DNA from: an uncultured SAR86 cluster bacterium
Lineage (GTDB): Bacteria > Pseudomonadota > Gammaproteobacteria > Magnimaribacterales > D2472
Assembly (NCBI GenBank): GCA_902627055.1
Contig: CACOHS010000002.1
Location: 4,380-68,379 of the forward strand
Direction of reading: 5' to 3'
Length of the DNA: 64,000 nt
The notes beneath the pieces are model-generated. The model was given only the letters and a program-made list of their open reading frames with translations. It was not told the origin of the DNA and did not search any database. The translations under genes were made by a program, and so were the position numbers. Positions 1 to 64,000 of this stretch are shown one piece after another (position 1 is the stretch's first letter; each line of letters begins with the position of its first letter).

Positions 1-617
1 TTGCTTATCCATCTCAGTTATCTGGCGATAAAGTATGGATAGCTGGTCTTTCTGATACAGGAATAACTCCTGAAGGTTTTAGTGGCGCTACTCCTCTTGG
101 ATATGCAGCTGAAGGCGGTCTCCAGGGGTTAAGTGAAAATTTTTCATGGTTTGATGCTTTTATGGGCAACATACCTGGCTCAGTTGGTGAAACATCTGTC
201 ATAGCTATTGCTATTGCTGCGATAATTTTGCTGGCAACTGGCGTGGCTTCCTATCGAATTATTTTAGGAACAATTATAGGTATGCTTGTTATGTCATCTA
301 TTCTAAATATTGTTGGGTCAGATACTAATCCAATGTTCCAAGTTCCATGGTATTGGCATTTTGTAATTGGTAGTTTTGCCTTTGGTCTTGTTTTTATGGC
401 CACAGAACCTGTTTCTGGCTCTGGAACGAATACAGGAAGATGGATCTACGGTGCATTAATTGGGGTTACAGTTGTTTTGATTAGAGTTATTAATCCAGCT
501 TTTCCTGAAGGAATGATGTTAGCTATATTGTTTGCAAATCTTTTTGCTCCTGTAATAGATCATATGGTTGTATCAAATAACATTGCTAAGCGTAAGAGGG
601 CTCTTTCATATGAATGA
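1..617 (+). CDS. nqrB: Na+-translocating NADH:quinone oxidoreductase subunit B, C-terminal part (5' end lies outside the window)
   Basis: Frame 3 is open from base 3. It translates [34 protein letters not shown]..., which carries the SGAT flavin-attachment motif, and runs into listed ORF 162..617. nqrCDEF follow directly. Confidence 0.9.
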
Positions 618-1383
618 TTCTGTGATAAAAACTCTCGCCGTCTCATTTCTTGTATGTCTTTTTTGCTCATTAGTAGTTTCATATGCAGCTGTCAGTTTAA
701 GAGATATGCAAAATTTAAATAAATTAAATGATCAAAGAATAAAGATTCTCAAGACTGCTGCAATTTATAGTCCAGATGAATCAATTGAGTCACAGTTTGC
801 AAGGCTTACTCCTAAATTTGTTAACTTTAGTACTGGCGATTTGTTAGATGAATATGGAGATTATGATATTAATACATATGATCCAGTTTATTTTTCAAAA
901 CAACCTGAACATTCTTCTCCAATCCCTGCATCTGAAGACATAGCGATAGTAAAAAACAAAGAAAATATTGGAAAGATTTATCTACTTATTGATTCATCAC
1001 AAAATCTTGAAAAGGTCATATTACCCATAAGAGGCTATGGATTATGGGGTACATTATTTGGATATATTGCAATAGATAAAGATCTTAATACCATCAGAGG
1101 ACTCGAATTTTATGCTCATAAAGAAACTCCTGGATTAGGTGCAGAAGTTGATAATCCTAAATGGAAATCCTTGTGGGATGGAAAATCAATATATAAAGAT
1201 GGTGAGGTTGAGATTGAAGTTATAAAAGGAAAAGTTGACCCATCCAATCAGATGGCATCCTATCAAGTCGATGGCTTATCCGGTGCGACATTAACAAGCA
1301 GAGGTGTCACCAATATGTTGTTATTTTGGTTCGGCAAAAGCGGTTATAAAGAGACGCTAAAGAATATAAATTATGACAGTTAA
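610..1383 (+). CDS. nqrC: Na+-NQR subunit C
   Basis: The N-terminus [13 protein letters not shown]...AAVSLRD matches NqrC, and the [17 protein letters not shown]-attachment motif is present. I prefer the ATG at 610 (ATGAATGA overlap with the nqrB stop) over the listed 568. Confidence 0.9.
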
Positions 1384-2059
1384 GCAATACAAACAAATTC
1401 TTTCAAAACCCTTACTTGAAGAAAATCCAATTACACTTCAAATTCTTGGAATATGTTCTGCACTCGCAGTTACTAGTAACCTCTCAGTAACTTTGGTTAT
1501 GTGCGTTGCTCTTACTAGCGTTGTCTCATTTTCTAATCTTTTTATTTCTATTATTCGTAACTATATTCCCAGCAGCGTAAGAATTATTGTCCAAATGACG
1601 ATTATTGCGTCCTTAGTGATTGTCGTAGACGAGCTTCTAAAAGCATATGATTATGAGACAAGTAAAAAACTCTCAGTTTTTGTTGGTTTAATAATTACAA
1701 ATTGTATTGTAATGGGTAGGGCAGAAGCTTTTGCAATGAAAGAAAAACCTTTTGTGAGTTTTCTTGATGGTCTGGGTAATGGTTTGGGCTATAGCATAAT
1801 TTTAATTGCTGTAGCTGTTGTCAGAGAGCTATTTGGTGCTGGAACTTTGATGGGATATGAGATTTTACCTTTAGTTTCGAATGGTGGTTGGTACCCAGCA
1901 AATAATCTTTTATTACTTCCACCTAGTTCATTCATTTTGATTGGATTAATGATATGGGGAATAAGAGCTTATAAAAAAGATCAAATTGAACCAAATGAGT
2001 ACAAACTATCTTCACATGCGACAGCACCAGATTTAACTAAAAGAGAATTAAATGTTTGA
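1373..2059 (+). CDS. nqrD: Na+-NQR subunit D
   Basis: [17 protein letters not shown] and [20 protein letters not shown] are typical NqrD/RnfE blocks. The gene sits in the expected operon position. Confidence 0.93.
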
Positions 2060-2663
2060 ACACTATCTAAGCATTTTTATAACCACTGTTTTTATAGAGA
2101 ATATTGCTTTGTCTGTTTTTCTAGGAATGTGTACATTTATAGCAATATCAAAGAAAATTGATGCTGCATTTGGCCTCGGAATTGCTGTTATTGTTGTATG
2201 TCTAATTACAGTTCCTCTTAATAACTTAATTTATAATTCAATACTTAAAGAAGGTGCCCTTGCTTGGGCTGGATTACCAGAAGCAAATTTAGAATTTGTT
2301 GGCTTAATTAGTTATATAGGAGTAATTGCTGCAGCTGTTCAGATATTAGAAATGTTTTTAGATAAATTTGTACCTGCTTTATATAATGCGTTGGGAGTCT
2401 TCTTGCCCTTAATCACTGTAAATTGTGCAATTTTAGGAGCATCATTATTCATGATAGAAAAAGATCTTAAGTTTGGTGAGAGTGTTGTCTATGGATTGGG
2501 TGCTGGTGTTGGCTGGGCAATGGCTATAGTGGTCTTAGCTGGTATAAGGGAGAAATTAAAATATTCAGATATTCCTGACGGCCTTCAGGGTTTAGGAGTT
2601 ACATTTTTAATCGTTGGTTTAATGAGTTTTGGTTTTATGTCTTTTGGTGGTATTTCACTTTAA
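2052..2663 (+). CDS. nqrE: Na+-NQR subunit E
   Basis: Polytopic membrane protein with the [13 protein letters not shown] NqrE/RnfA block. It overlaps nqrD by 8 nt. Confidence 0.93.
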
Positions 2664-2692
2664 AAATTTAGATAAGTAACAATATATAAGAT

Positions 2693-3925
2693 ATGCAAAT
2701 TGATTTATTTTTAGGTGTTCTTTCTTTTACAGGCGTGGTTCTCCTCTTAGTTGGAATTATAATTGCTGCACGCAGTCAATTAGTTAGCTCTGGTGATGTC
2801 TCGATTGAAATTAATGGAGATTCATCGAATCCGATCGTTGTTCCATCGGGTAACAAATTATTACAAACACTTGCTGAAAATAAGATTTTTTTATCCTCAG
2901 CATGCGGTGGAGGCGGCACATGCAGTCAATGTAAATGTCAAATTTCTGAAGGTGGCGGGTCCATACTCCCAACTGAAGAATCTCACTTTAATTCAAAAGA
3001 AAAAAAGGATGGTTGGAGGTTATCTTGCCAAGTAGCAGTGAAAAATGATTTAAAAATTACCATTCCTGAAGAAGTTTTTGGCGTTAAAGAATGGGAGTGT
3101 GAAGTAATTTCAAATGAAAATGTTGCTACATTTATAAAGGAGCTGGTACTTAAACTTCCAGAAGGTGAAGAAGTTAATTTCAAGGCAGGTGGATACGTCC
3201 AACTCGAAGCTCCCGCATATAATAATCTTGATTATAAATCCTTTGATGTTGCTGATGAATACAGGGAAGATTGGGATAAATTTAAAATTTGGGATAACGT
3301 AGCAAATAATTCTGAACCAATCATAAGAGCCTATTCAATGGCTAATTATCCAGATGAGAAGGGTGTATTGAAGTTTAATATTAGGGTTGCAAGTCCGCCA
3401 CCTGGCTCTTCAGATATTCCCCCTGGGTTAATGTCATCTTGGGTATTTAATTTAAAGCAAGGTGATAAAGTGAGAGTTTTTGGTCCTTTTGGAGAATTTT
3501 TTGCCAAAAAAACTGAGGCTGAAATGGTATTTATTGGTGGTGGTGCAGGCATGGCTCCAATGCGAGCCCATATATTTGATCAACTTTTAAGAATTAATAG
3601 CGAAAGGAAAATTTCTTTTTGGTATGGTGCTAGAAGTCTAAAAGAAATGTTTTATGTTAATGATTTCAATAAACTAGCAGAAGAGAATGATAACTTTGAT
3701 TGGCACGTTGCTCTTTCTGATCCACAACCAGAGGATAATTGGGATGGCCTAACGGGATTTATACATCAAGTTATTTATGATAATTATTTAAAATCTCATA
3801 AAGCTCCTGAAGATTGTGAATTCTATATGTGTGGTCCACCAATGATGAATAAGGCTTGTATTGATATGCTTATTAATCTTGGCGTTGAGCCAGAAAATAT
3901 AATGCTTGATGACTTTGGTGGTTAG
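2693..3925 (+). CDS. nqrF: Na+-NQR subunit F
   Basis: N-terminal TM helix, 2Fe-2S motif [15 protein letters not shown] motif RAYSMAN and NAD-binding motif GGGAGMAPM. Confidence 0.95.
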
Positions 3926-3933
3926 AATATCAG

Positions 3934-4914
3934 TTGAATAGGCTAGTTTTATCTAAATTATTAGCCCTAGCTGTAGGTATAGCTTGCGTATTTTTTGCCT
4001 TCAAATATAACAAGAGTGCTCTCTATGAAACATCTGGTTCCATATATGGAACTTATTGGAAATTAGTTTCAACGGAATATATACCTGATCCTCTCATTCA
4101 ATCAATTAAACAAGAGCTTAATAGAATTGATTTTGTTGCTTCAAACTATAAACCATCCTCAGAGCTATCAATTATTAATGCAGCACCTATAAATACAGAA
4201 ATATTTATTTCTTCAGATATGTATACTATTTTAAAATTTGCCGAGGATCTTCATCAATTATCAAATGGATATTACGATGTGACTATTGGATCATTAATTA
4301 TTAAAGAGGGATTTGGACCTGAATCTTCAATGGTAGACAACGCTCTCCCAGTTTCAAAAAAAAGATTTAATTTTTTAAACAATAATTCCATTTCTAAAAA
4401 TGATAATTTTCAGTTTGATTTATCATCAATTGCTAAAGGCTACGCATTGGATTCAATTTCGAATCTTCTGATGAAAGCAAATAGAAATAATTACTTAATT
4501 GATATTGGCGGAGAAATAATAGTAAATGGATCAAAATACGGTGAACCATGGACTGTAGGTATCCAAAGTCCATCTACTATGAATAATCAATCAGATACGC
4601 AAATTCGAAGTAACAAATTTTTAGCAATAGCTACCTCAGGAGAGTACAGAAACTTTAAATTAAATGATAATGGTATTGTTACTAGCCACACATTTATTCC
4701 AGAAATTCAAAAATCACTAATCGATAAATCCTACTCTGTTACAGTTGTATCAGAAAAATCATCAATGTCTGCTGATGCATGGGCTACAGCACTTAATGCT
4801 CTTGGGCCTATTAAAGGTATTAAAGTTGCAAATGAGCATAACATTCCAGTTATGTATATAATGCAAAAAAATAATATGATGATTAAATCAAATTATTGGA
4901 ATTATAATGATTGA
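3934..4914 (+). CDS. apbE: FAD:protein FMN transferase (flavin transferase for NqrB/NqrC)
   Basis: ApbE-like length with DLSSIAKGYALD and IDIGGE blocks. TTG start at 3934. It holds the conserved position immediately after nqrF. Confidence 0.85.
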   Translation: MNRLVLSKLLALAVGIACVFFAFKYNKSALYETSGSIYGTYWKLVSTEYIPDPLIQSIKQELNRIDFVASNYKPSSELSIINAAPINTEIFISSDMYTILKFAEDLHQLSNGYYDVTIGSLIIKEGFGPESSMVDNALPVSKKRFNFLNNNSISKNDNFQFDLSSIAKGYALDSISNLLMKANRNNYLIDIGGEIIVNGSKYGEPWTVGIQSPSTMNNQSDTQIRSNKFLAIATSGEYRNFKLNDNGIVTSHTFIPEIQKSLIDKSYSVTVVSEKSSMSADAWATALNALGPIKGIKVANEHNIPVMYIMQKNNMMIKSNYWNYND

Positions 4915-5083
4915 ATTTTTATCAGTGTTTCTGCTTATAGCTATATCATTTGCTGCTATTTCAGTTGGAGTCATTTTAAAAAATAAACCAATTCAGGGTA
5001 GTTGTGGCGGAATGGCAAATTTGGAGGATGGTGCGTCCTGTCAAATATGCGGACGCACCAACACAGGGGGATGTGAGAACTAA
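4907..5083 (+). CDS. nqrM: Na+-NQR maturation protein NqrM (DUF539), 58 aa; absent from the ORF track, which lists nothing shorter than 60 aa
   Basis: My own translation from ATG 4907 is MIEFLSVFLLIAISFAAISVGVILKNKPIQGSCGGMANLEDGASCQICGRTNTGGCEN*. It has one TM helix followed by a Cys-rich tail (GSCGG...C..C....C). ATGATTGA overlap with the apbE stop. This is the canonical post-apbE position. Confidence 0.8.
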   Translation: MIEFLSVFLLIAISFAAISVGVILKNKPIQGSCGGMANLEDGASCQICGRTNTGGCEN

Positions 5084-6670
5084 TTAGAATTGATTCATCG
5101 TATTATCTTTTCCAGATGCTTTAAGCGCAGCCTCACCAGCAAAGTATTCTTTATGATCGTCACCCATATCTGAACCGGCCATATTTTGATGTTTCACGCA
5201 TGCAATTCCTTGACGGATTTCTTTTCTTTGGACGCCTTTAACGTACCCAAGCATACCCATTTCACCAAAATATTTTTTAGCAAGATTGTCTGTTGATAAA
5301 GCTGCAGTATGGTATGTTGGCAGCGTAATTAAATGATGGAAAATTCCAGCTTCTCTAGCCGCATCGGCTTGAAAAGTTCTTATTTTTTCATCAGCTCGCA
5401 TAGCAAGTTCAGTGTCGTCATATTCTTCGTTCATCAAATTTTCTCTAGTATATTCAGATACATCTTCACCATCTTTGGACATGGCATCAAATACTTGTTG
5501 TCTAAAGTTAAGCGTCCAATTGAATGAAGGGCTGTTGTTGTAAACGAGTTTTGCATTTGGAATTACTTTTTTAATTTCATCCATCATAGCTCCAATTTGA
5601 CCAATATGAGGCTTTTCAGTTTCAATCCAAATTAAATCTGCACCGTTTTGTAAACTAGTAATGGAATCGAGTATACAGCGTGCTTCGCCTGTTCCTTCTT
5701 TAAAACGATATAAGTTACTTGGAAGTCGTTTCGGTCGAACAACCTTTCCATTTTGATTAATTAAAACATCTCCATGATTTAACTGAGAGGGTTCAAGCTC
5801 TTCAACATCTAAAAATGAATTATATTGATCTCCTAAATCACCGACTTCATGTGTTATAGCTATTTGTTTAGTCAATCCAGCGCCTAATGAATCAGTTCTT
5901 GCTACTATAACTCCGTCATCTACACCAAGCTCTAAAAAAGCGTATCTTACTGCATTAATTTTTGCGAGAAAGTCTGCATGTGGGACAGTTACTTTTCCAT
6001 CTTGGTGACCACACTGCTTTTCGTCTGAAACTTGATTTTCAATTTGAATGCAACATGCTCCTGCCTCAATCATTTGCTTTGCCATTAAATATGTTGCTTC
6101 TTCGTTACCGAATCCCGCATCAATATCAGCAATAATTGGAACAATATGTGTTTCAAAATCATCTATTTTCTTTTGAATTAATGGTTTTTCCTTATTACTA
6201 GCCTCATCTAGTTGTCTAAATAACCCTCCAAGCTCCCTTGCATCAGCTTGTCTTAAGAATGTATAAAGCTCTTTTATAAGAGCTGCAACTGAGGTTTTTT
6301 CATGCATAGATTGATCTGGAAGGGGCCCAAATTCAGATCGTAATGCAGCAACCATCCAACCTGAAAGATATAGATATTTCTTATCAGTCGTACCAAAATG
6401 TTTTTTAATCGAAATTAATTTTTGTTGGCCAATAAAACCATGCCAGCATCCTAATGATTGAGTGTAAGCTGATGGATCTTTATCGTATTCATCCATATCC
6501 TTTCTCATCAATGATGCTGTATATTTAGCAATGTCAATTCCTGATTTAAACTGATTTTGCAGTCTCATCCTTGCTGCGTACTCTGGATTTATAGGATCCC
6601 AGTTAGATTCGGAAAATTTTGGAATCTTATTTAACTTTTCTAATTCGGATGTAAAGTTTGTTTTTGACAT
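5084..6670 (-). CDS. aceA: isocitrate lyase (long, about 530 aa form)
   Basis: The ICL signature is present as EKQCGHQDGK, and the protein is ICL-like along its whole length. A strong GGGGGAG Shine-Dalgarno lies upstream of the ATG. Confidence 0.93.
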   Translation of the reverse strand: MSKTNFTSELEKLNKIPKFSESNWDPINPEYAARMRLQNQFKSGIDIAKYTASLMRKDMDEYDKDPSAYTQSLGCWHGFIGQQKLISIKKHFGTTDKKYLYLSGWMVAALRSEFGPLPDQSMHEKTSVAALIKELYTFLRQADARELGGLFRQLDEASNKEKPLIQKKIDDFETHIVPIIADIDAGFGNEEATYLMAKQMIEAGACCIQIENQVSDEKQCGHQDGKVTVPHADFLAKINAVRYAFLELGVDDGVIVARTDSLGAGLTKQIAITHEVGDLGDQYNSFLDVEELEPSQLNHGDVLINQNGKVVRPKRLPSNLYRFKEGTGEARCILDSITSLQNGADLIWIETEKPHIGQIGAMMDEIKKVIPNAKLVYNNSPSFNWTLNFRQQVFDAMSKDGEDVSEYTRENLMNEEYDDTELAMRADEKIRTFQADAAREAGIFHHLITLPTYHTAALSTDNLAKKYFGEMGMLGYVKGVQRKEIRQGIACVKHQNMAGSDMGDDHKEYFAGEAALKASGKDNTMNQF

Positions 6671-6793
6671 TTTTAATCTCCCCCAAAGATGTAGTGAATT
6701 AAAATTTATTAATCAATAATTGTCAATAATCAAAATAAATACCTTCAAAACAGTGTTTGAACAATTAAAATTTTGTAGTAATACTACTAAAAA

Positions 6794-8146
6794 TTAATTT
6801 TTTGCCAATTTTGAAGCTATACCAGAGTAAGTATGAGGAGTAAGTTTTTTTAATTTACTTTTTGATTCTTTAGAGATTTTTAAGGAATTAACTATATCTA
6901 AATAGGAATCTTCGTTGAGATTTTGACCACGAGTTATTCTTTTGATTTCTTCGTATGCATTTTCATAACCTTCTAATTTCATAACTATCTGAAGTGCCTC
7001 AGCAAGAATCTGCCAATTATTTGAAAGTTCTGAAAAAATCTTAATTTTATTAGGTTGAATTTTATCTAAACCTTGTATGCAGGAAACAATTCCAAGATAA
7101 CCATAACCAAAACCCATCCCAAGATTTCTTAAAACAGTTGAGTCAGATAAATCTCTTTGTAATCTAGATTTTGATAATTTTTCTGCAAAGAAGCCCATTA
7201 AAGAATTTGAGATTCCCATATTTCCTTCTGAATTTTCAAAATCAATTGGGTTCACTTTATGCGGCATAGTAGAAGATCCAACCTCACCATCCTTAAGTTT
7301 TAATTTAAAAATATCATTAGATATGTAAGCCCAAAGATCTTGATTCATATCAATTAAAATATTATTAATTCTTTGAATGCAGTGACAAACCTCAGCTATT
7401 CCATCATGTGGTTCAATTTGAGTAGTAATTGGATTTTGCTGGACTTTATATAGTGAAATAAACTTTTTAGTCTTAGATGGCCAATTAATATTCGAATCAG
7501 CTAAATGTAAAGTATGGTAGTTTCCTGTGGCTCCGCTAAACTTGGCTAAAGGTTTTATCTTTTTCAGTGTTTCTTTTTGTCGAATTAATCTTTGATGAAA
7601 TACTTTTATTTCTTTTCCAAGAGTTGATGGTGATGCGGCTTGTCCATGTGTTCTGGCGAGCATAGGTATTGATGACCATGAATTAGATTTTGAATTTAAT
7701 ATTTTAATGAGGGAGTCTAATTTTTTAATATATATATCTTTAGCATCTCTAAGTAACACTGCATATGTTAATGAATTAATATCTTCGCTAGTTAATGCGA
7801 AATGAACTAAATGTTCGTATTTTTTTAAATTAGAATATTTCTTAATTTCCTCCCTAATAAAATATTCAACAGCTTTAACATCATGATTAGTCTTAGATTC
7901 AATTTTTTTGATTCTTTTTGCAGATCTATCAGTAAAATTATTTTTGATAGATAAAAGATTTTTTTTTGCAGCTCTAGATAGCGGTTGAAAATTTTTACCG
8001 CATTGAGTGGTTAAAAAAATAATCCAATCAATCTCAATTTCAAATCGAGTTTTATTTAAATTGGATTCCGAAAAATTATTTGCCAATTTAACAATTTTTT
8101 GATTGTAACGATTGTCTAGTGGCGAGATTAGTTCATAACTTTTCAT
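6794..8146 (-). CDS. purB: adenylosuccinate lyase
   Basis: The N-terminus MKSYELISPLDNRY resembles the PurB start, and the fumarate-lyase signature GSSTMPHKVNP is present. I prefer the internal ATG at 8146 because the listed start 8203 would overlap mnmA. Confidence 0.9.
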   Translation of the reverse strand: MKSYELISPLDNRYNQKIVKLANNFSESNLNKTRFEIEIDWIIFLTTQCGKNFQPLSRAAKKNLLSIKNNFTDRSAKRIKKIESKTNHDVKAVEYFIREEIKKYSNLKKYEHLVHFALTSEDINSLTYAVLLRDAKDIYIKKLDSLIKILNSKSNSWSSIPMLARTHGQAASPSTLGKEIKVFHQRLIRQKETLKKIKPLAKFSGATGNYHTLHLADSNINWPSKTKKFISLYKVQQNPITTQIEPHDGIAEVCHCIQRINNILIDMNQDLWAYISNDIFKLKLKDGEVGSSTMPHKVNPIDFENSEGNMGISNSLMGFFAEKLSKSRLQRDLSDSTVLRNLGMGFGYGYLGIVSCIQGLDKIQPNKIKIFSELSNNWQILAEALQIVMKLEGYENAYEEIKRITRGQNLNEDSYLDIVNSLKISKESKSKLKKLTPHTYSGIASKLAKN

Positions 8147-8160
8147 TGTGTAAATTATAG

Positions 8161-9252
8161 CTAGTCTTTTAAGGCTTTTGCTATTATGCCCCCACCTAAA
8201 CATTCATTATTTTTATACAGCACAGCTGATTGTCCCGGAGCTATTGCTCTAATTTTTTCTGAAAATGATACTTTCACTCCATCATCTAAAAAGTGTGCTA
8301 TACATTCTATTGGCTTTCCTCTATGACGCACTTGTACCTGACAACTAAGTTTTTTTGGATTTTTTGTTGGATTAATCCACTTCATTTCTTCCATAATTAA
8401 TCCGCCACTCATTAATAGATTATTAAATTCTCCCTGGCATACATAAATTTCATTTAGTTCAATATTTTTATCGTAAACGTACCATGGCAACTCAGGTTTA
8501 TTTCTGACGCCACCAACATTTAAGCCTTGTCTTTGGCCTTGAGTATAAAGAATTGCTCCTGGGTGTTTGCCAATAATGTTTCCTTCAGAATCTTTTATAT
8601 CTCCTTTTTCAAACTTGATAAATCTTTTAAGAAAATCTTTTAGATTTCTTTCTCCAACAAAACAAATGCCAACAGAATCTTTTTTATCATGATTTATAAA
8701 ATTATTAATTTCAGCGATTTTTCTTACTTCACTCTTAGTCAATCCTTCTAGTGGAAATAAACATTTAGCAAAATCATTACCACTAACTTCATGAAGAAAA
8801 TATGTTTGATCTTTATTTAAATCTTTTGATCTCATTAAAAGAGTTTGATTATCTTTGCGTTCAAGTCTTGCATAGTGGCCAGTTGCTATATGATCAGCTC
8901 CGATTTTAATCGCATAATCTAAAAATGATTTGAACTTTATTTCTCTATTACACAAAATATCAGGATTTGGTGTTCTTCCTTTTTCATGTTCTGAAAGAAA
9001 TTCTTTAAATACTCTATCCCAATATTCATCACTAAAATTTGCTTTATGCAATGGAATATTTAATTGATCACAAACTTTAGATGCATCTTTAAAATCTAGC
9101 TCTGATGTACAAACTTCTCCCGGTTCATTTTGCCAATTTTGCATAAATAAACCCTGAACGTTATAACCTTCTTTTTGTAATAAATAAGCTGCAACAGACG
9201 AGTCAACTCCGCCTGACATACCAACAACAACTGTTTTATTTATATTTGTCAT
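8161..9252 (-). CDS. mnmA: tRNA 2-thiouridine(34) synthase
   Basis: PP-loop VVGMSGGVDSSVAA and the catalytic-Cys contexts NPDILCN and SVGICFVGER. Confidence 0.95.
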   Translation of the reverse strand: MTNINKTVVVGMSGGVDSSVAAYLLQKEGYNVQGLFMQNWQNEPGEVCTSELDFKDASKVCDQLNIPLHKANFSDEYWDRVFKEFLSEHEKGRTPNPDILCNREIKFKSFLDYAIKIGADHIATGHYARLERKDNQTLLMRSKDLNKDQTYFLHEVSGNDFAKCLFPLEGLTKSEVRKIAEINNFINHDKKDSVGICFVGERNLKDFLKRFIKFEKGDIKDSEGNIIGKHPGAILYTQGQRQGLNVGGVRNKPELPWYVYDKNIELNEIYVCQGEFNNLLMSGGLIMEEMKWINPTKNPKKLSCQVQVRHRGKPIECIAHFLDDGVKVSFSEKIRAIAPGQSAVLYKNNECLGGGIIAKALKD

Positions 9253-9341
9253 ATTTTATTTATAAACCTTAATTTAAGAGGTTTTTTTAGAGTATAATTC
9301 ATCCAAATTTTACAATATAAAATCGTTTTAAAGAGGATAAC

Positions 9342-10595
9342 ATGGCTTACAAACATATTAAGATCCCAAAAGAAGGCTCAAAAATTACATTAAAAGATGG
9401 ATCGCTTCAAGTCCCTGATAATCCAATTATTCCTTTTATAGAAGGTGATGGAATTGGAATTGATATTACGCCAGCTATGATTGATGTTGTAGATAATGCA
9501 GTTGAGACAGCATATAAAGGGGATAAGAAAATAGCATGGATGGAGGTTTTTTGTGGCGAAAAATCAACTCAGATATATGATGCAGATACATGGTTACCTG
9601 ATGAAACCATAGAAGCGTTAAAAGAGTATATCGTCAGCATCAAAGGGCCATTAACAACTCCTGTTGGAGGTGGAATCAGATCATTAAATGTCTCTTTGCG
9701 TCAGATTCTCGATCTTTATGTATGTTTAAGACCAATTAGATATTTTGCAGGAGTTCCAAGCCCAGTAAAAAATCCCTCTCATGTTGACATGGTAATTTTT
9801 AGGGAAAATTCTGAAGATATATATGCTGGTGTAGAGTTTGAAGCTGGCTCTAAAGAGTCAGATGCAATGGTAAAAGTTCTCCAAGAACAATTTAATGTTA
9901 CTCAAATTCGTTTTCCTTCTGAGGTTGGGCTTGGTGTAAAACCTATATCTAAGCAGGGGACTGAAAGACTTGTAAAACAAGCCCTTGATTATGCCATTAA
10001 AAATGATAGGTCGTCTGTAACACTTGTTCATAAAGGAAATATTATGAAGTTTACTGAAGGAGCATTTAGAGATTGGGGATATGAGTTAAGTATGAATTCA
10101 TATAATGGAGAACTCTTAGATGGTGGTCCATGGGTTACAGTTAAGAATCCGAATACTAATAAAAATATTATAGTCAAAGATGTAATTTGTGACGCTTTTC
10201 TTCAACAAATACTTACTCGGCCAAAAGAGTATGATGTTATAGCAACAATGAACTTGAATGGTGATTATGTCTCGGATGCACTCGCTGCCTGTGTTGGGGG
10301 TATTGGCATTGCCCCTGGAGCAAATATTGGAGATGATTCTGCATTATTTGAGGCAACGCATGGTACTGCGCCAAAATATGCTGGTCAGGATAAAGTTAAT
10401 CCAGGTTCCTTAATTTTGTCAGCTGAAATGATGCTAAGACATATGGGTTGGACTGAAGCAGCTGACCTTATTATTTCATCAATGGAAGCTGCAATTACAG
10501 ATAAAATGGTTACTTACGATTTTGAGAGACTAATGGATGGCGCAAATTTGGTTTCTTGTTCAGGCTTTGCAAAGGAAATGATCAAAAGAATGTGA
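9342..10595 (+). CDS. icd: NADP-dependent isocitrate dehydrogenase
   Basis: [13 protein letters not shown] (the region of the E. coli Ser113 phospho-site), [13 protein letters not shown], and a 417 aa E. coli-type length. Confidence 0.95.
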
Positions 10596-10603
10596 GGATT
10601 TAT

Positions 10604-10942
10604 ATGTCTTCAGAATCTTCTAACGGTTCCAATGGTGCAGGTGATTTAGGAACGCTTGTTTTAGAGGGCAGACCAGAATTAAAGGAACCTCCGTTGTATC
10701 AAGTTGTTCTTCTGAATGATGATTTTACTCCCATGGAATTTGTTGTATATATTCTCCAATCAATTTTTGGTTATGATCACGAAAGATCAACTCAAATAAT
10801 GCTTGCAGTTCATACAAAAGGAAAGGGAGTATGTGGTATATTTCCTAAAGAGATTGCCGAAATGAAATCTCATGAAATTAACGAAATGGCAAAAGCTCAT
10901 GAGCATCCTCTCATAAGTGAAATAGAGCCTTTAACAGATTAA
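10604..10942 (+). CDS. clpS: ATP-dependent Clp protease adaptor ClpS
   Basis: PPLYQVVLLNDDFTPMEFVV core. I prefer the ATG at 10604, which is preceded by GAGGA; the listed start 10556 would overlap icd. Confidence 0.9.
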   Translation: MSSESSNGSNGAGDLGTLVLEGRPELKEPPLYQVVLLNDDFTPMEFVVYILQSIFGYDHERSTQIMLAVHTKGKGVCGIFPKEIAEMKSHEINEMAKAHEHPLISEIEPLTD

Positions 10943-13197
10943 TGTTTAGTAAAGAATTAGAACAATCAATAGCAAATTTATTCGATCAGGCTCAAGATCA
11001 AAATCTTGAGTACCTTACGATTGAACATCTTCTCTTAATGCTTATCTCTGATTTTGAAGTCCGGCAAGCCCTTGAGTCAAATGATGTAAATTTAGCAACT
11101 TTAAGAGAAAATCTTGAAGAGCATGTAAGAGACAATACTCCTGTTAAATCTGATGCAAAAAAGCCTGTTCAACCAACATTAGGTTTTCAAAGGGTTCTTC
11201 AAAGAGCTGTTTTTCATGTTCAGTCTTCTGGTAAGGGAGTTGTAAAACCAATTAATTTATTAGTTGCAATTTTTTCTGAAAAGGAATCTCATTCGGTATT
11301 TCTTCTTTCAAAACAAGGAATTGGAAGATTAGATATTGTTTCGTATATCTCTCATGGAAAACCTGAGGAATCATCCTCTGAATCTGAGTCAGCTCCATTA
11401 GAGGAGGTTAAGGAGCAGCAGTCCTCTCCAGAAAGCAACGAATTAGATTTTTTGATTGATTTAAATAATTTAGCCGAAACTAATAAAGTTGATCAGTTAG
11501 TAGGGCGAACAGATGAAGTAGAGCGGATAATACAAATTTTAGCTAGACGAACTAAAAATAATCCATTACTAGTTGGGGAATCTGGTGTTGGTAAAACTGC
11601 AATAGCTGAGGGCTTGGCCCATTTAATCAATGCAAAAGATACACCCGAATTTTTGCATGAATCTAGATTATATTCTTTAGACATAGGAGCGTTAATTGCT
11701 GGAACTAAATATAGAGGCGATTTTGAAAAAAGACTTAAATCAGTACTAAAATTCTTAGATAAACAAAACAATCCAATTTTATTTATTGATGAAATTCACA
11801 CTATTATTGGTGCTGGGTCAGCATCTGGAGGAAGCTTGGATGTCTCAAATCTTTTGAAGCCTGCATTAGGCAAAGGAAAACTTAGATGCATTGGTTCAAC
11901 AACTTTTCAAGAATATAGAGGTGTTTTTAATCAGAATCAGGCCTTATCTAGAAGATTTCAAAAAATCGACGTATTAGAGCCATCTGTAGATGAGTGTATA
12001 AAGATCCTAGATGGTTTAAAAAGTAACTATGAGTCTCATCACAATGTTAAATACTCAAATGAATCAATTAATTCAGCTGTTACATTATCTAAGCGATTTC
12101 TAAATGACAGATTTTTACCTGATAAAGCTATTGATTTAATAGATGAAACAGGCGCTTTATTAAATATATCTAGGTCTAATTCTAGAAAAATTACTGTAAA
12201 ACAGGTACATATTGAAAAAACTATATCTAAGATTTCTAAGATTCCTGAACAGACTATCTCCAATCAGGAATCGATAAATCTGCAGAAATTAGAATCAGAC
12301 TTGAAAACCGTTATTTTTGGCCAAGATCAAGCCATTAAAAGTTTAGTTAATGCGATTAAATTATCAAGAGCAGGGCTCAGAGATGACAATAAAACCATAG
12401 GTTCTTTCTTGTTTGCCGGCCCAACTGGAGTCGGTAAAACTGAAATCACCACTCAACTAGCTAATATGATGGGTATTGAACTTGTAAGATTTGACATGTC
12501 TGAGTATATGGAAAGACACACCGTATCAAGATTAATTGGTGCACCTCCAGGATATGTTGGGTTTGATCAAGGCGGCCTTTTAACTGAAGCAGTTGTTCAA
12601 AATCCTCATTGCGTACTTTTGCTAGATGAAATTGAAAAGGCTCATCCAGATATATTTAATCTACTACTTCAGATTATGGATTCGGGAGTTTTAACTGACA
12701 ACAACGGTCGTAAAGCAGATTTTAGAAATGTTATTGTTGTAATGACAACAAATGCCGGTGCTGATTTACTCGAAAAGAAGAGTATTGGTTTTAGTGATCA
12801 ATCAAATGAATCTGATGCATTATTGTCACTTAAGAAATTATTTTCTCCCGAATTTAGAAATAGATTGGATGAGATTATTCAATTTAACTATCTGCCTATG
12901 AAGGTAATCTTGTCAATTGTTGATAAATTTCTTACTAAGCTTCAAGCGCAGCTTGATGCAAGAAATGTTGAATTAATCTATTCCAAAAAAGTCTTAAACT
13001 GGATTGCTGAAAATGGATATAACAAAGAAATGGGAGCAAGACCCATGGAAAGGTTTATTACAAATAAAATAAAGAAACCCTTGGTTGATAAGGTATTATT
13101 TGGAGAACTTAGTAAGGGCGGTCAAATCAAAGTTGATTTGGTATCAAACAAAGTGAAGTTTAGCGCTAAAAAGAAAACTGCAAAATCAAAGGCTTAA
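10942..13197 (+). CDS. clpA: ATP-dependent Clp protease ATP-binding subunit ClpA
   Basis: Two AAA+ modules with Walker A motifs GESGVGKT and [13 protein letters not shown] overlap with clpS. Confidence 0.95.
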
Positions 13198-13412
13198 CGC
13201 CCTCTAAATGTAATCCTGCCTTTTGTAAGATCGTAAGGCGTCATCTCTACTTTAACTTTATCTCCAGTCAAGATCCTGATGTAATGTTTTCGCATTTTCC
13301 CAGATATATGAGCTTCGATAATATGATCATTCTCTAATTTAACTTTAAAAGTAGTATTAGGAAGAGTCTCGATAACTTCTCCTTCAAATTCTAAATTGTC
13401 TTCTTTTGCCAT
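13194..13412 (-). CDS. infA: translation initiation factor IF-1
   Basis: 72 aa, [28 protein letters not shown]...TFRGR. It holds the conserved position convergent with clpA. Confidence 0.97.
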
Positions 13413-13455
13413 ATATCTATTTTACACTAAAATAATTGATTAAAAGGAGAAAAAT

Positions 13456-13770
13456 ATGTCAGACAATATTAGCGTATATATGGTAGTGAATTTAACGATA
13501 CATGATAAAGATGAATATCGTATATATGAAAAGGGCTTTTTTTCATTTCTAAAAAAACATAATGGTACCTTCATAACATATGACGATAATCGTCAGATTC
13601 TTGAGGGAGTAGAGCCACTTCCAGGAAGAACAATTATATTTTCCTTTCCAACAGAAGAAGATGCTGATAACTGGTGGGCAGATGAGGGATACCAAGAGTT
13701 AAGCAAACATAGAAGGGCAGCAACAGAAATTACACTTCAACGTGTTAAAGGATTACCACCAAGGGAATAA
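13456..13770 (+). CDS. DUF1330 domain protein
   Basis: About 100 aa with a ...IIFSFPTEEDADNWWADEGYQEL... pattern typical of DUF1330. AAGGAG Shine-Dalgarno upstream. Confidence 0.7.
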   Translation: MSDNISVYMVVNLTIHDKDEYRIYEKGFFSFLKKHNGTFITYDDNRQILEGVEPLPGRTIIFSFPTEEDADNWWADEGYQELSKHRRAATEITLQRVKGLPPRE

Positions 13771-14626
13771 AGTGAAAAAATTTGTTAGTGTAAATGGTAA
13801 AAAAATTGCCTACATTGATGAAGGAATTGGAGATGCGATTATTTTTATTCATGGAAATCCAACATCTTCATACTTATGGAGAAATATAGCACCTAATTTT
13901 AATAAGTCATTTAGAGTAATCGCTCCAGATTTAATGGGAATGGGAGACTCAGAAAAGCTTGAAGGTATTGCTAATCCAGGATACAGCTTTAATGGTCAAT
14001 ATGGGTATTTAGAAGAATTTTTAAAACAATTAGATCTTAGAAACAAAATACATCTTGTTATACATGATTGGGGTTGTGGCCTTGGATTAAAGTATGCAAG
14101 ATTACATTCAGATAATATTTCTTCTATAACTTTTATGGAAGGAGTTACTGTTCCGTTAACTTGGGATCAATGGCCTGAAGCTGGTACAAAAATTTTTAAG
14201 CTGTTTAGATCAGATGCAGGTGAAGAATTAATTTTAGATAAAAATTTCTTTGTAGAAAGAATCTTATTTAATGACCCAATCAATCCAATGTCTGAAGAAA
14301 CAAAAAAAGAATATTTAAGACCATTTAAGCAACAAGGTGAAGATAGACGACCAACATTAACATTTCCAAGAAACATACCTTTTAATGAAGAACCATTTGA
14401 TACTCACAATGAGATAAAGAAAAATGCAGAATTTCATAAAACTTCTAATATTCCAAAATTATTTATTAATGCTGACCCAGGATTTTTGTTGGTTGGTACT
14501 CAAAGGGATGAAGTAAGATCGTGGAGAAACCTTAAAGAAGTTGTAGTAAAAGGAAATCATTTTATTCAAGAAGACTCTCCAGAAGAGATAACAGCTTTCA
14601 TTAAGGAGTTTATATCGGAAATATAG
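13742..14626 (+). CDS. haloalkane dehalogenase family, HLD-II (LinB/DhaA-like) alpha/beta hydrolase
   Basis: HGNPTSSYLWRNI, nucleophile elbow IHDWGCGLG and the C-terminal GNHFIQEDSP His motif. An alternative in-frame GTG start at 13772 sits just after the DUF1330 stop. Confidence 0.8.
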   Translation: MLKDYHQGNKVKKFVSVNGKKIAYIDEGIGDAIIFIHGNPTSSYLWRNIAPNFNKSFRVIAPDLMGMGDSEKLEGIANPGYSFNGQYGYLEEFLKQLDLRNKIHLVIHDWGCGLGLKYARLHSDNISSITFMEGVTVPLTWDQWPEAGTKIFKLFRSDAGEELILDKNFFVERILFNDPINPMSEETKKEYLRPFKQQGEDRRPTLTFPRNIPFNEEPFDTHNEIKKNAEFHKTSNIPKLFINADPGFLLVGTQRDEVRSWRNLKEVVVKGNHFIQEDSPEEITAFIKEFISEI

Positions 14627-14728
14627 CTATATCTTATCATGTATAATTTAACATAATATATATTATGCGAAGTTATATAATATTACAGGAATAAATTTGC
14701 ACCCTAACCCATTGATAACAAAATACAA

Positions 14729-15997
14729 ATGAAAAAAATTCTATATTTAACAATTGGTTTATTCATAGGATTTGTTTTAAGTTATTTATGGCAATTTAGA
14801 CTATATGAACCAAAAAAAATCATTCATGATGGAACTATTGAGTCTTCATATGATGCTTTCATAGAATCACTAGTTCAATCAGGAGAATTTGTTCAATCAC
14901 ATAAATATTATTCTTCAGATAGAGAAAAGGCCCAAGCTTATATTCATATACTAAGCAGTCTAATAAGCACTATAAAACAAGAGGTTATTAATGATCATGA
15001 CTTCCCCTACTTTAATAATTTAAGCACTTTTACAAAAACTGGTATGGATAATGCTGATCAAACATATCATCAAACTTTTTTGGATGGTTCTGGTACTTAT
15101 AGAGTTTGGGGTACACGTGGAAGCTCTAAAACAATATCGTTTACTACATATCTACCTGATACCCTCTCGAAATCTCTATATGTGCTTGATGATCTTAAAT
15201 ATAATCAAGACGGATCTTTTGAGATAATAGTAGGCGGTAAAAATATGGATTTTGATAATTGGATGCCTCTTGAAAATACCTCTACAAGACTTCTAGTTAG
15301 ACAAACTCTTTCTGATTGGAATAGCGAAGTTCCTGGAACAATTCACATTGACAGAATTGATAAAGAAAAAGGTTCATATCCAAAAATTAATACTGATAGT
15401 GTTGCAGAGGATCTCATAAATTTAGCTAATGAACTTCTTTCTAATATAACTCGATGGCCTGATTATCATTTAAAAAGAGTTGAGCAAATAATGCCATTAA
15501 ACTCTATATCTAAGCCAAGGCAGGTTGGTCAAACAGGCGGGCTCTCAGGTAGGTTAATGTCTGTTGGTCACTTTAATTTAAAAAATGATGAAGTTTTAAT
15601 TATAAAAGCTTGGCCAACGGAATCATCTTATCAAGGAATACAGCTAGGTAATCCATGGTGGCAATCTTTGGATTATGCTAACAGGATATCAAGTTTAACT
15701 TTAGATCAATCAAAAGTAAGCTCTGATGGGGCTATTTATTATCTTCTTTCAAAGAAAGATCCTGGTTATCACAACTGGTTAGATATAGAAGATTTTAATA
15801 GAGGTGTAATATTGATGAGATATGATGGATTGAAAAATGCATCTCTTGATAAAAGTCTCTACCCTTCTGCTCAATTAATAAAAATTAATGATCTTAACAA
15901 GCACCTTCCAAGTGATGAAAAAAAGATAATAGAAGGCGAAAGAGAGATTCAAATACAAAAAAGAAGGGAGCATGTTCAAAAAAGATTTAATTATTAA
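14729..15997 (+). CDS. membrane-anchored hypothetical protein (possibly DUF1214-like)
   Basis: N-terminal TM helix. The blocks GMDNADQTYHQTFLDGSGTYRVWG and DPGYHNWLD recall DUF1214 proteins, but that family assignment comes from memory only. Confidence 0.6.
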   Translation: MKKILYLTIGLFIGFVLSYLWQFRLYEPKKIIHDGTIESSYDAFIESLVQSGEFVQSHKYYSSDREKAQAYIHILSSLISTIKQEVINDHDFPYFNNLSTFTKTGMDNADQTYHQTFLDGSGTYRVWGTRGSSKTISFTTYLPDTLSKSLYVLDDLKYNQDGSFEIIVGGKNMDFDNWMPLENTSTRLLVRQTLSDWNSEVPGTIHIDRIDKEKGSYPKINTDSVAEDLINLANELLSNITRWPDYHLKRVEQIMPLNSISKPRQVGQTGGLSGRLMSVGHFNLKNDEVLIIKAWPTESSYQGIQLGNPWWQSLDYANRISSLTLDQSKVSSDGAIYYLLSKKDPGYHNWLDIEDFNRGVILMRYDGLKNASLDKSLYPSAQLIKINDLNKHLPSDEKKIIEGEREIQIQKRREHVQKRFNY

Positions 15998-16008
15998 CTA
16001 AAGTATCC

Positions 16009-17121
16009 TTATTTTTCTAAAGCCTTTTTATCTATTTTGAAAGACTGCGGATTACCATTAATAAAATCAATTATTAGTTGAGCATATTCTGGACCAGCCT
16101 CTTCCTGTATAAAATGTCCTGGTCCTTGAATAGAAATTTCTTGAGCTGATGGAATTCTCTTTAACATTTCAACCATTCTTGGATTATTTCTTGTAACAGG
16201 ATCATTATCACTATTTGCAATTAAAAATGGCTTATTCCATTTCTCAAAAACTTCTCTATAGGCTTTTTCATTTTTTCTTAATTCGCTAGGAATTAAATAT
16301 GGAAAAATTTGTGCTCCAGCTTTATAGGTAGCATTTGGATAAGGTGCCTCATAGCCTTCTCTCTCAGCATTATTCACATTACCTAAGGTCTGCATAATCC
16401 CACCAACATCAATATTATCAGTGTATCTTGAATATCTTATCCACCCTGTAAAACCATCACCACCTATAAATTCTTCCCACGTAGCTGGCCCTTGAAACCA
16501 AATAGATAATTTAAATAATGGATAACTAATAAAGGACATTATCTCTCTAAAAAAACCTCTCCCTGGTGCTATTAAGCTTGTATTAGATGCAATGACTCTT
16601 GAAAATCTTTCAGGTTCTTCTGCTATGACTCTGAGACCAACCAAACCACCCCAATCGTGAACATGAGCAGTAACATTATTTAGATCTAGCTCTACTATTA
16701 ATTGAGTCATTTTATCTACATGCATTTGATGAGAATAATCTTTAATCGACACATATTTATCAGATTTCCCAAATCCAACCATATCAGGTGCTATTACTCT
16801 GTATCCAGCTCTAGTAAGTATAGGAATCATTTTTCTAAACAAATAGCTCCAAGCTGGTTCACCGTGAAGCAAATAGATAATTTCACCGTCTTTTGGACCT
16901 TCATCCAAATAATGAATGCGAGTATCACCAATAATTAAGTAATTTTCTTTAAATGGATAATCTACAATATTGTTAAAACGTTCAACCGGAGTTCTAAGAA
17001 TCCCTGGTGCAACCATATTAAATCTTTCGTAATTAACATCAACATCTGCATTTCTTAGGTATAGAAATATTCCAGCTGCAAATACTGCTATTATAAATAT
17101 TATTGATATAAGCTTTTTCAT
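16009..17121 (-). CDS. haloalkane dehalogenase family, HLD-I (DhlA-like) alpha/beta hydrolase with N-terminal membrane anchor
   Basis: RTPVERFNNIVDYPF...IHYLDEG, LHGEPAWSYLFRKMIP, APDMVGFGKSDK, VHDWGG and GHFIQEE closely parallel the Xanthobacter DhlA blocks. Confidence 0.8.
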   Translation of the reverse strand: MKKLISIIFIIAVFAAGIFLYLRNADVDVNYERFNMVAPGILRTPVERFNNIVDYPFKENYLIIGDTRIHYLDEGPKDGEIIYLLHGEPAWSYLFRKMIPILTRAGYRVIAPDMVGFGKSDKYVSIKDYSHQMHVDKMTQLIVELDLNNVTAHVHDWGGLVGLRVIAEEPERFSRVIASNTSLIAPGRGFFREIMSFISYPLFKLSIWFQGPATWEEFIGGDGFTGWIRYSRYTDNIDVGGIMQTLGNVNNAEREGYEAPYPNATYKAGAQIFPYLIPSELRKNEKAYREVFEKWNKPFLIANSDNDPVTRNNPRMVEMLKRIPSAQEISIQGPGHFIQEEAGPEYAQLIIDFINGNPQSFKIDKKALEK

Positions 17122-17202
17122 AAAAGATTTAATCTAATTTAGTCTACGATATTTTAAGCGATATGTATTATCATCTTAATAAATAATAATTAAAATATTT
17201 AT

Positions 17203-20058
17203 ATGAATATCAAAAATTTACTTACGTTTGCAATAGTTTTTTCTACTGTTTTAAATAGTGAAACCTTAAGTGAGCCTACTTCATACTCCAAAGATTTATA
17301 TGCTGAAAAAATTCTATCAGGCACATATATTGATTCAATCGATCATCCTAATGAATTTTTAGATTTTAATTATGGAGATAGAGTAGCTAATCCATCGCAA
17401 ATTTCTAATGCAGTTTTAAAATGGTCTGAACAGTCAAATAAAATTAAGGTTGTTGAGTATGCAAAATCTCATGAAAACCGGCCTCTTTATGCTCTTTTTA
17501 TTTCATCACCCAAAAATATTAATAATCTTGATCAAATTAAAGAAAATATTTCACAACTATCTGACGCAAGAAAAATAAATGATCGTGAAGCAATTTCAAT
17601 TATAGACTCATTACCTGCAATAGCATGGATGGCATATTCTATTCATGGAAATGAAACATCTGGGGCAGATGCTGCTTTAGGAGTCATTTATCATCTTATT
17701 GCAAGCAATGATCCTTCTGTTGAGGATTTACTTAACAATATGGTGATTATTATTGATCCTATGATGAATCCTGATGGAAGAGATAGATTTGCAAAATCGT
17801 TGGAACAATACAGAGGCACCGCTCCAAATTATGATGATCAATCGCTATTACATACTGGAGATTGGCCATACGGAAGAACAAATCATTATTACTTTGATTT
17901 AAATAGAGACTGGTTCTACTTAACTCAACCTGAAACACAAGGAAGAGTAAAGTTAATTAATAAATGGAGACCTCAGATTCTTGTTGATGGGCATGAGATG
18001 GGCGCACAAGACACTTTTATGACAGGGCCTCCAAGAGAGCCTATTAATAAAAACATAGATGAAGATCTCATTAAATGGGGAAATGTATTTGCAAAAGATC
18101 AAGCTGAAGCATTCGATAAAAAAAATTGGCGTTTTTATACTGGAGAATGGCATGAGGATCTTTACCCAGGATATTCTTTTTATGTTCAATTCCGTGGCAG
18201 TCTCGGGATACTCTATGAACAATCAAGAATGTCAGAGGATGGCGTGAGAAGACCAGAGGGAACAATTCAATCTTATAGAGAATCAGTCCATCATCAATTT
18301 GTAAGCACTATCGAAAACCTTAATACCTTAAAAGTTAATACAAAGGCTATGTATAAAGATTATTGGGATGGTCGTAAATACAATATTTCTAAAGATAGCA
18401 AATATGCTAATCAAACTTTTGTTGTCTTACCATCTAGAAATCATGGACGCTTAAACGCATTAGTAGATAAATTAAAAGCCCAAGATATAGAGGTATTTAA
18501 AAATACTAAAACTTTGCTGGTAGATAAAATAGTAAATCAATTGGGTGATATTGAAGCTAATTATGAAATACCTGAAGGAAGTTTAATTATTCCAAATAGG
18601 CAGCCAGAGGCACCCCTTATAAAGGCAATATTAGAATTTGATGCAGAAATTGATGAATCAGTTCTTATAGAAGAACGACAAGAAAATCTTAGAGACGGTT
18701 CTTCTATAATGTATGACACAACTGCATTCAATTTCACAATGATGTATGGACTGCCAGCTGTAACTGCTCTCGAAAATATTGATAAAAATCTTGTTAATTG
18801 GGAGCCCTCCTCTACAAATATTGCTATAAATGATAATGCAATAATATGGGCTGTCGATGGTGATGATGATAGATCAGTTGCATTTGCAGCAAGACTGCTT
18901 GAAGAAAATGTTCAAGTACGAATCATTGATAAAGAATCGATACTTTCAGGTCAAAAGTTATCTCGAGGAAGTGTTGCTGTTATTGCTATGGATAACCCAG
19001 GCAATGGAAATTTAATTACTCAAATAAAAGAAATATCTGCTGATCTAAATATACCTGTTCAGTCAATAGAATCTGGCTTTGGACCAGAAGGATTGCCTGA
19101 CTGGGGTGGCAGGCATTTTAGATTATTAAAAAAACCCCAGATTGCCATTTTGGGGCATGGTGATTACAACTCTTATGATGTTGGAGTTAGTTGGTGGTCA
19201 TTAGATCATCATCTTGGAATAAGGCATAGCCTTGTAAACGGTTCTTTTGCTGGATATGCCGACTTGAGACGTTATAACACGCTAATTCTTCCAAGCGGAT
19301 ATCCAGATATGAATACTAACGAATTAAAAAACCTATCAGAATGGATAAGAAATGGCGGTACCCTAATTGCTCATAATAGATCGACAAGATTTTTATCTTC
19401 AAATGATGGTTTAGGCAATGCAAAACAAATACAAAATGTGTTAGAAAATATTAATGACTATAAATTTGATCTTTTGAGAGAGTTAATGGCGCTAGATGAT
19501 CAGATTGATAAAGATAAAGTTAATAGTAATGATTTCGACAATTTAATTGATTACCCATGGGAATTAAGTGAAACAGAAATGTCTCAGGAACAATTTGAGA
19601 TGAGGGATAAATGGCAATCAATTTTTATGCCATCTGGATCATTTGTAGCTGGGAGAACAGATCAAAAACATTGGTTAACTTTTGGTAGTCCAGAGATATT
19701 ACCAGTTCTGTACTCAAATTATCCTGTCTTAATGACGGGAAGTAACGTGGAAGCTGCTGTCAGAATAGGTGCGCTTGTTTCTAATGTAAATGAAGTTGAA
19801 CCAAAACAAATAAATTGGTCTCTCATTCCGCCTCAAAAAGATATAAAGGTAAGAATGAGTGGTTTAGTTTGGCCAGAAGCTGCACAAAGAATAGCAAATT
19901 CAGCCTATGTAACTAGAGAGAAAGTAGGTAAAGGACAAATAATTTTATTTTCTGGTGAGCCAAACTTCAGAGGTTCGACTAGAGGAACAAATAGAATCTG
20001 GCTTAATGCTGTAATATATGGTTCAGGCCTAGGCACAAATCCCTTAGTAGATCCCTAA
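17203..20058 (+). CDS. large secreted M14-family zinc carboxypeptidase-like protein (951 aa)
   Basis: Signal-like N-terminus. The M14 zinc motif is present as SIHGNETSG, followed by NPDGR and a downstream GHEMG. About 600 aa of C-terminal extension have no recognised domains. Confidence 0.75.
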   Translation: MNIKNLLTFAIVFSTVLNSETLSEPTSYSKDLYAEKILSGTYIDSIDHPNEFLDFNYGDRVANPSQISNAVLKWSEQSNKIKVVEYAKSHENRPLYALFISSPKNINNLDQIKENISQLSDARKINDREAISIIDSLPAIAWMAYSIHGNETSGADAALGVIYHLIASNDPSVEDLLNNMVIIIDPMMNPDGRDRFAKSLEQYRGTAPNYDDQSLLHTGDWPYGRTNHYYFDLNRDWFYLTQPETQGRVKLINKWRPQILVDGHEMGAQDTFMTGPPREPINKNIDEDLIKWGNVFAKDQAEAFDKKNWRFYTGEWHEDLYPGYSFYVQFRGSLGILYEQSRMSEDGVRRPEGTIQSYRESVHHQFVSTIENLNTLKVNTKAMYKDYWDGRKYNISKDSKYANQTFVVLPSRNHGRLNALVDKLKAQDIEVFKNTKTLLVDKIVNQLGDIEANYEIPEGSLIIPNRQPEAPLIKAILEFDAEIDESVLIEERQENLRDGSSIMYDTTAFNFTMMYGLPAVTALENIDKNLVNWEPSSTNIAINDNAIIWAVDGDDDRSVAFAARLLEENVQVRIIDKESILSGQKLSRGSVAVIAMDNPGNGNLITQIKEISADLNIPVQSIESGFGPEGLPDWGGRHFRLLKKPQIAILGHGDYNSYDVGVSWWSLDHHLGIRHSLVNGSFAGYADLRRYNTLILPSGYPDMNTNELKNLSEWIRNGGTLIAHNRSTRFLSSNDGLGNAKQIQNVLENINDYKFDLLRELMALDDQIDKDKVNSNDFDNLIDYPWELSETEMSQEQFEMRDKWQSIFMPSGSFVAGRTDQKHWLTFGSPEILPVLYSNYPVLMTGSNVEAAVRIGALVSNVNEVEPKQINWSLIPPQKDIKVRMSGLVWPEAAQRIANSAYVTREKVGKGQIILFSGEPNFRGSTRGTNRIWLNAVIYGSGLGTNPLVDP

Positions 20059-20071
20059 TTTTTTAATATCG

Positions 20072-21820
20072 TTATGGATTTCTTAAATTATCAACCATTT
20101 GATTAACACTATCAGGTGGTTTTTTAAAGAAATAACATACACTAAACGCAACAATAAAGTTGATTATCATTCCTATAAAGCCAAATCCCTCTGGAGAGAT
20201 TCCTAAAAACCAATTTTCTGAAGAATTTAAATTAGTATTAATAAATTTAAAATTAATAATATAAATTGATGTGACAACCAATCCAGCAAGCATTCCAGCT
20301 ATAGCTCCTTCTTTATTTAACCTTTTATAAAATATACCCATAAATAATGCAGGAAAAATTGTTGCTGCAGCTAAACCAAAAGCAAATGCCACAACTTGAG
20401 CAACAAAACCTGGCGGATATATACCAAAAAGCCCAGCTATAAATATAGCAACTGCAGCAGAACATCGAGCATAAAATAGTTCTTGTTTTTCAGTAATCGA
20501 TGGCATAAAAGTTTTTTTCAGTAAATCATGTGAAACCGAAGCTGAAATAACTAGTAATAACCCTGCTGCAGTTGATAATGCTGCAGCTAAAGCTCCAGCA
20601 GCAACCAAAGCTATAACCCAGGCTGGTAATTTAGCTATTTCAGGATTCGCTAAAACCATAATATCTCTATCGATATAAACCTCATTTGAATTAGTCATGT
20701 CTGGTTCATTGTCTAAAGCTCTCTCTCCAAAAGAACCTCTATTATTATTAAATTTTGGCTTCACTTCATTTAATGCATTACCAGCAGAATATTGAATTAA
20801 GCCATCATCATTTTTATCTTTCCAAGCTATCAAACCAATATTTTCCCAATTTTTAAACCAACCTGGAGCTTCTTGATAGTTAACCTCTTGAACTGAATCA
20901 ATAAAATTCATTCTTGCAAAAGCTGAAACAGCTGGAGCTGTTGAATACAAAATAGCTATAAAAATTAGTGCGTAACCAGCAGATTTTCTTGCATCACTAA
21001 CTTTTGGCACAGTAAAGAATCTGACGATGACATGAGGAAGACCTGCTGTTCCAAACATCAATGCAGCTGTAATACAAAAAATATCGATTTTAGTTTTAGT
21101 ATTTTCTGTGTATGCATTAAATCCAAGTTCACCAGTAACCTTATCTAATTTATCTAATAAATATGTATCACTGTTTACAATAGTGTCGCCAAAGCCTAAC
21201 TGCGGGATTGGATTACCAGTCATCAAGATAGAAATAAAAATAGCTGGAACTAAGTAAGCAAAAATTAAAACGCAATACTGTGCAACTTGTGTATAAGTAA
21301 TGCCCTTCATGCCGCCAAGCACTGCATAGAAAAAGACTATACACATTCCAATAATTACACCTAAGTTAATATCAACCTCAAGGAATCTAGAAAAAACAAT
21401 GCCTACTCCTCTCATTTGACCAGCGACATAGGTAAATGAGATAAATATTAAGCATAAAACAGCAACTAATCTTGCTAAGTTTGAGTAGTATCTTGTGCCA
21501 ATAAAATCAGGAACTGTGTACTGACCAAATTTTCTTAAGTATGGTGCAAGCAACAGCGCTAATAGAACGTATCCACCAGTCCAGCCCATCAGATATACAG
21601 ATCCATCTTTACCTAGAAAGGCTATAAGGCCTGCCATCGAAATAAAAGAGGCTGCAGACATCCAATCTGCAGCCGTTGCCATACCATTAGCAATGGGATG
21701 AACACCCTTCCCTGCTATGTAAAAATCATTAGTTGAAGATGCGCGTGACCATATAGCTATTCCAATATATAAAGCGAAAGAAAAACCAACAAAAATATAT
21801 GTAAGTAGTTGCGCATCCAT
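20072..21820 (-). CDS. sodium:solute symporter family transporter (the type paired with DUF4212)
   Basis: 582 aa polytopic SSS-like protein with a central hydrophilic insert. It lies 5 nt downstream of a DUF4212-type small subunit gene. Confidence 0.8.
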   Translation of the reverse strand: MDAQLLTYIFVGFSFALYIGIAIWSRASSTNDFYIAGKGVHPIANGMATAADWMSAASFISMAGLIAFLGKDGSVYLMGWTGGYVLLALLLAPYLRKFGQYTVPDFIGTRYYSNLARLVAVLCLIFISFTYVAGQMRGVGIVFSRFLEVDINLGVIIGMCIVFFYAVLGGMKGITYTQVAQYCVLIFAYLVPAIFISILMTGNPIPQLGFGDTIVNSDTYLLDKLDKVTGELGFNAYTENTKTKIDIFCITAALMFGTAGLPHVIVRFFTVPKVSDARKSAGYALIFIAILYSTAPAVSAFARMNFIDSVQEVNYQEAPGWFKNWENIGLIAWKDKNDDGLIQYSAGNALNEVKPKFNNNRGSFGERALDNEPDMTNSNEVYIDRDIMVLANPEIAKLPAWVIALVAAGALAAALSTAAGLLLVISASVSHDLLKKTFMPSITEKQELFYARCSAAVAIFIAGLFGIYPPGFVAQVVAFAFGLAAATIFPALFMGIFYKRLNKEGAIAGMLAGLVVTSIYIINFKFINTNLNSSENWFLGISPEGFGFIGMIINFIVAFSVCYFFKKPPDSVNQMVDNLRNP

Positions 21821-21825
21821 TTGAG

Positions 21826-22080
21826 TTAGTTATCTTTACCAGACTTATCTTCATATTTTTTATCTAATTTATTCATCAGATAAATGTATATAAAAATTAA
21901 CAAAACAAAAAAATAAATGCTCCCTTGTTGAGCAAACCAAAATCCAAGCTTAAAACCACCTATTTGAAATTGATCTAAAAAATCAGACCATATAATTCCA
22001 AAACCAAATGAAACAAGGAACCAGATAATAAGTAAGATAGAAACAATTTTAAGGTTAGATCGCCAGTAATTTTTTTGCAT
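21826..22080 (-). CDS. DUF4212 small membrane protein (putative solute:sodium symporter small subunit)
   Basis: 84 aa with two TM helices and the FGFWFAQQGSIYFF-type block. It shows the canonical pairing with the downstream SSS gene. Confidence 0.75.
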   Translation of the reverse strand: MQKNYWRSNLKIVSILLIIWFLVSFGFGIIWSDFLDQFQIGGFKLGFWFAQQGSIYFFVLLIFIYIYLMNKLDKKYEDKSGKDN

Positions 22081-22141
22081 AAATCTACTTTATATAAATT
22101 GATAATTTAAGTCTGTAATTATTACACTTAATAGGAAAGAA

Positions 22142-23086
22142 CTATTCAACTGAACTTCGAATAATATTTAAATCTTTAGTCAATACGCTGCCAATAGCTG
22201 TATGAGATAGATTTTCTCTTGATATACCAATTACATCAGCGACTCTTTCGGCAGCATAAATACCGGTACAGTGTCCACCCATAAATTTTGTCATTCCATT
22301 ATCTTTAAGCCAATTAGCAGTTTTATCTATCACTTGATCTGTTGCTTTAAAAAGATGAAATCCACCTATGGCGCCATATACAGGAACATTTTGAATTGAT
22401 TGGAGTTTTTTTGCAGTATTAATAATTCCAGAATGCCCACAACCTGACATCATTATCCATCCATTATCAGTTAACATGCCTGCAGACTGATCATCAACTA
22501 TTATATCTGGAACAAATTCATTTGATTTAATATCTCTTACCACCAATCCTTCTGGACCATTATATGTTTCTACAGTTCTCTTAACTGTTCCGGTCGCATA
22601 AATATTTTTCGAAACTTCATAATGATTATCAAGAATTACAAAATTAATGCCTAAATTTTCAGCATCTTTTTTCCATTTCATAGAATCTGCATAATTTCCA
22701 GGGCCAACCTTAGATCCATCAGGAGCAAATCTTTGATTAAAAAAACCTCTTGCAACATAAACTTTAGTAAAAGCTTTGTTATTGATTTCCTTATATGTTT
22801 TTCTTAGTTTAAGAAGGCCCCCTGTATGATCACTGTGATAATGACTTAAAATAACTTTCTCAACTTTTGATAAATCTTTTCCAAGTATTTCAGCATTATG
22901 TAAAACAGTATCTTCATGAAATCCTGTATCAAAAAGCACAGATTCTTTATCGCTTTCATATAGCGCTGAGAAACTCCATTCTCCAAATCCGCCATAATTT
23001 GATATGTTTGTAGCTAAGACTGTTACTTCATAAGATGCATTTAAATTTATACAAAACAATGCAAAGAAAAGACTTATTTGCCTCAT
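22142..23086 (-). CDS. secreted MBL-fold metallo-hydrolase (COG1237-like)
   Basis: HYHSDHTGG metal motif, GCGHSGIIN and GGFHL blocks, and a signal peptide MRQISLFFALFCINLNA. I prefer the ATG at 23086 (4-nt gap to the upstream gene) over the listed 23116. Confidence 0.8.
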   Translation of the reverse strand: MRQISLFFALFCINLNASYEVTVLATNISNYGGFGEWSFSALYESDKESVLFDTGFHEDTVLHNAEILGKDLSKVEKVILSHYHSDHTGGLLKLRKTYKEINNKAFTKVYVARGFFNQRFAPDGSKVGPGNYADSMKWKKDAENLGINFVILDNHYEVSKNIYATGTVKRTVETYNGPEGLVVRDIKSNEFVPDIIVDDQSAGMLTDNGWIMMSGCGHSGIINTAKKLQSIQNVPVYGAIGGFHLFKATDQVIDKTANWLKDNGMTKFMGGHCTGIYAAERVADVIGISRENLSHTAIGSVLTKDLNIIRSSVE

Positions 23087-23090
23087 GAAG

Positions 23091-24107
23091 TTATAAGGTT
23101 GAAGGACCAATAGCAACCGGTCTAATCGATGACGCTGAGCTTCCTTTAACCATTAAAGGTAATATCATCACACAAGACAAATCTACGGCATCATCTGATA
23201 ATTTTTTAAGATTAAAATTTTCAAGCGTGTGGACGCCAGCCTGAGTTAAAAAATAATGATGTACCGGAAATGCCATATTTTCCGGGGTTCCTTCTGGAGC
23301 AGGGATTGGATTATTTGGATCAGATAAAGCATCTACAAAAGGAGTATCTAAACCAACAGCGACAACTTTTTTTGATGCAAGATATTCAGCCAATGAGTAT
23401 GAAATTCCCGGAGCCATTGAATAATATAGTTTTAGCTCATCTGGATCCTGGTAGTTATCACTCCAGCCCGTATAAATCAAAACAACATCTCCCGGCAATA
23501 TACCCCTAGATTTTAAGGTTGATGATTCAATTGATTTTTTAATATCATTAATAGAAACATATTCACCAGCTGACATAGACTCTCCATCATAGGCATATTT
23601 TTTTACATTAATTAATATTGCAGTAGTAATAATAGGAGGAACGGTTTCCATGCCAAGTTTTAATAATGGCGATTCATTTGATGGCTTAACCTCATTACCT
23701 TTTAAACCACCAAAAAATGTTACCTTTGATATATCTAATTCACTTTCACCATCCCAGGGTTCTTCTAAATGACCAAAATGCCCTAAAGCGTCCATCTGTG
23801 TGCCTTGATTCCCATCATTAACATCTTCATTCAATACATCCATAGTAAAAATTTGAACAGTGTTGGGCATTGCTGATGCTGGTAAGAATTTCGGCTCATA
23901 CTCACCTGCAAACGGCGATAAAGGCATAGATTTAGTCCTTAAGTATGATAGTTCGTAACTATTTGATTTAGGGTTAGATATTAAATCTGAGCATCTTGAC
24001 CAAGTTTCAGGACCTAAGATATTTGTCATTCCTCTTTGCGATGATATGTCTGATGAATATAGACTTGTTGAGTAAAGAAAGATTATCAATAAGAAAAATT
24101 TAGACAT
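23091..24107 (-). CDS. secreted cyclase-family (kynurenine-formamidase-like) protein with a degenerate metal motif
   Basis: Signal peptide present. The motif NQGTQMDALGHF occupies the position of the family motif HxGTHxDxPxH. Confidence 0.65.
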   Translation of the reverse strand: MSKFFLLIIFLYSTSLYSSDISSQRGMTNILGPETWSRCSDLISNPKSNSYELSYLRTKSMPLSPFAGEYEPKFLPASAMPNTVQIFTMDVLNEDVNDGNQGTQMDALGHFGHLEEPWDGESELDISKVTFFGGLKGNEVKPSNESPLLKLGMETVPPIITTAILINVKKYAYDGESMSAGEYVSINDIKKSIESSTLKSRGILPGDVVLIYTGWSDNYQDPDELKLYYSMAPGISYSLAEYLASKKVVAVGLDTPFVDALSDPNNPIPAPEGTPENMAFPVHHYFLTQAGVHTLENFNLKKLSDDAVDLSCVMILPLMVKGSSASSIRPVAIGPSTL

Positions 24108-24109
24108 GA

Positions 24110-25777
24110 TTAATAGATTATGGATGATTTAAGTTCAACATCTGACAGTTGCCAGATTTCTTGATGTTTTGTTAATGCTTCATTAGACAATTCATTATTA
24201 CCAAGAGCTTTATAAGCTTTGTAGAGCCCATAATATGACCAACCATTCCGCGGGTAGTCTTTTAAATCTTGATTAAAAACATTTATTGCTTCTTCAAAAT
24301 CTTTGTTTAGCAATAAAGCATGTCCTAATGACTGTCTTGTTGGGTAGTACCAAAATTCAGGTTCTCTATATGGCAGAGCATCTTGCGCTTCTACAGCCAT
24401 CTGAAAATGCATTATTGACGCATCTATATTCATGTTAGCTAATTCAATTTGACCCCTTGCAAGATGATTTGCAATTTCAAGTAACTTATCTGATGGTTGT
24501 CCAGCTTTTATAATAACTTTAATCTCAGGAGCATCTTTTAATGGCAATATTTTTTCTTGTTCTATAATGGCTTGCTCAATATTACCTGTCGATGCGAAGG
24601 CAATACTTCGCGCATAGTGATATAAACCTAAAGAAAATTTGAATTCATCTATCGGTTTCTCATATGCCAGAATTTCATCCCATTTAGCGAATCTTACATA
24701 AGAAAGTAGAGGGATAGTATGAAAGAATTCTAAAAATGGAATTTGTTTTATTTGCTCTATGCGAACATATTTAGAAACCTTCAAAGCAGATTCTATTGAT
24801 AACTCACTTCGACCTTCCATAGTAGATGCAGCCCACAAGAAATGAACATTATGAGGGTAATACAAAGCAGGGTAGAAACCCTGAGCATTACATTGAGCAA
24901 TATAATCTTCATCAACTTTTGCAGCTTCGATATTTACAAGTGACGCATCATGATATCTTCCTATACGCCAATAAATGTGAGCAGGCATATGAACAAGATG
25001 CCCTGCCCCAGGAACAATTTTTCCTAGCCTATCAGCAGGACCTTCAGCCCTACCTGGATTTGAAGAAGCCTCCACAGCATGAATATATAAATGTATGGCA
25101 AGAGGATGATCTGGATTTTTTGCTAGTACACTCTCAAGGCTATCAATGACTTTAATAGTATCTGGTTTTGGATCACCGTCTTCAGCCCAGTAATTCCATG
25201 GCATTGTATTCATTAAAGCTTCAGCAAATAATGATGCTGCATCGTTGTCGTCTGGAAAGGTCTTTGACAATTTTTCCATTGCATTTGCATATGCTATATC
25301 TAAAGGATCTCGATTAGATTCTATATTTCCATCATATCTGGATGATAAAGCTGATATGTAAGCCTGTTCTTTTTCAGAAACTGTTTCGGATAATGCAATA
25401 GCTATATTAATAGCCTTAAAGGCTGCAATTCTGTTTTCAGGAGCCATAATAACTTTTCCATCACTATTTACATTGATATTTGGTCCTAATGCTAATGCTT
25501 CACCCCAGTAACACATTGCACAACTTGGATCTAACTTCTGTGCTGCTTTAAAACTCCTTATTGATTCAGCATGGTTAAATGCAAATGCCATGATCATTCC
25601 TTGATCAAAATATCTTTGAACCCCTTCAACATTTGAAGAAATTTTATGGGTATGGTCTCCCAATCCTTCCAATAATGGAGCGCCGGCTTTTTCTATCAAC
25701 ATCTGATCAGAATTATTGTTGCAAGCGGATAGAAAAAGCACTGAAAATGTTAATACTAAATATTTAATGTTATTCAT
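24110..25777 (-). CDS. TPR-containing lipoprotein of unknown function with a His-rich conserved core
   Basis: Lipobox VLFLSAC. TPR-like helical repeats. His-rich blocks DHPLAIHLYIHAVE and GAGHLVHMPAHIYWRIGRYH. Confidence 0.7.
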   Translation of the reverse strand: MNNIKYLVLTFSVLFLSACNNNSDQMLIEKAGAPLLEGLGDHTHKISSNVEGVQRYFDQGMIMAFAFNHAESIRSFKAAQKLDPSCAMCYWGEALALGPNINVNSDGKVIMAPENRIAAFKAINIAIALSETVSEKEQAYISALSSRYDGNIESNRDPLDIAYANAMEKLSKTFPDDNDAASLFAEALMNTMPWNYWAEDGDPKPDTIKVIDSLESVLAKNPDHPLAIHLYIHAVEASSNPGRAEGPADRLGKIVPGAGHLVHMPAHIYWRIGRYHDASLVNIEAAKVDEDYIAQCNAQGFYPALYYPHNVHFLWAASTMEGRSELSIESALKVSKYVRIEQIKQIPFLEFFHTIPLLSYVRFAKWDEILAYEKPIDEFKFSLGLYHYARSIAFASTGNIEQAIIEQEKILPLKDAPEIKVIIKAGQPSDKLLEIANHLARGQIELANMNIDASIMHFQMAVEAQDALPYREPEFWYYPTRQSLGHALLLNKDFEEAINVFNQDLKDYPRNGWSYYGLYKAYKALGNNELSNEALTKHQEIWQLSDVELKSSIIY

Positions 25778-25835
25778 TCTTCAAGCCTCTAAAAAATAAA
25801 TTTAATGATCTCATTGTTGCATTTATTTTCATTAT

Positions 25836-25850
25836 TGAGAATCATTCTCA
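25836..25850. promoter_or_regulatory. candidate Fur box (perfect 7-1-7 palindrome)
   Basis: TGAGAATCATTCTCA compared with the 7-1-7 Fur consensus TGATAATnATTATCA gives one symmetric mismatch per arm. It lies centrally in the 139-nt divergent region between the TPR lipoprotein gene and the 129-aa membrane protein gene. Confidence 0.5.
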
Positions 25851-25916
25851 TTGTTTCAATATTAGTATAATATTTATACATACCTTAATTAAGAGGTATA
25901 CATTCGGAGAATAAAA

Positions 25917-26306
25917 ATGAACACGGAATATGAAATTTGGAATTTAATGTATTTAGGTTTTATATCAAATGCCATGTTTATGGTTGCTATGGTACTGCTC
26001 TCATGGCTAGGTTTTAGATTTGCAGCAGCAATTGCAGCTGATCCTGAGACACCAATCATGGCAAAAATCTTCTCAACTGCGTTTTATCTAATTGTTGGAA
26101 TAATGTTCTATAACACTGCTCAGATTGGGGGAGCGATAATTAGTGGCGCTGCTGAAATGATGGCTGCTTTACCAGAAATATCATCAAGAGGAGCAGACTT
26201 GATAGAAAGAGTAGAGTCTGGGTTTATCCCGGGCGGATTAATATCCACAGCATTGAATGTTGTGATAGTTCTTTTTCAATTAGCAATTACATGGATTAAA
26301 AGATAA
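25917..26306 (+). CDS. hypothetical membrane protein (129 aa)
   Basis: About 3-4 hydrophobic helices and no recognisable family. It is followed by a strong intrinsic terminator. Confidence 0.55.
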   Translation: MNTEYEIWNLMYLGFISNAMFMVAMVLLSWLGFRFAAAIAADPETPIMAKIFSTAFYLIVGIMFYNTAQIGGAIISGAAEMMAALPEISSRGADLIERVESGFIPGGLISTALNVVIVLFQLAITWIKR

Positions 26307-26318
26307 TCATCAGTAATC

Positions 26319-26348
26319 AAAAAAGCCTGCTATATGCAGGCTTTTTTA
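26319..26348. terminator. bidirectional rho-independent terminator
   Basis: AAAAAAGCCTGC-TATAT-GCAGGCTTTTTT forms a perfect stem with an A-tract on one side and a T-tract on the other. It sits between convergent genes, and the T-tract overlaps the stop codon of the minus-strand gene. Confidence 0.85.
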
Positions 26349-27230
26349 TATATTAAATAACTTTACCAAACTTGAAGTATCAAGATTTCCAAAATTATTG
26401 CGAGATAATTCCTGATAATTTTTTAGCACTTCTTTTGTGGTCTTTAGATTGAGATCGTTTAAATCTGCTTGTTTTAGTGCTATTCGAAGATCTTTAATCA
26501 TTAGATCTACAGCAAAACCAAAATCAAAATTATCATTAACCATGGTTTTAAATCGATTATCCATTTGCCATGACTGAGCAGCACCACCGGAGATTGCATC
26601 AAAAACTTTGTTCATGTTTAGATTTGATGATTTGCCGAGAGTTATAGCTTCAGCTAAACCTTGAAGTAAACCTGCAATACATAGTTGATTGACCATTTTA
26701 GTTAGTTGACCATGACCGCTAGGCCCAATCTTGGTAATAGAGCTTGAATATGAATTCATTATTTTCTTTAATACTTTGCTCTTGCTGTTTGGGCCTCCAT
26801 ACATTATTGAAAGAGTGCCATTTATTGCTCCCATCTCTCCCCCACTTACTGGCGCATCAAAAAATGAGAGATTTTTTGAAGTAAATTTATCATTGAGTGC
26901 TACCTCATTAATAAGCTCTAACGATGTAGTGGAATGATCTAAGATGAAACCGCCTGATTTAATCAACTGAATAAAATTTTGCTTAAACAAAAAATTAAGA
27001 ATTGCTGCATCATCCTTCAGACATAAAATAAGACCATTGAATTTAATTTCCGAAAACTTATCTTTTATAAATTCTTGCCCTTTAAAATTAGATAACCATT
27101 TTTTTGAGGCATGTTTCGATCTATTAAAAATAAATAAATCTATGTCTTTCTGCTTTGACAGATGCCCAGCCATCGAGTAACCCATAGTACCTAATCCAAT
27201 AAATAAGTATTTTGGTTTTGATGTAGACAT
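26346..27230 (-). CDS. NAD(P)-dependent oxidoreductase, 3-hydroxyisobutyrate dehydrogenase / 6PGDH-NAD-binding family
   Basis: N-terminal FIGLGTMGYSMAGHL Rossmann motif, DAPVSGG, and about 290 aa. Confidence 0.8.
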   Translation of the reverse strand: MSTSKPKYLFIGLGTMGYSMAGHLSKQKDIDLFIFNRSKHASKKWLSNFKGQEFIKDKFSEIKFNGLILCLKDDAAILNFLFKQNFIQLIKSGGFILDHSTTSLELINEVALNDKFTSKNLSFFDAPVSGGEMGAINGTLSIMYGGPNSKSKVLKKIMNSYSSSITKIGPSGHGQLTKMVNQLCIAGLLQGLAEAITLGKSSNLNMNKVFDAISGGAAQSWQMDNRFKTMVNDNFDFGFAVDLMIKDLRIALKQADLNDLNLKTTKEVLKNYQELSRNNFGNLDTSSLVKLFNI

Positions 27231-27283
27231 TATTTAATTATTTTATCTTATTTCATAAAATAAAAATAAATTTAATGTTTTGT

Positions 27284-27303
27284 TGTTTTAACATGCTAAA
27301 ACA
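27284..27303. promoter_or_regulatory. candidate operator: 20-bp near-palindrome upstream of the yerC-like/his operon
   Basis: TGTTTTA-ACATGC-TAAAACA has 7-bp perfect arms and ends 15 nt upstream of the ATG at 27318. Confidence 0.3.
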
Positions 27304-27317
27304 TATAGAATCTACTC

Positions 27318-27575
27318 ATGAAATTATCAACAGCATTAAAAAAGTTAAATTCTGATAAAGATATAGAAAATTTCTTGAAAGATTTATGTACGCCTGCAGA
27401 AATCGAAGCCATGCAAGAAAGATGGGAAGTCGCTCAGCTTTTATATAAGGGTAATTCAACTTATAGAGATATTGCATCAAAACTTAATACCTCCACTGCC
27501 ACAGTTACCAGAGTTGCTAGATTTTTATTTAAAGAATCTAACAAAGGATATTTGAATCTACTAAAGAAGGATTAA
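27318..27575 (+). CDS. TrpR-like YerC/YecD family DNA-binding protein
   Basis: 85 aa with LCTPAEIEAMQERWEVAQLL and the helix-turn-helix YRDIASKLNTSTATVTRVARFL. Its stop lies 3 nt before the hisG start. Confidence 0.8.
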   Translation: MKLSTALKKLNSDKDIENFLKDLCTPAEIEAMQERWEVAQLLYKGNSTYRDIASKLNTSTATVTRVARFLFKESNKGYLNLLKKD

Positions 27576-27578
27576 TCA

Positions 27579-28445
27579 ATGACAAAAAAAATTACCATTG
27601 CAATTCAGCGAAAAGGCAGGCTATTTGATAGCAGTAAGAATTTATTAATTAAATCTGGAATAAATTTTTCTACTAGCGGCGATAAATTATTGGCTCGATC
27701 CTCAAATATGAATATAGATATATTATTAGTAAGGGATGACGACATACCCTCTCTAGTATCTAAAGGAGTAGCTGATCTAGGGATTGTTGGTCAGAATGTA
27801 TTGGCTGAGCAAGTCGCTTCAAACAAAAAAATTACAGCTAAATCAGTTTTAAATCTAGGGTTTTCTAAATGCAGACTAGCGTTTGCTAAACCAATGAATT
27901 CTAGAATCAGATCATTAAAGAATAAAATCATTGCTACCTCTTATCCTGGTTTAGTAAAGAAATTCTTGAAGGCTAAAAATATTAATGCTGAAGTAATTAA
28001 AATTAATGGTTCTGTTGAACTTACTCCATATATAGGAATTGCTGATTGCATTTGCGACCTTGTTTCATCTGGGGCAACACTTGAAGCAAATAATTTAATT
28101 GAATTTAAAACTCTAATGGATTCAGAAGCAGTTCTTATCGCATCTAGCTCGTACAAAAAGATTAAAGATAAAAGTATTCTTGATTTAATTAAAAGATTTG
28201 AGGGTGTAATTAATGCTGCAGAAAGCAAATATGTAATGCTAAATGCGGAAACAAAATCAATCGATAAAATATGTAAATTACTTCCAGGCGCAGACTCACC
28301 AACTATTATTCCATTACAACAGCAAGATAAGGTTGCAATTCATGCACTTTGTAGTGAGCCTGTTTTTTGGGAGACGATGGAAAAACTCAAATCTAATGGC
28401 GCATCTTCAATCTTAGTTATGCCTGTCGAAAAAATTCTCAATTAA
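27579..28445 (+). CDS. hisG: ATP phosphoribosyltransferase, long form
   Basis: 288 aa. It has the LTIAIQRKGRL-type N-terminus, DLVSSGATLEAN, and the C-terminal regulatory domain. Confidence 0.93.
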   Translation: MTKKITIAIQRKGRLFDSSKNLLIKSGINFSTSGDKLLARSSNMNIDILLVRDDDIPSLVSKGVADLGIVGQNVLAEQVASNKKITAKSVLNLGFSKCRLAFAKPMNSRIRSLKNKIIATSYPGLVKKFLKAKNINAEVIKINGSVELTPYIGIADCICDLVSSGATLEANNLIEFKTLMDSEAVLIASSSYKKIKDKSILDLIKRFEGVINAAESKYVMLNAETKSIDKICKLLPGADSPTIIPLQQQDKVAIHALCSEPVFWETMEKLKSNGASSILVMPVEKILN

Positions 28446-30317
28446 ATGAAGCTAATTAATCGATCAAAATCTAATTCTTCCATTAACTGGCAATCAAGTG
28501 TTAATGATATACAGTACGTTGAAAATATAGTTCTGAGATATAAAGAATTAGTTTTAAAAAATGGAACTAAAGCCTTTAATTATATAAATGAAGAATTAAA
28601 TCTTCCTAAAGTTTCATCATTTAAAGTGCGAACATCGGAAATTAATAGTGCCGAGAATTCAATTTCAGATGATTTAAAACAAGCAATATTAAATTCTGCC
28701 AACAACATCAAAATAATTTGTGAAAATGAAAAAAAGAGTTTAGTTTCATCTTCCATAGAAACTACTAAAGGAATATCCATTTGGAAAGAATTTAGGCCAA
28801 TTGAATCTGTCGGAATTTATGTTCCAGGAGGAACAGCTCCATTAATTTCATCATTCTTAATGCAACTAATTCCAGCTTCCATTGCTGGGTGTAAAAATAT
28901 AATAGTTTGCACTCCCCCTTCTTCATCAGGATCGATAGCTCCAGAAATATTATGGATAGCAAAAATATTTGGCATTTCGAATATTTACAAGGTTGGTGGT
29001 TCTCAGGCTATATTTGCGATGGCATATGGAACAACAGTTATTCCAAAAGTAGATAAGATATTTGGGCCAGGAAATGCCTATGTAAACGCAGCAAAAAAAA
29101 TCTGTTCTGATGATGTGGCTATTGATTTACCTGCTGGGCCAAGTGAGGTCATGGTTGTATCAAATGATATTTCCAAGGTTAATCTAATAGCAGCTGACGT
29201 TCTGTCTCAACTTGAACATGATTCAGCAGCTAGGGCTTTTGTTCTTTCAAAAAATTTACCTTTATTAAATGGTTTAAAAAAAGAAGTTAAAAAGCAACTT
29301 GCCTCTCTCTCTAGGCAAAATATTCTTAAAGAAAGTTTATCCAACTTAAAGCTTATTAAATATAAGTCATTCAATGACTGTATAAATTTAATAAATGAAT
29401 GTGCTCCTGAACATTTAATTTTGTTGGATGATGATTATGCTCATCTATTAGCAAAAATTAATAATGCTGGATCTATTTTTTGCGGCTCCTTGAGCCCTGA
29501 ATCTTTTGGTGATTATTCTTCTGGAACAAATCACGTTCTACCAACCAATGGTATGGCAAAAGTTTTTTCTGGTTTAGGTATTAGAGACTTTGGTAAACAG
29601 ATAAGTGTTCAAACTGCTTCATCTGAAGGATTTTTAAATATTAAAGATACCGTAATTTCTATGGCAAATGCTGAAAATCTTGATGCCCATGCAAAAGCTG
29701 TAAAAATTCGCGAGAATCTTGCAAACGAAAAATCTCGTTCAAGAATATCTACAGAAATAAGAAAAACAAATGAGACATCTATCTACATAAATCTAAATTT
29801 AGATGGGACAGGAAAATATAATATTAATACGGGTATTGATTATCTCGATCATTTACTAGAGCAATTTTCTAAACATGGCTCTATAGATTTGAATATTACT
29901 TGTCTTGGAGATTTAGAAATAGATGAACATCATTCAATTGAAGACGTTGCTATTACTTTAGGATCAGCAATAAATAAAGCTCTTCAAGATAGAAATGGAA
30001 TTTCTAGATATGCATCCAATGAAACTCTGGTTATGGATGAAGTGAAATGTAATGTCAGTATTGATTTATGCACCAGAAGATTTCTTAAGTTTAAGTGCTC
30101 TGAATTAAGGGAGATGGTTGGAGATTTTCCAACCGAAATGTTTGAACATTTTTTTGTCTCACTTATAAATGCTGCTGCCTTTACATGTCACATTGAAACT
30201 GATGGCAAAAACTCTCATCACCTGCTTGAAGCAACATTCAAAACATTTGCTAGATGTCTCAGATCTGCAATTGTTGTTGAGTCAAATGAGATTGTATCAA
30301 CTAAAGGCTTAATGTGA
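28446..30317 (+). CDS. hisD-hisB: fusion protein: histidinol dehydrogenase (about aa 1-430) joined to imidazoleglycerol-phosphate dehydratase (about aa 431-623)
   Basis: HisD blocks: YVPGGTAPL, SQLEHDS, APEHLIL, GDYSSGTNHVLPT and AHAKAVKIR. These are followed, with no stop or real linker, by IGPD blocks: IRKTNETSIYINLNLDG, IDEHHSIEDVAITLG and GKNSHHLLEATFKTFARCL. Confidence 0.9.
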   Translation: MKLINRSKSNSSINWQSSVNDIQYVENIVLRYKELVLKNGTKAFNYINEELNLPKVSSFKVRTSEINSAENSISDDLKQAILNSANNIKIICENEKKSLVSSSIETTKGISIWKEFRPIESVGIYVPGGTAPLISSFLMQLIPASIAGCKNIIVCTPPSSSGSIAPEILWIAKIFGISNIYKVGGSQAIFAMAYGTTVIPKVDKIFGPGNAYVNAAKKICSDDVAIDLPAGPSEVMVVSNDISKVNLIAADVLSQLEHDSAARAFVLSKNLPLLNGLKKEVKKQLASLSRQNILKESLSNLKLIKYKSFNDCINLINECAPEHLILLDDDYAHLLAKINNAGSIFCGSLSPESFGDYSSGTNHVLPTNGMAKVFSGLGIRDFGKQISVQTASSEGFLNIKDTVISMANAENLDAHAKAVKIRENLANEKSRSRISTEIRKTNETSIYINLNLDGTGKYNINTGIDYLDHLLEQFSKHGSIDLNITCLGDLEIDEHHSIEDVAITLGSAINKALQDRNGISRYASNETLVMDEVKCNVSIDLCTRRFLKFKCSELREMVGDFPTEMFEHFFVSLINAAAFTCHIETDGKNSHHLLEATFKTFARCLRSAIVVESNEIVSTKGLM

Positions 30318-30895
30318 CTGTTGCAATTATCGATAGTGGAGGTTCGAATCTCCGCTCTGTAGCCAAAGCAATTGATAGATTGAATAAATCGTATGTAATT
30401 ACTGATATTGCGGATGAAATAATGAAAGCTTCATTTGTAATTCTTCCAGGTGTTGGATCTGCCAGAAATGTTATGAGTGAACTCAAAAAAAAGAATCTCG
30501 TTGATGTTATAAATAATTTAAAGCAACCAGTATTAGGTATATGTATCGGAATGCAGATTTTATTTGAATATTCTGCAGAAGGTAATACAAAGTGTTTAGG
30601 ATTGATTGAAGGAGACATTCAAAAATTTGATGAATCAACAGATTTAAAAGTTCCTCAAATGGGATGGAATAAAGTGACGTTTTCAGATCAAAAACTAAAA
30701 AAATTTAATAACTATTATTACTTTGCAAATAGTTACTATTCCGACATCCAAAAACATACAACTGCAACATCAGAGTATGGAAATATATTTACTTCAGTTG
30801 TAGAAAAAAATAATTTCTTAGGGTGTCAATTTCATCCTGAAAAATCATCAGACGCTGGTGAATATTTTTTGCAATATTTTTTTCAAAAATCATGA
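30314..30895 (+). CDS. hisH: imidazole glycerol phosphate synthase, glutaminase subunit
   Basis: GTG start with a GTGA overlap. VAIIDSGGSNLRSV, GICIGMQ (catalytic Cys) and QFHPEKS. Confidence 0.93.
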   Translation: MTVAIIDSGGSNLRSVAKAIDRLNKSYVITDIADEIMKASFVILPGVGSARNVMSELKKKNLVDVINNLKQPVLGICIGMQILFEYSAEGNTKCLGLIEGDIQKFDESTDLKVPQMGWNKVTFSDQKLKKFNNYYYFANSYYSDIQKHTTATSEYGNIFTSVVEKNNFLGCQFHPEKSSDAGEYFLQYFFQKS

Positions 30896-31611
30896 AGATT
30901 TTTCCAGCAATTGATTTAAAGAACGGATCTTGTGTGCGTCTACTAAAGGGAGATTTCAATAGTCTGACTGAGTACAATAAAGATCCGATTGATCAAGCAA
31001 AAATTTTCTTAAAAAATAATTTTGATTATCTTCATGTGATTGATCTTGATGGAGCTCAAACAGGCAATCAGTCAAATATTTCTGTCATCAAAGAATTAGT
31101 AAAAATTCCTAATCTTAAGATACAAGTAGGAGGTGGTATAAGAACAATCGATGATGCTCTAAAAATAATAGATATGGGAGTCTCAAGAATCATCATCGGA
31201 ACATCAATATTTGCAAAAGGTTTTTTAACGGAAATTAAAAAGAAATTTAATCCGGAACAAATTATTTTAGCAATAGATTTCATGGAGACTGAGGGAATTC
31301 CATATATTTATACTCATGGATGGCAAGATAATAGCCATATCAATCTATTTGACTTTATGTCTGATAATTCTCACTTTAAAAACTTTCTTGCTACTGATAT
31401 TTCTCTTGACGGAGTTATGCAGGGCCCAAGCTTCAAAACATATGAGAAAATTTTAGCAAAGAATCCTTCAATTAATTTAATTGCATCTGGTGGTATCACT
31501 TCAATTAATGATTTATCTGAATTAAAACGCATCAAAATAAAGGAATCTATAGTTGGTAAAGCAATCTATGAAAAACAAATATCTTTGTCTGAGTTAAATA
31601 ATGATTACTAG
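30892..31611 (+). CDS. hisA: ProFAR isomerase
   Basis: MKIFPAIDLKNGSCVRLLKGDF with a (beta/alpha)8 HisA pattern. Confidence 0.93.
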   Translation: MKIFPAIDLKNGSCVRLLKGDFNSLTEYNKDPIDQAKIFLKNNFDYLHVIDLDGAQTGNQSNISVIKELVKIPNLKIQVGGGIRTIDDALKIIDMGVSRIIIGTSIFAKGFLTEIKKKFNPEQIILAIDFMETEGIPYIYTHGWQDNSHINLFDFMSDNSHFKNFLATDISLDGVMQGPSFKTYEKILAKNPSINLIASGGITSINDLSELKRIKIKESIVGKAIYEKQISLSELNNDY

Positions 31612-32368
31612 AAGAATAATACCTTGCTTAGATGTTAGAGATGGCAAGGTCGTTAAAGGAGTTCAATTCAAAAATCATAAAATCGTTGGGTCTATAGTTG
31701 ATTTAGCAGAAAAATACTCTACAGAGGGTGCAGACGAGCTAGTATTTTATGATATTAGTGCGAGCACAGTTGGAGCAACAGTTAAGAAAGAATGGGTTGC
31801 TAAAATTGCTGATGTTATAAATATTCCTTTTTGTGTAGCTGGAGGAATTAAATCAATCGATGATGCAAGATCAATTCTCAATTTAGGTGCAGACAAAATA
31901 TCAATTAATACCCCTGCCCTAGAAAATTCGAAATTGATAAATCAACTTAGCAAGGAATTTGGATCCCAGTGTGTTGTTATAGGTATGGACATAAAAACTG
32001 TTAATAATAATGACTATCTTTTTGCTAAGACTGGCAACGAAACTACCATGCATTCAACAGGCATTAATGCAATGGAATGGATTAAGGAAGTTCAAGATCT
32101 TGGCGCTGGAGAGGTTGTAATAAATTCAATGAATAAAGACGGTATGAGGAATGGATATGACATTAAGCTACTTAAAAAACTTAGCAGTGTTTGTAATTTA
32201 CCAATGATTGCATCAGGAGGCGCTGGTTGCAAAGAAGATTTTATTAATGTGTTTAAGGAAACAAATGTAGATGGTGCATTAGCAGCAAGTATATTTCATA
32301 GTGGTAAATATTCAATTTCTCAAATCAAATCTTCTTTAGTAGAAAAAAAAATTAATATAAGGATCTAA
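31601..32368 (+). CDS. hisF: imidazole glycerol phosphate synthase, cyclase subunit
   Basis: RIIPCLDVRDGKVVKGVQF and ASGGAG blocks. Confidence 0.95.
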   Translation: MITRRIIPCLDVRDGKVVKGVQFKNHKIVGSIVDLAEKYSTEGADELVFYDISASTVGATVKKEWVAKIADVINIPFCVAGGIKSIDDARSILNLGADKISINTPALENSKLINQLSKEFGSQCVVIGMDIKTVNNNDYLFAKTGNETTMHSTGINAMEWIKEVQDLGAGEVVINSMNKDGMRNGYDIKLLKKLSSVCNLPMIASGGAGCKEDFINVFKETNVDGALAASIFHSGKYSISQIKSSLVEKKINIRI

Positions 32369-32370
32369 AT

Positions 32371-32961
32371 ATGATTAAACTCGACTGGAAAAAGGTAAAC
32401 GGTCTGATCCCTGCGATTATCCAAGACCATCAATCGCTTCAGGTTTTAATGCTTGGATATATGAATGAAGAAGCGTTAAAAATTAGTCAATCCACAGGAT
32501 TCGCAACATTTTTTAGTAGAACAAGGCAATGCATTTGGACAAAAGGAGAAACCTCTGGGAACAAATTAGCAATTAAGAAAATTGTTCATGACTGTGACAA
32601 TGATACGCTCTTAATTCTTGCCGAAAATAAAGGACCAACATGCCATCTCGGAAGAAATTCATGTTTTCTTGATGCTCCCTCGTCGATAAATGTAATCAAA
32701 AATCTTGAGCAAACCATAGATCATCGAATTGAAGAAGCTGACATGTCATCTTACACATATCAGCTGTTTAAGGATGGAATTAAAGAAATAGCAAAAAAAG
32801 TTACCGAAGAAGCAGGTGAAGTATCAATTGCTGCTGTTACTAAAGATGGAAGAGTTATCAGCGAATCTGCTGATTTAATGTATCACTTATTAGTCATGCT
32901 GAGAGCTCAGAACCTCAACTATAGTGATGTGCTTGACGAGCTTGAGCTGAGATCTAAATAA
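32371..32961 (+). CDS. hisI: bifunctional phosphoribosyl-AMP cyclohydrolase / phosphoribosyl-ATP pyrophosphatase
   Basis: HisI block LIPAIIQDHQSLQVLMLGYMNEEAL...CH, followed by a HisE-type C-terminal helical domain (DLMYHLLVML). Confidence 0.93.
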   Translation: MIKLDWKKVNGLIPAIIQDHQSLQVLMLGYMNEEALKISQSTGFATFFSRTRQCIWTKGETSGNKLAIKKIVHDCDNDTLLILAENKGPTCHLGRNSCFLDAPSSINVIKNLEQTIDHRIEEADMSSYTYQLFKDGIKEIAKKVTEEAGEVSIAAVTKDGRVISESADLMYHLLVMLRAQNLNYSDVLDELELRSK

Positions 32962-32963
32962 TA

Positions 32964-34628
32964 TTACTTTTCAACTACGTAATTATCTACTTGCTCTCTC
33001 ATTTCTTTTCTTAATAAAAACATGGCAAATAGATTTGGAATTGTAACAAGTGCAACCACCACATAAGCTATATTCCATATAACAGTAGTATCAATAATTG
33101 CTGCAGCTATAAAACAAAGAACATAAAGCATTCGATACCATGGAACAGCAGTTTCACCAAAAATATATGCTGTTGACCTATCACCATAATAGGACCAGGC
33201 AATGGCTGTAGAAAATGCAAATAAAAGCAGTCCAATAGCTACTATATATTCTCCATATAGCCCCAAAACACCTGAGCCAAAGGCTTTAGAGGTAAGTTCT
33301 GCAGAATGAATAAGAGATTTTCCTTTAACCTGAATTGAATTATCAGAAATTACGCCATCATTTATCTCAATAGTTCCATCATATAAAATATTTTGTTTAT
33401 AAAATCTAACATCCTCGGCAATAGAATTGTTATGAAAGATTGTTATTCCATCTTGATCTAATTCACCACTGATGATGTTTAAATCTCCAGAGAAGTTTTC
33501 TACGGCCGAAGTATTATTAGTAAACTTTCTTGCATCAAGGATATATTTACCAAGCTCTTCAACGTCATTAACATTAGACTCATTATATTCACCAACAAAA
33601 ATTGCCATGGATGATCTTTCAAATGTATTTTCATATTTTTGAGTCCAAGCCCCGCTAGATAAGATAACAAGAGCTGTTACGCTGCAGACTACAATAGTGT
33701 CTATAAATGGTTCTAGAATTGAGACCATTCCTTGCTCTATTGAGTGCTCAGTTTTAGCAGAAGCATGAGCAATGGGCGATGAGCCTTGTCCAGCTTCATT
33801 TGAATACAGTCCTCTTGCAACGCCCAGCTTTAAACTCATAGCAAAACTTGCACCGAGGAAACCGCCAACTGCTGCTGACCCTGAAAAGACTTGCGAGAAT
33901 ATAGAATTAAATGAAGGGATAATATTATGATAATTCTCTATTACAACAACTAAAGCTCCTCCAAAATAGATTACTGCCATTACTGGAACTAACCTACTGG
34001 CAATTTTTGCTATTCTTTTAATGCCGCCTGAAATAATTAACCACAACATAATTCCCAAAATTAAACCAGTAGCTAACTTTGGAATACTAAACGCTGAATC
34101 AAGAACACCTGCTATGTTATTGATTTGAGGCATATTTCCTGAACCAATTGCACAGATCATCATTAAAGCTGCAAAAAGAACTCCTGCTGATCTCATATTG
34201 AAGCTTTTTTCTATGTAATACATTGGTCCGCCTGATATAGAACCATCAGATAAAGTAGTTCTGTACTTATGAGCTAATGTAACCTCAACAAATTTTGTAG
34301 TCATTCCAAAAATAGCAGTGATCCACATCCAAAAAATAGCTGCTGGACCTCCAATCCATATTGCAAGTGCAACTCCTCCAATATTGCCGGTACCAACAGC
34401 ACCTGACATGGCTGTTGTAAGAGCCTCGAATGGCGAGGTTTCTCCTTTTGTATCTTCTTTTTCGTATTTACCAGTAACTATTCTCCACCCATGAGCAAAG
34501 AATCTAAATTGAGGAAATCCTAGATAGCCCGTAAAAAAAATCCCTATTCCTATTAAAAAAGCTGGAAACCACCAAGATCCACTCAAATAACCATCTAAAA
34601 GTAGTAAAAACTCATTAAATGCAACCAT
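32964..34628 (-). CDS. alanine/glycine:cation symporter (AGCS) family transporter with a roughly 115-aa hydrophilic insertion
   Basis: AGCS blocks SPFEALTTAMSGAVGTGNIGGVA, NEAGQGSSPIAHA and FAFSTAIAWSYYG. An extra hydrophilic segment spans about aa 329-443. Confidence 0.85.
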   Translation of the reverse strand: MVAFNEFLLLLDGYLSGSWWFPAFLIGIGIFFTGYLGFPQFRFFAHGWRIVTGKYEKEDTKGETSPFEALTTAMSGAVGTGNIGGVALAIWIGGPAAIFWMWITAIFGMTTKFVEVTLAHKYRTTLSDGSISGGPMYYIEKSFNMRSAGVLFAALMMICAIGSGNMPQINNIAGVLDSAFSIPKLATGLILGIMLWLIISGGIKRIAKIASRLVPVMAVIYFGGALVVVIENYHNIIPSFNSIFSQVFSGSAAVGGFLGASFAMSLKLGVARGLYSNEAGQGSSPIAHASAKTEHSIEQGMVSILEPFIDTIVVCSVTALVILSSGAWTQKYENTFERSSMAIFVGEYNESNVNDVEELGKYILDARKFTNNTSAVENFSGDLNIISGELDQDGITIFHNNSIAEDVRFYKQNILYDGTIEINDGVISDNSIQVKGKSLIHSAELTSKAFGSGVLGLYGEYIVAIGLLLFAFSTAIAWSYYGDRSTAYIFGETAVPWYRMLYVLCFIAAAIIDTTVIWNIAYVVVALVTIPNLFAMFLLRKEMREQVDNYVVEK

Positions 34629-34637
34629 TTTAGTTCC

Positions 34638-34871
34638 TTATTTCTCTAACCATTCAATCATGTCGGTATAACCACCAATTAGATCATCATCAACAAATAT
34701 TTGAGGCATTGTCCTAGCGTTAGGATTTCTTGTCATTAACATATCAAAGACTTCGGGAATTTCTGCGTTGTATTCTTTATATGGAATATCGTTTTGTTTG
34801 AAGTAATTCTTTGCTTTATCACAAAAGACACAATTTGATTTAGAATATATTTCTACATTTTTTAACATCAT
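34638..34871 (-). CDS. glutaredoxin (CVFC active site, Grx/NrdC-like)
   Basis: 77 aa with CVFCDKAK and TMPQIFVDDDLIGGY. Confidence 0.85.
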   Translation of the reverse strand: MMLKNVEIYSKSNCVFCDKAKNYFKQNDIPYKEYNAEIPEVFDMLMTRNPNARTMPQIFVDDDLIGGYTDMIEWLEK

Positions 34872-34886
34872 AGGATTATAAGCTAA

Positions 34887-35651
34887 ATGTCATTATTTAA
34901 TTTAAAAAATAAATCATTTTTAATTACGGGATCATCAAAAGGAATCGGAAAATCAATTGCTTTTCATGCAGCAATGCATGGAGCTAAGGTAATCATCTCA
35001 AGCAGAAAGATTGATGCTTGCAAAGAAGTTGCTAATGAAATTAATAAGCATATTGGCTCAGAATCTGCATTTCCAATTGCTGGGAATATTGCTGTTGAAT
35101 CAGATCTTGAAAACCTTGTAAATGAATCAAACAAGATATTAGGAAAAATTGATGTGCTTATATGTAATGCTGCAACAAATCCTTTTATGGGTTCTATGGC
35201 CGACATCCCATCGGATGCTTTTGATAAAGTTATGAACAATAATATTAAAGCAAATCACATTTTAGCAAATTTAGTTACTCCTCAAATGATTGAACGTAAA
35301 GATGGAGTTATTATTATTATCTCCAGTATTGGTGGAACTAAAGGTAGTAACCTTCTTGGTACCTATAGTATTAGTAAAGCAGCTGATATACAGATGGTGA
35401 AAAACTTAGCTGTAGAATTCGGTCAATATAATATCAGGGCTAATAGTATTGCGCCGGGTCTCATTAGGACTGACTTCGCTCGGGGATTATGGGAAAATCC
35501 GACTCTTCATGACCATTACACAAGTACACATCCTATGAAAAGAATTGGTGAACCTGATGAAGTTGCAGGTGCTGCAATAATGCTAGCGTCAGATGCAGGG
35601 AAATATATTAATGGTCAAACAATAATAGTTGATGGTGGCGCTACAGCCTAA
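34887..35651 (+). CDS. SDR-family oxidoreductase
   Basis: TGSSKGIG, NAA and YSISKAA motifs. Confidence 0.85.
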   Translation: MSLFNLKNKSFLITGSSKGIGKSIAFHAAMHGAKVIISSRKIDACKEVANEINKHIGSESAFPIAGNIAVESDLENLVNESNKILGKIDVLICNAATNPFMGSMADIPSDAFDKVMNNNIKANHILANLVTPQMIERKDGVIIIISSIGGTKGSNLLGTYSISKAADIQMVKNLAVEFGQYNIRANSIAPGLIRTDFARGLWENPTLHDHYTSTHPMKRIGEPDEVAGAAIMLASDAGKYINGQTIIVDGGATA

Positions 35652-36640
35652 GAAAATAAATTTTTTATTTTTTGAAAAAAGTTATTTAACCCAATTTGCT
35701 CATTTAAAGAAGGCACTTTTAAAAGTTGATATTTATATTCAATTAACTGTTCAATTAAATCTGATATCAACATTGGATCAATCTTTGCATTATCAAGTGA
35801 TGTAATGGCTGGATGAGTTTTATAAAAATCTTTTTCAATACCTAAACAAGTCTTTAGGAATAAAATAATGGAATTAATTTTTTCATCAAATGTAATATTA
35901 ATTTCCTTATAAAACTTTATTAAATCAGGAGTGGTTATTTCACCCAAACAATAAGAGTTTAAATTTTGAGTAATTTCTCTGTATTGCCCAGCCATATCAT
36001 TATTAATTTGCGTCTCAATTTCTAAAGGTGTTGAGTCTGGAGCAAAATCTAGGGTCGAATAATCAATATATCCTTTGTCTGTTATCCATTTATCAAGTGC
36101 ATCTGCTGTGGGATTATTTATTGTAATAATGTTTGAGCGACTATATATCGTGGGTAAGAAAAATTTACGTTTATTTGAAACTAAAAATATATGCTTGTTC
36201 TCTGGTAATTCCTCTAATGTTTTTAGGAGTGCATTTTGTGAATTAACATTCATGTTATGACCATCAAATATGATTGCTAATCTGTGACTTGAGACTGAGT
36301 GTGTCATAGCAATGAATTCATTCAAAGCTCTTACTCCTTCAATTTTTTTTGAATTCATTGAGTCTATTTTCGCTTTTGAATATGAGTGCAATATGCTTGA
36401 GCATGAATCAGCAGAAAGAAAACAAAAATCTGGATGAGAGCCAGCTAAGAAATAATTACAAGAATTACAATTACTACAAGGCGCAAAATCATCGGAACAT
36501 AATAATTTTTGTGCAAAAAAATTAGCAAGGTGATTTTTAGCAAGGCCTGATTCACCCTCAATAATTATAGATGATGGAAAATTAATATTTTTATAAGTTG
36601 ATACTACTTCAGTTAACCAAGGGAATTTCTCTAAATTCAT
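35648..36640 (-). CDS. holB: DNA polymerase III subunit delta'
   Basis: Cys-rich zinc module CSDDFAPCSNCNSCNYFLAGSHPDF and the conserved tmk-holB position. Confidence 0.85.
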   Translation of the reverse strand: MNLEKFPWLTEVVSTYKNINFPSSIIIEGESGLAKNHLANFFAQKLLCSDDFAPCSNCNSCNYFLAGSHPDFCFLSADSCSSILHSYSKAKIDSMNSKKIEGVRALNEFIAMTHSVSSHRLAIIFDGHNMNVNSQNALLKTLEELPENKHIFLVSNKRKFFLPTIYSRSNIITINNPTADALDKWITDKGYIDYSTLDFAPDSTPLEIETQINNDMAGQYREITQNLNSYCLGEITTPDLIKFYKEINITFDEKINSIILFLKTCLGIEKDFYKTHPAITSLDNAKIDPMLISDLIEQLIEYKYQLLKVPSLNEQIGLNNFFQKIKNLFS

Positions 36641-36641
36641 T

Positions 36642-37235
36642 TTAAATTAAGGGCTCAATTAGAGCTTTAGTTTGCTGATTAAGTATCTCTATGGACTCTG
36701 ATGCGTCTAATATTACGACTTCCTCTCTTTCATTGGCTATTTGCTGATAGCCTTTTCTAACATCTTCAAAGAAATTTATTCCTGATGATTCAATTCTGTC
36801 AATATCATCTTTTGCTTTTCGTTTAAAACCAAGATTCACATCAAGATCATATATTATTGTTAAATCAGGAATTGGGCAGTTGATGTTTATAATAAGACTG
36901 TCTATTAAATCAAGAGGGAGCTTTCTTCCGTAGCCCTGATATGCAATTGAAGCATGATAATATCTATCACAAAGTACAATATCCTCGTTTGCTTTGGTCA
37001 AATGCTCCTTTATCATTTCTGCTCTTGCAGCAAACATTAACAATAATTCAGTGTGTGCTGAAATATTGTAATCTTTTGATAAAAGTAGCTCTCTTATCTT
37101 TTCTCCAAATTCTGTAGACCCTGGTTCTCTTATAAGTTTTGAACTTAAACCTTTGCTTGTTAGCCATTCAAGAATTAAATTTATTTGGGTTGACTTACCT
37201 ACTCCTTCAATTCCTTCAAATGAAATCAATTTCAT
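36642..37235 (-). CDS. tmk: thymidylate kinase
   Basis: FEGIEGVGKSTQ P-loop and the DRY motif (CDRYYHAS). Confidence 0.93.
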   Translation of the reverse strand: MKLISFEGIEGVGKSTQINLILEWLTSKGLSSKLIREPGSTEFGEKIRELLLSKDYNISAHTELLLMFAARAEMIKEHLTKANEDIVLCDRYYHASIAYQGYGRKLPLDLIDSLIININCPIPDLTIIYDLDVNLGFKRKAKDDIDRIESSGINFFEDVRKGYQQIANEREEVVILDASESIEILNQQTKALIEPLI

Positions 37236-37238
37236 AAT

Positions 37239-38231
37239 TTAATTGAGTTGGTATCTATAAACAGCATCAAGATGCTCTTTGTAGGTTTTAGAAAATTTGT
37301 GCGTCCCATCACCCTTTGCAACAAAGTATAAATAATCATTTTTCATACCCAATATTACTGCCTCTAACGAGGATTTGCTAATAGTAGATATAGGCGTTGG
37401 AGGTAATCCTGGAATTTGGTAGGTATTGTAGGGATTATTTTTATCCAGTAAATTTGCTTTTGTAATATCACCATTAAAATTTGGCAATAACCCATAAATT
37501 ATTGTTGGGTCTGCCTGCAACTTCATACCAATAGATATTCTATGTAAAAATACTCCAGCTATAATTGGCTTCTCATTTTCATTACCAGCTTCCTTTTCAA
37601 CGATTGAGGCAAGTATTATTGCATCAGATAAATTTTTAATTGGTAGTTGTGGATTTTTATTTACCCACAAGTTTGCGGCTAGTTGAAAAAAATCACTTTG
37701 AGATTTTTTTAAAATCTTTGCTAATGAGGATGAGTGCTTATAGAAATAAGTATCTGGTTTTAATGTACCCTCAATATAATTTAGTTGATCGTCTAAACAT
37801 TCAAAATTATTACAGTCATCAAGGAAATTTGATTTTGAAATAATTTCATTAATTTCATAAAGATTTTTTCCAGAAGGAATTTTAAACTTGTATATGAATA
37901 CATCTCCACTAGAAACTGAAAAAAAGACTTCTTTCCAAGATTTATTTTTAAGATAATAATGTCCAGCTTGCGCCACTTTAATCTCATTTTTTTTCAAGTA
38001 AATTTTTAAAAGAAGTTTTTCAAATGGATTCAATGCAAAATCATCCAGAATCGAGTTAAAAGAGTCGCCCTTATTTACATTGAAAAATTCTATTTTGTCA
38101 CTAGCTCTTGAGTGAGAATATGATTCAGATGTTCCAACCAAAACTACCGCAACAATTAATAGTGTGAATATAGATATTAAAAATTTAGATTTTTTTGAAG
38201 ACAAGGGTAGAGTTGGTTCCTCCAAATCCAA
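37239..38231 (-). CDS. mltG: endolytic murein transglycosylase MltG (YceG)
   Basis: N-terminal TM helix; LASIVEKEA and YNTYQIPGLPPTPI blocks. The listed start overlaps the fabF 3' end by 47 nt, so the true start may be an internal TTG. Confidence 0.88.
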   Translation of the reverse strand: MDLEEPTLPLSSKKSKFLISIFTLLIVAVVLVGTSESYSHSRASDKIEFFNVNKGDSFNSILDDFALNPFEKLLLKIYLKKNEIKVAQAGHYYLKNKSWKEVFFSVSSGDVFIYKFKIPSGKNLYEINEIISKSNFLDDCNNFECLDDQLNYIEGTLKPDTYFYKHSSSLAKILKKSQSDFFQLAANLWVNKNPQLPIKNLSDAIILASIVEKEAGNENEKPIIAGVFLHRISIGMKLQADPTIIYGLLPNFNGDITKANLLDKNNPYNTYQIPGLPPTPISTISKSSLEAVILGMKNDYLYFVAKGDGTHKFSKTYKEHLDAVYRYQLN

Positions 38232-39417
38232 AAGAGTTATTCATAGCAACATTAACTTTTTTTTCAGTTGATACCAAGGGAGTGTAATTTAAATCGCATA
38301 GGGAATCTGGATTATCTAGATTAATTGTTGGCGGAATGATTCCATCATTTATTGCCTTTATACAAAATATAGATTCAATCGCACCAGCTGCTCCTAAAGT
38401 ATGCCCAGTCATTGATTTAGTAGAACTAATTTGCGGAACTGACTCTCCAAATACTTTTTTAAGAGCGATAGTTTCAGCTATATCTCCTAATGGTGTTGAT
38501 GTGCCATGAGCATTAATATAATCAACTTCAGATAAGTTAATTTCGGCGTCATTTATTGCATTGAACATTGACAATACAGCTCCCCTTCCATCTTCTGGCG
38601 GAGCTGTCATATGATGCGCATCAGAGCTAGCACCAAAACCGATTACCTCTGCATATATTGTTGCTCCTCTGGCCTTTGCATGATCAAAATCTTCAAGAAC
38701 TAATGAACCTGCTCCATCAGATAAAACAAATCCATCTCTATCTTTATGCCATGGTCGACTAGCTGTTTGAGGATCGGAATTCATAGATAGAGCTCTTGCG
38801 GAAATAAAACCTGCTATTGAAAGTGGAGTCGAAGCCATTTCAGCACCTCCTGCAACCATTACATCAGCTTCACCATATGCAATAGATCTAGCAGCTGTTC
38901 CAATACAGTGATTACCAGTTGAACATGCTGTAACAACAGAAGTGTTCGGGCCCATGAAACCATGTTTAATGGAAATTAAACCTGAAATCATATTAACAAT
39001 TGATCCTGGTACAAAAAACGGAGAAACTTTTTTATAACCTCTTTCTTCTAATAAGGATTTATTTTTTTCTATCGTATCTATACCACCAATACCGGCACCA
39101 AAATTAACACCAATTCTTGATAAATCAGTTTTAGAATTAAGAATTCCTGAATGTTCGATAGATTGGTTGGCAGCAATAATTCCATATTGAATAAAAGGAT
39201 CAATTCTTCTAATTTCTTTGGAATCTAGGAAATCTTCAGGATTAAAGTTTTTTAAACGTCCACCAACTTTTATAGGATTATTCTCTAAATCTATATCAAT
39301 ATTTGTAATTCCTGACATTCCATTTATGCAAGAATTCCAAGCCTCATCTAAAGTATTACCTATAGGGGATAATATACCTAAACCAGTAACTACAACTCTT
39401 CTGTGTAGTTGCTTCAT
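38185..39417 (-). CDS. fabF: beta-ketoacyl-ACP synthase II
   Basis: Active-site contexts VVTACSTG, NAHGTSTP and GHTLGAAG. Confidence 0.95.
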   Translation of the reverse strand: MKQLHRRVVVTGLGILSPIGNTLDEAWNSCINGMSGITNIDIDLENNPIKVGGRLKNFNPEDFLDSKEIRRIDPFIQYGIIAANQSIEHSGILNSKTDLSRIGVNFGAGIGGIDTIEKNKSLLEERGYKKVSPFFVPGSIVNMISGLISIKHGFMGPNTSVVTACSTGNHCIGTAARSIAYGEADVMVAGGAEMASTPLSIAGFISARALSMNSDPQTASRPWHKDRDGFVLSDGAGSLVLEDFDHAKARGATIYAEVIGFGASSDAHHMTAPPEDGRGAVLSMFNAINDAEINLSEVDYINAHGTSTPLGDIAETIALKKVFGESVPQISSTKSMTGHTLGAAGAIESIFCIKAINDGIIPPTINLDNPDSLCDLNYTPLVSTEKKVNVAMNNSFGFGGTNSTLVFKKI

Positions 39418-39428
39418 TGAAGGAAGTT

Positions 39429-39659
39429 TTAACTATTAGAGTTTATGTAATTAACTGCTTCTTCAACAGTTGAAATTTTCTCTGCTTCTTCGTCAGCTAT
39501 TTCAAGTTCAAACTCTTCTTCAAGAGCCATAACTAACTCGACTGTATCTAATGAATCAGCTCCTAGATCATCAACAAATGAAGAGTCATTATTAACTTCA
39601 TCGTCTCCGACACCAAGCTGCTCGCAAACAATTTTTCTTACTCTTTCTTCGATACTCAC
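39429..39659 (-). CDS. acpP: acyl carrier protein
   Basis: [20 protein letters not shown]. Confidence 0.97.
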
Positions 39660-39721
39660 AAGGCATCCTCCATAAAATGAAATCTATTCTACAACAATTT
39701 TAACAAAAACATATAAAATCA

Positions 39722-40444
39722 TTAACTCATATAAAGGCCGCCATCCACAGAAATAGTTTGACCAGTAATGTAATCACCTTTAGAAGAGGCTAAGAATAAA
39801 GCTAAATCTGCTATTTGTTGTGAATTACCCATTTTGTTTGCAGGAATCTGATTTAAGATATTCTCTAATTCTTCGTCTTTAAAATGATCTGTCATATCGG
39901 TTTCGATAAATCCAGGAGCTATGCAGTTAACTGTTATATTTCTAGCAGCCACCTCTTTTGCTAAAGCTCTTGTAAAACCTCCAAGACCAGCCTTACTCGC
40001 GGAATAATTAACCTGCCCAGGATTACCCATAAGTCCAGCAACACTAGATATATTTATTATTTTTCCATAACGATCTTTAACCATTGATTTAATAAATAAT
40101 TTAGTAATATTGAACGCGCTTGTAAGATTAGAATTAATGACATCGTCCCAGTCATCCTCTTTCATTCTTAAGAAAAGTTGATCTTTGGTTATTCCAGCAT
40201 TGTTAATTAAAACATTCGGAATCTTGTTAATTTTTTTCAGCTCGTCTAAACATGATGAGATTTTGTTTCTGTCTGTGACATCAATTGGAAAATGTATGCA
40301 ATTTTCAGAATTTAATTCCTCGTTAATACTAAATGGTGATCTGGATGTTCCAATGACATAGTAACCATCGTTAACAAAGCATTTAGCTATCTCTAATCCG
40401 ATGCCTCTTGAAATTCCAGTTATAAAGACTATTTTTTTATTCAT
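39722..40444 (-). CDS. fabG: 3-oxoacyl-ACP reductase
   Basis: TGISRGIG, NNAG and YSASKAG. I prefer the ATG at 40444 (8-nt overlap with fabD) over the listed 40474. Confidence 0.93.
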   Translation of the reverse strand: MNKKIVFITGISRGIGLEIAKCFVNDGYYVIGTSRSPFSINEELNSENCIHFPIDVTDRNKISSCLDELKKINKIPNVLINNAGITKDQLFLRMKEDDWDDVINSNLTSAFNITKLFIKSMVKDRYGKIINISSVAGLMGNPGQVNYSASKAGLGGFTRALAKEVAARNITVNCIAPGFIETDMTDHFKDEELENILNQIPANKMGNSQQIADLALFLASSKGDYITGQTISVDGGLYMS

Positions 40445-41375
40445 AACTGCTAATCTTCTCATAAAATTCTTCATCGGTTACAGAAAAGTAATTTTCAAGT
40501 TTGTTTCCCTTGAATAAGCCTGACAACACTTTCCCTGGACCGCATTCAATGATTGGCAATTTCAATGTAGAAATAAAATTACATGTTTCTACCCATCTAA
40601 CTGGTGAGTGCAACTGTGATAAAAGAAGAGATGGAATATCTCTGGATGAAGTTGATGAATTGACTGATACATTATGGATAATATTAGTGTCCGGTATGCT
40701 GAATTTTACAGCTTCAAGAGTCTTTTGAAATTCATCTGTCACCGATAACATAAGCTTGCTATGTGATGCGATGCTCACATTAAGTTTTACAGCACGTTTT
40801 GCACCTTTTGCAGTACAAAGATCTTGAGCTCTTAACACCGCATCATCATGACCAGAAATGACTGTTTGATTCGGAGAGTTTAAATTTGCACATTGAACAT
40901 GGGAATTTTCACCCTGAGATGCAATTAAGCATATCTCATCAATAATATTATAATCGAGACCCATTATTGCTGACATGGAACCATTTGGTGCCGCTTCCAT
41001 CAACTCTCCTCGCTTTCTCACCAATTTTAAAGCTTCAGTAATTGATAATGAATTAGCAGCAACCAAAGCGGAATATTCTCCTAAAGAATGACCGGCTAAA
41101 TATAAAGGAGCAATATCAATTGTATTAACTAACTTATGGTAATGAAGATATGAACAAAGTACTAAAATAGGTTGTGTAATAGAAGTTCTATTTATTAATT
41201 CTTCAGGCCCTTCTTCAATTAATTTAATAACGTCATGGGCTATTAAATCACTACAGCACTCAAGAGCATGAGAATGTTCACTTGAATTAGCAATTTCAGA
41301 AATACCACCTCTGGATAACATAGATAGATGTTGCGAACCTTGACCTGGAAACGCTAAAAAAGCTGAAAAAGACAT
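40437..41375 (-). CDS. fabD: malonyl-CoA:ACP transacylase
   Basis: FPGQGSQ and GHSLGEYSA. Confidence 0.95.
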   Translation of the reverse strand: MSFSAFLAFPGQGSQHLSMLSRGGISEIANSSEHSHALECCSDLIAHDVIKLIEEGPEELINRTSITQPILVLCSYLHYHKLVNTIDIAPLYLAGHSLGEYSALVAANSLSITEALKLVRKRGELMEAAPNGSMSAIMGLDYNIIDEICLIASQGENSHVQCANLNSPNQTVISGHDDAVLRAQDLCTAKGAKRAVKLNVSIASHSKLMLSVTDEFQKTLEAVKFSIPDTNIIHNVSVNSSTSSRDIPSLLLSQLHSPVRWVETCNFISTLKLPIIECGPGKVLSGLFKGNKLENYFSVTDEEFYEKISSYE

Positions 41376-41377
41376 TC

Positions 41378-41590
41378 TTAGTCTTGTGTTGAGTTATCCT
41401 CTTCTTCTTTAACTGGCTTCCTCAAATCTTTGATAAGTCTGCCCTTATAAAAACCATCTGCAGTCATTTGATGGCGAAGATGTCTTTCTCCAGACACAGG
41501 ATCAGTCGATAAGGTAAGATCTTTAAGATGATCATGAGAACGGATCATCCCACGTTTTGATCTTGTTTTTTTACTTTTTTGTACTGCCAT
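41378..41590 (-). CDS. rpmF: 50S ribosomal protein L32 (with an acidic extension of about 13 aa at the C-terminus)
   Basis: [20 protein letters not shown]...[19 protein letters not shown]. Confidence 0.95.
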
Positions 41591-41623
41591 AATATTTTAA
41601 AAAAAGCATACTATCAGATTAAA

Positions 41624-42565
41624 TTAAGATTTAACAGTTAAATCACTTAGCTCGGTCATCAGTATATCAAATTCACTATTTATTGGCGCTTCATAGAAAA
41701 CAACTTGATTGTTTAAATCTTTAAAAGATATGGATTTAGCATGTAAAGCGAGACGACCGATCGATGTCTTGGAATAGATAAATTTGTTTAAGTCAAATAG
41801 ACCGTATTTTTTATCATTAACTATTGGATGATTAAAATTTGAGCTTTGAACTCTAATTTGATGCATTCTGCCAGTACTTATATGGACCTCAACATGAGTA
41901 AATGATTTAAATTTTTTTAAAATTTTAAACATTGACACCGCTTTTTTGCCATCAATTGATTCTGTAACTTTATGATGATTTTGTTTTGTCGATGTATCAA
42001 TTTTTGATTTTATCTTTATGTCTTTATCAAGAACACCAACCAAAATCGCTTCATATATTTTTTTAACTTTATTAGATTTAAGTTGTTTATTAAAATGTCT
42101 TAAAAATAATTTATTTTTTGCAATTAGCACACACCCGGAAGTAGATTTATCAATTCGATGACAAAGATCAAGATCTAATAACGGAAAATTAGCTCTAGCA
42201 ATATCTATAAGGCCAAATTGATTTTTTGTACCAGAGTGAACACTTAATTCAGGATCTTTATTTACTAAAATATAGTCATCATCTTCATAAATGATGGATG
42301 TTAAAAATTCTTGAATTCTTGAGGGTGGAATCTTTAAATTAGGTTTTTTGTATTTAAAATCAATTAAATATGGCGGTATTCTTATTTCATCATTGATCTT
42401 TAGTTTATATGCAGGTTTAATTCGACCAGAATTTACTCTTACTTCACCTTTTCTTAGCATGCTATATATTTTTGATTTAGGAAGATCTTTAAAGATATTA
42501 AGAAGGTAATTATCTATACGTCTTCCAGCATGATCGTTATCAATTTTTAGGTTTTTATCGCTCAT
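41624..42565 (-). CDS. rluC: 23S rRNA pseudouridine synthase, RluA family (RluC-like)
   Basis: S4 domain, the HRIDKSTSG catalytic motif, and divergent arrangement with rne as in E. coli. Confidence 0.88.
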   Translation of the reverse strand: MSDKNLKIDNDHAGRRIDNYLLNIFKDLPKSKIYSMLRKGEVRVNSGRIKPAYKLKINDEIRIPPYLIDFKYKKPNLKIPPSRIQEFLTSIIYEDDDYILVNKDPELSVHSGTKNQFGLIDIARANFPLLDLDLCHRIDKSTSGCVLIAKNKLFLRHFNKQLKSNKVKKIYEAILVGVLDKDIKIKSKIDTSTKQNHHKVTESIDGKKAVSMFKILKKFKSFTHVEVHISTGRMHQIRVQSSNFNHPIVNDKKYGLFDLNKFIYSKTSIGRLALHAKSISFKDLNNQVVFYEAPINSEFDILMTELSDLTVKS

Positions 42566-42829
42566 TGATGTAGAATATCGAAAATTAATAGTTTATATAC
42601 AAAAAGCTACTAGTAAAAATTTATTGATAGGAATCAATAAATATTGATTAATAAAGCTGCATGGCAGTAATGAGAAAGCTACTACAGCACAAGGGTGCTA
42701 TTAGAATAAGACAAGTTTTAAAATCTTCACAATTATAAGTGAAGTCAGTTAAAAGAGCTCCGCGGGATAAGACTCTAATAACTCAAAAAGCACTCGTGCT
42801 ATTCGCTTTCTCTGTATCGGAGAAAAAAA
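42566..42829 (+). promoter_or_regulatory. rne promoter and long 5' leader (largest non-coding stretch in the window)
   Basis: 264 nt containing several small hairpins: AGCAC-AAGG-GTGCT at 42686-42699, CTTCAC-N8-GTGAAG at 42725-42744, and AGCA-CTCG-TGCT at 42789-42800. There is also a TTATTGA/TCAATAA inverted repeat at 42621-42640. Confidence 0.5.
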
Positions 42830-44863
42830 ATGAAAAGAATTCTAATAAATTGCTCATATTCAGATGAACTTCGTGTTGCATTAGTTGATGGGGCAAAACT
42901 CTTTGACCTTGATAATGAATTCAATAATCAATCACTTTTTAAAGGTAGTATATTTAAAGCTACAGTTTCAAGAGTTGAAACAAGTTTGGATGCTGCTTTT
43001 GTTAATTTCGGCAGTGAAAGGCATGGATTCCTTCCTTTGAAGGAATTATCAAATGAATATTTTACGAAGGATTCAGAAGGTAAAAAAAAGTGTACTCTCA
43101 AAGAAGGTGACGAAATTCTCATACAAGTCCTAAAGGAAGAAAGGGGCACTAAAGGCGCAGCTCTTTCGAATCAGATATCTCTTGCAGGAAGATTTATAGT
43201 TTTAATTCCAAATTCTGAAAAATCTGGCGGCGTTTCTAGAAGAATTTCAGGCGAAGAAAGAGATGAAATTAAAAATGCTTTAAATGCTTTGCAAATTCCA
43301 GAGGGCATGAGCGTTATCGTTAGAACAGCTGGATTAGGAAGATCAACTGATGAATTAAAATGGGATTTAGACTATCTAATGAATTTATGGGAACAAATAA
43401 AATCTTCAATTGCTGATGCGCCAAGTCCAAGCTTGATCTACAAAGATGATAAGTTAATTTTAAGAGTATTTAGAGATTATTTCAGAGATGACATACAAGA
43501 AATTCTTATTGATGATGAGTCAGTACATGCAGAAGCCTTAGATTTTGCAAAATCTGTTATTCCGGATCATGCAGATAAAGTAATTTTCTACAATGAAGAA
43601 ATACCATTATTCAATAGGTATCAAATAGAAAGTCAAATTGAATTAGCTTTTCAGCGAGAAATATCATTACCATCTGGTGGATCTATTGTCATAGACCCTA
43701 CCGAGGCAATGGTGTCTATAGATGTTAACTCAGCACGGTCAACAAAAGGAAAGGACATAGAATCAACAGCTTTTGCAACAAATATGGAAGCAGCTAAGGA
43801 AATTGCAAGACAATTAAGACTGAGAGATTTGGGCGGTCTTATAGTTATAGATTTTATTGATATGCAGGATGAAAAAAATCAACAAAAAGTTGAAAATACA
43901 TTTAGATCAGCGGTTCAGTCCGATAGAGCTAGAATTCAAATTGCTGGGATATCTAGATTTGGTTTATTAGAATTATCTAGACAAAGATTAAGGCCTTCAC
44001 TAGAGGAGACTTATGACATTCAGCATGTTCAAGTGCGAGGCACTAGATCACTAGGCCAATCAATTTTAAGAATAATTAGTGAAGATGCAGCAAAAGAAAA
44101 TACTGGAGAAATACACGTTTATGTTCCGGCAGATGTTTCGAGCTATTTATTAAATGAAAAAAGAAGAGATATTATTTCAATTGAAAATACCTACCAGGTA
44201 AACATTTTAATTATTGCAGATCCATATAAATCCAGACCATATTATAAAGTGGCACGTGTAAAAGGTGCTTCTGGAAAAAAACCATTTTCATATGATATGA
44301 CGCCAAATAGTCCTGAGCCCTCAATGGATTGGCGTGACTCTAATTCAACAAAAAGGGTCTTGAAACCTCTTGTAAAAGTATCTGTGCCTCCTCGAATGCC
44401 AAAATCTAAAAATAGATTTTTTGCATTTATCAAATCTGTTCTCACTTTGTCAATATTTTTTGGGGTCTTTAAATCTAAAAAGAAAAAAAGCACAAAAAAA
44501 AGAAGAAATAGAAACCATAAAAAGAATCAATCCAGAGTTAATAAAGGAAATAAAAATCAAAATAATAGAAATACCAGAGCCAACAACAAGGGAAGGAATT
44601 CAAATTCAAAAAATATAAGTAACAAAAAGCATTCTAAACAACTAGTCACACCTCAAAAAAAATCACAAGACGAGCATTCTAATAAAAATAAAACTAAAAA
44701 TGATCGTAAAGTTGCTATGGAAGTCGATGGCAGTAAATTAAATCCACAAGATTCTCAAGCATCAATCCCAGCAACCACTCCTGCACCAACTCCGGCTCAA
44801 TCTTCAACATCAAATGTTAAGCCTACTAGAGCTTTAAATGATCCTCGATATAAGAACGAATGA
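42830..44863 (+). CDS. rne: ribonuclease E (short form, 677 aa)
   Basis: S1 domain, IDVNSARSTKG, VIDFIDM, LSRQRLRPSL and a membrane-targeting-like RFFAFIKSVL helix, followed by a Lys/Asn/Arg-rich tail. Confidence 0.92.
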   Translation: MKRILINCSYSDELRVALVDGAKLFDLDNEFNNQSLFKGSIFKATVSRVETSLDAAFVNFGSERHGFLPLKELSNEYFTKDSEGKKKCTLKEGDEILIQVLKEERGTKGAALSNQISLAGRFIVLIPNSEKSGGVSRRISGEERDEIKNALNALQIPEGMSVIVRTAGLGRSTDELKWDLDYLMNLWEQIKSSIADAPSPSLIYKDDKLILRVFRDYFRDDIQEILIDDESVHAEALDFAKSVIPDHADKVIFYNEEIPLFNRYQIESQIELAFQREISLPSGGSIVIDPTEAMVSIDVNSARSTKGKDIESTAFATNMEAAKEIARQLRLRDLGGLIVIDFIDMQDEKNQQKVENTFRSAVQSDRARIQIAGISRFGLLELSRQRLRPSLEETYDIQHVQVRGTRSLGQSILRIISEDAAKENTGEIHVYVPADVSSYLLNEKRRDIISIENTYQVNILIIADPYKSRPYYKVARVKGASGKKPFSYDMTPNSPEPSMDWRDSNSTKRVLKPLVKVSVPPRMPKSKNRFFAFIKSVLTLSIFFGVFKSKKKKSTKKRRNRNHKKNQSRVNKGNKNQNNRNTRANNKGRNSNSKNISNKKHSKQLVTPQKKSQDEHSNKNKTKNDRKVAMEVDGSKLNPQDSQASIPATTPAPTPAQSSTSNVKPTRALNDPRYKNE

Positions 44864-45653
44864 GTTGTCCTGAAATTGATGTATCTGGAGGAATATTTGG
44901 TAATTCCTTTATGTTAAACCATTGAGCATCCTCTAATTCTTTGTCATTAAGAACAATTTCTCCTTTCTGATATTTGCATTTATAACCAAGCATGAGTTGT
45001 GAGGGAAATGGCCATGATTGAGAAGAATGATATTCAATTTGTGAAACCTCTACATTAACTTCTTCTGATACCTCTCTAATCAATGCTTGTTCAGCACTCT
45101 CTCCTGCTTCAATAAAACCTGCAAGGGTACTGTACATGTTTTCTGGAAAAAACTTACTTCTCCCAAGCAAAATTCTTTCTTCGTCATGAATTAAAGTAAT
45201 AATACAAGGAGAAATTGAGGGATAATTAAGAGCATTTTTACATTCACATCCAAAAGCGCCCTCTTCTAGATCAAATTTATTAATATTTCCACAATAATTA
45301 CAATAACTATTTTTTATATGCCAATTATTTAAAATAGAAGCTCTTGAGGCTATCAAAAAACTTTCAGTATCAAGAAAAGCTAATATATGTATTAAATCAA
45401 TGAAATTTGTTGTATCAGGATTCATAAATATCCCTAAAATTTCAACTTTAGATTCTATATTTATAACGTAAATATAACGATCATTAACTTTTGCTATGGC
45501 TAAAAAAGGACCGTTAATTTCTATTAAATTTAAATCTTTTGGATCAAAAATATAAGATTTTTCGCTCTGATCATATAAAATTTTGTTTTCACAAAATATA
45601 ATTAAACTAGTGTCTTCATTTATACTTTCATGAAGTGTTCTTATTAATTTCAT
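44826..45653 (-). CDS. nudC: NAD+ diphosphatase (NADH pyrophosphatase)
   Basis: Zinc ribbon CNYCG...CECKN, Nudix box GFIEAGESAEQALIREVSEEVNV, and SQSWPFPSQLMLGY. Confidence 0.88.
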   Translation of the reverse strand: MKLIRTLHESINEDTSLIIFCENKILYDQSEKSYIFDPKDLNLIEINGPFLAIAKVNDRYIYVINIESKVEILGIFMNPDTTNFIDLIHILAFLDTESFLIASRASILNNWHIKNSYCNYCGNINKFDLEEGAFGCECKNALNYPSISPCIITLIHDEERILLGRSKFFPENMYSTLAGFIEAGESAEQALIREVSEEVNVEVSQIEYHSSQSWPFPSQLMLGYKCKYQKGEIVLNDKELEDAQWFNIKELPNIPPDTSISGQLIRSYIEDHLKL

Positions 45654-45665
45654 TAGGTCTTTAAC

Positions 45666-47177
45666 ATGATAAATAATTTATACAAAATGTTCCTAGGTGA
45701 TTCTCCTGCTTGGTATAAGAATACCATCATAGCTTTTTTAATCATTAATCCTATTGCTTTATTTACATTGACCTTTGCCGGAATAAATGGAATGTTCATT
45801 GTAGGATGGATGATTCTATTAGAATTTATTTTCACACTTGCCCTAGCTCTTAAGTGTTATCCACTGCAGCCAGGTGGATTGATAGCAATTCAGGCTTTAT
45901 TTCTAGGACTAACAACCCCTTATACACTCTTATATGAGATTGAACATAATCTTGAGGTTATTTTACTGTTAATTTTTATGGTCGCTGGTATCTACTTCAT
46001 GAAAAATTTAATGCTTACCATTTTCACAAAATTGCTTCTTACAATTGAATCAAAGGTAACTCTATCTTTAATGTTTTGTTTTGTCTCGGCCTTTTTATCA
46101 GCTTTTTTAGACGCTCTAACTGTAACAGCGGTTTTAATAGCTGTCGCCGTAGGTTTTTATAGAATTTTTCATCTTGCAAACTCAGGGCTAGAATTTTCAT
46201 CAAATGATCATGATTATTACAACGACTCGTCATTATCTGAGGCTGGAATAGAGGATTTAGAAAAATTTAAAGCTTTTATGAGAGACCTAATCATGCATGG
46301 AGTAGTTGGAACTGCTTTAGGAGGAGTTTGTACTATTGTTGGCGAACCTCAAAATTTATTAATTGCCAATGTGGCAGGTTGGGAGTTTATTGAATTTATG
46401 GTCAAGATGTCACCAATAACAATACCTGTCTTTATCGCTGGAATGATAACTTGTTTCGGAATCGAAAAGTTACATATATTTGGTTTTGGTAATCAATTGC
46501 CAGAACGAATTAAAAATATTTTCCATGATTATAATAATTATGAAATTTCTCAAAGAACTGCCATTACCAAAATGGAGTTGTATGTTGAAATGTTAGTCGG
46601 TGTATTTTTGATCATAGCTCTTGCTCTTCATCTCGCTGCTGTTGGAATTATTGGATTGGGAGTGATAATACTTTTAACATCATTTAAAGGTATAACTCAT
46701 GAACATGATTTAGGTGATGCTTTTAAAGAGGCGCTGCCTTTCACAGCATTATTAGTTGTATTTTTTGGAGTTGTAAGTGTTATCGCTGATCAAGAATTAT
46801 TTACTCCGATAATTTCTTATGTGCTAGCTCAAGATGCTAATAGCCAAGCGCCCATATTCTTTGTTGCCAACGGAGTACTATCAGCAATAAGTGACAATGT
46901 ATTTGTTGCAACAATTTATATTAATGAAATCAAAGATGCTTTAGATATGAATGTTATTTCCAGAGATCAGTTTGATAAATTAGCGATAGCTATTAATACT
47001 GGTACAAATATACCCAGTATTGCCACTCCAAATGGCCAAGCTGCTTTTCTTTTCTTATTGACGTCTTCACTGGCACCACTCATAAATCTCTCATACATGA
47101 GAATGGTTATTATGGCTTTGCCATACACGATTGTTCTGAGTATAGTTGGATTCATATCAGTGGTTAATTTTTTGTAA
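45666..47177 (+). CDS. nhaB: Na+/H+ antiporter NhaB
   Basis: N-terminus [21 protein letters not shown] and a roughly 500-aa polytopic protein typical of NhaB. Confidence 0.9.
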
Positions 47178-47181
47178 AAAA

Positions 47182-48144
47182 ATGTCCCATAGCCACAAAT
47201 TTTGCATTGCTCCGATGATGCAATGCACTGATATACATGATCGATATTTATTTAGATTAATTACTAAAAAAGCATTTCTATATACAGAAATGGTGACAAC
47301 TGGAGCGATCATTCATGGTAAATGTTTTAATCAGTTAAATTTTAATAATGAAATAGAGCATCCTGTTGCTATTCAACTGGGAGGATCAGATCCAAACGAT
47401 TTGTCTGAATGTGCAAAAATTTGTGAGGAACTTGGATATGATGAAATTAATTTGAATGTTGGATGCCCATCTGAAAGAGTTCAAAAAGGGTCTTTTGGAG
47501 CATGTCTTATGGAAGATCCAAAGCTTGTTGATGACTGTATCCAAGCCATGCAACAAGTTGTCTCAATTCCAATAACTGTTAAATGCAGGATTGGAATTAA
47601 TGAAAGAGACGATATAGATTTTTTAAATCATTTTGTATCAAAAATTTTTAATCCAAATCTTAAAACATTAATTGTGCATGCTAGAGTTGCAATTTTAAAA
47701 GGTTTAACTCCAAGACAAAATAGGCAAATCCCTCCATTAAAATACGAGAATGTTTATCAACTTGTAGATGAGTTTCCTGATCTTGAAATTATTTTAAATG
47801 GAGGAATAAAAGATATTGATGAATCTATCAAGCATTTAAAAAAAGTTCATGGCGTTATGCTTGGCAGAAGCCCTTATGATAATCCTATGATTGTTAGTAA
47901 TGTTGATTCTAAAATTTTTAATGAATCCGATATTGGAAATGATAGAAAAGCAATTCTCAAACAATACCTAGATTATTGCATTGATCAAGCTCATGAAGGT
48001 CAACCCTATTCAAGAACTCTAAAACATGTATTTGGTCTTAATAGAGGTCTAAAAAATGCGAAATCATTTAGATCTTTAATTCTTAGAACAATACAAGAAA
48101 AAAATTTAGAAATTACAAAAGATGAGTTAATTTCAATGGTATGA
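47182..48144 (+). CDS. dusA: tRNA dihydrouridine(20/20a) synthase
   Basis: FCIAPMMQCTD and NVGCPSERVQKG. I prefer the ATG at 47182, just after the nhaB stop. Confidence 0.9.
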   Translation: MSHSHKFCIAPMMQCTDIHDRYLFRLITKKAFLYTEMVTTGAIIHGKCFNQLNFNNEIEHPVAIQLGGSDPNDLSECAKICEELGYDEINLNVGCPSERVQKGSFGACLMEDPKLVDDCIQAMQQVVSIPITVKCRIGINERDDIDFLNHFVSKIFNPNLKTLIVHARVAILKGLTPRQNRQIPPLKYENVYQLVDEFPDLEIILNGGIKDIDESIKHLKKVHGVMLGRSPYDNPMIVSNVDSKIFNESDIGNDRKAILKQYLDYCIDQAHEGQPYSRTLKHVFGLNRGLKNAKSFRSLILRTIQEKNLEITKDELISMV

Positions 48145-48146
48145 AT

Positions 48147-48854
48147 TTAATCTAATAAAAAGTCATCCATGTCATCTACAAAATCATCTGATTGATCCTG
48201 TCCGTCGCTGGACTCAAAATCTAAATATTGCATGTAAGAGTCTCTTATAAATGAATATCGGTCTCCGACAATAAGAGTTTCTACTTCTAAATACCTTGCT
48301 CTGGTTTCCAAAGCATCAAGAGCCGTAATACCAATTCTTACATCTGTTTCCTCAATAGCAAAAGTACCTGTTAATACTGAGCTAACGCTTCTTCCTGCAA
48401 GACTTCTCGGTGTAGACGGCCCATAAAGCGGTATCATCAAAAAAGGTCCTTTACTCACTCCCCAAGCTCCCAAGGTTTGGCCAAAATCTTCATCGTGTCT
48501 TTCTAGTCCAAGTTTTGATGCAATATCAATAAAACCTAATATGCCAACAGATGTGTTTATTATAAAACGTGCAAAATCATTCATTGCATATACAGGCTTA
48601 CCTTGTAGTAACTGATTTGCAGTATTATCAAGCTCATTAATATTTCTAAAGAAATTTGTTATTCCGATTTCAATAAAATCAGGTGTGATGCTTGTATAAA
48701 TTTCTGCAGTAGGTTTTGCAATATTATCATCTAGATATTCATTGAAGGTCCAAATCTTCCTGTTAATATCCTCAAATGGATCTTGAGTTGCCTCAACATT
48801 CAAACTGATAAACATTACCATGAGGCATGTATAAATATATCTCAGATAATTCAT
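48147..48854 (-). CDS. mlaA: MlaA/VacJ family lipoprotein
   Basis: DPFEDINRKIWTFNEYLD and the GPFLMIPLYGPST blocks. Confidence 0.85.
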   Translation of the reverse strand: MNYLRYIYTCLMVMFISLNVEATQDPFEDINRKIWTFNEYLDDNIAKPTAEIYTSITPDFIEIGITNFFRNINELDNTANQLLQGKPVYAMNDFARFIINTSVGILGFIDIASKLGLERHDEDFGQTLGAWGVSKGPFLMIPLYGPSTPRSLAGRSVSSVLTGTFAIEETDVRIGITALDALETRARYLEVETLIVGDRYSFIRDSYMQYLDFESSDGQDQSDDFVDDMDDFLLD

Positions 48855-49567
48855 AATTTTGCCTTCAAATTATTATAAATTGTTTCAAGTAAATTATTTT
48901 TTTTGGTAATATCAAAATCTGCTAAATCTTCATGCCTAGGGATGCATCCTAAAAGATCACAACCAATTTCATGCTCAAGATTTATTTGGCTAAATTCATG
49001 TGTTTGATTTTTAGTTTTTGAACAAATAGAGTGCGACATGTTATCAATAATTCCTACAATTGGAATATTTAATCGATCAAACATAGCTTTAGATTTTAGA
49101 GTATCGTGAACGGCAAGTTTACTCATTGTTGTTATAAGCAAAGCGTGATCAGGCTTGATGTCGGAGGCAACAGTTAGATAGGCATCTCCAGTGCCTGGAG
49201 GCATATCGACAAACAAATAATCTAAATCTCCCCATTGAGTCAAATTCTTTAACTGTTTAATAGCACCACTTAACATCGGTCCTCTCCACATTGCTGCTTT
49301 GTCTGCGTCAATAACAAATCCCATGCTATTTAGTAAGATATTATCAACTTTAATGGGCATAAATATTTTTTTTCCTCCAATAGTTTTTACTTTAGGTTTT
49401 TGATTTGTAACATTGAAAATTAAATGTTGGTTTGGTCCATAGATATCTGCATCTAATATCCCTACTTTATGATGTGTAGAAAATTGCAAAGCAAGATTTG
49501 CACATATAGTCGACTTTCCAACACCACCTTTTGCTGATGCAATAGCAATTATTTTTTTGATACCCAT
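48851..49567 (-). CDS. apbC: Mrp/ApbC/NBP35-family P-loop ATPase, short form with a degenerate CxxC
   Basis: Deviant Walker A SAKGGVGKST and DMPPGTGD. DNMSHSICSKT sits where ENMSxxxCxxCG is expected. Divergent from metG, as mrp is in E. coli. Confidence 0.8.
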   Translation of the reverse strand: MGIKKIIAIASAKGGVGKSTICANLALQFSTHHKVGILDADIYGPNQHLIFNVTNQKPKVKTIGGKKIFMPIKVDNILLNSMGFVIDADKAAMWRGPMLSGAIKQLKNLTQWGDLDYLFVDMPPGTGDAYLTVASDIKPDHALLITTMSKLAVHDTLKSKAMFDRLNIPIVGIIDNMSHSICSKTKNQTHEFSQINLEHEIGCDLLGCIPRHEDLADFDITKKNNLLETIYNNLKAKL

Positions 49568-49655
49568 TGATATAATATTTTGACTTATAATACTCGATTA
49601 AAAATATTAGGTCTTAAAAATAAATAAAAAAAGAAAAATTATCGTCACAAATGCC

Positions 49656-51587
49656 TTGCCCTATGCAAATGGTGATATTCACATTGGTCATATTTTAGAA
49701 CATATCCAAACTGATATTTGGGTCAGATTCATGCGTAAATCCAATCATGAAGTCCTCAGCTTTTGTGCAGATGATGCGCATGGTGCTCCAATTATGATGA
49801 AAGCAGATGAGCTTAAAATAAAACCAACAGATTTTATTGATCAAATGCAAAAAGATCATCAAGAGTCACTTAAAAGATTTGGAATTGAATATACAAATTA
49901 CTACTCAACTCATTCAAATGAAAATGAAAAATTGGTATCGGAAATCTTCCTTGATGCAAAAGATTCTGGTCATATCTATAAAGAAGATATTGAACAATGC
50001 TTTGATGAGGAAAAGAAAATGTTCCTTGCAGATCGATATGTGACTGGTGAATGCCCGAAATGTGGTGCAGAGAATCAATATGGAGATGGGTGTGATTCTT
50101 GTGGAGCCACGTATTCTGCTACAGAAATAATTAATCCAAAATCATCATTATCTGGAACTAAGCCAAGTACAAAAATATCTGAGCATATCTTCTTTGATCT
50201 AAAAAAGTCTAAAACTGATCTTATAAAATTTCTAAAAACTGCATCTATCCAAGATTCAGTTGTAGGCAAACTATCTGAATGGTTAGAAGGTGATTTAAGG
50301 AGTTGGGATATTTCTCGTGATGCGCCATATTTTGGTTTTAAAATACCCGATGAAGTAGATAAATATTTTTATGTTTGGGTTGATGCTCCAATTGGATATA
50401 TTGCATCAGCAAAAAATTGGGCTGAAAAAAATGATTTAAATATTGATCATCTATGGGGTAAAAATTCTGAATATGAGATTCATCATTTCATAGGTAAAGA
50501 TATTATCTATTTTCATGGTTTGTTTTGGCCAGCCCTTTTGAATAATTCTAATTATAAGCTTCCTGATAGCATTCATGTTCATGGATTTGTAAGTATAAAT
50601 GGAGAGAAAATGTCTAAATCTAAGGGAACATTCATTACAGCAGATCAATTTGCAGATGTATGCGATCCAGAATTACTTAGATATTATTTTGCAAGTAAAC
50701 TAAATTCAAAAATTGAAGATCTTGATTTAAATCTAGAGGATCTAGCTCAAAAGATAAATTCTGATTTAATAGGTAAATTTTCTAATATATATAGTCGCTC
50801 AGCTCCATTCATCTCAAAAAACAATAATCGTCTTTCTAATTCTATTAATGAAGAACATCTATCTGCATGCATGAAAGATATAGACGAAATCCTTAATCAT
50901 TATGAAAATAAAGAGTTCTCTAAAGCAGTTAAACTTATAATGCAGATTGCTGATAATACTAATAAATTTATTAACGAAAATACGCCTTGGAAGATAGATC
51001 AAAAGGATGCATTAGTTGTAGCATCAACTGCATTAAATGTATTTAAAAATCTGTGCATATTACTTTATCCAATAGTGCCAAATTTGTGCAATCAAATGCT
51101 GAAGATGTTAAAAATTAATAGCTTTAACATTGAAAATCTTGAGGAGAAGATGATTGATTCAAAGATAAATGAATTTAAGCCAATTATTTCAAGGATCGAG
51201 CCACTAGACATAAAAGATTTCTATAAACAGGAAAAAAAAATGAAAGAAGAAGAAAATAATACTATTCAGATTGATGACTTTATGAAAGTTGATTTAAGGG
51301 TTGCTAGAGTTGAAGAGGCTTCTCATGTTGAAGGTGCAGATAAGCTCTTAGCAATTAAGCTAAATCTTGGAGATTTAGGAACAAAAAATGTCTTTGCTGG
51401 TATAAAATCTGTATATGAGCCCTCTGATTTAAAAAATAAATTAGTGGTAATGGTTTATAACTTAGCTCCAAGAAAAATGAAATTTGGTATTTCCGAAGGT
51501 ATGATTCTTGCAGCAAGTGATTCTGAGGGTGGCATATTTGTATTATCTCCTGATTCAGGAGCACAACCAGGACAAAAAATTAAATGA
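49656..51587 (+). CDS. metG: methionyl-tRNA synthetase (start uncertain; homology extends upstream of the only canonical start)
   Basis: PYANGDIHIGH (HIGH motif), zinc knuckles CPKCG...CDSCG, KMSKS, and a C-terminal tRNA-binding domain. TTG 49656 is the only canonical start, but the in-frame upstream KKRKIIVTNA matches the conserved first beta-strand. Confidence 0.9.
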   Translation: MPYANGDIHIGHILEHIQTDIWVRFMRKSNHEVLSFCADDAHGAPIMMKADELKIKPTDFIDQMQKDHQESLKRFGIEYTNYYSTHSNENEKLVSEIFLDAKDSGHIYKEDIEQCFDEEKKMFLADRYVTGECPKCGAENQYGDGCDSCGATYSATEIINPKSSLSGTKPSTKISEHIFFDLKKSKTDLIKFLKTASIQDSVVGKLSEWLEGDLRSWDISRDAPYFGFKIPDEVDKYFYVWVDAPIGYIASAKNWAEKNDLNIDHLWGKNSEYEIHHFIGKDIIYFHGLFWPALLNNSNYKLPDSIHVHGFVSINGEKMSKSKGTFITADQFADVCDPELLRYYFASKLNSKIEDLDLNLEDLAQKINSDLIGKFSNIYSRSAPFISKNNNRLSNSINEEHLSACMKDIDEILNHYENKEFSKAVKLIMQIADNTNKFINENTPWKIDQKDALVVASTALNVFKNLCILLYPIVPNLCNQMLKMLKINSFNIENLEEKMIDSKINEFKPIISRIEPLDIKDFYKQEKKMKEEENNTIQIDDFMKVDLRVARVEEASHVEGADKLLAIKLNLGDLGTKNVFAGIKSVYEPSDLKNKLVVMVYNLAPRKMKFGISEGMILAASDSEGGIFVLSPDSGAQPGQKIK

Positions 51588-52627
51588 AAATCGAAACAGA
51601 TATTTTAGTAATTGGCGCAGGCCCAGTGGGATTGTTTACTGTGTTTGAGGCTGGTCTTTTGGGACTCAAATGCACACTCATAGATAACCTAGATAAAGTT
51701 GGAGGACAATGCTCCGAACTTTATCCAGAAAAGCCTATATATGATATACCCGGGGTTCCTTCACAGACTGCACAGGAGCATGTAGAAGCTTTAGTCGAGC
51801 AAATTAAACCATTTGATTATGATCTTCATCTTTCACAAAGAGTTGAATCGATCGAATCAATTTCAGTGTCAGATGATATTACAACTTGGTTGGTAAGAAC
51901 CAATGAAGGAATTGAATGTACTACAAAAAATATATTTATTGCTGCTGGAGCTGGTTCATTTGAACCAAGAAGACCTCCGAATATAGAGGATCCTGACAGA
52001 TTTCTAGGTAAAGGTGTGAGCTATGCTGTTAAATCTGTGGACTTATATAAAGATAAAAACTTATTTATTTTTGGTGGTGGCGATTCAGCATTGGATTGGA
52101 CAGTTGAATTAGCTAAAACAGCTAAGTCTGTAAGTTTAATTCATAGAAGAGATCAATTTAGAGGGGCTCAACATACTGAAGCTCAAATGAGAGAACTAGT
52201 AAAATCTGGTGAAGTTAATCTTCTAACTCCTTATCAAATTGAAGAGATAAATGGCGATGATAAAGTAGATGGAGTTACTTTAAAAAACTTTGATACGAAA
52301 GAATCTGTTACTCACGAGGCAGATGAATTATTGTTTCTGTTTGGATTAAATAAAAAGTTAGGGCCTATCTTAGAGTGGGAACTAGAACTTGAATCAAAAA
52401 AAATATCAGTAAACACAGAAGACTTCCAAACAAATAGAGATGGAATTTTTGCCGTTGGAGATATTAATGATTATCCAGGAAAACTAGATTTAATTTTATG
52501 CGGTTTTCATGAAACCACTTTAGCTGTCCAAAAAGCTTATCAAAGAATTTTTCCAGGTGAAAGAGTACCATTTGGATACACTACTTCAAATACTAAATTA
52601 CAAAGAAAATTAGGAGTTGCTGAATAA
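51584..52627 (+). CDS. ferredoxin-NADP+ reductase, thioredoxin-reductase-like type
   Basis: DILVIGAGPVGLF, GGGDSALDW and GDIN blocks; about 347 aa. ATGA overlap with metG. Confidence 0.8.
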   Translation: MKIETDILVIGAGPVGLFTVFEAGLLGLKCTLIDNLDKVGGQCSELYPEKPIYDIPGVPSQTAQEHVEALVEQIKPFDYDLHLSQRVESIESISVSDDITTWLVRTNEGIECTTKNIFIAAGAGSFEPRRPPNIEDPDRFLGKGVSYAVKSVDLYKDKNLFIFGGGDSALDWTVELAKTAKSVSLIHRRDQFRGAQHTEAQMRELVKSGEVNLLTPYQIEEINGDDKVDGVTLKNFDTKESVTHEADELLFLFGLNKKLGPILEWELELESKKISVNTEDFQTNRDGIFAVGDINDYPGKLDLILCGFHETTLAVQKAYQRIFPGERVPFGYTTSNTKLQRKLGVAE

Positions 52628-52628
52628 T

Positions 52629-53648
52629 TTAAATAATCAGTTCTTTCAATGTGTCCTGAGGACTGATTGATTTTTCTTGTGACTCAGTTAAGCATTCTCT
52701 TACCCTGTAGGCAATATTCATTAAATCTGATTCAGTCTCATCTGCATTTTTTTTCATTAAGTCTTTAGTCAAACCTATTGCTCCGCCAGAGTTTATTAGG
52801 ATATCAGGGATATATATTATACCTCTATGATGTAGATCGTCGGCTATAGATGAATCCTGAAGTTGATTATTTGCACCTCCAGCAATAATTTTGCAATTTA
52901 GACTTTTTATAGATGACTTATCGAATACAGCTCCGAGTGCACAAGGAGAAAATACATCACATTCAAATGAAAACGCGTCATCAATACAGCGAATATTAGG
53001 ATTATCAATATTTTCGAGCTTTGATTTATCTATATCCGAGATAAAAATTTTAGCCCCATCATTAGCTAGATGTTCCGCTAGCTTCTTTCCTACACTTCCA
53101 GCTCCTTGAATGGAAATTTTTTTATCAGTTAATGATTCTGAAAAACAAAAATCAATTGCCTCTCTTATCACATAATAAATACCTTTTGCTGTATATGGCC
53201 CAGGATCAATATTATCAAAAACAAATTCCGTGTATTTCTTTATGAATCTTATATCCTCCAGCGAAATACCTACATCCTCGGCAGATATATATTGGCCCTC
53301 TAAAAGATTTAAGAAATTAGCATATGATTTTAATAAATGATTTGATTTATTAGTTTCTTTAAAAATAATACCTTTACCGCCACCAAATGGAATTTGAGCA
53401 ACATTATTTTTATGAGTCATACCTCGAGATAAACGCAATACATCATTTAAACCCTCTTCAAATGAGTTATATTCCTTAAATCTACAACCACCAATTGCAG
53501 GCCCTTTTGAAGAATCATGAATTGCTACGAGAGACTTAATACCAATCTTGTTATCTTCATAATAAAAAACTTTCTCATGATCAAACTCATGATGAGAAGA
53601 AATATCAATACCTTTAAAGTTAGTTTTAGTAATGTCTTTAAAAATCAT
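52629..53648 (-). CDS. Leu/Val/Phe dehydrogenase family amino-acid dehydrogenase
   Basis: GPAIGGCRF, PFGGGKG, and the Rossmann motif GAGSVG. Confidence 0.85.
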   Translation of the reverse strand: MIFKDITKTNFKGIDISSHHEFDHEKVFYYEDNKIGIKSLVAIHDSSKGPAIGGCRFKEYNSFEEGLNDVLRLSRGMTHKNNVAQIPFGGGKGIIFKETNKSNHLLKSYANFLNLLEGQYISAEDVGISLEDIRFIKKYTEFVFDNIDPGPYTAKGIYYVIREAIDFCFSESLTDKKISIQGAGSVGKKLAEHLANDGAKIFISDIDKSKLENIDNPNIRCIDDAFSFECDVFSPCALGAVFDKSSIKSLNCKIIAGGANNQLQDSSIADDLHHRGIIYIPDILINSGGAIGLTKDLMKKNADETESDLMNIAYRVRECLTESQEKSISPQDTLKELII

Positions 53649-53698
53649 ATTAATATGAGATTATCGTTTATATTATATGTGCATGATAAGGGCCTTAA

Positions 53699-54295
53699 AT
53701 GTTAAAAGATAGATTTAGAAAATTTCTTCCCGTTATTGTTGACTTGGAGACTGGCGGTTTTGATTCAAAAAAAAACGCAATTTTAGAAATAGCAATTCAA
53801 TTAATTGATGAAGAAAATTCTAAATTAGTATTAGGCGACTCATATAGATATCACATTAAACCTTTTGATGGTCTAAAAGTTGATAAAGAAGCTCTTGAGT
53901 TTCTTCGATTGGATTTAAATCATCCTTTAAGATCGGCTGTGGAAGAGGAATATGCTCTTAAAGAATCCTTCAAAATAATTAATAAACATAAATCAAAATA
54001 CGAATGCTCTAGAGCAATTTTAGTAGGTCATAATGCTTTTTTTGATCATAGTTTTCTGAGCGAAGCTTGTAACAGAAATAATATAAAGAAATCTCCATTC
54101 CATCCCTTTTCATTAATAGATACTGTAAGTTTGGGTGTATTAGCTACTGAACAAACCGTTCTTGCAAGAGTATGTAAAGAATTAGATATTTCTTACATCA
54201 ACGAAGAAGCTCATAGTGCCGCTTATGATGCCGAGGTTACAGCGCAGGTCTTCTGTAAAATCATCAATGATTACGATAGTTTCAAGAGACGTTAG
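53699..54295 (+). CDS. rnt: ribonuclease T
   Basis: FLPVIVDLETGGF, HNAFFDHSFL and HSAAYDAEVTAQVF (DEDDh motifs). Confidence 0.9.
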   Translation: MLKDRFRKFLPVIVDLETGGFDSKKNAILEIAIQLIDEENSKLVLGDSYRYHIKPFDGLKVDKEALEFLRLDLNHPLRSAVEEEYALKESFKIINKHKSKYECSRAILVGHNAFFDHSFLSEACNRNNIKKSPFHPFSLIDTVSLGVLATEQTVLARVCKELDISYINEEAHSAAYDAEVTAQVFCKIINDYDSFKRR

Positions 54296-55017
54296 ATACT
54301 TAAAGTATCACCCACCTCTCTACAGACTGTCGGCAATAGATCAGTTTCTGAATAAAACTCCTTAATACTAAGAATGTAACTTATTAAGCCCTTTGTTCTG
54401 CTGGGAGCGATTCCAGTTGGAATAAAATATTTTGAGTTTAAGGATAGTTGCGCTGATTTTGCTTGCTCTATGTCCATAGAAGCTTGAACGATTCCAAAAA
54501 CCTTAACTTTATCTACTGTCATAATACAAGCATCGACATCTTCAATATCTAAGTTTTTGTTGAACATATGAGATTCATGAAATACTTTAGCATTTCCATC
54601 ATCTAGACAATAAGCAAATGTAGTAGTGTGATATGGCTTCCCTGCTTGAAAAATTTGTAATCTTAGTGATCCTAAGTCGTAGGATTGATTAATTTTGACA
54701 ATGGTCACATTTTTAAATCCATTTTTAATTAGAACTCTTGATGCTTCATGAGTGGTATATATCTTAATATCTTTATCAAATTTATTTAAAGATTCTAAAT
54801 CTAAATGATCAGAAAAATGAGCTGTTATAATTATATGAGTTACTTTATTTATTAAGTTATTTTGAACTAAATATGATTCTCGCAAAGCACTTCGGTGTAA
54901 CAGCCAACTCAATCCTGGAAAAACCTGCTTGTTGGTTAACCATGGATCTACAACTATTAAATCATCATGATGTGCATACACCCATGATTGATAGTCGTCA
55001 CCTCTAATTATTTGCAT
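54292..55017 (-). CDS. MBL-fold hydrolase-like protein, function unknown
   Basis: IIITAHFSDHLD resembles a relaxed HxHxDH motif; about 240 aa. Confidence 0.55.
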   Translation of the reverse strand: MQIIRGDDYQSWVYAHHDDLIVVDPWLTNKQVFPGLSWLLHRSALRESYLVQNNLINKVTHIIITAHFSDHLDLESLNKFDKDIKIYTTHEASRVLIKNGFKNVTIVKINQSYDLGSLRLQIFQAGKPYHTTTFAYCLDDGNAKVFHESHMFNKNLDIEDVDACIMTVDKVKVFGIVQASMDIEQAKSAQLSLNSKYFIPTGIAPSRTKGLISYILSIKEFYSETDLLPTVCREVGDTLSI

Positions 55018-55058
55018 ATGTATATGATTTCATAAATGAAAATTAAAACCATAGTAAG

Positions 55059-55071
55059 AATGATTATCATT
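55059..55071. promoter_or_regulatory. candidate Fur box
   Basis: AATGATtATCATT is a perfect palindrome equal to the core of the 19-bp Fur consensus GATAATGATAATCATTATC. It lies in the divergent region, about 80 nt upstream of the ferritin-like gene. Confidence 0.45.
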
Positions 55072-55150
55072 AAAAAAATACCTTAAATCAATACTTTACA
55101 TAAGAAAATAAAACAAATATATTTAAGTTTAAATTTATTAGGAAAAGTTA

Positions 55151-55585
55151 ATGAGAGAATTAAAAACAAAAGAAGTATGTGATATTTTAAATGAAATTAT
55201 GGAGTATGAGTTAGCTGGTGTTGTACGTTATACGCATTCCTCTCTTATGGTTACTGGTCCATATAGGATACCCATAGTAACTTTTTTAAAAGAACAAGCT
55301 TCTGAATCAATGATTCATGCTCAACAAGCTGGCGAGTTACTTGTAGGGTTAGATGGACACCCAAGCCTCAAAGTTGCAAAAATAGTTGAGACACATAGGC
55401 ACTCAATAAAAGATATTTTAGAAGAAGGCATGGAGCACGAGCTTCATGCATTAAGTTTATATAAAAAACTATTATCCAGTGTAGAAAATGCTTCAGTGTA
55501 TCTTGAGGAATATGCAAGAAGCATGATAGGAGAAGAGGAACAGCATACCTTAGAATTAAAAGCTATGTTGAAAGACTATGGTTGA
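55151..55585 (+). CDS. bacterioferritin-like (ferritin superfamily) protein
   Basis: It aligns by eye with E. coli Bfr: E20 matches E18, M54/H56 match M52/H54, E97 matches E94, and E129/H132 match E127/H130. Ser53 occupies the position of Glu51. Confidence 0.65.
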   Translation: MRELKTKEVCDILNEIMEYELAGVVRYTHSSLMVTGPYRIPIVTFLKEQASESMIHAQQAGELLVGLDGHPSLKVAKIVETHRHSIKDILEEGMEHELHALSLYKKLLSSVENASVYLEEYARSMIGEEEQHTLELKAMLKDYG

Positions 55586-55588
55586 GCT

Positions 55589-55906
55589 TTAAGAAGTTGC
55601 CTCTTTAATAATTGATTCTAGCTCACCTGCTTCATGCATCTCAGTTACAATATCACAGCCTCCAATTAGCTCCCCTTTTACATATAGCTGAGGGAACGTT
55701 GGCCACTCTGAGATAGTTGGAAGTGTTTGTCGAATATCTTGGTTCTCTAATATATCAACATATGAAAATTCAGCTCCGCAATCAATCAATGCTTGAACAG
55801 TTTTTGCTGAGAAGCCACATTTTGGTTCATAGGGCGAACCCTTCATATAAATTAAAATTGCATTATCTTCAATCTGTTCTTTAATTTTATCTTCAATAGA
55901 CATCAA
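55589..55906 (-). CDS. grxD: monothiol glutaredoxin (Grx4 family)
   Basis: CGFS active site (PKCGFS) and WPTFPQLYVKGELIGG. Confidence 0.95.
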   Translation of the reverse strand: MMSIEDKIKEQIEDNAILIYMKGSPYEPKCGFSAKTVQALIDCGAEFSYVDILENQDIRQTLPTISEWPTFPQLYVKGELIGGCDIVTEMHEAGELESIIKEATS

Positions 55907-56658
55907 CTATTCCTTATCACTTTAATATATTTCATTATGGTATCGCTAAATCCAAATTTCAATGCATCAGTCATAATCGCATGCCCAATGGATACCTCAT
56001 CGATAATTCCACATTCTTTTAAATGAGGTAAATTCTCTAGATTGAGATCATGGCCTGCATTTACTCCAACACCAAACTCCTTAGCTTTTGCAATGCATTC
56101 AATAATACTTTTTTTTGTTTGATTGAATAGATTAAGATTTTTTGTTTCTAAGAAATGAGCAAAAGGCCCTGTATAAATCTCAACTCTGTCAAAACCTAAT
56201 TGTGCAGCATAATCAACTGATTTAGGATCAGAATCTATAAATAAGCTAGTCCTAGAATTTTGCTTTTTAATTTCTTCAAGAAATTTAACTAATTCATCAT
56301 CTAGGTGCCCTGGCTGCCATCCATGGTCTGATGTAACTTGATCAAGAGTGTCGGGAACAAGAGTAATTTGATTTGGACGAGTAATATTGCAAAGCTCTTT
56401 AAAGCCAAGAAAGTCATTCTCAGGAAGAGAAAATGGATTACCTTCTAAGTTAAATTCAAGATTATTATCTTTACAGATTTTTGAGATTTCTTTTGCATCA
56501 TTAGATGTTGCATGCCGATGATCAGGCCTTGGATGAAGTGTTAAGCCATCAACGCCAAGTTTAATAGCCAACTTAGCGTAATCTTGTAATGATGGACTAT
56601 CATTTCCACGAGAGTTTCTGAGGAGAGCAATCTTATTTAAATTAACGCTAAGTTTCAT
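55903..56658 (-). CDS. pdxJ: pyridoxine 5'-phosphate synthase
   Basis: LSVNLNKIALLRNSRG, HPRPDHRH and GHAIM blocks. Confidence 0.9.
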   Translation of the reverse strand: MKLSVNLNKIALLRNSRGNDSPSLQDYAKLAIKLGVDGLTLHPRPDHRHATSNDAKEISKICKDNNLEFNLEGNPFSLPENDFLGFKELCNITRPNQITLVPDTLDQVTSDHGWQPGHLDDELVKFLEEIKKQNSRTSLFIDSDPKSVDYAAQLGFDRVEIYTGPFAHFLETKNLNLFNQTKKSIIECIAKAKEFGVGVNAGHDLNLENLPHLKECGIIDEVSIGHAIMTDALKFGFSDTIMKYIKVIRNS

Positions 56659-56672
56659 CAGTGATGAAATAT

Positions 56673-57101
56673 CTATCCCCTATCTTTAAAGTCATCAATG
56701 TTAATATCAAATGAATTTAAATCCGAAGGACTAGAGATTGAAGACTCGTCCCAAAATGCTCTACCACTTGTAATTTTCCCTTCATCATTAACGATAAAAT
56801 GATCAACAATTGAAATATCCATTCCAGTATTATCATTAACATTTCTAACTTCCATAGTCGCTTTCAAAATACCCTCATTAGAACAGATAACAGTATCGAC
56901 ATTTGTGGGCGTGATTTGCATTCCATTACCATGTCCAAAATCCCAGAATTCACAGATAGCCTCTATTCCTATGCAGGGATCAGCTCCAACGGGATCTTCA
57001 AATATTGCCTGATCATCCCACAAACTCTTAAACAAGGATTTGTCATTGTTTTTGTAAGCTAATACGTAATTATCAAGAGCAGATTGAACTTTTTCTTTCA
57101 T
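56673..57101 (-). CDS. NTF2-fold protein (SnoaL / ketosteroid-isomerase-like)
   Basis: 142 aa with an N-terminal pattern typical of SnoaL-like domains (ALDNYVLAYKNNDKSLFKSLWDDQAIFEDP). Confidence 0.6.
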   Translation of the reverse strand: MKEKVQSALDNYVLAYKNNDKSLFKSLWDDQAIFEDPVGADPCIGIEAICEFWDFGHGNGMQITPTNVDTVICSNEGILKATMEVRNVNDNTGMDISIVDHFIVNDEGKITSGRAFWDESSISSPSDLNSFDINIDDFKDRG

Positions 57102-57109
57102 TTTTATTC

Positions 57110-57595
57110 CTATTTTTGAATTCCTTTTTCTTTTAAAAGGACTTTTGTAAATTTATCTTTTGGATTAATTGGGGAAACACACTCCCAAATCCGGTCATAT
57201 TCTGAGTGACTTATGAGCCAATTATTATCTAACTTAATATATTTATCTTCATACAACGCCGTACCTTGCGTAACGCTATCCATATCAAAGTTATAAAAAA
57301 TGTCTTGTAAATACCATTTACCTATAGCCTCCGTCTCAGAAATAATTTTTATCTCGGGATGATGGGCGGTATGCATCGAAGCAGCTTGATTATGAAACGC
57401 GTGTTTTAAACTTTCTTTAATTGTATCTTTACCCTCTGACTCCCATCTATAAGTACCTCCTCGATAATCAATTGTTATATTGTCTGCAAAAACATTATCA
57501 AGTAGATCAAAGTCTGCCATATCAATAGCTCTAAAATATCTATGTTTAAGATTTTTAATTTCTTCAATATCAATTAATTTTTGCAACTTATCCAT
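57110..57595 (-). CDS. NTF2-fold protein (SnoaL_4-like)
   Basis: 161 aa with IEEIKNLKHRYFRAIDMADFDLLDNVFADNITIDY, typical of SnoaL_4 / ring-hydroxylating beta-subunit-like proteins. Confidence 0.6.
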   Translation of the reverse strand: MDKLQKLIDIEEIKNLKHRYFRAIDMADFDLLDNVFADNITIDYRGGTYRWESEGKDTIKESLKHAFHNQAASMHTAHHPEIKIISETEAIGKWYLQDIFYNFDMDSVTQGTALYEDKYIKLDNNWLISHSEYDRIWECVSPINPKDKFTKVLLKEKGIQK

Positions 57596-57602
57596 AAAGA
57601 AA

Positions 57603-58355
57603 TTACCTCAAATATGCTTGACCGCCATCTATCATAATAGTTGATCCTGTTATGTAATTCATTCCATCAGATAATAAATGACATACAGCCTCACCAATGT
57701 CATCTTTGCAATCACCAACCTTTCCAACGGGAATAGTTTTTAAAAATTCATTTGCTTCATCAGGGTTTTCATTCATCCACCAATCCATTCCTGCAGATTT
57801 TGCAAGCGGCATAATGCAATTTACTAGGATTTTATCTGATCCCCATTCAACTGCTGCAGCTCTTGACAATGAACGGATAGACTCCTTGACGGCAGCATAG
57901 GCTCCATAAGAAGAAGAATCAGGTCTCAAAGCAGAAGAGCTAGCTAGATTGATTATCTTGCCGTCACCCTTCAGATGTGGATAACATGCTTTCATAAATC
58001 TAAACGTAGCTAGAGGCCCCGAATTCCAGCCATCAATAAATAACTCATCTGAAACATCTAAAATATTGCCCAAGGGAACCTCTTGAGCATTGTTAATCAA
58101 TATATTTAAAGATTTATAATGCGAAAGAGTTGATTCAATTGAATTATTAATTGATTTACTGTCTTTAACATCACATTGAATTGCTATTGCTGACCCACCA
58201 TTTTTATTGATTTCATCCGCTACAAGTTGAACTTTAGATAAAGTTCTTCCTACTAGACTTACATTAGCGCCATATGTGGCTAGAGCCCTAGCGATACCCT
58301 CTCCAACACCCTGACCTGCCCCAGTAATTAGTGCTGTTTTATTTGAAAAATCCAT
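57603..58355 (-). CDS. SDR-family oxidoreductase
   Basis: TGAGQGVG, NNAQ and YAAVKES motifs. Confidence 0.85.
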   Translation of the reverse strand: MDFSNKTALITGAGQGVGEGIARALATYGANVSLVGRTLSKVQLVADEINKNGGSAIAIQCDVKDSKSINNSIESTLSHYKSLNILINNAQEVPLGNILDVSDELFIDGWNSGPLATFRFMKACYPHLKGDGKIINLASSSALRPDSSSYGAYAAVKESIRSLSRAAAVEWGSDKILVNCIMPLAKSAGMDWWMNENPDEANEFLKTIPVGKVGDCKDDIGEAVCHLLSDGMNYITGSTIMIDGGQAYLR

Positions 58356-58358
58356 TGA

Positions 58359-60068
58359 TCAAAAATTTGCGCCAGTTATATCTTTTGCAGCTAGGTATCC
58401 AAATGTCATTGCAGGTCCTAAAGTTGAGCCTGGACCAGGATAAGTTGGCAACAATGCCGTAGAACAATTACCGCAAGCGTATAGTCCAGGTATAACATTG
58501 CCTTGTTTGTTCAATACTCTTGCATGAGTATCTATAACTAAGCCTCCAGCAGTCCCCATCTCTCCGGGATATAAAACCATACTATAAAAAGGGCCTTTTT
58601 CAAGCGGTGCTAGACATGGATTTGGAGTAACAGATGGGTCACCATAATATCTATCATAAGCTGTATCACCCCTCTGTAAATCTAAATCCTTTCCGGATTT
58701 TGCATATTCATTAACTTTAATTTGAGTTGCTAAAAGGCCATCTTTATCAATTCCGGCAACTTCTGCAAGCTCCTCAAGCGTTTCACCTTTTGATAGAAAT
58801 GATGGAGTCCACCACTCTTTTGGTACGGCAGAATCAGGTTGCATAGAAGCTTGAAGAAGAGGACCGCAAGGACGATTTTTTCTAAAGGTACTATCAAAAA
58901 TCATATAACATGGTGCACATGGATTGCCCTCAGCATACTTATCAAACATATCATTGACAAAACTAACGTAATTCTGTGATTCATTTGAAAATCTTTCACC
59001 ATTTTTATTAACTGTAAAGTTGCCTGGCATGGATTTATCTACCATAGATAGCCAGCCCTTATCTTGTCCTGGTACCTTCATAACTGTTGACCACCAGCCA
59101 GTATCCATTTGATGAGTATCAGCTCCTAATCTTAAAGCTGCTTTCAAAGCATCTCCTGTATTATAGGTGTTTGCGGCACTCCACTCAGCTTTAGAGGGTT
59201 TAGGTAAATATTGATCTCTTAGCTCTTGATCTTTTTCAAAACCACCTGAAGCCAAAATTACACCCTTAGAGGCTTTGATGTTAATTTCAGAATTATTTCT
59301 TAAGGCTTTGATACCAATAACTGATCCATTCTCGTCAATTAAGTCTGTCATAGCGGTTTCAGTCCAAATATCTACATTTCTATCTCTTAAAGACAAGACT
59401 AATCTAGCAACTCCAGCATTGCCCATTGTTAATCTTCTATCTTTCCAGCCCCACTTAAGCCTCATAGGCAAATCTAATATGTATTTGGTAAATAGTTTTG
59501 CAAAAAGTGTTTTCCATCCTGGAAGGGCTCCCAAAAGCAATTGGCCCTCTACTTGAGTAAAATTCATATTAATTGGCCCCATAGTAAAAGCAGTTTGTGG
59601 ATGTTGTTCTCTTAACTTACCTAGATCATTTCCTAATTGAGTTCCATTGATGGGCTCAGGCTCCATAGACCTATTACCTTCTTTGCCACCAGGATTGTCA
59701 GGAAAGTAATCTGGATAGTGAGCAAGATTTCTGTACTTAACCTGGGAGTTCTCGTGAAGATAGTCAATCATCTTAGGTCCTTCAGAAATATATGTTTCTA
59801 TCAGTTCATCTTTAATCTTGCCTTCAGGTGAGACACTATTTATGTAATCACGAGCATCTTGATCTGAATCGTCGACATTCTCAGCTTTGGCATATCTATT
59901 ATTTGGAATCCAAACTCCGCCACCAGAGGTAGCAGATGTACCTCCGTATTGATCACTTTTTTCAATTACTAGTGTTTTTGCACCACCATCATGACTACAC
60001 AAAGCTGAAGTTAAAGCTCCATTTCCTGATCCAACTACAACAACATCAAATTCATAATCCCATTTCAT
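58359..60068 (-). CDS. FAD-dependent oxidoreductase, 3-ketosteroid-delta1-dehydrogenase / fumarate-reductase-flavoprotein-like
   Basis: FDVVVVGSGNGALTSA...EKSDQYGGTSATSGGGVWIPNN N-terminus, GLYACGN near the C-terminus, 569 aa. Confidence 0.8.
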   Translation of the reverse strand: MKWDYEFDVVVVGSGNGALTSALCSHDGGAKTLVIEKSDQYGGTSATSGGGVWIPNNRYAKAENVDDSDQDARDYINSVSPEGKIKDELIETYISEGPKMIDYLHENSQVKYRNLAHYPDYFPDNPGGKEGNRSMEPEPINGTQLGNDLGKLREQHPQTAFTMGPINMNFTQVEGQLLLGALPGWKTLFAKLFTKYILDLPMRLKWGWKDRRLTMGNAGVARLVLSLRDRNVDIWTETAMTDLIDENGSVIGIKALRNNSEINIKASKGVILASGGFEKDQELRDQYLPKPSKAEWSAANTYNTGDALKAALRLGADTHQMDTGWWSTVMKVPGQDKGWLSMVDKSMPGNFTVNKNGERFSNESQNYVSFVNDMFDKYAEGNPCAPCYMIFDSTFRKNRPCGPLLQASMQPDSAVPKEWWTPSFLSKGETLEELAEVAGIDKDGLLATQIKVNEYAKSGKDLDLQRGDTAYDRYYGDPSVTPNPCLAPLEKGPFYSMVLYPGEMGTAGGLVIDTHARVLNKQGNVIPGLYACGNCSTALLPTYPGPGSTLGPAMTFGYLAAKDITGANF

Positions 60069-60218
60069 AATAACTCTTATTTTTAATTATAGATTGTAAC
60101 TAATTCGTTATAAGTAATATTATATTTTAAAAAAATCTTATAAGAAATTTAAGCATTAAATGGTCACAATTTTTTTATAAATGTCTATAATTTAAACTAA
60201 ATAACACTATTGAACAAA

Positions 60219-61349
60219 ATGAAAACTGATATATGTAAAAAACTCGGTATTGAATATCCGATCTTCGCATTTACACATTGTAGAGACGTTGTTGTTGCTG
60301 TAAGCAAAGCTGGCGGTATTGGCGTTCTTGGTGCAGTTGGCTACTCTCCAGAACAATTAAAAGAGGAGCTTGATTGGATTGATGAGAACATAGGTGATTA
60401 CCCATATGGAGTAGATACTGTGATACCTCAAAAGTACGAAGGCATGGATGAAAAAGATCCTGAACAATTGTTAGAGTCTTTACAAAAAATGATACCAGAT
60501 GCCCATCGAGAATTCGTTGATAATTTATTATCAGAAAATGGAGTGCCTGAGGCTCCGGAAACAAATGGTCCTAAAGGCGGATTGCTTGGTTGGACAGAAG
60601 CAACTGCTGAACCTCAAATTGAGGAAGCTTTAAAACATCCTAACGTTAAACTAATTGCAAATGCGCTTGGAACACCTCCCCAAGATATGATAAAAAAAAT
60701 TCAAGATAAAGGTGTCTTGATTGGAGCTTTGTGTGGAAAAATTAAACAAGCAGTTGCTCACAAAGAAGCAGGACTAGATTTCATTATTGCTCAAGGCGGT
60801 GAAGGTGGTGGTCATACTGGTGAAATTGGCAGCATTGTATTATGGCCTCAAATTATTGATGCTGTTGGAGAATTGCCAGTGCTAGCTGCAGGAGGAATTG
60901 GTAATGGAAGACAAATGGCAGCAGCAATGTCCATGGGTGCTCAAGGCGTTTGGTGTGGCTCATTGTGGCTTGCTGTAGAGGAAGCTGCGGCCCAGCCTGC
61001 AGAAAAAGATTCATACTTGAATGCATCAAGCGAAGATACTATTCGAAGCAAAGCTTGGACAGGGAAGCCAGCTAGGATGTTAAAAAATAAGTGGACAGAG
61101 GCTTGGGAAAATCCTGATAACCCAGACCCTCTTCCAATGCCTTTACAAGGAATGATAACTTTTGATGCGATGCGAAGAACATCTATGTATGCTGGATCAG
61201 GAAATACTCAAGATGTCTCCTTCAATGCTGCTGGACAAGTCATTGGTCAAGTTAATCAAATAGAATCAGTTAAAGATGTGGTTTACAGAATTATTAATGA
61301 GTATCTTGATTCTTTGGATCGATTAAATTCTCTTTTGCCAAAAGATTAA
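60219..61349 (+). CDS. nitronate monooxygenase (NMO / 2-nitropropane dioxygenase-like) family flavoprotein
   Basis: YPIFAFTH, IAQGGEGGGHTG and AAGGIGNG blocks. I prefer the ATG at 60219 over the listed TTG at 60210. Confidence 0.8.
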   Translation: MKTDICKKLGIEYPIFAFTHCRDVVVAVSKAGGIGVLGAVGYSPEQLKEELDWIDENIGDYPYGVDTVIPQKYEGMDEKDPEQLLESLQKMIPDAHREFVDNLLSENGVPEAPETNGPKGGLLGWTEATAEPQIEEALKHPNVKLIANALGTPPQDMIKKIQDKGVLIGALCGKIKQAVAHKEAGLDFIIAQGGEGGGHTGEIGSIVLWPQIIDAVGELPVLAAGGIGNGRQMAAAMSMGAQGVWCGSLWLAVEEAAAQPAEKDSYLNASSEDTIRSKAWTGKPARMLKNKWTEAWENPDNPDPLPMPLQGMITFDAMRRTSMYAGSGNTQDVSFNAAGQVIGQVNQIESVKDVVYRIINEYLDSLDRLNSLLPKD

Positions 61350-61358
61350 TTTTTTTAA

Positions 61359-61541
61359 ATGTTAGAAGATCTTCTTTTTGATTTGAAGAACTTTTTTTTT
61401 AGCCTAGGAATAATATCTGTCGCAATTATTGGGTTACTAATTTTGCCAAAGAAAGCATCTCTTTGGTTAGGTAAATTCCCAATAGCACTTTTTATTATGT
61501 TTGCGCTTATTCTATTTTCGGTAATTCAGGTATTTAATTAG
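61359..61541 (+). CDS. possible small two-helix membrane protein (60 aa)
   Basis: It has two hydrophobic segments and starts 10 nt after the NMO stop. No recognisable homology. It overlaps the 3' end of the convergent M20 gene by 8 nt. Confidence 0.35.
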   Translation: MLEDLLFDLKNFFFSLGIISVAIIGLLILPKKASLWLGKFPIALFIMFALILFSVIQVFN

Positions 61542-62832
61542 AATTAAACTGGCCTGAAAAGTCTTCAACAAGATTAACAAATGCTTTAACTCCATTAGTT
61601 AAGGCAGAATCATCAACATAAAAGTATGGAGAATGATTCGTTGGACTATCTTCAACTCCTGGTGCATTCACACCTAAGAAGAAAAATAAACCTGGAACTT
61701 GTTGAGCGTAGAAAGAAAAATCTTCGGCTCCAGTCCTTGGCACTCTAGCTTGGTAAAAATCTCCATTTGCTGCTTCCATCAAAGATGAAGAAAAATCTCT
61801 AACAAGACTCTCATCATTAACTGTTACCGGATATCCTCCATAAACCCTAAATTCTACCTCAGCAGAAGCATGGTGTGCCTCTGCTACCTTTTCAGAAATA
61901 AGCTTTATTTCATCTCTAATTTGATCTGTATATGAATCTTTAAATGTTCTGATAGTTCCTTCTAACATAGCAGTTGAGGGAATGATGTTATTTCTTGTTC
62001 CTGCTTTCATAATTCCAACTGTTACAACAGCCTGACTATCTAAAAGATTTAACCTTCTGCTTACAATTGTTTGCAATGTTGTAGCAATATCTGATGCGGC
62101 GATGATTGGATCAACGCCACTCCATGGACGCGAACCATGCGTTTGCTTGCCTTGAACTTTAATTCTAAATGCTTCTGCTGAAGCCATAATTGGACCAGGC
62201 TTTGTCCAAATTTGACCATTTTTAAAATTAGCTACATGCATTCCAAAAATAGCATCTGGTTTTTCAGCCTCGAAAAGTCCTTGTTTTAACATCAATTCGG
62301 CTCCACCTTCCTCTCCCTCGGGAGCACCCTCTTCTGCAGGTTGAAATATTAATAAAATATCGCCATTTAATTTGTCAGTATTTTGAGACAGAAAACTTGC
62401 AACCCCAAGTAAAACTGCAATATGAGCGTCATGTCCACATGCATGCATAACTCCTACTTCATTACCTTGATAAGTTGTTTTTGCTTTTGATGAGAATGGT
62501 AAATTAAGCTTCTCTGTAACTGGCAATCCGTCTATATCAGCTCTTAATGCAATTAATGGTCCGGCATTTTGACCTCTTATAAATGCAGTGACTCCAGTAA
62601 TCCCGTAGTTAAGATTGGGCTCTAATCCCATTTCAATTAATGCCTCGGCAATTGATTCTTGCGTTTTATATTCCCTATTTGAAAGCTCAGGGAATTCATG
62701 GAAATGATGCCTCCAATCAGTCACTTTGGTCATAACACCAGGAATATCAATGGCTAACTGATTTCTTAGATCTTTTGCAGATATACTCTCAAAGGCCATC
62801 AAAAGAATTAAGGATAAAAATAATTTTTTCAT
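61534..62832 (-). CDS. secreted M20D-family amidohydrolase (hippurate hydrolase / aminoacylase-like)
   Basis: Signal peptide, MHACGHDAH, FQPAEEG and HSPYF blocks. Confidence 0.85.
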   Translation of the reverse strand: MKKLFLSLILLMAFESISAKDLRNQLAIDIPGVMTKVTDWRHHFHEFPELSNREYKTQESIAEALIEMGLEPNLNYGITGVTAFIRGQNAGPLIALRADIDGLPVTEKLNLPFSSKAKTTYQGNEVGVMHACGHDAHIAVLLGVASFLSQNTDKLNGDILLIFQPAEEGAPEGEEGGAELMLKQGLFEAEKPDAIFGMHVANFKNGQIWTKPGPIMASAEAFRIKVQGKQTHGSRPWSGVDPIIAASDIATTLQTIVSRRLNLLDSQAVVTVGIMKAGTRNNIIPSTAMLEGTIRTFKDSYTDQIRDEIKLISEKVAEAHHASAEVEFRVYGGYPVTVNDESLVRDFSSSLMEAANGDFYQARVPRTGAEDFSFYAQQVPGLFFFLGVNAPGVEDSPTNHSPYFYVDDSALTNGVKAFVNLVEDFSGQFNSN

Positions 62833-62835
62833 AGC

Positions 62836-63714
62836 TTAGCTTTTTTTAAAAATATTAAGAAAAATTGCGGGAGTAGAGTCCATATAGTCCTTAAAGTCTG
62901 GTCGTCTATTTAATGATCTTTTATCCATCATTGAAACTGAAGCAATTGCTATCAGAGCGTACATCACAATACAGCCAATCAAAAGCCATGCAAATGAAAT
63001 ACTTGAAGCTATTGAAAATACAAATAAGCTAAACCAGAAAAGTATTTCACCAAAATAATTGGGATGTCTTGAATAAAACCATAATCCTGTCTGCATAGTT
63101 TTTGATTCGTTTATGTTATTTCTAAAGTTATACATCTGTTGATCAGAAATAATTTGTATTATCACCGCAATGACAGATAACAAGGCAGCAACTGCATCAA
63201 GAATATTTAATGCATTACCAGGGTAAGCAAGAGCAAATATCATCGGTAGTAACGCTAAATATACACATATTGTAGGTATCAGATGGATGGATCCAAAATC
63301 GACAATAAAATACTCAAACTTATTTTTAGTTTTTGCTTTCATCATGACATAACGCCAATCTTCATGTGAAAAGCCATCCCAAGATCTCATCCAATTATAG
63401 GTAAGACGAATAGCCCAAAAAAGCAAGCATGCGTGCATCAACAGAGCTCTCTGAGTATTACCTGCAGCAGCAACATCCGACCAGCACATTACAGCTAGAA
63501 CAACTGGAATAACTGACCAAAAAGCGTCATACCAACTTGAATTGTTAAATATTATGCTGAGCAAATAAATGAAGATCGTGGCTTCAACATGACATATAAA
63601 TACTTTAAGAGGTAATGAGAAATTAGATGTAAGCTCCCAAGTAAGCAGCATTGAATATATGCAAGCTATGTATCCAATTGTTATCACGGATAGATGTAAT
63701 AGTTTTGTCTTCAT
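62836..63714 (-). CDS. DUF1295 / steroid-5-alpha-reductase-like membrane protein
   Basis: Polytopic membrane protein with the GLWFYSRHPNYFGE block typical of DUF1295 / ICMT-like reductase folds. Confidence 0.75.
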   Translation of the reverse strand: MKTKLLHLSVITIGYIACIYSMLLTWELTSNFSLPLKVFICHVEATIFIYLLSIIFNNSSWYDAFWSVIPVVLAVMCWSDVAAAGNTQRALLMHACLLFWAIRLTYNWMRSWDGFSHEDWRYVMMKAKTKNKFEYFIVDFGSIHLIPTICVYLALLPMIFALAYPGNALNILDAVAALLSVIAVIIQIISDQQMYNFRNNINESKTMQTGLWFYSRHPNYFGEILFWFSLFVFSIASSISFAWLLIGCIVMYALIAIASVSMMDKRSLNRRPDFKDYMDSTPAIFLNIFKKS

Positions 63715-64000
63715 AGTGAATTGTTTATTTTTTTTGGTTGATGATAATCATTATTTATAGGAAGCAAAGGGATTGATTGGAATTCCACTAAATCTTTAAT
63801 TCTGTTAGGTAATGAATGATATAAAGTATTACGTTGAACTAAATTAAGATCTAGTTCATCAGTAATTTTAAGAACATCTTCTAAAAATAACTCTTGACCA
63901 AATGCTGCGCCGGCAGACCTAGTTATCGATTCATTCATAAGCACTCCTCCAATATCATTAATTCCTGCAGATAAAAGGAATTTTAACCCTGGAAGACCCA
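63711..64000 (-). CDS. radical-SAM FO synthase (CofH / FbiC C-terminal-like), 3' part only; the gene continues beyond the window
   Basis: The frame is open to the window edge. It translates ...GLPGLKFLLSAGINDIGGVLMNESITRSAGAAFGQE...VQRNTLY, resembling the GANDxGGTLMEExISRxAG...QRxTxY C-terminus of CofH/FbiC. ATGA overlap with the DUF1295 start. Confidence 0.55.
   Translation of the reverse strand, partial: GLPGLKFLLSAGINDIGGVLMNESITRSAGAAFGQELFLEDVLKITDELDLNLVQRNTLYHSLPNRIKDLVEFQSIPLLPINNDYHQPKKINNSL

Follow-up and report, generated by a model that had tools for sequence, protein, structure and literature searches.

The DNA analysed here, hereafter the window, is a stretch of 64,000 nt from an uncultured SAR86 cluster bacterium (GCA_902627055.1, CACOHS010000002.1:4380-68379), in which five minus-strand genes are packed between positions 20072 and 25777. 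In the direction of transcription, they encode a 555-aa lipoprotein belonging to a large, uncharacterised TPR-like family (TPR protein; 24110-25777), a 338-aa cyclase-family protein (23091-24107), a 314-aa COG1237-type MBL-fold hydrolase (MBL; 22142-23086), an 84-aa small symporter subunit (DUF4212; 21826-22080) and the 582-aa large subunit of a VC_2705-family Na+/solute symporter (SSS; 20072-21820). The intergenic gaps are 5, 61, 4 and 2 nt from the SSS end to the TPR gene. Note that the 4-nt gap assumes that MBL starts at the ATG at 23086, which matches the 314-aa gene calls in relatives; the mechanical ORF start is a TTG at 23116, upstream of this ATG. The string is flanked by an M14 carboxypeptidase gene (17203-20058, plus strand; 951 aa, predicted exported), convergent with SSS, and by a gene for a small membrane protein of 129 aa (25917-26306, plus strand), divergent from the TPR gene across a 139-nt intergenic region (25778-25916). 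An earlier note, made from the sequence of the window, had described five tightly packed genes with these gaps and assigned each to a family; the coordinates bear out the packing, and the labels hold upon domain searches (PF00474/TIGR03648 for SSS, PF13937/TIGR03647 for DUF4212, PF00753 for MBL, PF04199 for the cyclase-like protein and C-terminal TPR matches for the lipoprotein).

The three upstream proteins had been proposed to be secreted, in agreement with their N-termini as read from the sequence: the TPR protein carries a lipobox (L-S-A-C), and the cyclase-like protein and MBL start with short, hydrophobic, signal-like stretches that would place both hydrolases in the periplasm. The only domain matches of the TPR protein are its C-terminal TPRs. 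Its family is large, with more than 8000 close matches (1761 clusters at 50% identity, E<=1e-30), and the His-rich blocks noticed earlier are real features of it, as H229, H233, E236, H260, H263, M264, H267, N282, H309, Y470 and E472 are invariant across members at 35-54% identity. Searches of the PDB with this protein, both by sequence and by fold, returned generic TPR matches only. A TTC38-like identity was considered but found no support: with an approximate human TTC38 sequence as query, hhalign gave a 40% probability over the C-terminal TPRs only, without the His-rich core. For the divergent small membrane protein, no Pfam or NCBIfam family was matched.

The only intergenic DNA upstream of the string contains, as previously noticed, a perfect 15-bp palindrome, TGAGAATGATTCTCA (25836-25850), composed of the half-sites TGAGAAT and ATTCTCA on either side of a single G (7-1-7). 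Palindromy alone is unremarkable, since perfect 7-1-7 palindromes, whatever their sequence, number 15 in the window. Fur boxes of Gammaproteobacteria follow the 19-bp sequence GATAATGATAATCATTATC, also read as the 7-1-7 inverted repeat TGATAATnATTATCA, and the palindrome matches this half-site model at 12 of 14 positions. It also overlaps a sigma-70-like promoter match of the TPR gene (25831-25859, minus strand; TTGAAA, 17 nt, AATAAT), filling the 17-nt spacer and reaching base 1 of the -10 hexamer. This promoter match scores 10/12 and is the top-listed of three such sites in a 6.5-Kbp scan, in which promoter-like sites as a whole are no more numerous than in shuffled sequence. The motif TGAGAAYnATTCTYA is kept in at least eight species, at a distance of 59-67 nt from the start codon of the small membrane-protein gene, although these species are related and their orthologous sites do not count as independent evidence. 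The palindrome is kept in L008, L009/L010, L011/L023, L015, L018, L021, L022 and L063, and its distance upstream of this start codon (ATG) is 67 nt in the window, L011, L015, L021, L022, L023 and L063. The sequence block next to it is kept in all relatives. The palindrome itself is degenerate in L001/L016, L007/L017 and L019/L020, indicating that the regulation is not universal.

The palindrome appears to be a real Fur-type operator, judging from its conservation, its overlap with the promoter match and the kind of genes that the same motif precedes elsewhere in SAR86. Over the whole window, the 7-1-7 model is matched eight times against 2.17 expected, a count reached in none of 100 shuffles, and in SAR86 DNA the density of motif matches outside coding sequence is 4.4 times that within it. 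TonB-dependent receptor and ferritin-like genes are classic Fur targets; among the best non-coding matches, we found three tandem sites in front of a TonB-dependent receptor gene (L003), a single site in front of another one (L013), and sites in front of ferritin-like genes (position 55055 of the window and 4270 of L013). The candidate operator differs from the Fur boxes of other Gammaproteobacteria by its half-site, GAGAAT instead of GATAAT, and by serving a divergent gene pair without assigned function. This symmetric departure would be expected if the palindrome bound a different regulator, or if it were a conserved element of the small gene's promoter, its resemblance to a Fur box then arising from AT-rich sequence. 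The fit to the 19-bp E. coli consensus is indeed poor (13/19 by eye in the best register), the only site of the window within three mismatches of that consensus lies at 63737, perfect 7-1-7 palindromes are common as mentioned above, and motif counts are inflated by AT-rich intergenic DNA. However, it is the variant half-site (AAGAAT / GAGAAT ... ATTCTCA) that recurs three times in tandem before the TonB-dependent receptor gene and again upstream of ferritin-like genes of two distant SAR86 genomes, and, together with the excess over shuffled sequences, this makes a non-Fur origin unlikely. Pfam was run on a subset of the ORFs of the window, and none of these was identified as fur. We take Fur as the probable binding protein, from the motif resemblance and the genes preceded: iron-loaded Fur would bind the repeat and repress both the TPR and the small membrane-protein genes, and low iron would relieve this repression.

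The cyclase-like protein belongs to PF04199 but does not read as a kynurenine formamidase or isatin hydrolase. The canonical H-x-G-T-H-x-D-x-P-x-H motif of these enzymes is absent, the protein reading N-Q-G-T-Q-M-D-A-L-G-H; both leading His are replaced in 17 of 17 aligned homologues, and the score against the TIGR03035 arylformamidase model is 16 bits for a cut-off of 223. Its top solved match, by sequence as well as by fold (with a low-confidence model, pLDDT 57), is 5IBZ (MGS0169), aligned over the C-terminal two-thirds of the protein at ~16% identity (E=1e-6 to 1e-10). MGS0169, whose motif is Q-x3-Q-x-D-x3-H, is a carboxylesterase stimulated by Mn/Mg; it prefers pNP-acetate and short acyl groups, and its branch also comprises the trans-dienelactone hydrolase of Pseudomonas reinekei MT1 (PMC5341072). 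In the window protein, the corresponding motif is N100-x3-Q104-x-D106-x3-H110, i.e. both proteins have amides in place of the two canonical His and keep the Asp and the last His, the first residue being Asn here and Gln in MGS0169; in addition, H283/H284 and E296 align to H286 and E299 of 5IBZ. Despite the low identity and the predicted export of the window protein, which set it apart from MGS0169, the hydrolytic role suggested earlier is plausible by analogy, with a putative place in the MGS0169 esterase branch. Its partner, MBL, matches PF00753 at 49 bits with an intact H-x-H-x-D-H motif (SHYHSDH), and its closest solved structures are the COG1237-type hydrolases 2P4Z (E=2e-22), 3H3E and 7DCK (up to E=5e-20), which it matches over most of its length. 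It differs from them by its predicted signal peptide and its cyclase-like gene partner. The names given by the depositors to these three structures provide no function.

The two remaining genes would encode a complete, self-contained two-subunit symporter. Both subunits score far above the cut-offs of the VC_2705-family models (SSS, TIGR03648, 866.2 bits against 320.75; DUF4212, TIGR03647, 108 bits against 26.05), and the small subunit lies immediately upstream of the large one, an order also seen at 78 of 80 loci from metagenomes. In the earlier reading, no member of the string had an assigned substrate, which is not correct for this family: fitness phenotypes on D,L-lactate and D-alanine have been reported for its members (bioRxiv 10.1101/072470). 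Relatives of SSS at 62-87% identity are widespread and adjoin genes for acetyl-CoA synthetase (Acs), a CrbS-like kinase, DUF294 and RNase_T proteins, and the next-best models for SSS are those of the monocarboxylate transporters MctC and ActP. By analogy with these systems, the window symporter most likely imports small monocarboxylates or their analogues (acetate, lactate, pyruvate, D-alanine). Compared with the VC_2705-family pairs Sama_1522/1523 and Psest_0346/0347, the window locus lacks the usual acetyl-CoA synthetase, CrbS/CrbR-like two-component, DUF294 and RNase_T neighbours. The acetate permease pair ActP/YjcH (DUF485), a member of the CrbS/R acetate regulon (PMC5715377), similarly associates an SSS-family monocarboxylate permease with a small membrane subunit, but the window SSS scores 189 for an ActP cut-off of 750 and its small subunit is DUF4212, not DUF485.

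We then compared gene neighbourhoods in 51 SAR86 species (10 close and 41 distant) and at 80 metagenomic SSS loci. All relatives share a backbone made of the his operon, a TrpR-like gene, an NAD-dependent dehydrogenase gene, the small membrane-protein gene and the TPR gene, downstream of which the gene content varies. On this his-operon backbone, we observed TPR without the other string genes (L008-L010), TPR-cyclase (L016), TPR-cyclase-MBL (L001, L002, L011, L012 and L023) and, in the window, L007, L017 and L018, the full five-gene string. In L019-L022 the string is split before DUF4212 by two extra genes, one of them antisense, and in L011 and L023 an S9 peptidase gene stands in place of DUF4212-SSS. 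One locus, L063, has cyclase and MBL followed by one extra gene and DUF4212-SSS, without TPR. The TPR gene adjoins the cyclase gene in 9/10 close and 3/41 distant species, and MBL adjoins it, in either order, in 8/10 and 5/41. DUF4212, together with SSS, lies within 10 Kbp of the cyclase gene in seven of the ten close species, downstream of MBL and on the same strand, and in none of the 41 distant ones. None of the 80 metagenomic SSS loci has an MBL, cyclase, TPR or M14 gene nearby. The M14 gene bounds the variable slot on its far side; it is found within 10 Kbp of the cyclase gene in 6/10 close and 17/41 other SAR86 species, and the cyclase-MBL pair in SAR86 often lies near M14 and S9 peptidase genes.

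As the downstream content varies on a shared backbone and the linkage to the transporter is absent from distant species, the five genes are not one conserved unit, an outcome that the earlier note had itself named as counting against its reading. The TPR lipoprotein gene is the core, syntenic gene of the locus, and the arrangement of transporter and hydrolases is neither ancestral nor general. The palindrome is intact in relatives with TPR alone and lost in L007 and L017 despite the full string, and its constant partner is the small membrane-protein gene: it belongs to the TPR/small-gene promoter, not to the five-gene string.

These data bear directly on the model of the earlier note, in which the string is a single iron-regulated acquisition pathway: the TPR protein would bind a metal-chelating or ester/amide-linked organic acid, the cyclase-like protein and MBL would process it in the periplasm, and DUF4212-SSS would import the product. 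The tight spacing on a single strand, the lack of a terminator in the 61-nt gap of the window strain, the Fur-type candidate operator upstream and the identical gene order in L007, L017 and L018 are consistent with it, as is the match between a nearest characterised relative that is a short-acyl esterase and a transporter family that handles short carboxylates. However, every sub-combination of the genes is found in relatives, the transporter is missing from the locus in all distant species and unlinked at all metagenomic loci, an antisense gene and a terminator break the string in L019-L022, and two of the genomes with the full string have lost the palindrome. With three modules linked in a few close relatives only, we consider a single pathway for all five genes very improbable.

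With gaps of only 2 and 4 nt behind the TPR gene, the cyclase-like and MBL genes are probably read from the TPR promoter. DUF4212 starts 61 nt behind MBL, and no terminator-like hairpin was found in this junction (22081-22141) in the window strain, so that read-through from MBL into DUF4212-SSS may occur there. In L019-L022 and L063, i.e. five of the seven transporter-linked close species, a CCCGC-N4-GCGGG hairpin followed by a T-run is present just before DUF4212.

Hydrolases and transporter could nonetheless be functionally linked in the closest clade, as seven of its ten species keep the transporter and L063 keeps it without TPR. In such a scheme, the cyclase-like esterase and MBL would free a small carboxylate, e.g. 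acetate, from a periplasmic ester, to be scavenged by the adjacent VC_2705-type symporter, the TPR protein and the Fur box being bystanders. The pNP-acetate preference of MGS0169 and the acetyl-CoA synthetase genes beside transporter relatives argue for it. Against it, the linkage is limited to one clade, in which common descent would account for it just as well. The junction itself is not constant and harbours a terminator, and L001, L011, L014, L031, L036, L064 and L074 have the cyclase-MBL pair but not the transporter. We therefore judge this partial coupling, freed of iron and TPR, to be quite unlikely.

Overall, we consider it reasonably probable that three independent modules have come to lie side by side, in a lineage-specific way, to form the string of this SAR86 genome, with a Fur-type operator on the TPR/small-gene promoter. 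The first would be the His-rich TPR-like lipoprotein gene with its divergent small membrane-protein gene, under their common 139-nt control region; the second, an accessory pair of exported metallohydrolases, cyclase-like and COG1237-type MBL, which travel together in SAR86; and the third, the DUF4212-SSS pair, a Na+-coupled symporter of the VC_2705 family that may function on its own.

The string is made up of five ORFs on the minus strand, which encode, from left to right, the SSS transporter (20072-21820), the DUF4212 protein (21826-22080), the COG1237-type MBL hydrolase (22142-23086), the cyclase-family protein (23091-24107) and the TPR protein (24110-25777), the family of each being confirmed by Pfam and NCBIfam. 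The intergenic gaps in the same order are 5, 61, 4 and 2 nt; note that the 4-nt gap presupposes an MBL start at ATG 23086, in agreement with the 314-aa gene calls in relatives. The tight packing and the families described in the earlier note are thus borne out. The TPR protein carries a lipobox (LSAC) in its N-terminus, and the N-termini of the cyclase-like protein and the MBL are signal-like. Window G+C is ~33%, and no riboswitch or sRNA is indicated in the region since Rfam, at gathering thresholds, gave no match over the window. The window's relatives are SAR86-cluster genomes, obtained from single cells or assembled from metagenomes. This cluster ranks among the most abundant heterotrophs of the surface ocean and, as it is uncultured, regulatory inferences must come from sequence.

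The earlier note had read the five genes as one pathway. Homologues of the TPR and cyclase-like proteins were looked up and the surrounding DNA was read, and all window proteins were mapped onto 80 cyclase-centred loci from species-representative genomes. All close relatives share a backbone consisting of the his operon, a TrpR-like gene, an NAD-dependent dehydrogenase, the small membrane protein and TPR, and differ in what lies 3' of TPR: none of the string's other genes (L008-L010), the cyclase alone (L016), cyclase-MBL (L001, L002), cyclase-MBL followed by an antisense S9 peptidase (L011, L012, L023) or the full window-type string (L007, L017, L018). In L019-L022, an antisense gene for a 147-155-aa TPR-like protein and a 180-aa gene separate MBL from DUF4212 within the string, and L063 has cyclase-MBL, the 180-aa gene and DUF4212-SSS, with the TPR gene absent. 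Over 51 SAR86 species, DUF4212 lies within 10 kb of the cyclase gene in 7/10 of the close group (cyclase at least 80% identical) versus 0/41 of the others; MBL adjoins it in 8/10 versus 5/41, TPR adjoins it in 9/10 versus 3/41, and an M14 peptidase occurs within 10 kb in 6/10 versus 17/41. With such variable gene content and modular inheritance, the five proteins are not to be read as one pathway, a reading that thereby falls by a refuting condition which the earlier note itself had set; the tight spacing here reflects modules juxtaposed in a variable slot, and the string illustrates that close packing of genes in a streamlined genome is no evidence of a pathway.

On the backbone side, the window has a 623-aa his-operon ORF (28446-30317), apparently a histidinol dehydrogenase-imidazoleglycerol-phosphate dehydratase fusion because syntenic orthologues of the same length in relatives carry PF00815 and PF00475. 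An 85-aa ORF (27318-27575) is separated by 3 nt from the ORF that follows it at the position of hisG (27579-28445). Its syntenic counterpart, likewise of 85 aa, belongs to the Trp_repressor family (PF01371) in all relatives and precedes hisG there; the product may regulate the his operon. On the other side of the string, an exported 951-aa M14 carboxypeptidase is encoded at 17203-20058, and such a gene is found near the cyclase-like gene in 23 of the 51 SAR86 species. A gene for an S9 prolyl-oligopeptidase-like protein is often close to the M14 and cyclase-like genes, and in L011/L023 it sits where the window has DUF4212-SSS.

The adjacency of cyclase and MBL is kept despite a swapped order (L014, L035), and the two genes stay together when an M14 gene intervenes (L028, L029, L038), a persistence which argues for a functional pair. 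The cyclase-like protein has the motif N100-x3-Q104-x-D106-x3-H110 and is without the two leading canonical His. Its nearest structure is 5IBZ (MGS0169), a carboxylesterase that Mn and Mg stimulate and whose motif is Q-x3-Q-x-D-x3-H (PMC5341072); at the first position of this motif the window protein has Asn for Gln. The structure model of the cyclase-like protein is poor (pLDDT 57) and served solely as confirmation that 5IBZ is the best match by fold. Among cyclase homologues outside SAR86 (Acidobacteriota, Burkholderiales; 45-56% identity), we found no recurrent informative neighbour. In the MBL, the HxHxDH motif is intact; the PDB listing gives no functional name for the protein's closest structures, and a literature search on one of these, 7DCK, returned nothing.

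We then consider the transporter. In a metagenome scan centred on SSS (80 loci, 62-87% identity, on contigs of 32-69% G+C), DUF4212 is directly upstream of SSS in 78/80 loci, and none of MBL, cyclase, TPR or M14 was found within 7 kb of the 80 SSS genes. The neighbours that recur are a CrbS-like SLC5-PAS-kinase-receiver protein (19 of the 80 loci), DUF294 (16), an RNase_T exonuclease (11), acetyl-CoA synthetase (11) and a LuxR-type response regulator (9), and on low-G+C contigs the pair is flanked by a TauE-family gene and lgt. Mutant fitness links DUF4212/SSS pairs to the utilisation of D,L-lactate in Shewanella and D-alanine in Pseudomonas stutzeri (bioRxiv 10.1101/072470), so that the claim that no member has an assigned substrate does not hold for the transporter's relatives. 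By the survey and these assignments together, DUF4212-SSS is a module complete in itself, whose substrate class is reasonably well indicated. A subunit of the NQR/Rnf family (PF03116) is encoded at window 162-617; should it form part of a Na+-translocating Nqr or Rnf complex, it would fit Na+-coupled transport.

At the junction with MBL, a hairpin (CCCGC-N4-GCGGG) with a T-run immediately precedes DUF4212 in L019-L022 and L063. The same hairpin is absent from the window-type 61-nt gap, which makes read-through from MBL into the symporter possible, only in the window strain and three sister genomes. A coupling of esterase and carboxylate uptake restricted to the window's clade seems to us rather unlikely. 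The MBL-DUF4212 slot (about 11970-13105 in L019-L022; 12041-12583 in L063) encodes a secreted 180-aa protein with no Pfam match, and the antisense protein in L019-L022 is a secreted 147-155-aa TPR protein. The terminator hairpin that follows them stands no more than some 25 nt ahead of the DUF4212 ATG, leaving little space for a separate promoter.

The 139-nt region upstream of the string (25778-25916), which separates the TPR gene from the divergent gene of the small membrane protein (25917-26306, plus strand), contains the palindrome TGAGAATGATTCTCA at 25836-25850, perfect as the earlier note had it. Palindromy by itself is unremarkable, since the window has 15 perfect 7-1-7 palindromes. The pattern TGAGAAYnATTCTYA is kept in L008, L009/L010, L011/L023, L015, L018, L021, L022 and L063, at 59-67 nt from the ATG of the small membrane protein (exactly 67 nt in seven cases) and 54-61 nt from that of TPR, and is degenerate in L001/L016, L007/L017 and L019/L020. 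Relatives with TPR alone keep it too, as does L063, in which the cyclase gene takes TPR's place. From this distribution, the palindrome belongs to the divergent control region and not to the five-gene string, of which it had been taken as the front. It occupies the 17-nt spacer of a promoter match, TTGAAA/AATAAT (10/12, top-listed, with two others tying), and agrees with the 7-1-7 Fur model at 12/14 positions, a model that has 8 matches in the window versus 2.2 expected. Over 1.2 Mb of SAR86 DNA, non-coding sequence has a 4.4-fold higher density of near-matches than coding sequence, and the best non-coding ones are three sites in tandem that precede a TonB-dependent receptor (L003 6621/6643/6661), a single site before another receptor (L013 8812) and sites before ferritin-like genes in the window and L013. 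Conservation, position in the promoter spacer and recurrence before receptor and ferritin-like genes speak for a function of the site, which is probably an operator of the Fur type whose half-site is the variant GAGAAT, Fur being the inferred binder.

Other sites of this kind were noted. The window site before the ferritin-like gene, TAAGAATGATTATCA (55055-55069), lies 82 nt upstream of that 144-aa gene (55151-55585; PF00210), and the equivalent site at L013 4270 lies 68 nt upstream of the orthologue. The window site that best fits the E. coli Fur consensus of 19 bp, GTTGATGATAATCATTATT (63737-63756; 16/19), is 28 nt upstream of a DUF1295/steroid-reductase-like membrane protein (62836-63714). 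The closest window match to TGATAATnATTATCA (22617-22631; 1 mismatch) falls inside the MBL coding sequence and, given this location, is probably a chance match. On the SAR86-like contig L003, the tandem copies (6621-6675) are directly upstream of a 683-aa receptor, and a 66%-identical TPR homologue is found beside ferrochelatase, nitroreductase, a second receptor and an alpha/beta-hydrolase. The small membrane-protein gene is tandemly duplicated in L007 (6940-7865), L015 (2035-2950) and L063 (9060-9865), the copies being 28% identical. Literature searches that joined SAR86 to Fur boxes or to iron-response transcriptomics turned up nothing at gene level for these proteins.

The TPR lipoprotein belongs to a very large family (at least 8000 homologue matches listed; 1761 clusters at 50% identity, E ≤ 1e-30), present in SAR86, cyanobacteria, Nitrosococcus, Acidobacteriota and others, whose examined members are named only 'tetratricopeptide repeat protein' or 'hypothetical protein'. 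Among members at 35-54% identity, the residues H229, H233, E236, H260, H263, M264, H267, N282, H309, Y470 and E472 are invariant, a pattern that resembles a metal or catalytic site. In several members, an Abhydrolase_1 domain is fused to one or the other terminus (P0245, P0250, P0266, P0280, P0286; L175 6001-7725). The AlphaFold model has a pLDDT of 75, falling below 50 in the His-rich core (264-326), and Foldseek and a PDB profile search returned generic TPR proteins only and no functional analogue. A likeness to TTC38 was set aside, as hhalign against a human TTC38 sequence gave 40% probability over the C-terminal TPRs only. The family's gene surroundings in Nitrosococcus, Chlorogloeopsis and an Acidobacteriota genome have no neighbour in common; in Nitrosococcus halophilus, the gene has an OprB porin gene on one side and a norCBQD-like cluster on the other.

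In the mechanism that we take as most likely, iron-loaded Fur would repress both divergent promoters, those of the small membrane-protein and TPR genes. Low iron would lead to production of the TPR lipoprotein and, via the 2- and 4-nt junctions, of the two periplasmic hydrolases, and in the window strain transcription may run on into the Na+/monocarboxylate symporter. In a bolder reading, the SAR86 TPR protein would be a Fur-controlled periplasmic metalloprotein, induced by low iron, which in some lineages joins the cyclase-like/MBL pair, with the carboxylate product passing to the adjacent symporter; we hold this joint reading to be distinctly unlikely as a whole, and within it the lipoprotein would provide a first regulatory handle for an exported family that is very large and uncharacterised. 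The Fur-type operator, the VC_2705 symporter and the cyclase-like and MBL hydrolases are of known kinds; the interest lies in the SAR86 Fur-box variant and in the inferred iron-linked regulation of the very large, His-rich family of TPR proteins. Should the operator prove real, its GAGAAT half-site variant would be usable for mapping iron regulons in metagenomes, a widespread His-rich TPR-like family would be flagged as iron-responsive, and a recurrent pair of exported hydrolases would be marked out for biochemical screening.

Follow-up and report, generated by a model that had tools for sequence, protein, structure and literature searches.

The textbook fusions of histidine biosynthesis (his) genes are hisNB, hisIE, HIS4 and HIS7. 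Histidinol dehydrogenase (HisD) is a domain-swapped dimer, and imidazoleglycerol-phosphate dehydratase (IGPD) is a 24-mer. In the surface ocean, SAR86 ranks with the most abundant clades of bacteria. Fungal HIS4 (HisI-HisE-HisD) and the multi-domain His protein of Acanthamoeba join HisD to enzymes whose pathway steps do not follow one another (PMC1963479, PMC6029752). The compact his operon of the Bacteroidota and E. coli groups has been reported to move as a unit (PMC1963479). SAR86B and SAR86D have been stated to carry genes for histidine synthesis (Dupont et al. 2012, PMC3358033), the his operon being present in some SAR86 genomes and not in others (PMC3358033). Palindromes of 20 bp of the HisR/TrpR type have also been described (PMC9413887).

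Here, a his operon is described from an uncultured SAR86 bacterium, within a stretch of 64 kb (the window, i.e., the whole of this stretch), in which hisD and the dehydratase domain of hisB form one gene (hisD::Bd). Our reading, to which we give a probability of roughly 0.8, is that the product is a functional bifunctional enzyme of SAR86, which arose from a HisR-controlled operon by loss of hisC and of a HAD phosphatase domain, and that the missing steps are encoded elsewhere.

The fused gene and its operon

The open-reading-frame listing gives a single ORF at 28446-30317 (+ strand), from ATG to stop, encoding 623 amino acids, with the coordinates that a preliminary description of this DNA had claimed. 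The two domains expected from that description are both present and full-length: PF00815 (Histidinol_dh) at aa 20-422 (profile positions 6-410 of 411, 465 bits) and PF00475 (IGPD) at aa 462-605 (positions 1-144 of 144, 174 bits). There is no other Pfam domain in the ORF. Both halves are full-length members of their families and score above the curated NCBIfam cut-offs: TIGR00069 (hisD) gives 449.9 bits on the fused ORF against a cut-off of 243.8, and the model for monofunctional HisB, NF002111, gives 233.6 bits against 231 over aa 432-622. Judged by the family membership of its halves, the 623-aa protein is predicted to be a bifunctional enzyme, of which the C-terminal 193 residues would be a complete Mn-dependent imidazoleglycerol-phosphate dehydratase.

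Table 1. Features of the SAR86 his operon (window positions)
Feature	Position	Strand	Description	Evidence
Candidate HisR operator	27284..27303	+	20-bp palindrome TGTTTTA-ACATGC-TAAAACA, 15-34 nt upstream of hisR start codon	Read from sequence
hisR	27318..27575	+	TrpR-family (YerC/HisR-like) repressor, first gene of operon, 85 aa	PF01371, TIGR02531
hisG	27579..28445	+	Long-form ATP phosphoribosyltransferase with HisG_C regulatory domain	PF01634 plus PF08029
hisD::Bd, HisD half	28446..29735	+	aa 1-430, histidinol dehydrogenase, pathway steps 9 and 10	PF00815, TIGR00069
hisD::Bd, junction	29715..29753	+	aa 424-436 (NLANEKSRSRIST), HisD C-terminal tail straight into first IGPD residues	Junction alignment
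hisD::Bd, IGPD half	29736..30317	+	aa 431-623 plus stop, imidazoleglycerol-phosphate dehydratase, pathway step 6	PF00475 full length
hisH	30314..30895	+	GTG start overlapping stop codon of fused gene (GTGA)	TIGR01855, 193.7 bits
hisA	30892..31611	+	4-nt overlap with hisH	PF00977, 215.6 bits
hisF	31601..32368	+	11-nt overlap with hisA	PF00977, 249.6 bits
hisIE	32371..32961	+	Fused gene	NF002747 bifunctional HisIE, 254 bits (cut-off 187)

The HisD half is 44% identical to HisD of Elizabethkingia (6AN0) and 40% identical to that of E. coli (1K75/1KAE). Residues Q255, H258, E322, H323, D356, H363 and H415 align with Q259, H262, E326, H327, D360, H367 and H419 of the E. coli enzyme, respectively; across 15 fusion proteins, E322, H323, D356 and H415 are invariant, and Q255 and H258 nearly so. 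The Zn ligands (E. coli Q259, H262, D360 and H419) and the catalytic Glu and His (E326 and H327) are retained. In the IGPD half (43-44% identity to plant IGPD), H469, H495, H496, E499, H582, H591, H592 and E595 align with plant IGPD2, and all of these are invariant across the fusions except H582, which is nearly so; the two Mn-binding motifs (DxHHxxE and HHxxE) and two single His are likewise in place. The dN/dS ratio is 0.08-0.13 for the HisD half and 0.01-0.16 for the IGPD half, and about 1.1-1.2 for the junction against distant relatives (14 codons only). By these ratios, both halves are under strong purifying selection, and the junction evolves freely.

In alignments to solved structures, E. 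coli HisD (which ends at residue 434) runs out at about aa 430 of the fused ORF, and the first ordered residues of plant IGPD correspond to about aa 431, in agreement with the near-absence of a linker noted in the preliminary description. Among SAR86 clades, the sequence of the junction is variable and its length differs by about three residues. In an AF2 model of the fusion (mean pLDDT 81), the junction is a helix (423-429) followed by a strand (434-440), with pLDDT 81-85, and the IGPD half superposes on solved IGPD (2F1D/4MU0) at 1.2 Å, with a TM score of 0.92-0.95. Confidence in the monomer model is low at aa 360-376, a loop which we read as lying in the HisD dimer contact region. An in-frame ATG is lacking near the junction, and so, between aa 427 and aa 448, are methionine, valine and leucine, the residues that an ATG, GTG or TTG start could give. 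Because a separate start codon is absent there, IGPD can be obtained only within the fusion.

The operon (hisR-hisG-hisD::Bd-hisH-hisA-hisF-hisIE) is tightly packed, the TAA stop of hisG directly adjoining the ATG of the fused gene. This is the enterobacterial/Xanthomonas-type order without hisC and hisN; the preliminary description had named the enterobacterial one. The first gene scores 79.4 bits with PF01371 (Trp_repressor) and 52.2 bits with TIGR02531 (yecD_yerC; cut-off 42.2), and has the features of a putative HisR: fewer than 100 amino acids, a PF01371 domain, first position in a his operon, and an upstream palindrome as candidate operator. It is kept upstream of hisG in every SAR86 locus that reaches that far, and also in loci L058, L069 and L082 (see below). 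The candidate operator resembles the published 20-bp palindromes of the HisR/TrpR type (PMC9413887), and every SAR86 locus has a palindrome there, with position and spacing relative to hisR unchanged. In distant SAR86 clades, it reads TGTATTA-n6-TAATACA in place of the TGTTTTA-n6-TAAAACA of the window's clade; thus, both arms of the palindrome have changed together. The upstream regions were compared directly, in place of a search with the published proteobacterial HisR consensus (TGTAnTArnnnnyTnTTACA). That consensus had no match in the promoter at up to 2 mismatches, and its matches in the window were at chance level only. Related systems are the HisR-controlled his operons of other Gammaproteobacteria (Xanthomonadales, Legionella, Francisella); the palindrome of the window differs from the proteobacterial consensus.

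The operon lacks hisC and the HAD phosphatase domain by both tblastn and Pfam, as the preliminary description had it. No hisC was found in the whole 64-kb window (tblastn, and Pfam scans of 20 further ORFs of suitable size), the HisN domain had no tblastn match in the window, and neither the window nor the flanks of 18 SAR86 loci (up to 8 kb on each side) yielded hisC or a phosphatase of the HAD, IMPase or PHP type. The tblastn queries were HisC and HisN of Chryseobacterium, the HisC and the IMPase-type phosphatase of locus L088, and the PHP-type phosphatase of locus L084. The HisC and phosphatase steps would be supplied by genes elsewhere in the genome. As these genes were not found in the window and the 18-locus flanks, the completeness of the pathway in SAR86 rests on the published statement (PMC3358033). 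The replacement phosphatase is probably of another family, as in other lineages that lost the HAD domain: there is a PHP phosphatase in the operon of L084 and an IMPase-family phosphatase at L088.

Distribution of HisD-IGPD fusions

At least 120 protein clusters from independent assemblies (ENA, JGI, NCBI, Tara and Logan), mostly of 623 aa, contain both domains; an NCBI contig of 182 kb encodes the identical fusion protein, which also belongs to a cluster of 136 members. All 18 SAR86-type GTDB loci recovered (54-97% identity; including the complete genome CP097973.1, single-cell genomes and SAR86B) have hisG-hisD::Bd-H-A-F-IE, with hisR ahead wherever the locus extends far enough. Neighbour-joining trees with 200 bootstraps recover SAR86 as monophyletic, at a support of 100 (HisD half) and 81-86 (IGPD half). 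For those SAR86 lineages in which a his operon is present, the fused gene is ancestral. One sequence considered as an unfused sister of SAR86 (P0128) was rejected: it has a frame change on a 1.9-kb contig and no start codon for a second gene.

Fusions of HisD with IGPD were found in at least six lineages besides SAR86, in two operon types. Examples are Rhodocaloribacter WP_457652919.1, the Bacillota MAG protein MBE3575607.1, and loci L019, L082, L084 and L085. These share with the SAR86 protein the two-domain architecture and the position in a his operon, but are only about 40% identical to it, have different linkers and a GC content of 48-67%, and sit in two operon backgrounds: one with long hisG, the other with hisZ plus short hisG. 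They are probably of independent origin, a view that rests mainly on operon type, GC content and linkers, because the deep nodes of both domain trees have bootstraps below 60. Other fusions at the C-terminus of HisD were also found: HisD-HisC, HisD-HisC-IGPD and HisD-IMPase.

Where the sources name HisD-IGPD proteins, they name them solely "histidinol dehydrogenase". Therefore, automated reconstruction can miss step 6 and wrongly call auxotrophy. This naming, and the absence of hisC and hisN from the operon, bear on the histidine auxotrophy that has been reported for part of the SAR86 population. One cluster also includes a "HisB" of 210 aa that was called as a gene of its own.

Origin of the fused gene

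The ancestor would have been a HisR-controlled operon of the form hisR-hisG-D-C-(N)B-H-A-F-IE, from which about 1.6 kb, comprising hisC and the HAD phosphatase domain of hisNB, may have been lost. The end of hisD would have been joined in frame to the dehydratase domain, at an N-terminal attachment point that already tolerated HisN. Two proteobacterial MAGs (L058 and L069) have just such an operon (hisR-hisG-D-C-NB-H-A-F-IE), with hisD-hisC-hisNB where SAR86 has the fused gene, and the SAR86 junction corresponds, on alignment, to the tail of HisD followed by the opening residues of the dehydratase half of HisNB. The junction alignment contains no remnant of hisC or hisN. Of the NCBIfam models, the one for bifunctional HisNB matches aa 419-623 best (at model positions 156-355), and the nearest relatives of the IGPD half by tblastn are HisNB proteins (45-53% identity; 35-44% for solved monofunctional IGPDs). 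Among solved HisD structures, that of a Bacteroidota species is nearest, and that of E. coli next; both groups have the compact his operon. The preliminary description had envisaged a deletion that welded hisD to hisBd; the gene order of L058 and L069 and the junction alignment speak for such a deletion, but not for its having been one single event.

The loss could have been stepwise, i.e., hisC could have left the D-C-NB block first, and a later in-frame deletion could have removed the hisN domain together with the hisD stop codon. Two Gracilibacteria loci (L021 and L022) have hisNB directly after hisD; in L021 the two genes share a frame, only a stop codon and about 20 nt separating them, and in L022 hisC lies upstream, after hisR. 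Since hisD already directly precedes hisNB in Gracilibacteria, this route is as possible as a single deletion, and present sequences cannot separate the two, because the final product is identical. The IGPD of Gracilibacteria is also the closest relative outside SAR86 (53% identity) and its sister in the IGPD tree. However, that sister relationship is weakly supported (60% bootstrap), and the intermediate arrangement is absent from every SAR86 genome recovered; we entertain the stepwise order tentatively.

A single origin of the fused gene, or of the whole operon, in another lineage, followed by horizontal transfer to SAR86 and others, is unlikely. It would account for the same operon layout, hisR included, in an unrelated organism of 60% GC (L082), and for the order hisG-D::Bd-hisH in Rhodocaloribacter (L081) and in a "Bacteroidetes" MAG (L019), with more his genes where the contig continues. 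Whole-unit transfer of compact his operons is known (PMC1963479), and not all SAR86 genomes have the his operon (PMC3358033). However, the fusions do not form one clade in either domain tree: L082 groups with the unfused L058 and L069, L019 and L081 with HisNB of Bacteroidota, and SAR86 with Gracilibacteria, all with weak support in trees built without a monofunctional gammaproteobacterial IGPD as outgroup. Linkers vary in length and sequence from lineage to lineage, identity between the fusions of different lineages is only about 40%, and the SAR86 operon has the GC content of its flanks (0.32).

Even less probable is plain loss of the hisD stop codon beside a monofunctional hisB, in an operon of the Bacillus type (hisZ-G-D-B-H-A-F), with no deletion of hisC or hisN. 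This evidently gave rise to other fusions, namely those of L085 (hisZ, short hisG, D::Bd, H, A, F) and L086 (short hisG, D::Bd, H). In SAR86, however, long-form HisG with HisG_C, fused hisIE, hisR and no hisZ mark the operon as of the gammaproteobacterial/Bacteroidota type, unfused examples of which carry hisC-hisNB between hisD and hisH, and the IGPD half has its top score with the HisNB model.

That two genes were merged by an artefact of assembly, frameshift or gene calling is effectively refuted: one 1.9-kb metagenome contig (L080/P0128) has a frame change about 10 codons before the IGPD start, but a frame-by-frame check of 13 SAR86 genome loci found the ORF uninterrupted in all 13, with none of the stops or frameshifts that the preliminary description had named as grounds for doubt; MAGs, single-cell genomes and a complete genome have it uninterrupted, as do assemblies of five or more sources; a separate IGPD gene would have no start codon; and the frame is kept at 54-97% identity, with dS up to saturation.

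Loss of hisC and the HAD domain from a HisR-controlled operon, in one step or several, would make this gene a clean example of a fusion partner being exchanged at the same attachment point, via loss of intervening DNA, in a streamlined genome. This outcome appears to have been reached more than once.

Assembly of the protein and comparison with known systems

Substrate channelling by the fusion is impossible, because the two reactions are not consecutive. It would instead fix a 1:1 stoichiometry of HisD and IGPD and save DNA. Given the abundance of SAR86, the fused protein may rank among the commoner forms of HisD and IGPD in the surface ocean. The cryo-EM entries 7OJ5 and 6EZM of IGPD have 24 chains each, and it is not obvious that the dimer and the 24-mer can form together with a linker of near-zero length. 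A domain-swapped dimer tethered in this way to a 24-mer poses a testable symmetry problem. Speculatively, the repeated, independent joining of HisD to IGPD, to HisC, to both, or to a phosphatase could reflect a physical complex of the late pathway, which would exist also where the genes are separate. In SAR86, this might be a particle of about 1.6 MDa, made of 24 chains of 69 kDa, with an IGPD 24-mer as core and twelve HisD dimers on the two-fold axes, possibly docking HisC and the phosphatase. We consider this doubtful; if true, steps 6-10 would have a natural scaffold in a single SAR86 protein.

Among the described proteins close to the fusion is HisNB (HisB of E. coli and Salmonella), which has the same C-terminal IGPD domain with a second enzyme of the histidine pathway N-terminal to it, and is encoded in the same type of operon (long hisG, fused hisIE, order G-D-...-B-H-A-F-IE). 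The SAR86 junction coincides with the HisN-IGPD boundary of HisNB. However, the N-terminal partner in HisNB is a HAD phosphatase of about 165 aa, whereas in SAR86 it is the 430-aa HisD, so that HisNB joins steps 8 and 6, and the SAR86 fusion steps 9/10 and 6. The SAR86 ORF has no HAD (DDDD) domain and is not a bifunctional HisNB: model NF003937 scores 241 bits against a cut-off of 443, and matches at positions 156-355 only.

HIS4 and the Acanthamoeba protein are similar to the SAR86 protein in that HisD is joined to enzymes of non-consecutive steps. They are, however, eukaryotic proteins with HisD at or near the C-terminus, whereas the SAR86 protein is bacterial with HisD at the N-terminus; and their partners are early-pathway enzymes (HisI/E; in Acanthamoeba also HisH/F, HisA and HisG) with no IGPD among them, whereas the partner in SAR86 is IGPD. 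Nor is the SAR86 protein of the HIS4 type, i.e., with HisI and HisE on the HisD polypeptide: Pfam places PRA-CH and PRA-PH in the separate hisIE gene (Table 1), outside the fused ORF. No mention of a HisD-IGPD fusion was found in reviews of the histidine pathway or by full-text literature search. The preliminary description had allowed that the architecture might prove common and already described; it is not rare, as all SAR86 loci recovered have it and it recurs in other phyla, but no paper describing it was found. Thus, the bacterial HisD-IGPD fusion extends the textbook list of his-gene fusions, as a novel arrangement of well-known parts and not a new kind of system.

The fused gene and its operon

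A complete histidinol dehydrogenase (HisD) and a complete imidazoleglycerol-phosphate dehydratase (IGPD) are encoded in hisD::Bd by a single ORF of 623 aa running from ATG to stop, and Pfam and NCBIfam agree on this, as the preliminary description had proposed. Histidinol_dh covers aa 20–422 (profile 6–410 of 411, 465 bits) and IGPD aa 462–605 (profile 1–144 of 144, 174 bits); the hisD model TIGR00069 scores 449.9 bits (cut-off 243.8), and the monofunctional HisB model NF002111 scores 233.6 bits over aa 432–622 (cut-off 231). No NCBIfam model spans both halves. The halves were said to have essentially no linker, which is literally correct: E. coli HisD ends (residue 434) opposite about aa 430, and the ordered part of Arabidopsis IGPD2 starts opposite about aa 431. 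Judging from these residue-level alignments, the natural C-terminal tail of HisD leads directly into the first IGPD strand. As there is no in-frame ATG, GTG or TTG near the junction, IGPD would be made only as part of the fusion protein. Among SAR86 clades, the junction differs in sequence, and in length by about three residues (junction alignment).

The zinc ligands of E. coli HisD (Q259, H262, D360, H419) correspond to Q255, H258, D356 and H415 of the fusion, and the catalytic pair (E326, H327) to E322 and H323; the IGPD motifs align at H469, H495-H496-E499, H582 and H591-H592-E595. Nearly all catalytic and metal-binding residues of both halves are invariant in 15 fusion proteins sharing 33–86% identity. 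Against five SAR86 relatives, dN/dS (Nei–Gojobori) is 0.08–0.13 for the HisD part and 0.01–0.16 for the IGPD part; at the junction it rises to about 1.1–1.2 against distant relatives, in a small sample of 14 codons. At the level of sequence, two intact, conserved catalytic domains are present on one polypeptide. From their families, the HisD half would oxidise histidinol to histidine (steps 9/10) and the IGPD half would dehydrate IGP to imidazole-acetol phosphate (step 6).

In an AlphaFold2 model built on an alignment of fusion proteins (mean pLDDT 81.4), a short helix (423–429) is followed at once by the first IGPD strand (434–440), with pLDDT 81–85 at the junction. In Foldseek, the N-terminal half matched solved HisD and the C-terminal half solved IGPD (TM 0.92–0.95, rmsd 1.2 Å); no solved chain covered both. 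HisD is a domain-swapped dimer according to the title of 1K75, and IGPD is a 24-mer (24 chains each in 7OJ5 and 6EZM). With almost no linker between them, the fusion would either carry twelve HisD dimers on the two-fold axes of the IGPD core, about 1.6 MDa for the complete particle, or have to depart from one of these two arrangements. A dimer tethered to a 24-mer is a neat structural question.

The his operon is very compact, and within this predicted operon hisD::Bd would be co-transcribed with the other his genes. Its ATG lies directly after the hisG stop, its own stop is overlapped by the GTG start of hisH, and GC is about 0.32 in the operon as in the flanks. As first described, the operon lacks hisC and the HAD phosphatase domain. 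HisC and phosphatases of the HAD-HisN, IMPase and PHP types, used as tblastn queries, gave no match in the whole 64-kb window, and Pfam detected no aminotransferase or phosphatase in 20 further window ORFs of suitable size.

Features of the window and of loci from other contigs
Feature	Sequence	Position	Strand	Remark
Candidate HisR box	window	27284–27303		20-bp palindrome
hisR	window	27318–27575	+	TrpR/YerC-like, 85 aa
hisG	window	27579–28445	+	long form, with HisG_C
hisD::Bd	window	28446–30317	+	fused gene
hisH	window	30314–30895	+	
hisA	window	30892–31611	+	
hisF	window	31601–32368	+	
hisIE	window	32371–32961	+	fused
pdxJ	window	55903–56658	-	full length, 221 bits
hisNB directly after hisD	L021	1–2403		Gracilibacteria
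hisNB directly after hisD	L022	3253–7711		Gracilibacteria
Pair of small genes	L084	2994–3603		opposite strand, between hisD::Bd and hisH
PHP-family phosphatase gene	L084	5811–6668		between hisF and hisIE
Divergent HisD-IGPD fusion	L087	217–2172		P0250; 13 contigs
HisD-HisC-IGPD fusion	L088	331–3336		1001 aa
IMPase-family gene	L088	6046–6885		operon end, after hisIE
HisD-HisC-HAD-IGPD protein	L089	6001–10206		1401 aa

The hisR product belongs to the known HisR family, which in Proteobacteria is often encoded at the head of the his operon (PMC9413887). The palindrome TGTTTTA-ACATGC-TAAAACA lies 15–34 nt before the hisR start and also upstream of hisR in the SAR86-type loci L001–L017; in more distant SAR86 clades, TGTATTA-n6-TAATACA occupies this position. 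The two arms have thus changed in concert, as the operator of a dimeric repressor should. The palindrome is probably the HisR box, which would imply self-regulation of hisR. Elsewhere in the window PdxJ is encoded, although the vitamin B6 pathway has been reported absent from SAR86A, C and D (Dupont et al. 2012, PMC3358033).

Occurrence throughout SAR86

A homologue search covering 5.8 billion proteins returned at least 120 clusters with 71–94% identity to the fusion; every one listed has both domains and, except for two (622 and 588 aa), is 623 aa long. They derive from ENA, JGI, NCBI, Tara and Logan assemblies. An identical protein is encoded on a 182-kb NCBI contig (cluster of 136 members). 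A scan of GTDB species representatives placed the window in the SAR86 cluster, with 97% identity to the single-cell genomes AG-325-E16 and AG-457-D18, and 18 SAR86-type loci were recovered, down to 54% identity, including the complete genome CP097973.1, SAR86B and SCGC AAA168-P09. The order hisG-hisD::Bd-hisH-A-F-IE is found in all 18, as far as contigs extend, hisR precedes hisG in every locus reaching that far, and neither hisC nor hisN lies within the flanks (up to 8 kb). Thirteen SAR86 loci read frame by frame hold both domains in one uninterrupted ORF of 616–639 codons (measured stop to stop), with no stop or frameshift at the junction. An artefact of assembly or gene calling is ruled out by the uninterrupted fusion across independent assemblies and the 18 loci; on sequence evidence, hisD::Bd is a real, clade-wide bifunctional gene of SAR86.

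The only discordant sequence, P0128 on a 1.9-kb metagenome contig (L080), changes frame at about 1800–1910, some 10 codons ahead of where IGPD begins, offers no initiation codon from which IGPD could be made separately, and lacks the conserved AH..AV motif of HisD. It is taken here to be a sequencing error, or a pseudogene or decaying copy. In another protein (P0127, 472 aa), about 95 N-terminal residues without a HisD match, possibly resembling the start of aconitase B, precede the C-terminal half of HisD and IGPD; its IGPD part is sister to SAR86 (bootstrap 86), and a chimeric contig or a rearrangement is the probable explanation.

Origin of the SAR86 fusion

Two high-GC proteobacterial MAGs (L058, L069) carry hisR-hisG-hisD-hisC-hisNB-hisH-A-F-IE, an operon like that of SAR86 which has kept hisC and the phosphatase domain, and Bacteroidota loci have the same order without hisR. 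At the SAR86 junction, the left side (AHAKAVKIRENLANEKSR) aligns with the C-terminal tail of unfused HisD and the right side (SRISTEIRKTNETS) with the beginning of the IGPD half in HisNB ('...RxAxVxRKTxET'); the junction alignment reveals no remnant of hisC or hisN between them. The best NCBIfam model for the IGPD half is bifunctional HisNB, matched at positions 156–355 only, and its nearest tblastn relatives are HisNB proteins (45–53% identity, vs 35–44% for monofunctional solved IGPDs). The nearest solved HisD is that of Elizabethkingia (Bacteroidota, 44%), followed by E. coli (40%), with Pseudomonas at 31–34%. These affinities fit the published view in which the compact G-D-C-(NB)-H-A-F-(IE) operon is of gammaproteobacterial origin and moved as a unit to Bacteroidota (PMC1963479).

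Thus, gene order, junction and the affinities of the halves support well the outcome of the deletion that had been proposed (hisC and hisN lost, hisD joined to hisBd), which may have come about in one event or in several. About 1.6 kb would have been lost from a hisR-hisG-D-C-NB-type operon, with HisD taking the place of HisN at the same N-terminal attachment point of IGPD. Having functioned with HisN at its N-terminus, this IGPD would have been able to accept the new partner. The fusion can be read as a side effect of DNA loss in a streamlined genome, one that was tolerated and may have brought a mild advantage. It would fix equal stoichiometry of HisD and IGPD; as steps 9/10 and 6 are not consecutive, the benefit would not be channelling.

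The route could also have been stepwise, hisD first coming to lie next to hisNB, in an intermediate like that of Gracilibacteria, and fusion following later. In one Gracilibacteria locus (L021) the two genes are in the same frame, parted by a stop codon and about 20 nt only, and in the other (L022) hisC lies upstream, after a hisR-like gene. In the IGPD tree, Gracilibacteria are sister to SAR86, with weak support (bootstrap 60).

Other HisD fusions and known his-gene fusions

A HMMER scan covered 1.84 billion cluster representatives (50% identity), the best 150 of which were labelled by domain: HisD alone in 102 (including four matches split in two), HisD-HisC in 27, HisD-IGPD in 10, HIS4-like (HisIE-HisD) in eight, HisD-HisC-IGPD in two and HisG-HisD in one. 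The labelling had no IMPase query, and P0134 (HisD plus an IMPase-family domain) was counted as HisD alone. The HisD-HisC fusions (about 780–820 aa; P0130, P0135, P0138 and others) are frequent among these 150.

HisD-IGPD occurs in Rhodocaloribacter (WP_457652919.1; hisG-D::Bd-H-...-IE), a 'Bacteroidetes' MAG (L019), a 60%-GC organism (L082; hisR-G-D::Bd-H-A-F-IE) and L084, with a PHP phosphatase inside the operon. It is also found in Firmicutes-type operons, whose native order already places hisD next to hisB: L085, with hisZ and short hisG, and L086 (Bacillota MAG MBE3575607.1), with short hisG. GC in the non-SAR86 fusion loci is 0.48–0.67 vs 0.31–0.33 in SAR86, linkers differ between lineages in length and sequence, and the fusions are not one clade in either the HisD or the IGPD tree, in which deep nodes are poorly supported. 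It is concluded that HisD-IGPD arose at least twice, once in each operon type, and probably more often.

One of the small genes in L084 encodes an MqsA-like antitoxin. The triple fusion of L088 is followed by hisH-A-F-IE, and there an IMPase-type enzyme appears to have taken over from the HAD phosphatase domain. Thus, where the HAD domain has been lost, in L088 (IMPase) and L084 (PHP), a phosphatase of another family stands in for it, which suggests the kind of gene to seek in SAR86. The protein of L089 unites steps 9/10, 7, 8 and 6 in one chain; neighbours with RRM and USP9X-type ARM domains suggest that this contig is eukaryotic. The fusion of L087, with an IGPD half of only 105 bits, stands without other his genes beside genes for Fe-ADH, AcnX, an arginase-family protein and urocanase, and may have a role outside histidine synthesis.

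Specialised reviews list hisNB, hisIE, hisHF/HIS7 and HIS4 (PMC1963479, PMC7284861, PMC8305728, PMC10138114), and an Acanthamoeba paper adds a multi-domain His protein (PMC6029752); none of these five mentions a hisD-hisB(d) or hisD-hisC fusion. A 2021 survey of 91 Bacteroidota and related genomes reported no special HisD structures, and a full-text literature search with plausible fusion names and with SAR86 plus histidinol gave nothing relevant. Dupont et al. (2012, PMC3358033) recorded the his operon in SAR86B and SAR86D and its absence from SAR86A, passing over the gene structure without comment. Wherever sources name the full-length fusion proteins, they are just 'histidinol dehydrogenase'. 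Recognising the fusion puts right the annotation and pathway calls of a marine clade that is abundant, and histidine synthesis, a model for gene fusion, gains a clear example in which a deletion exchanged one fusion partner for another. The architecture, absent from these reviews of his fusions, is not unique to SAR86: HisD-IGPD joins two well-known his enzymes in a combination that is uncatalogued and has more than one origin, rather than being a new kind of system.
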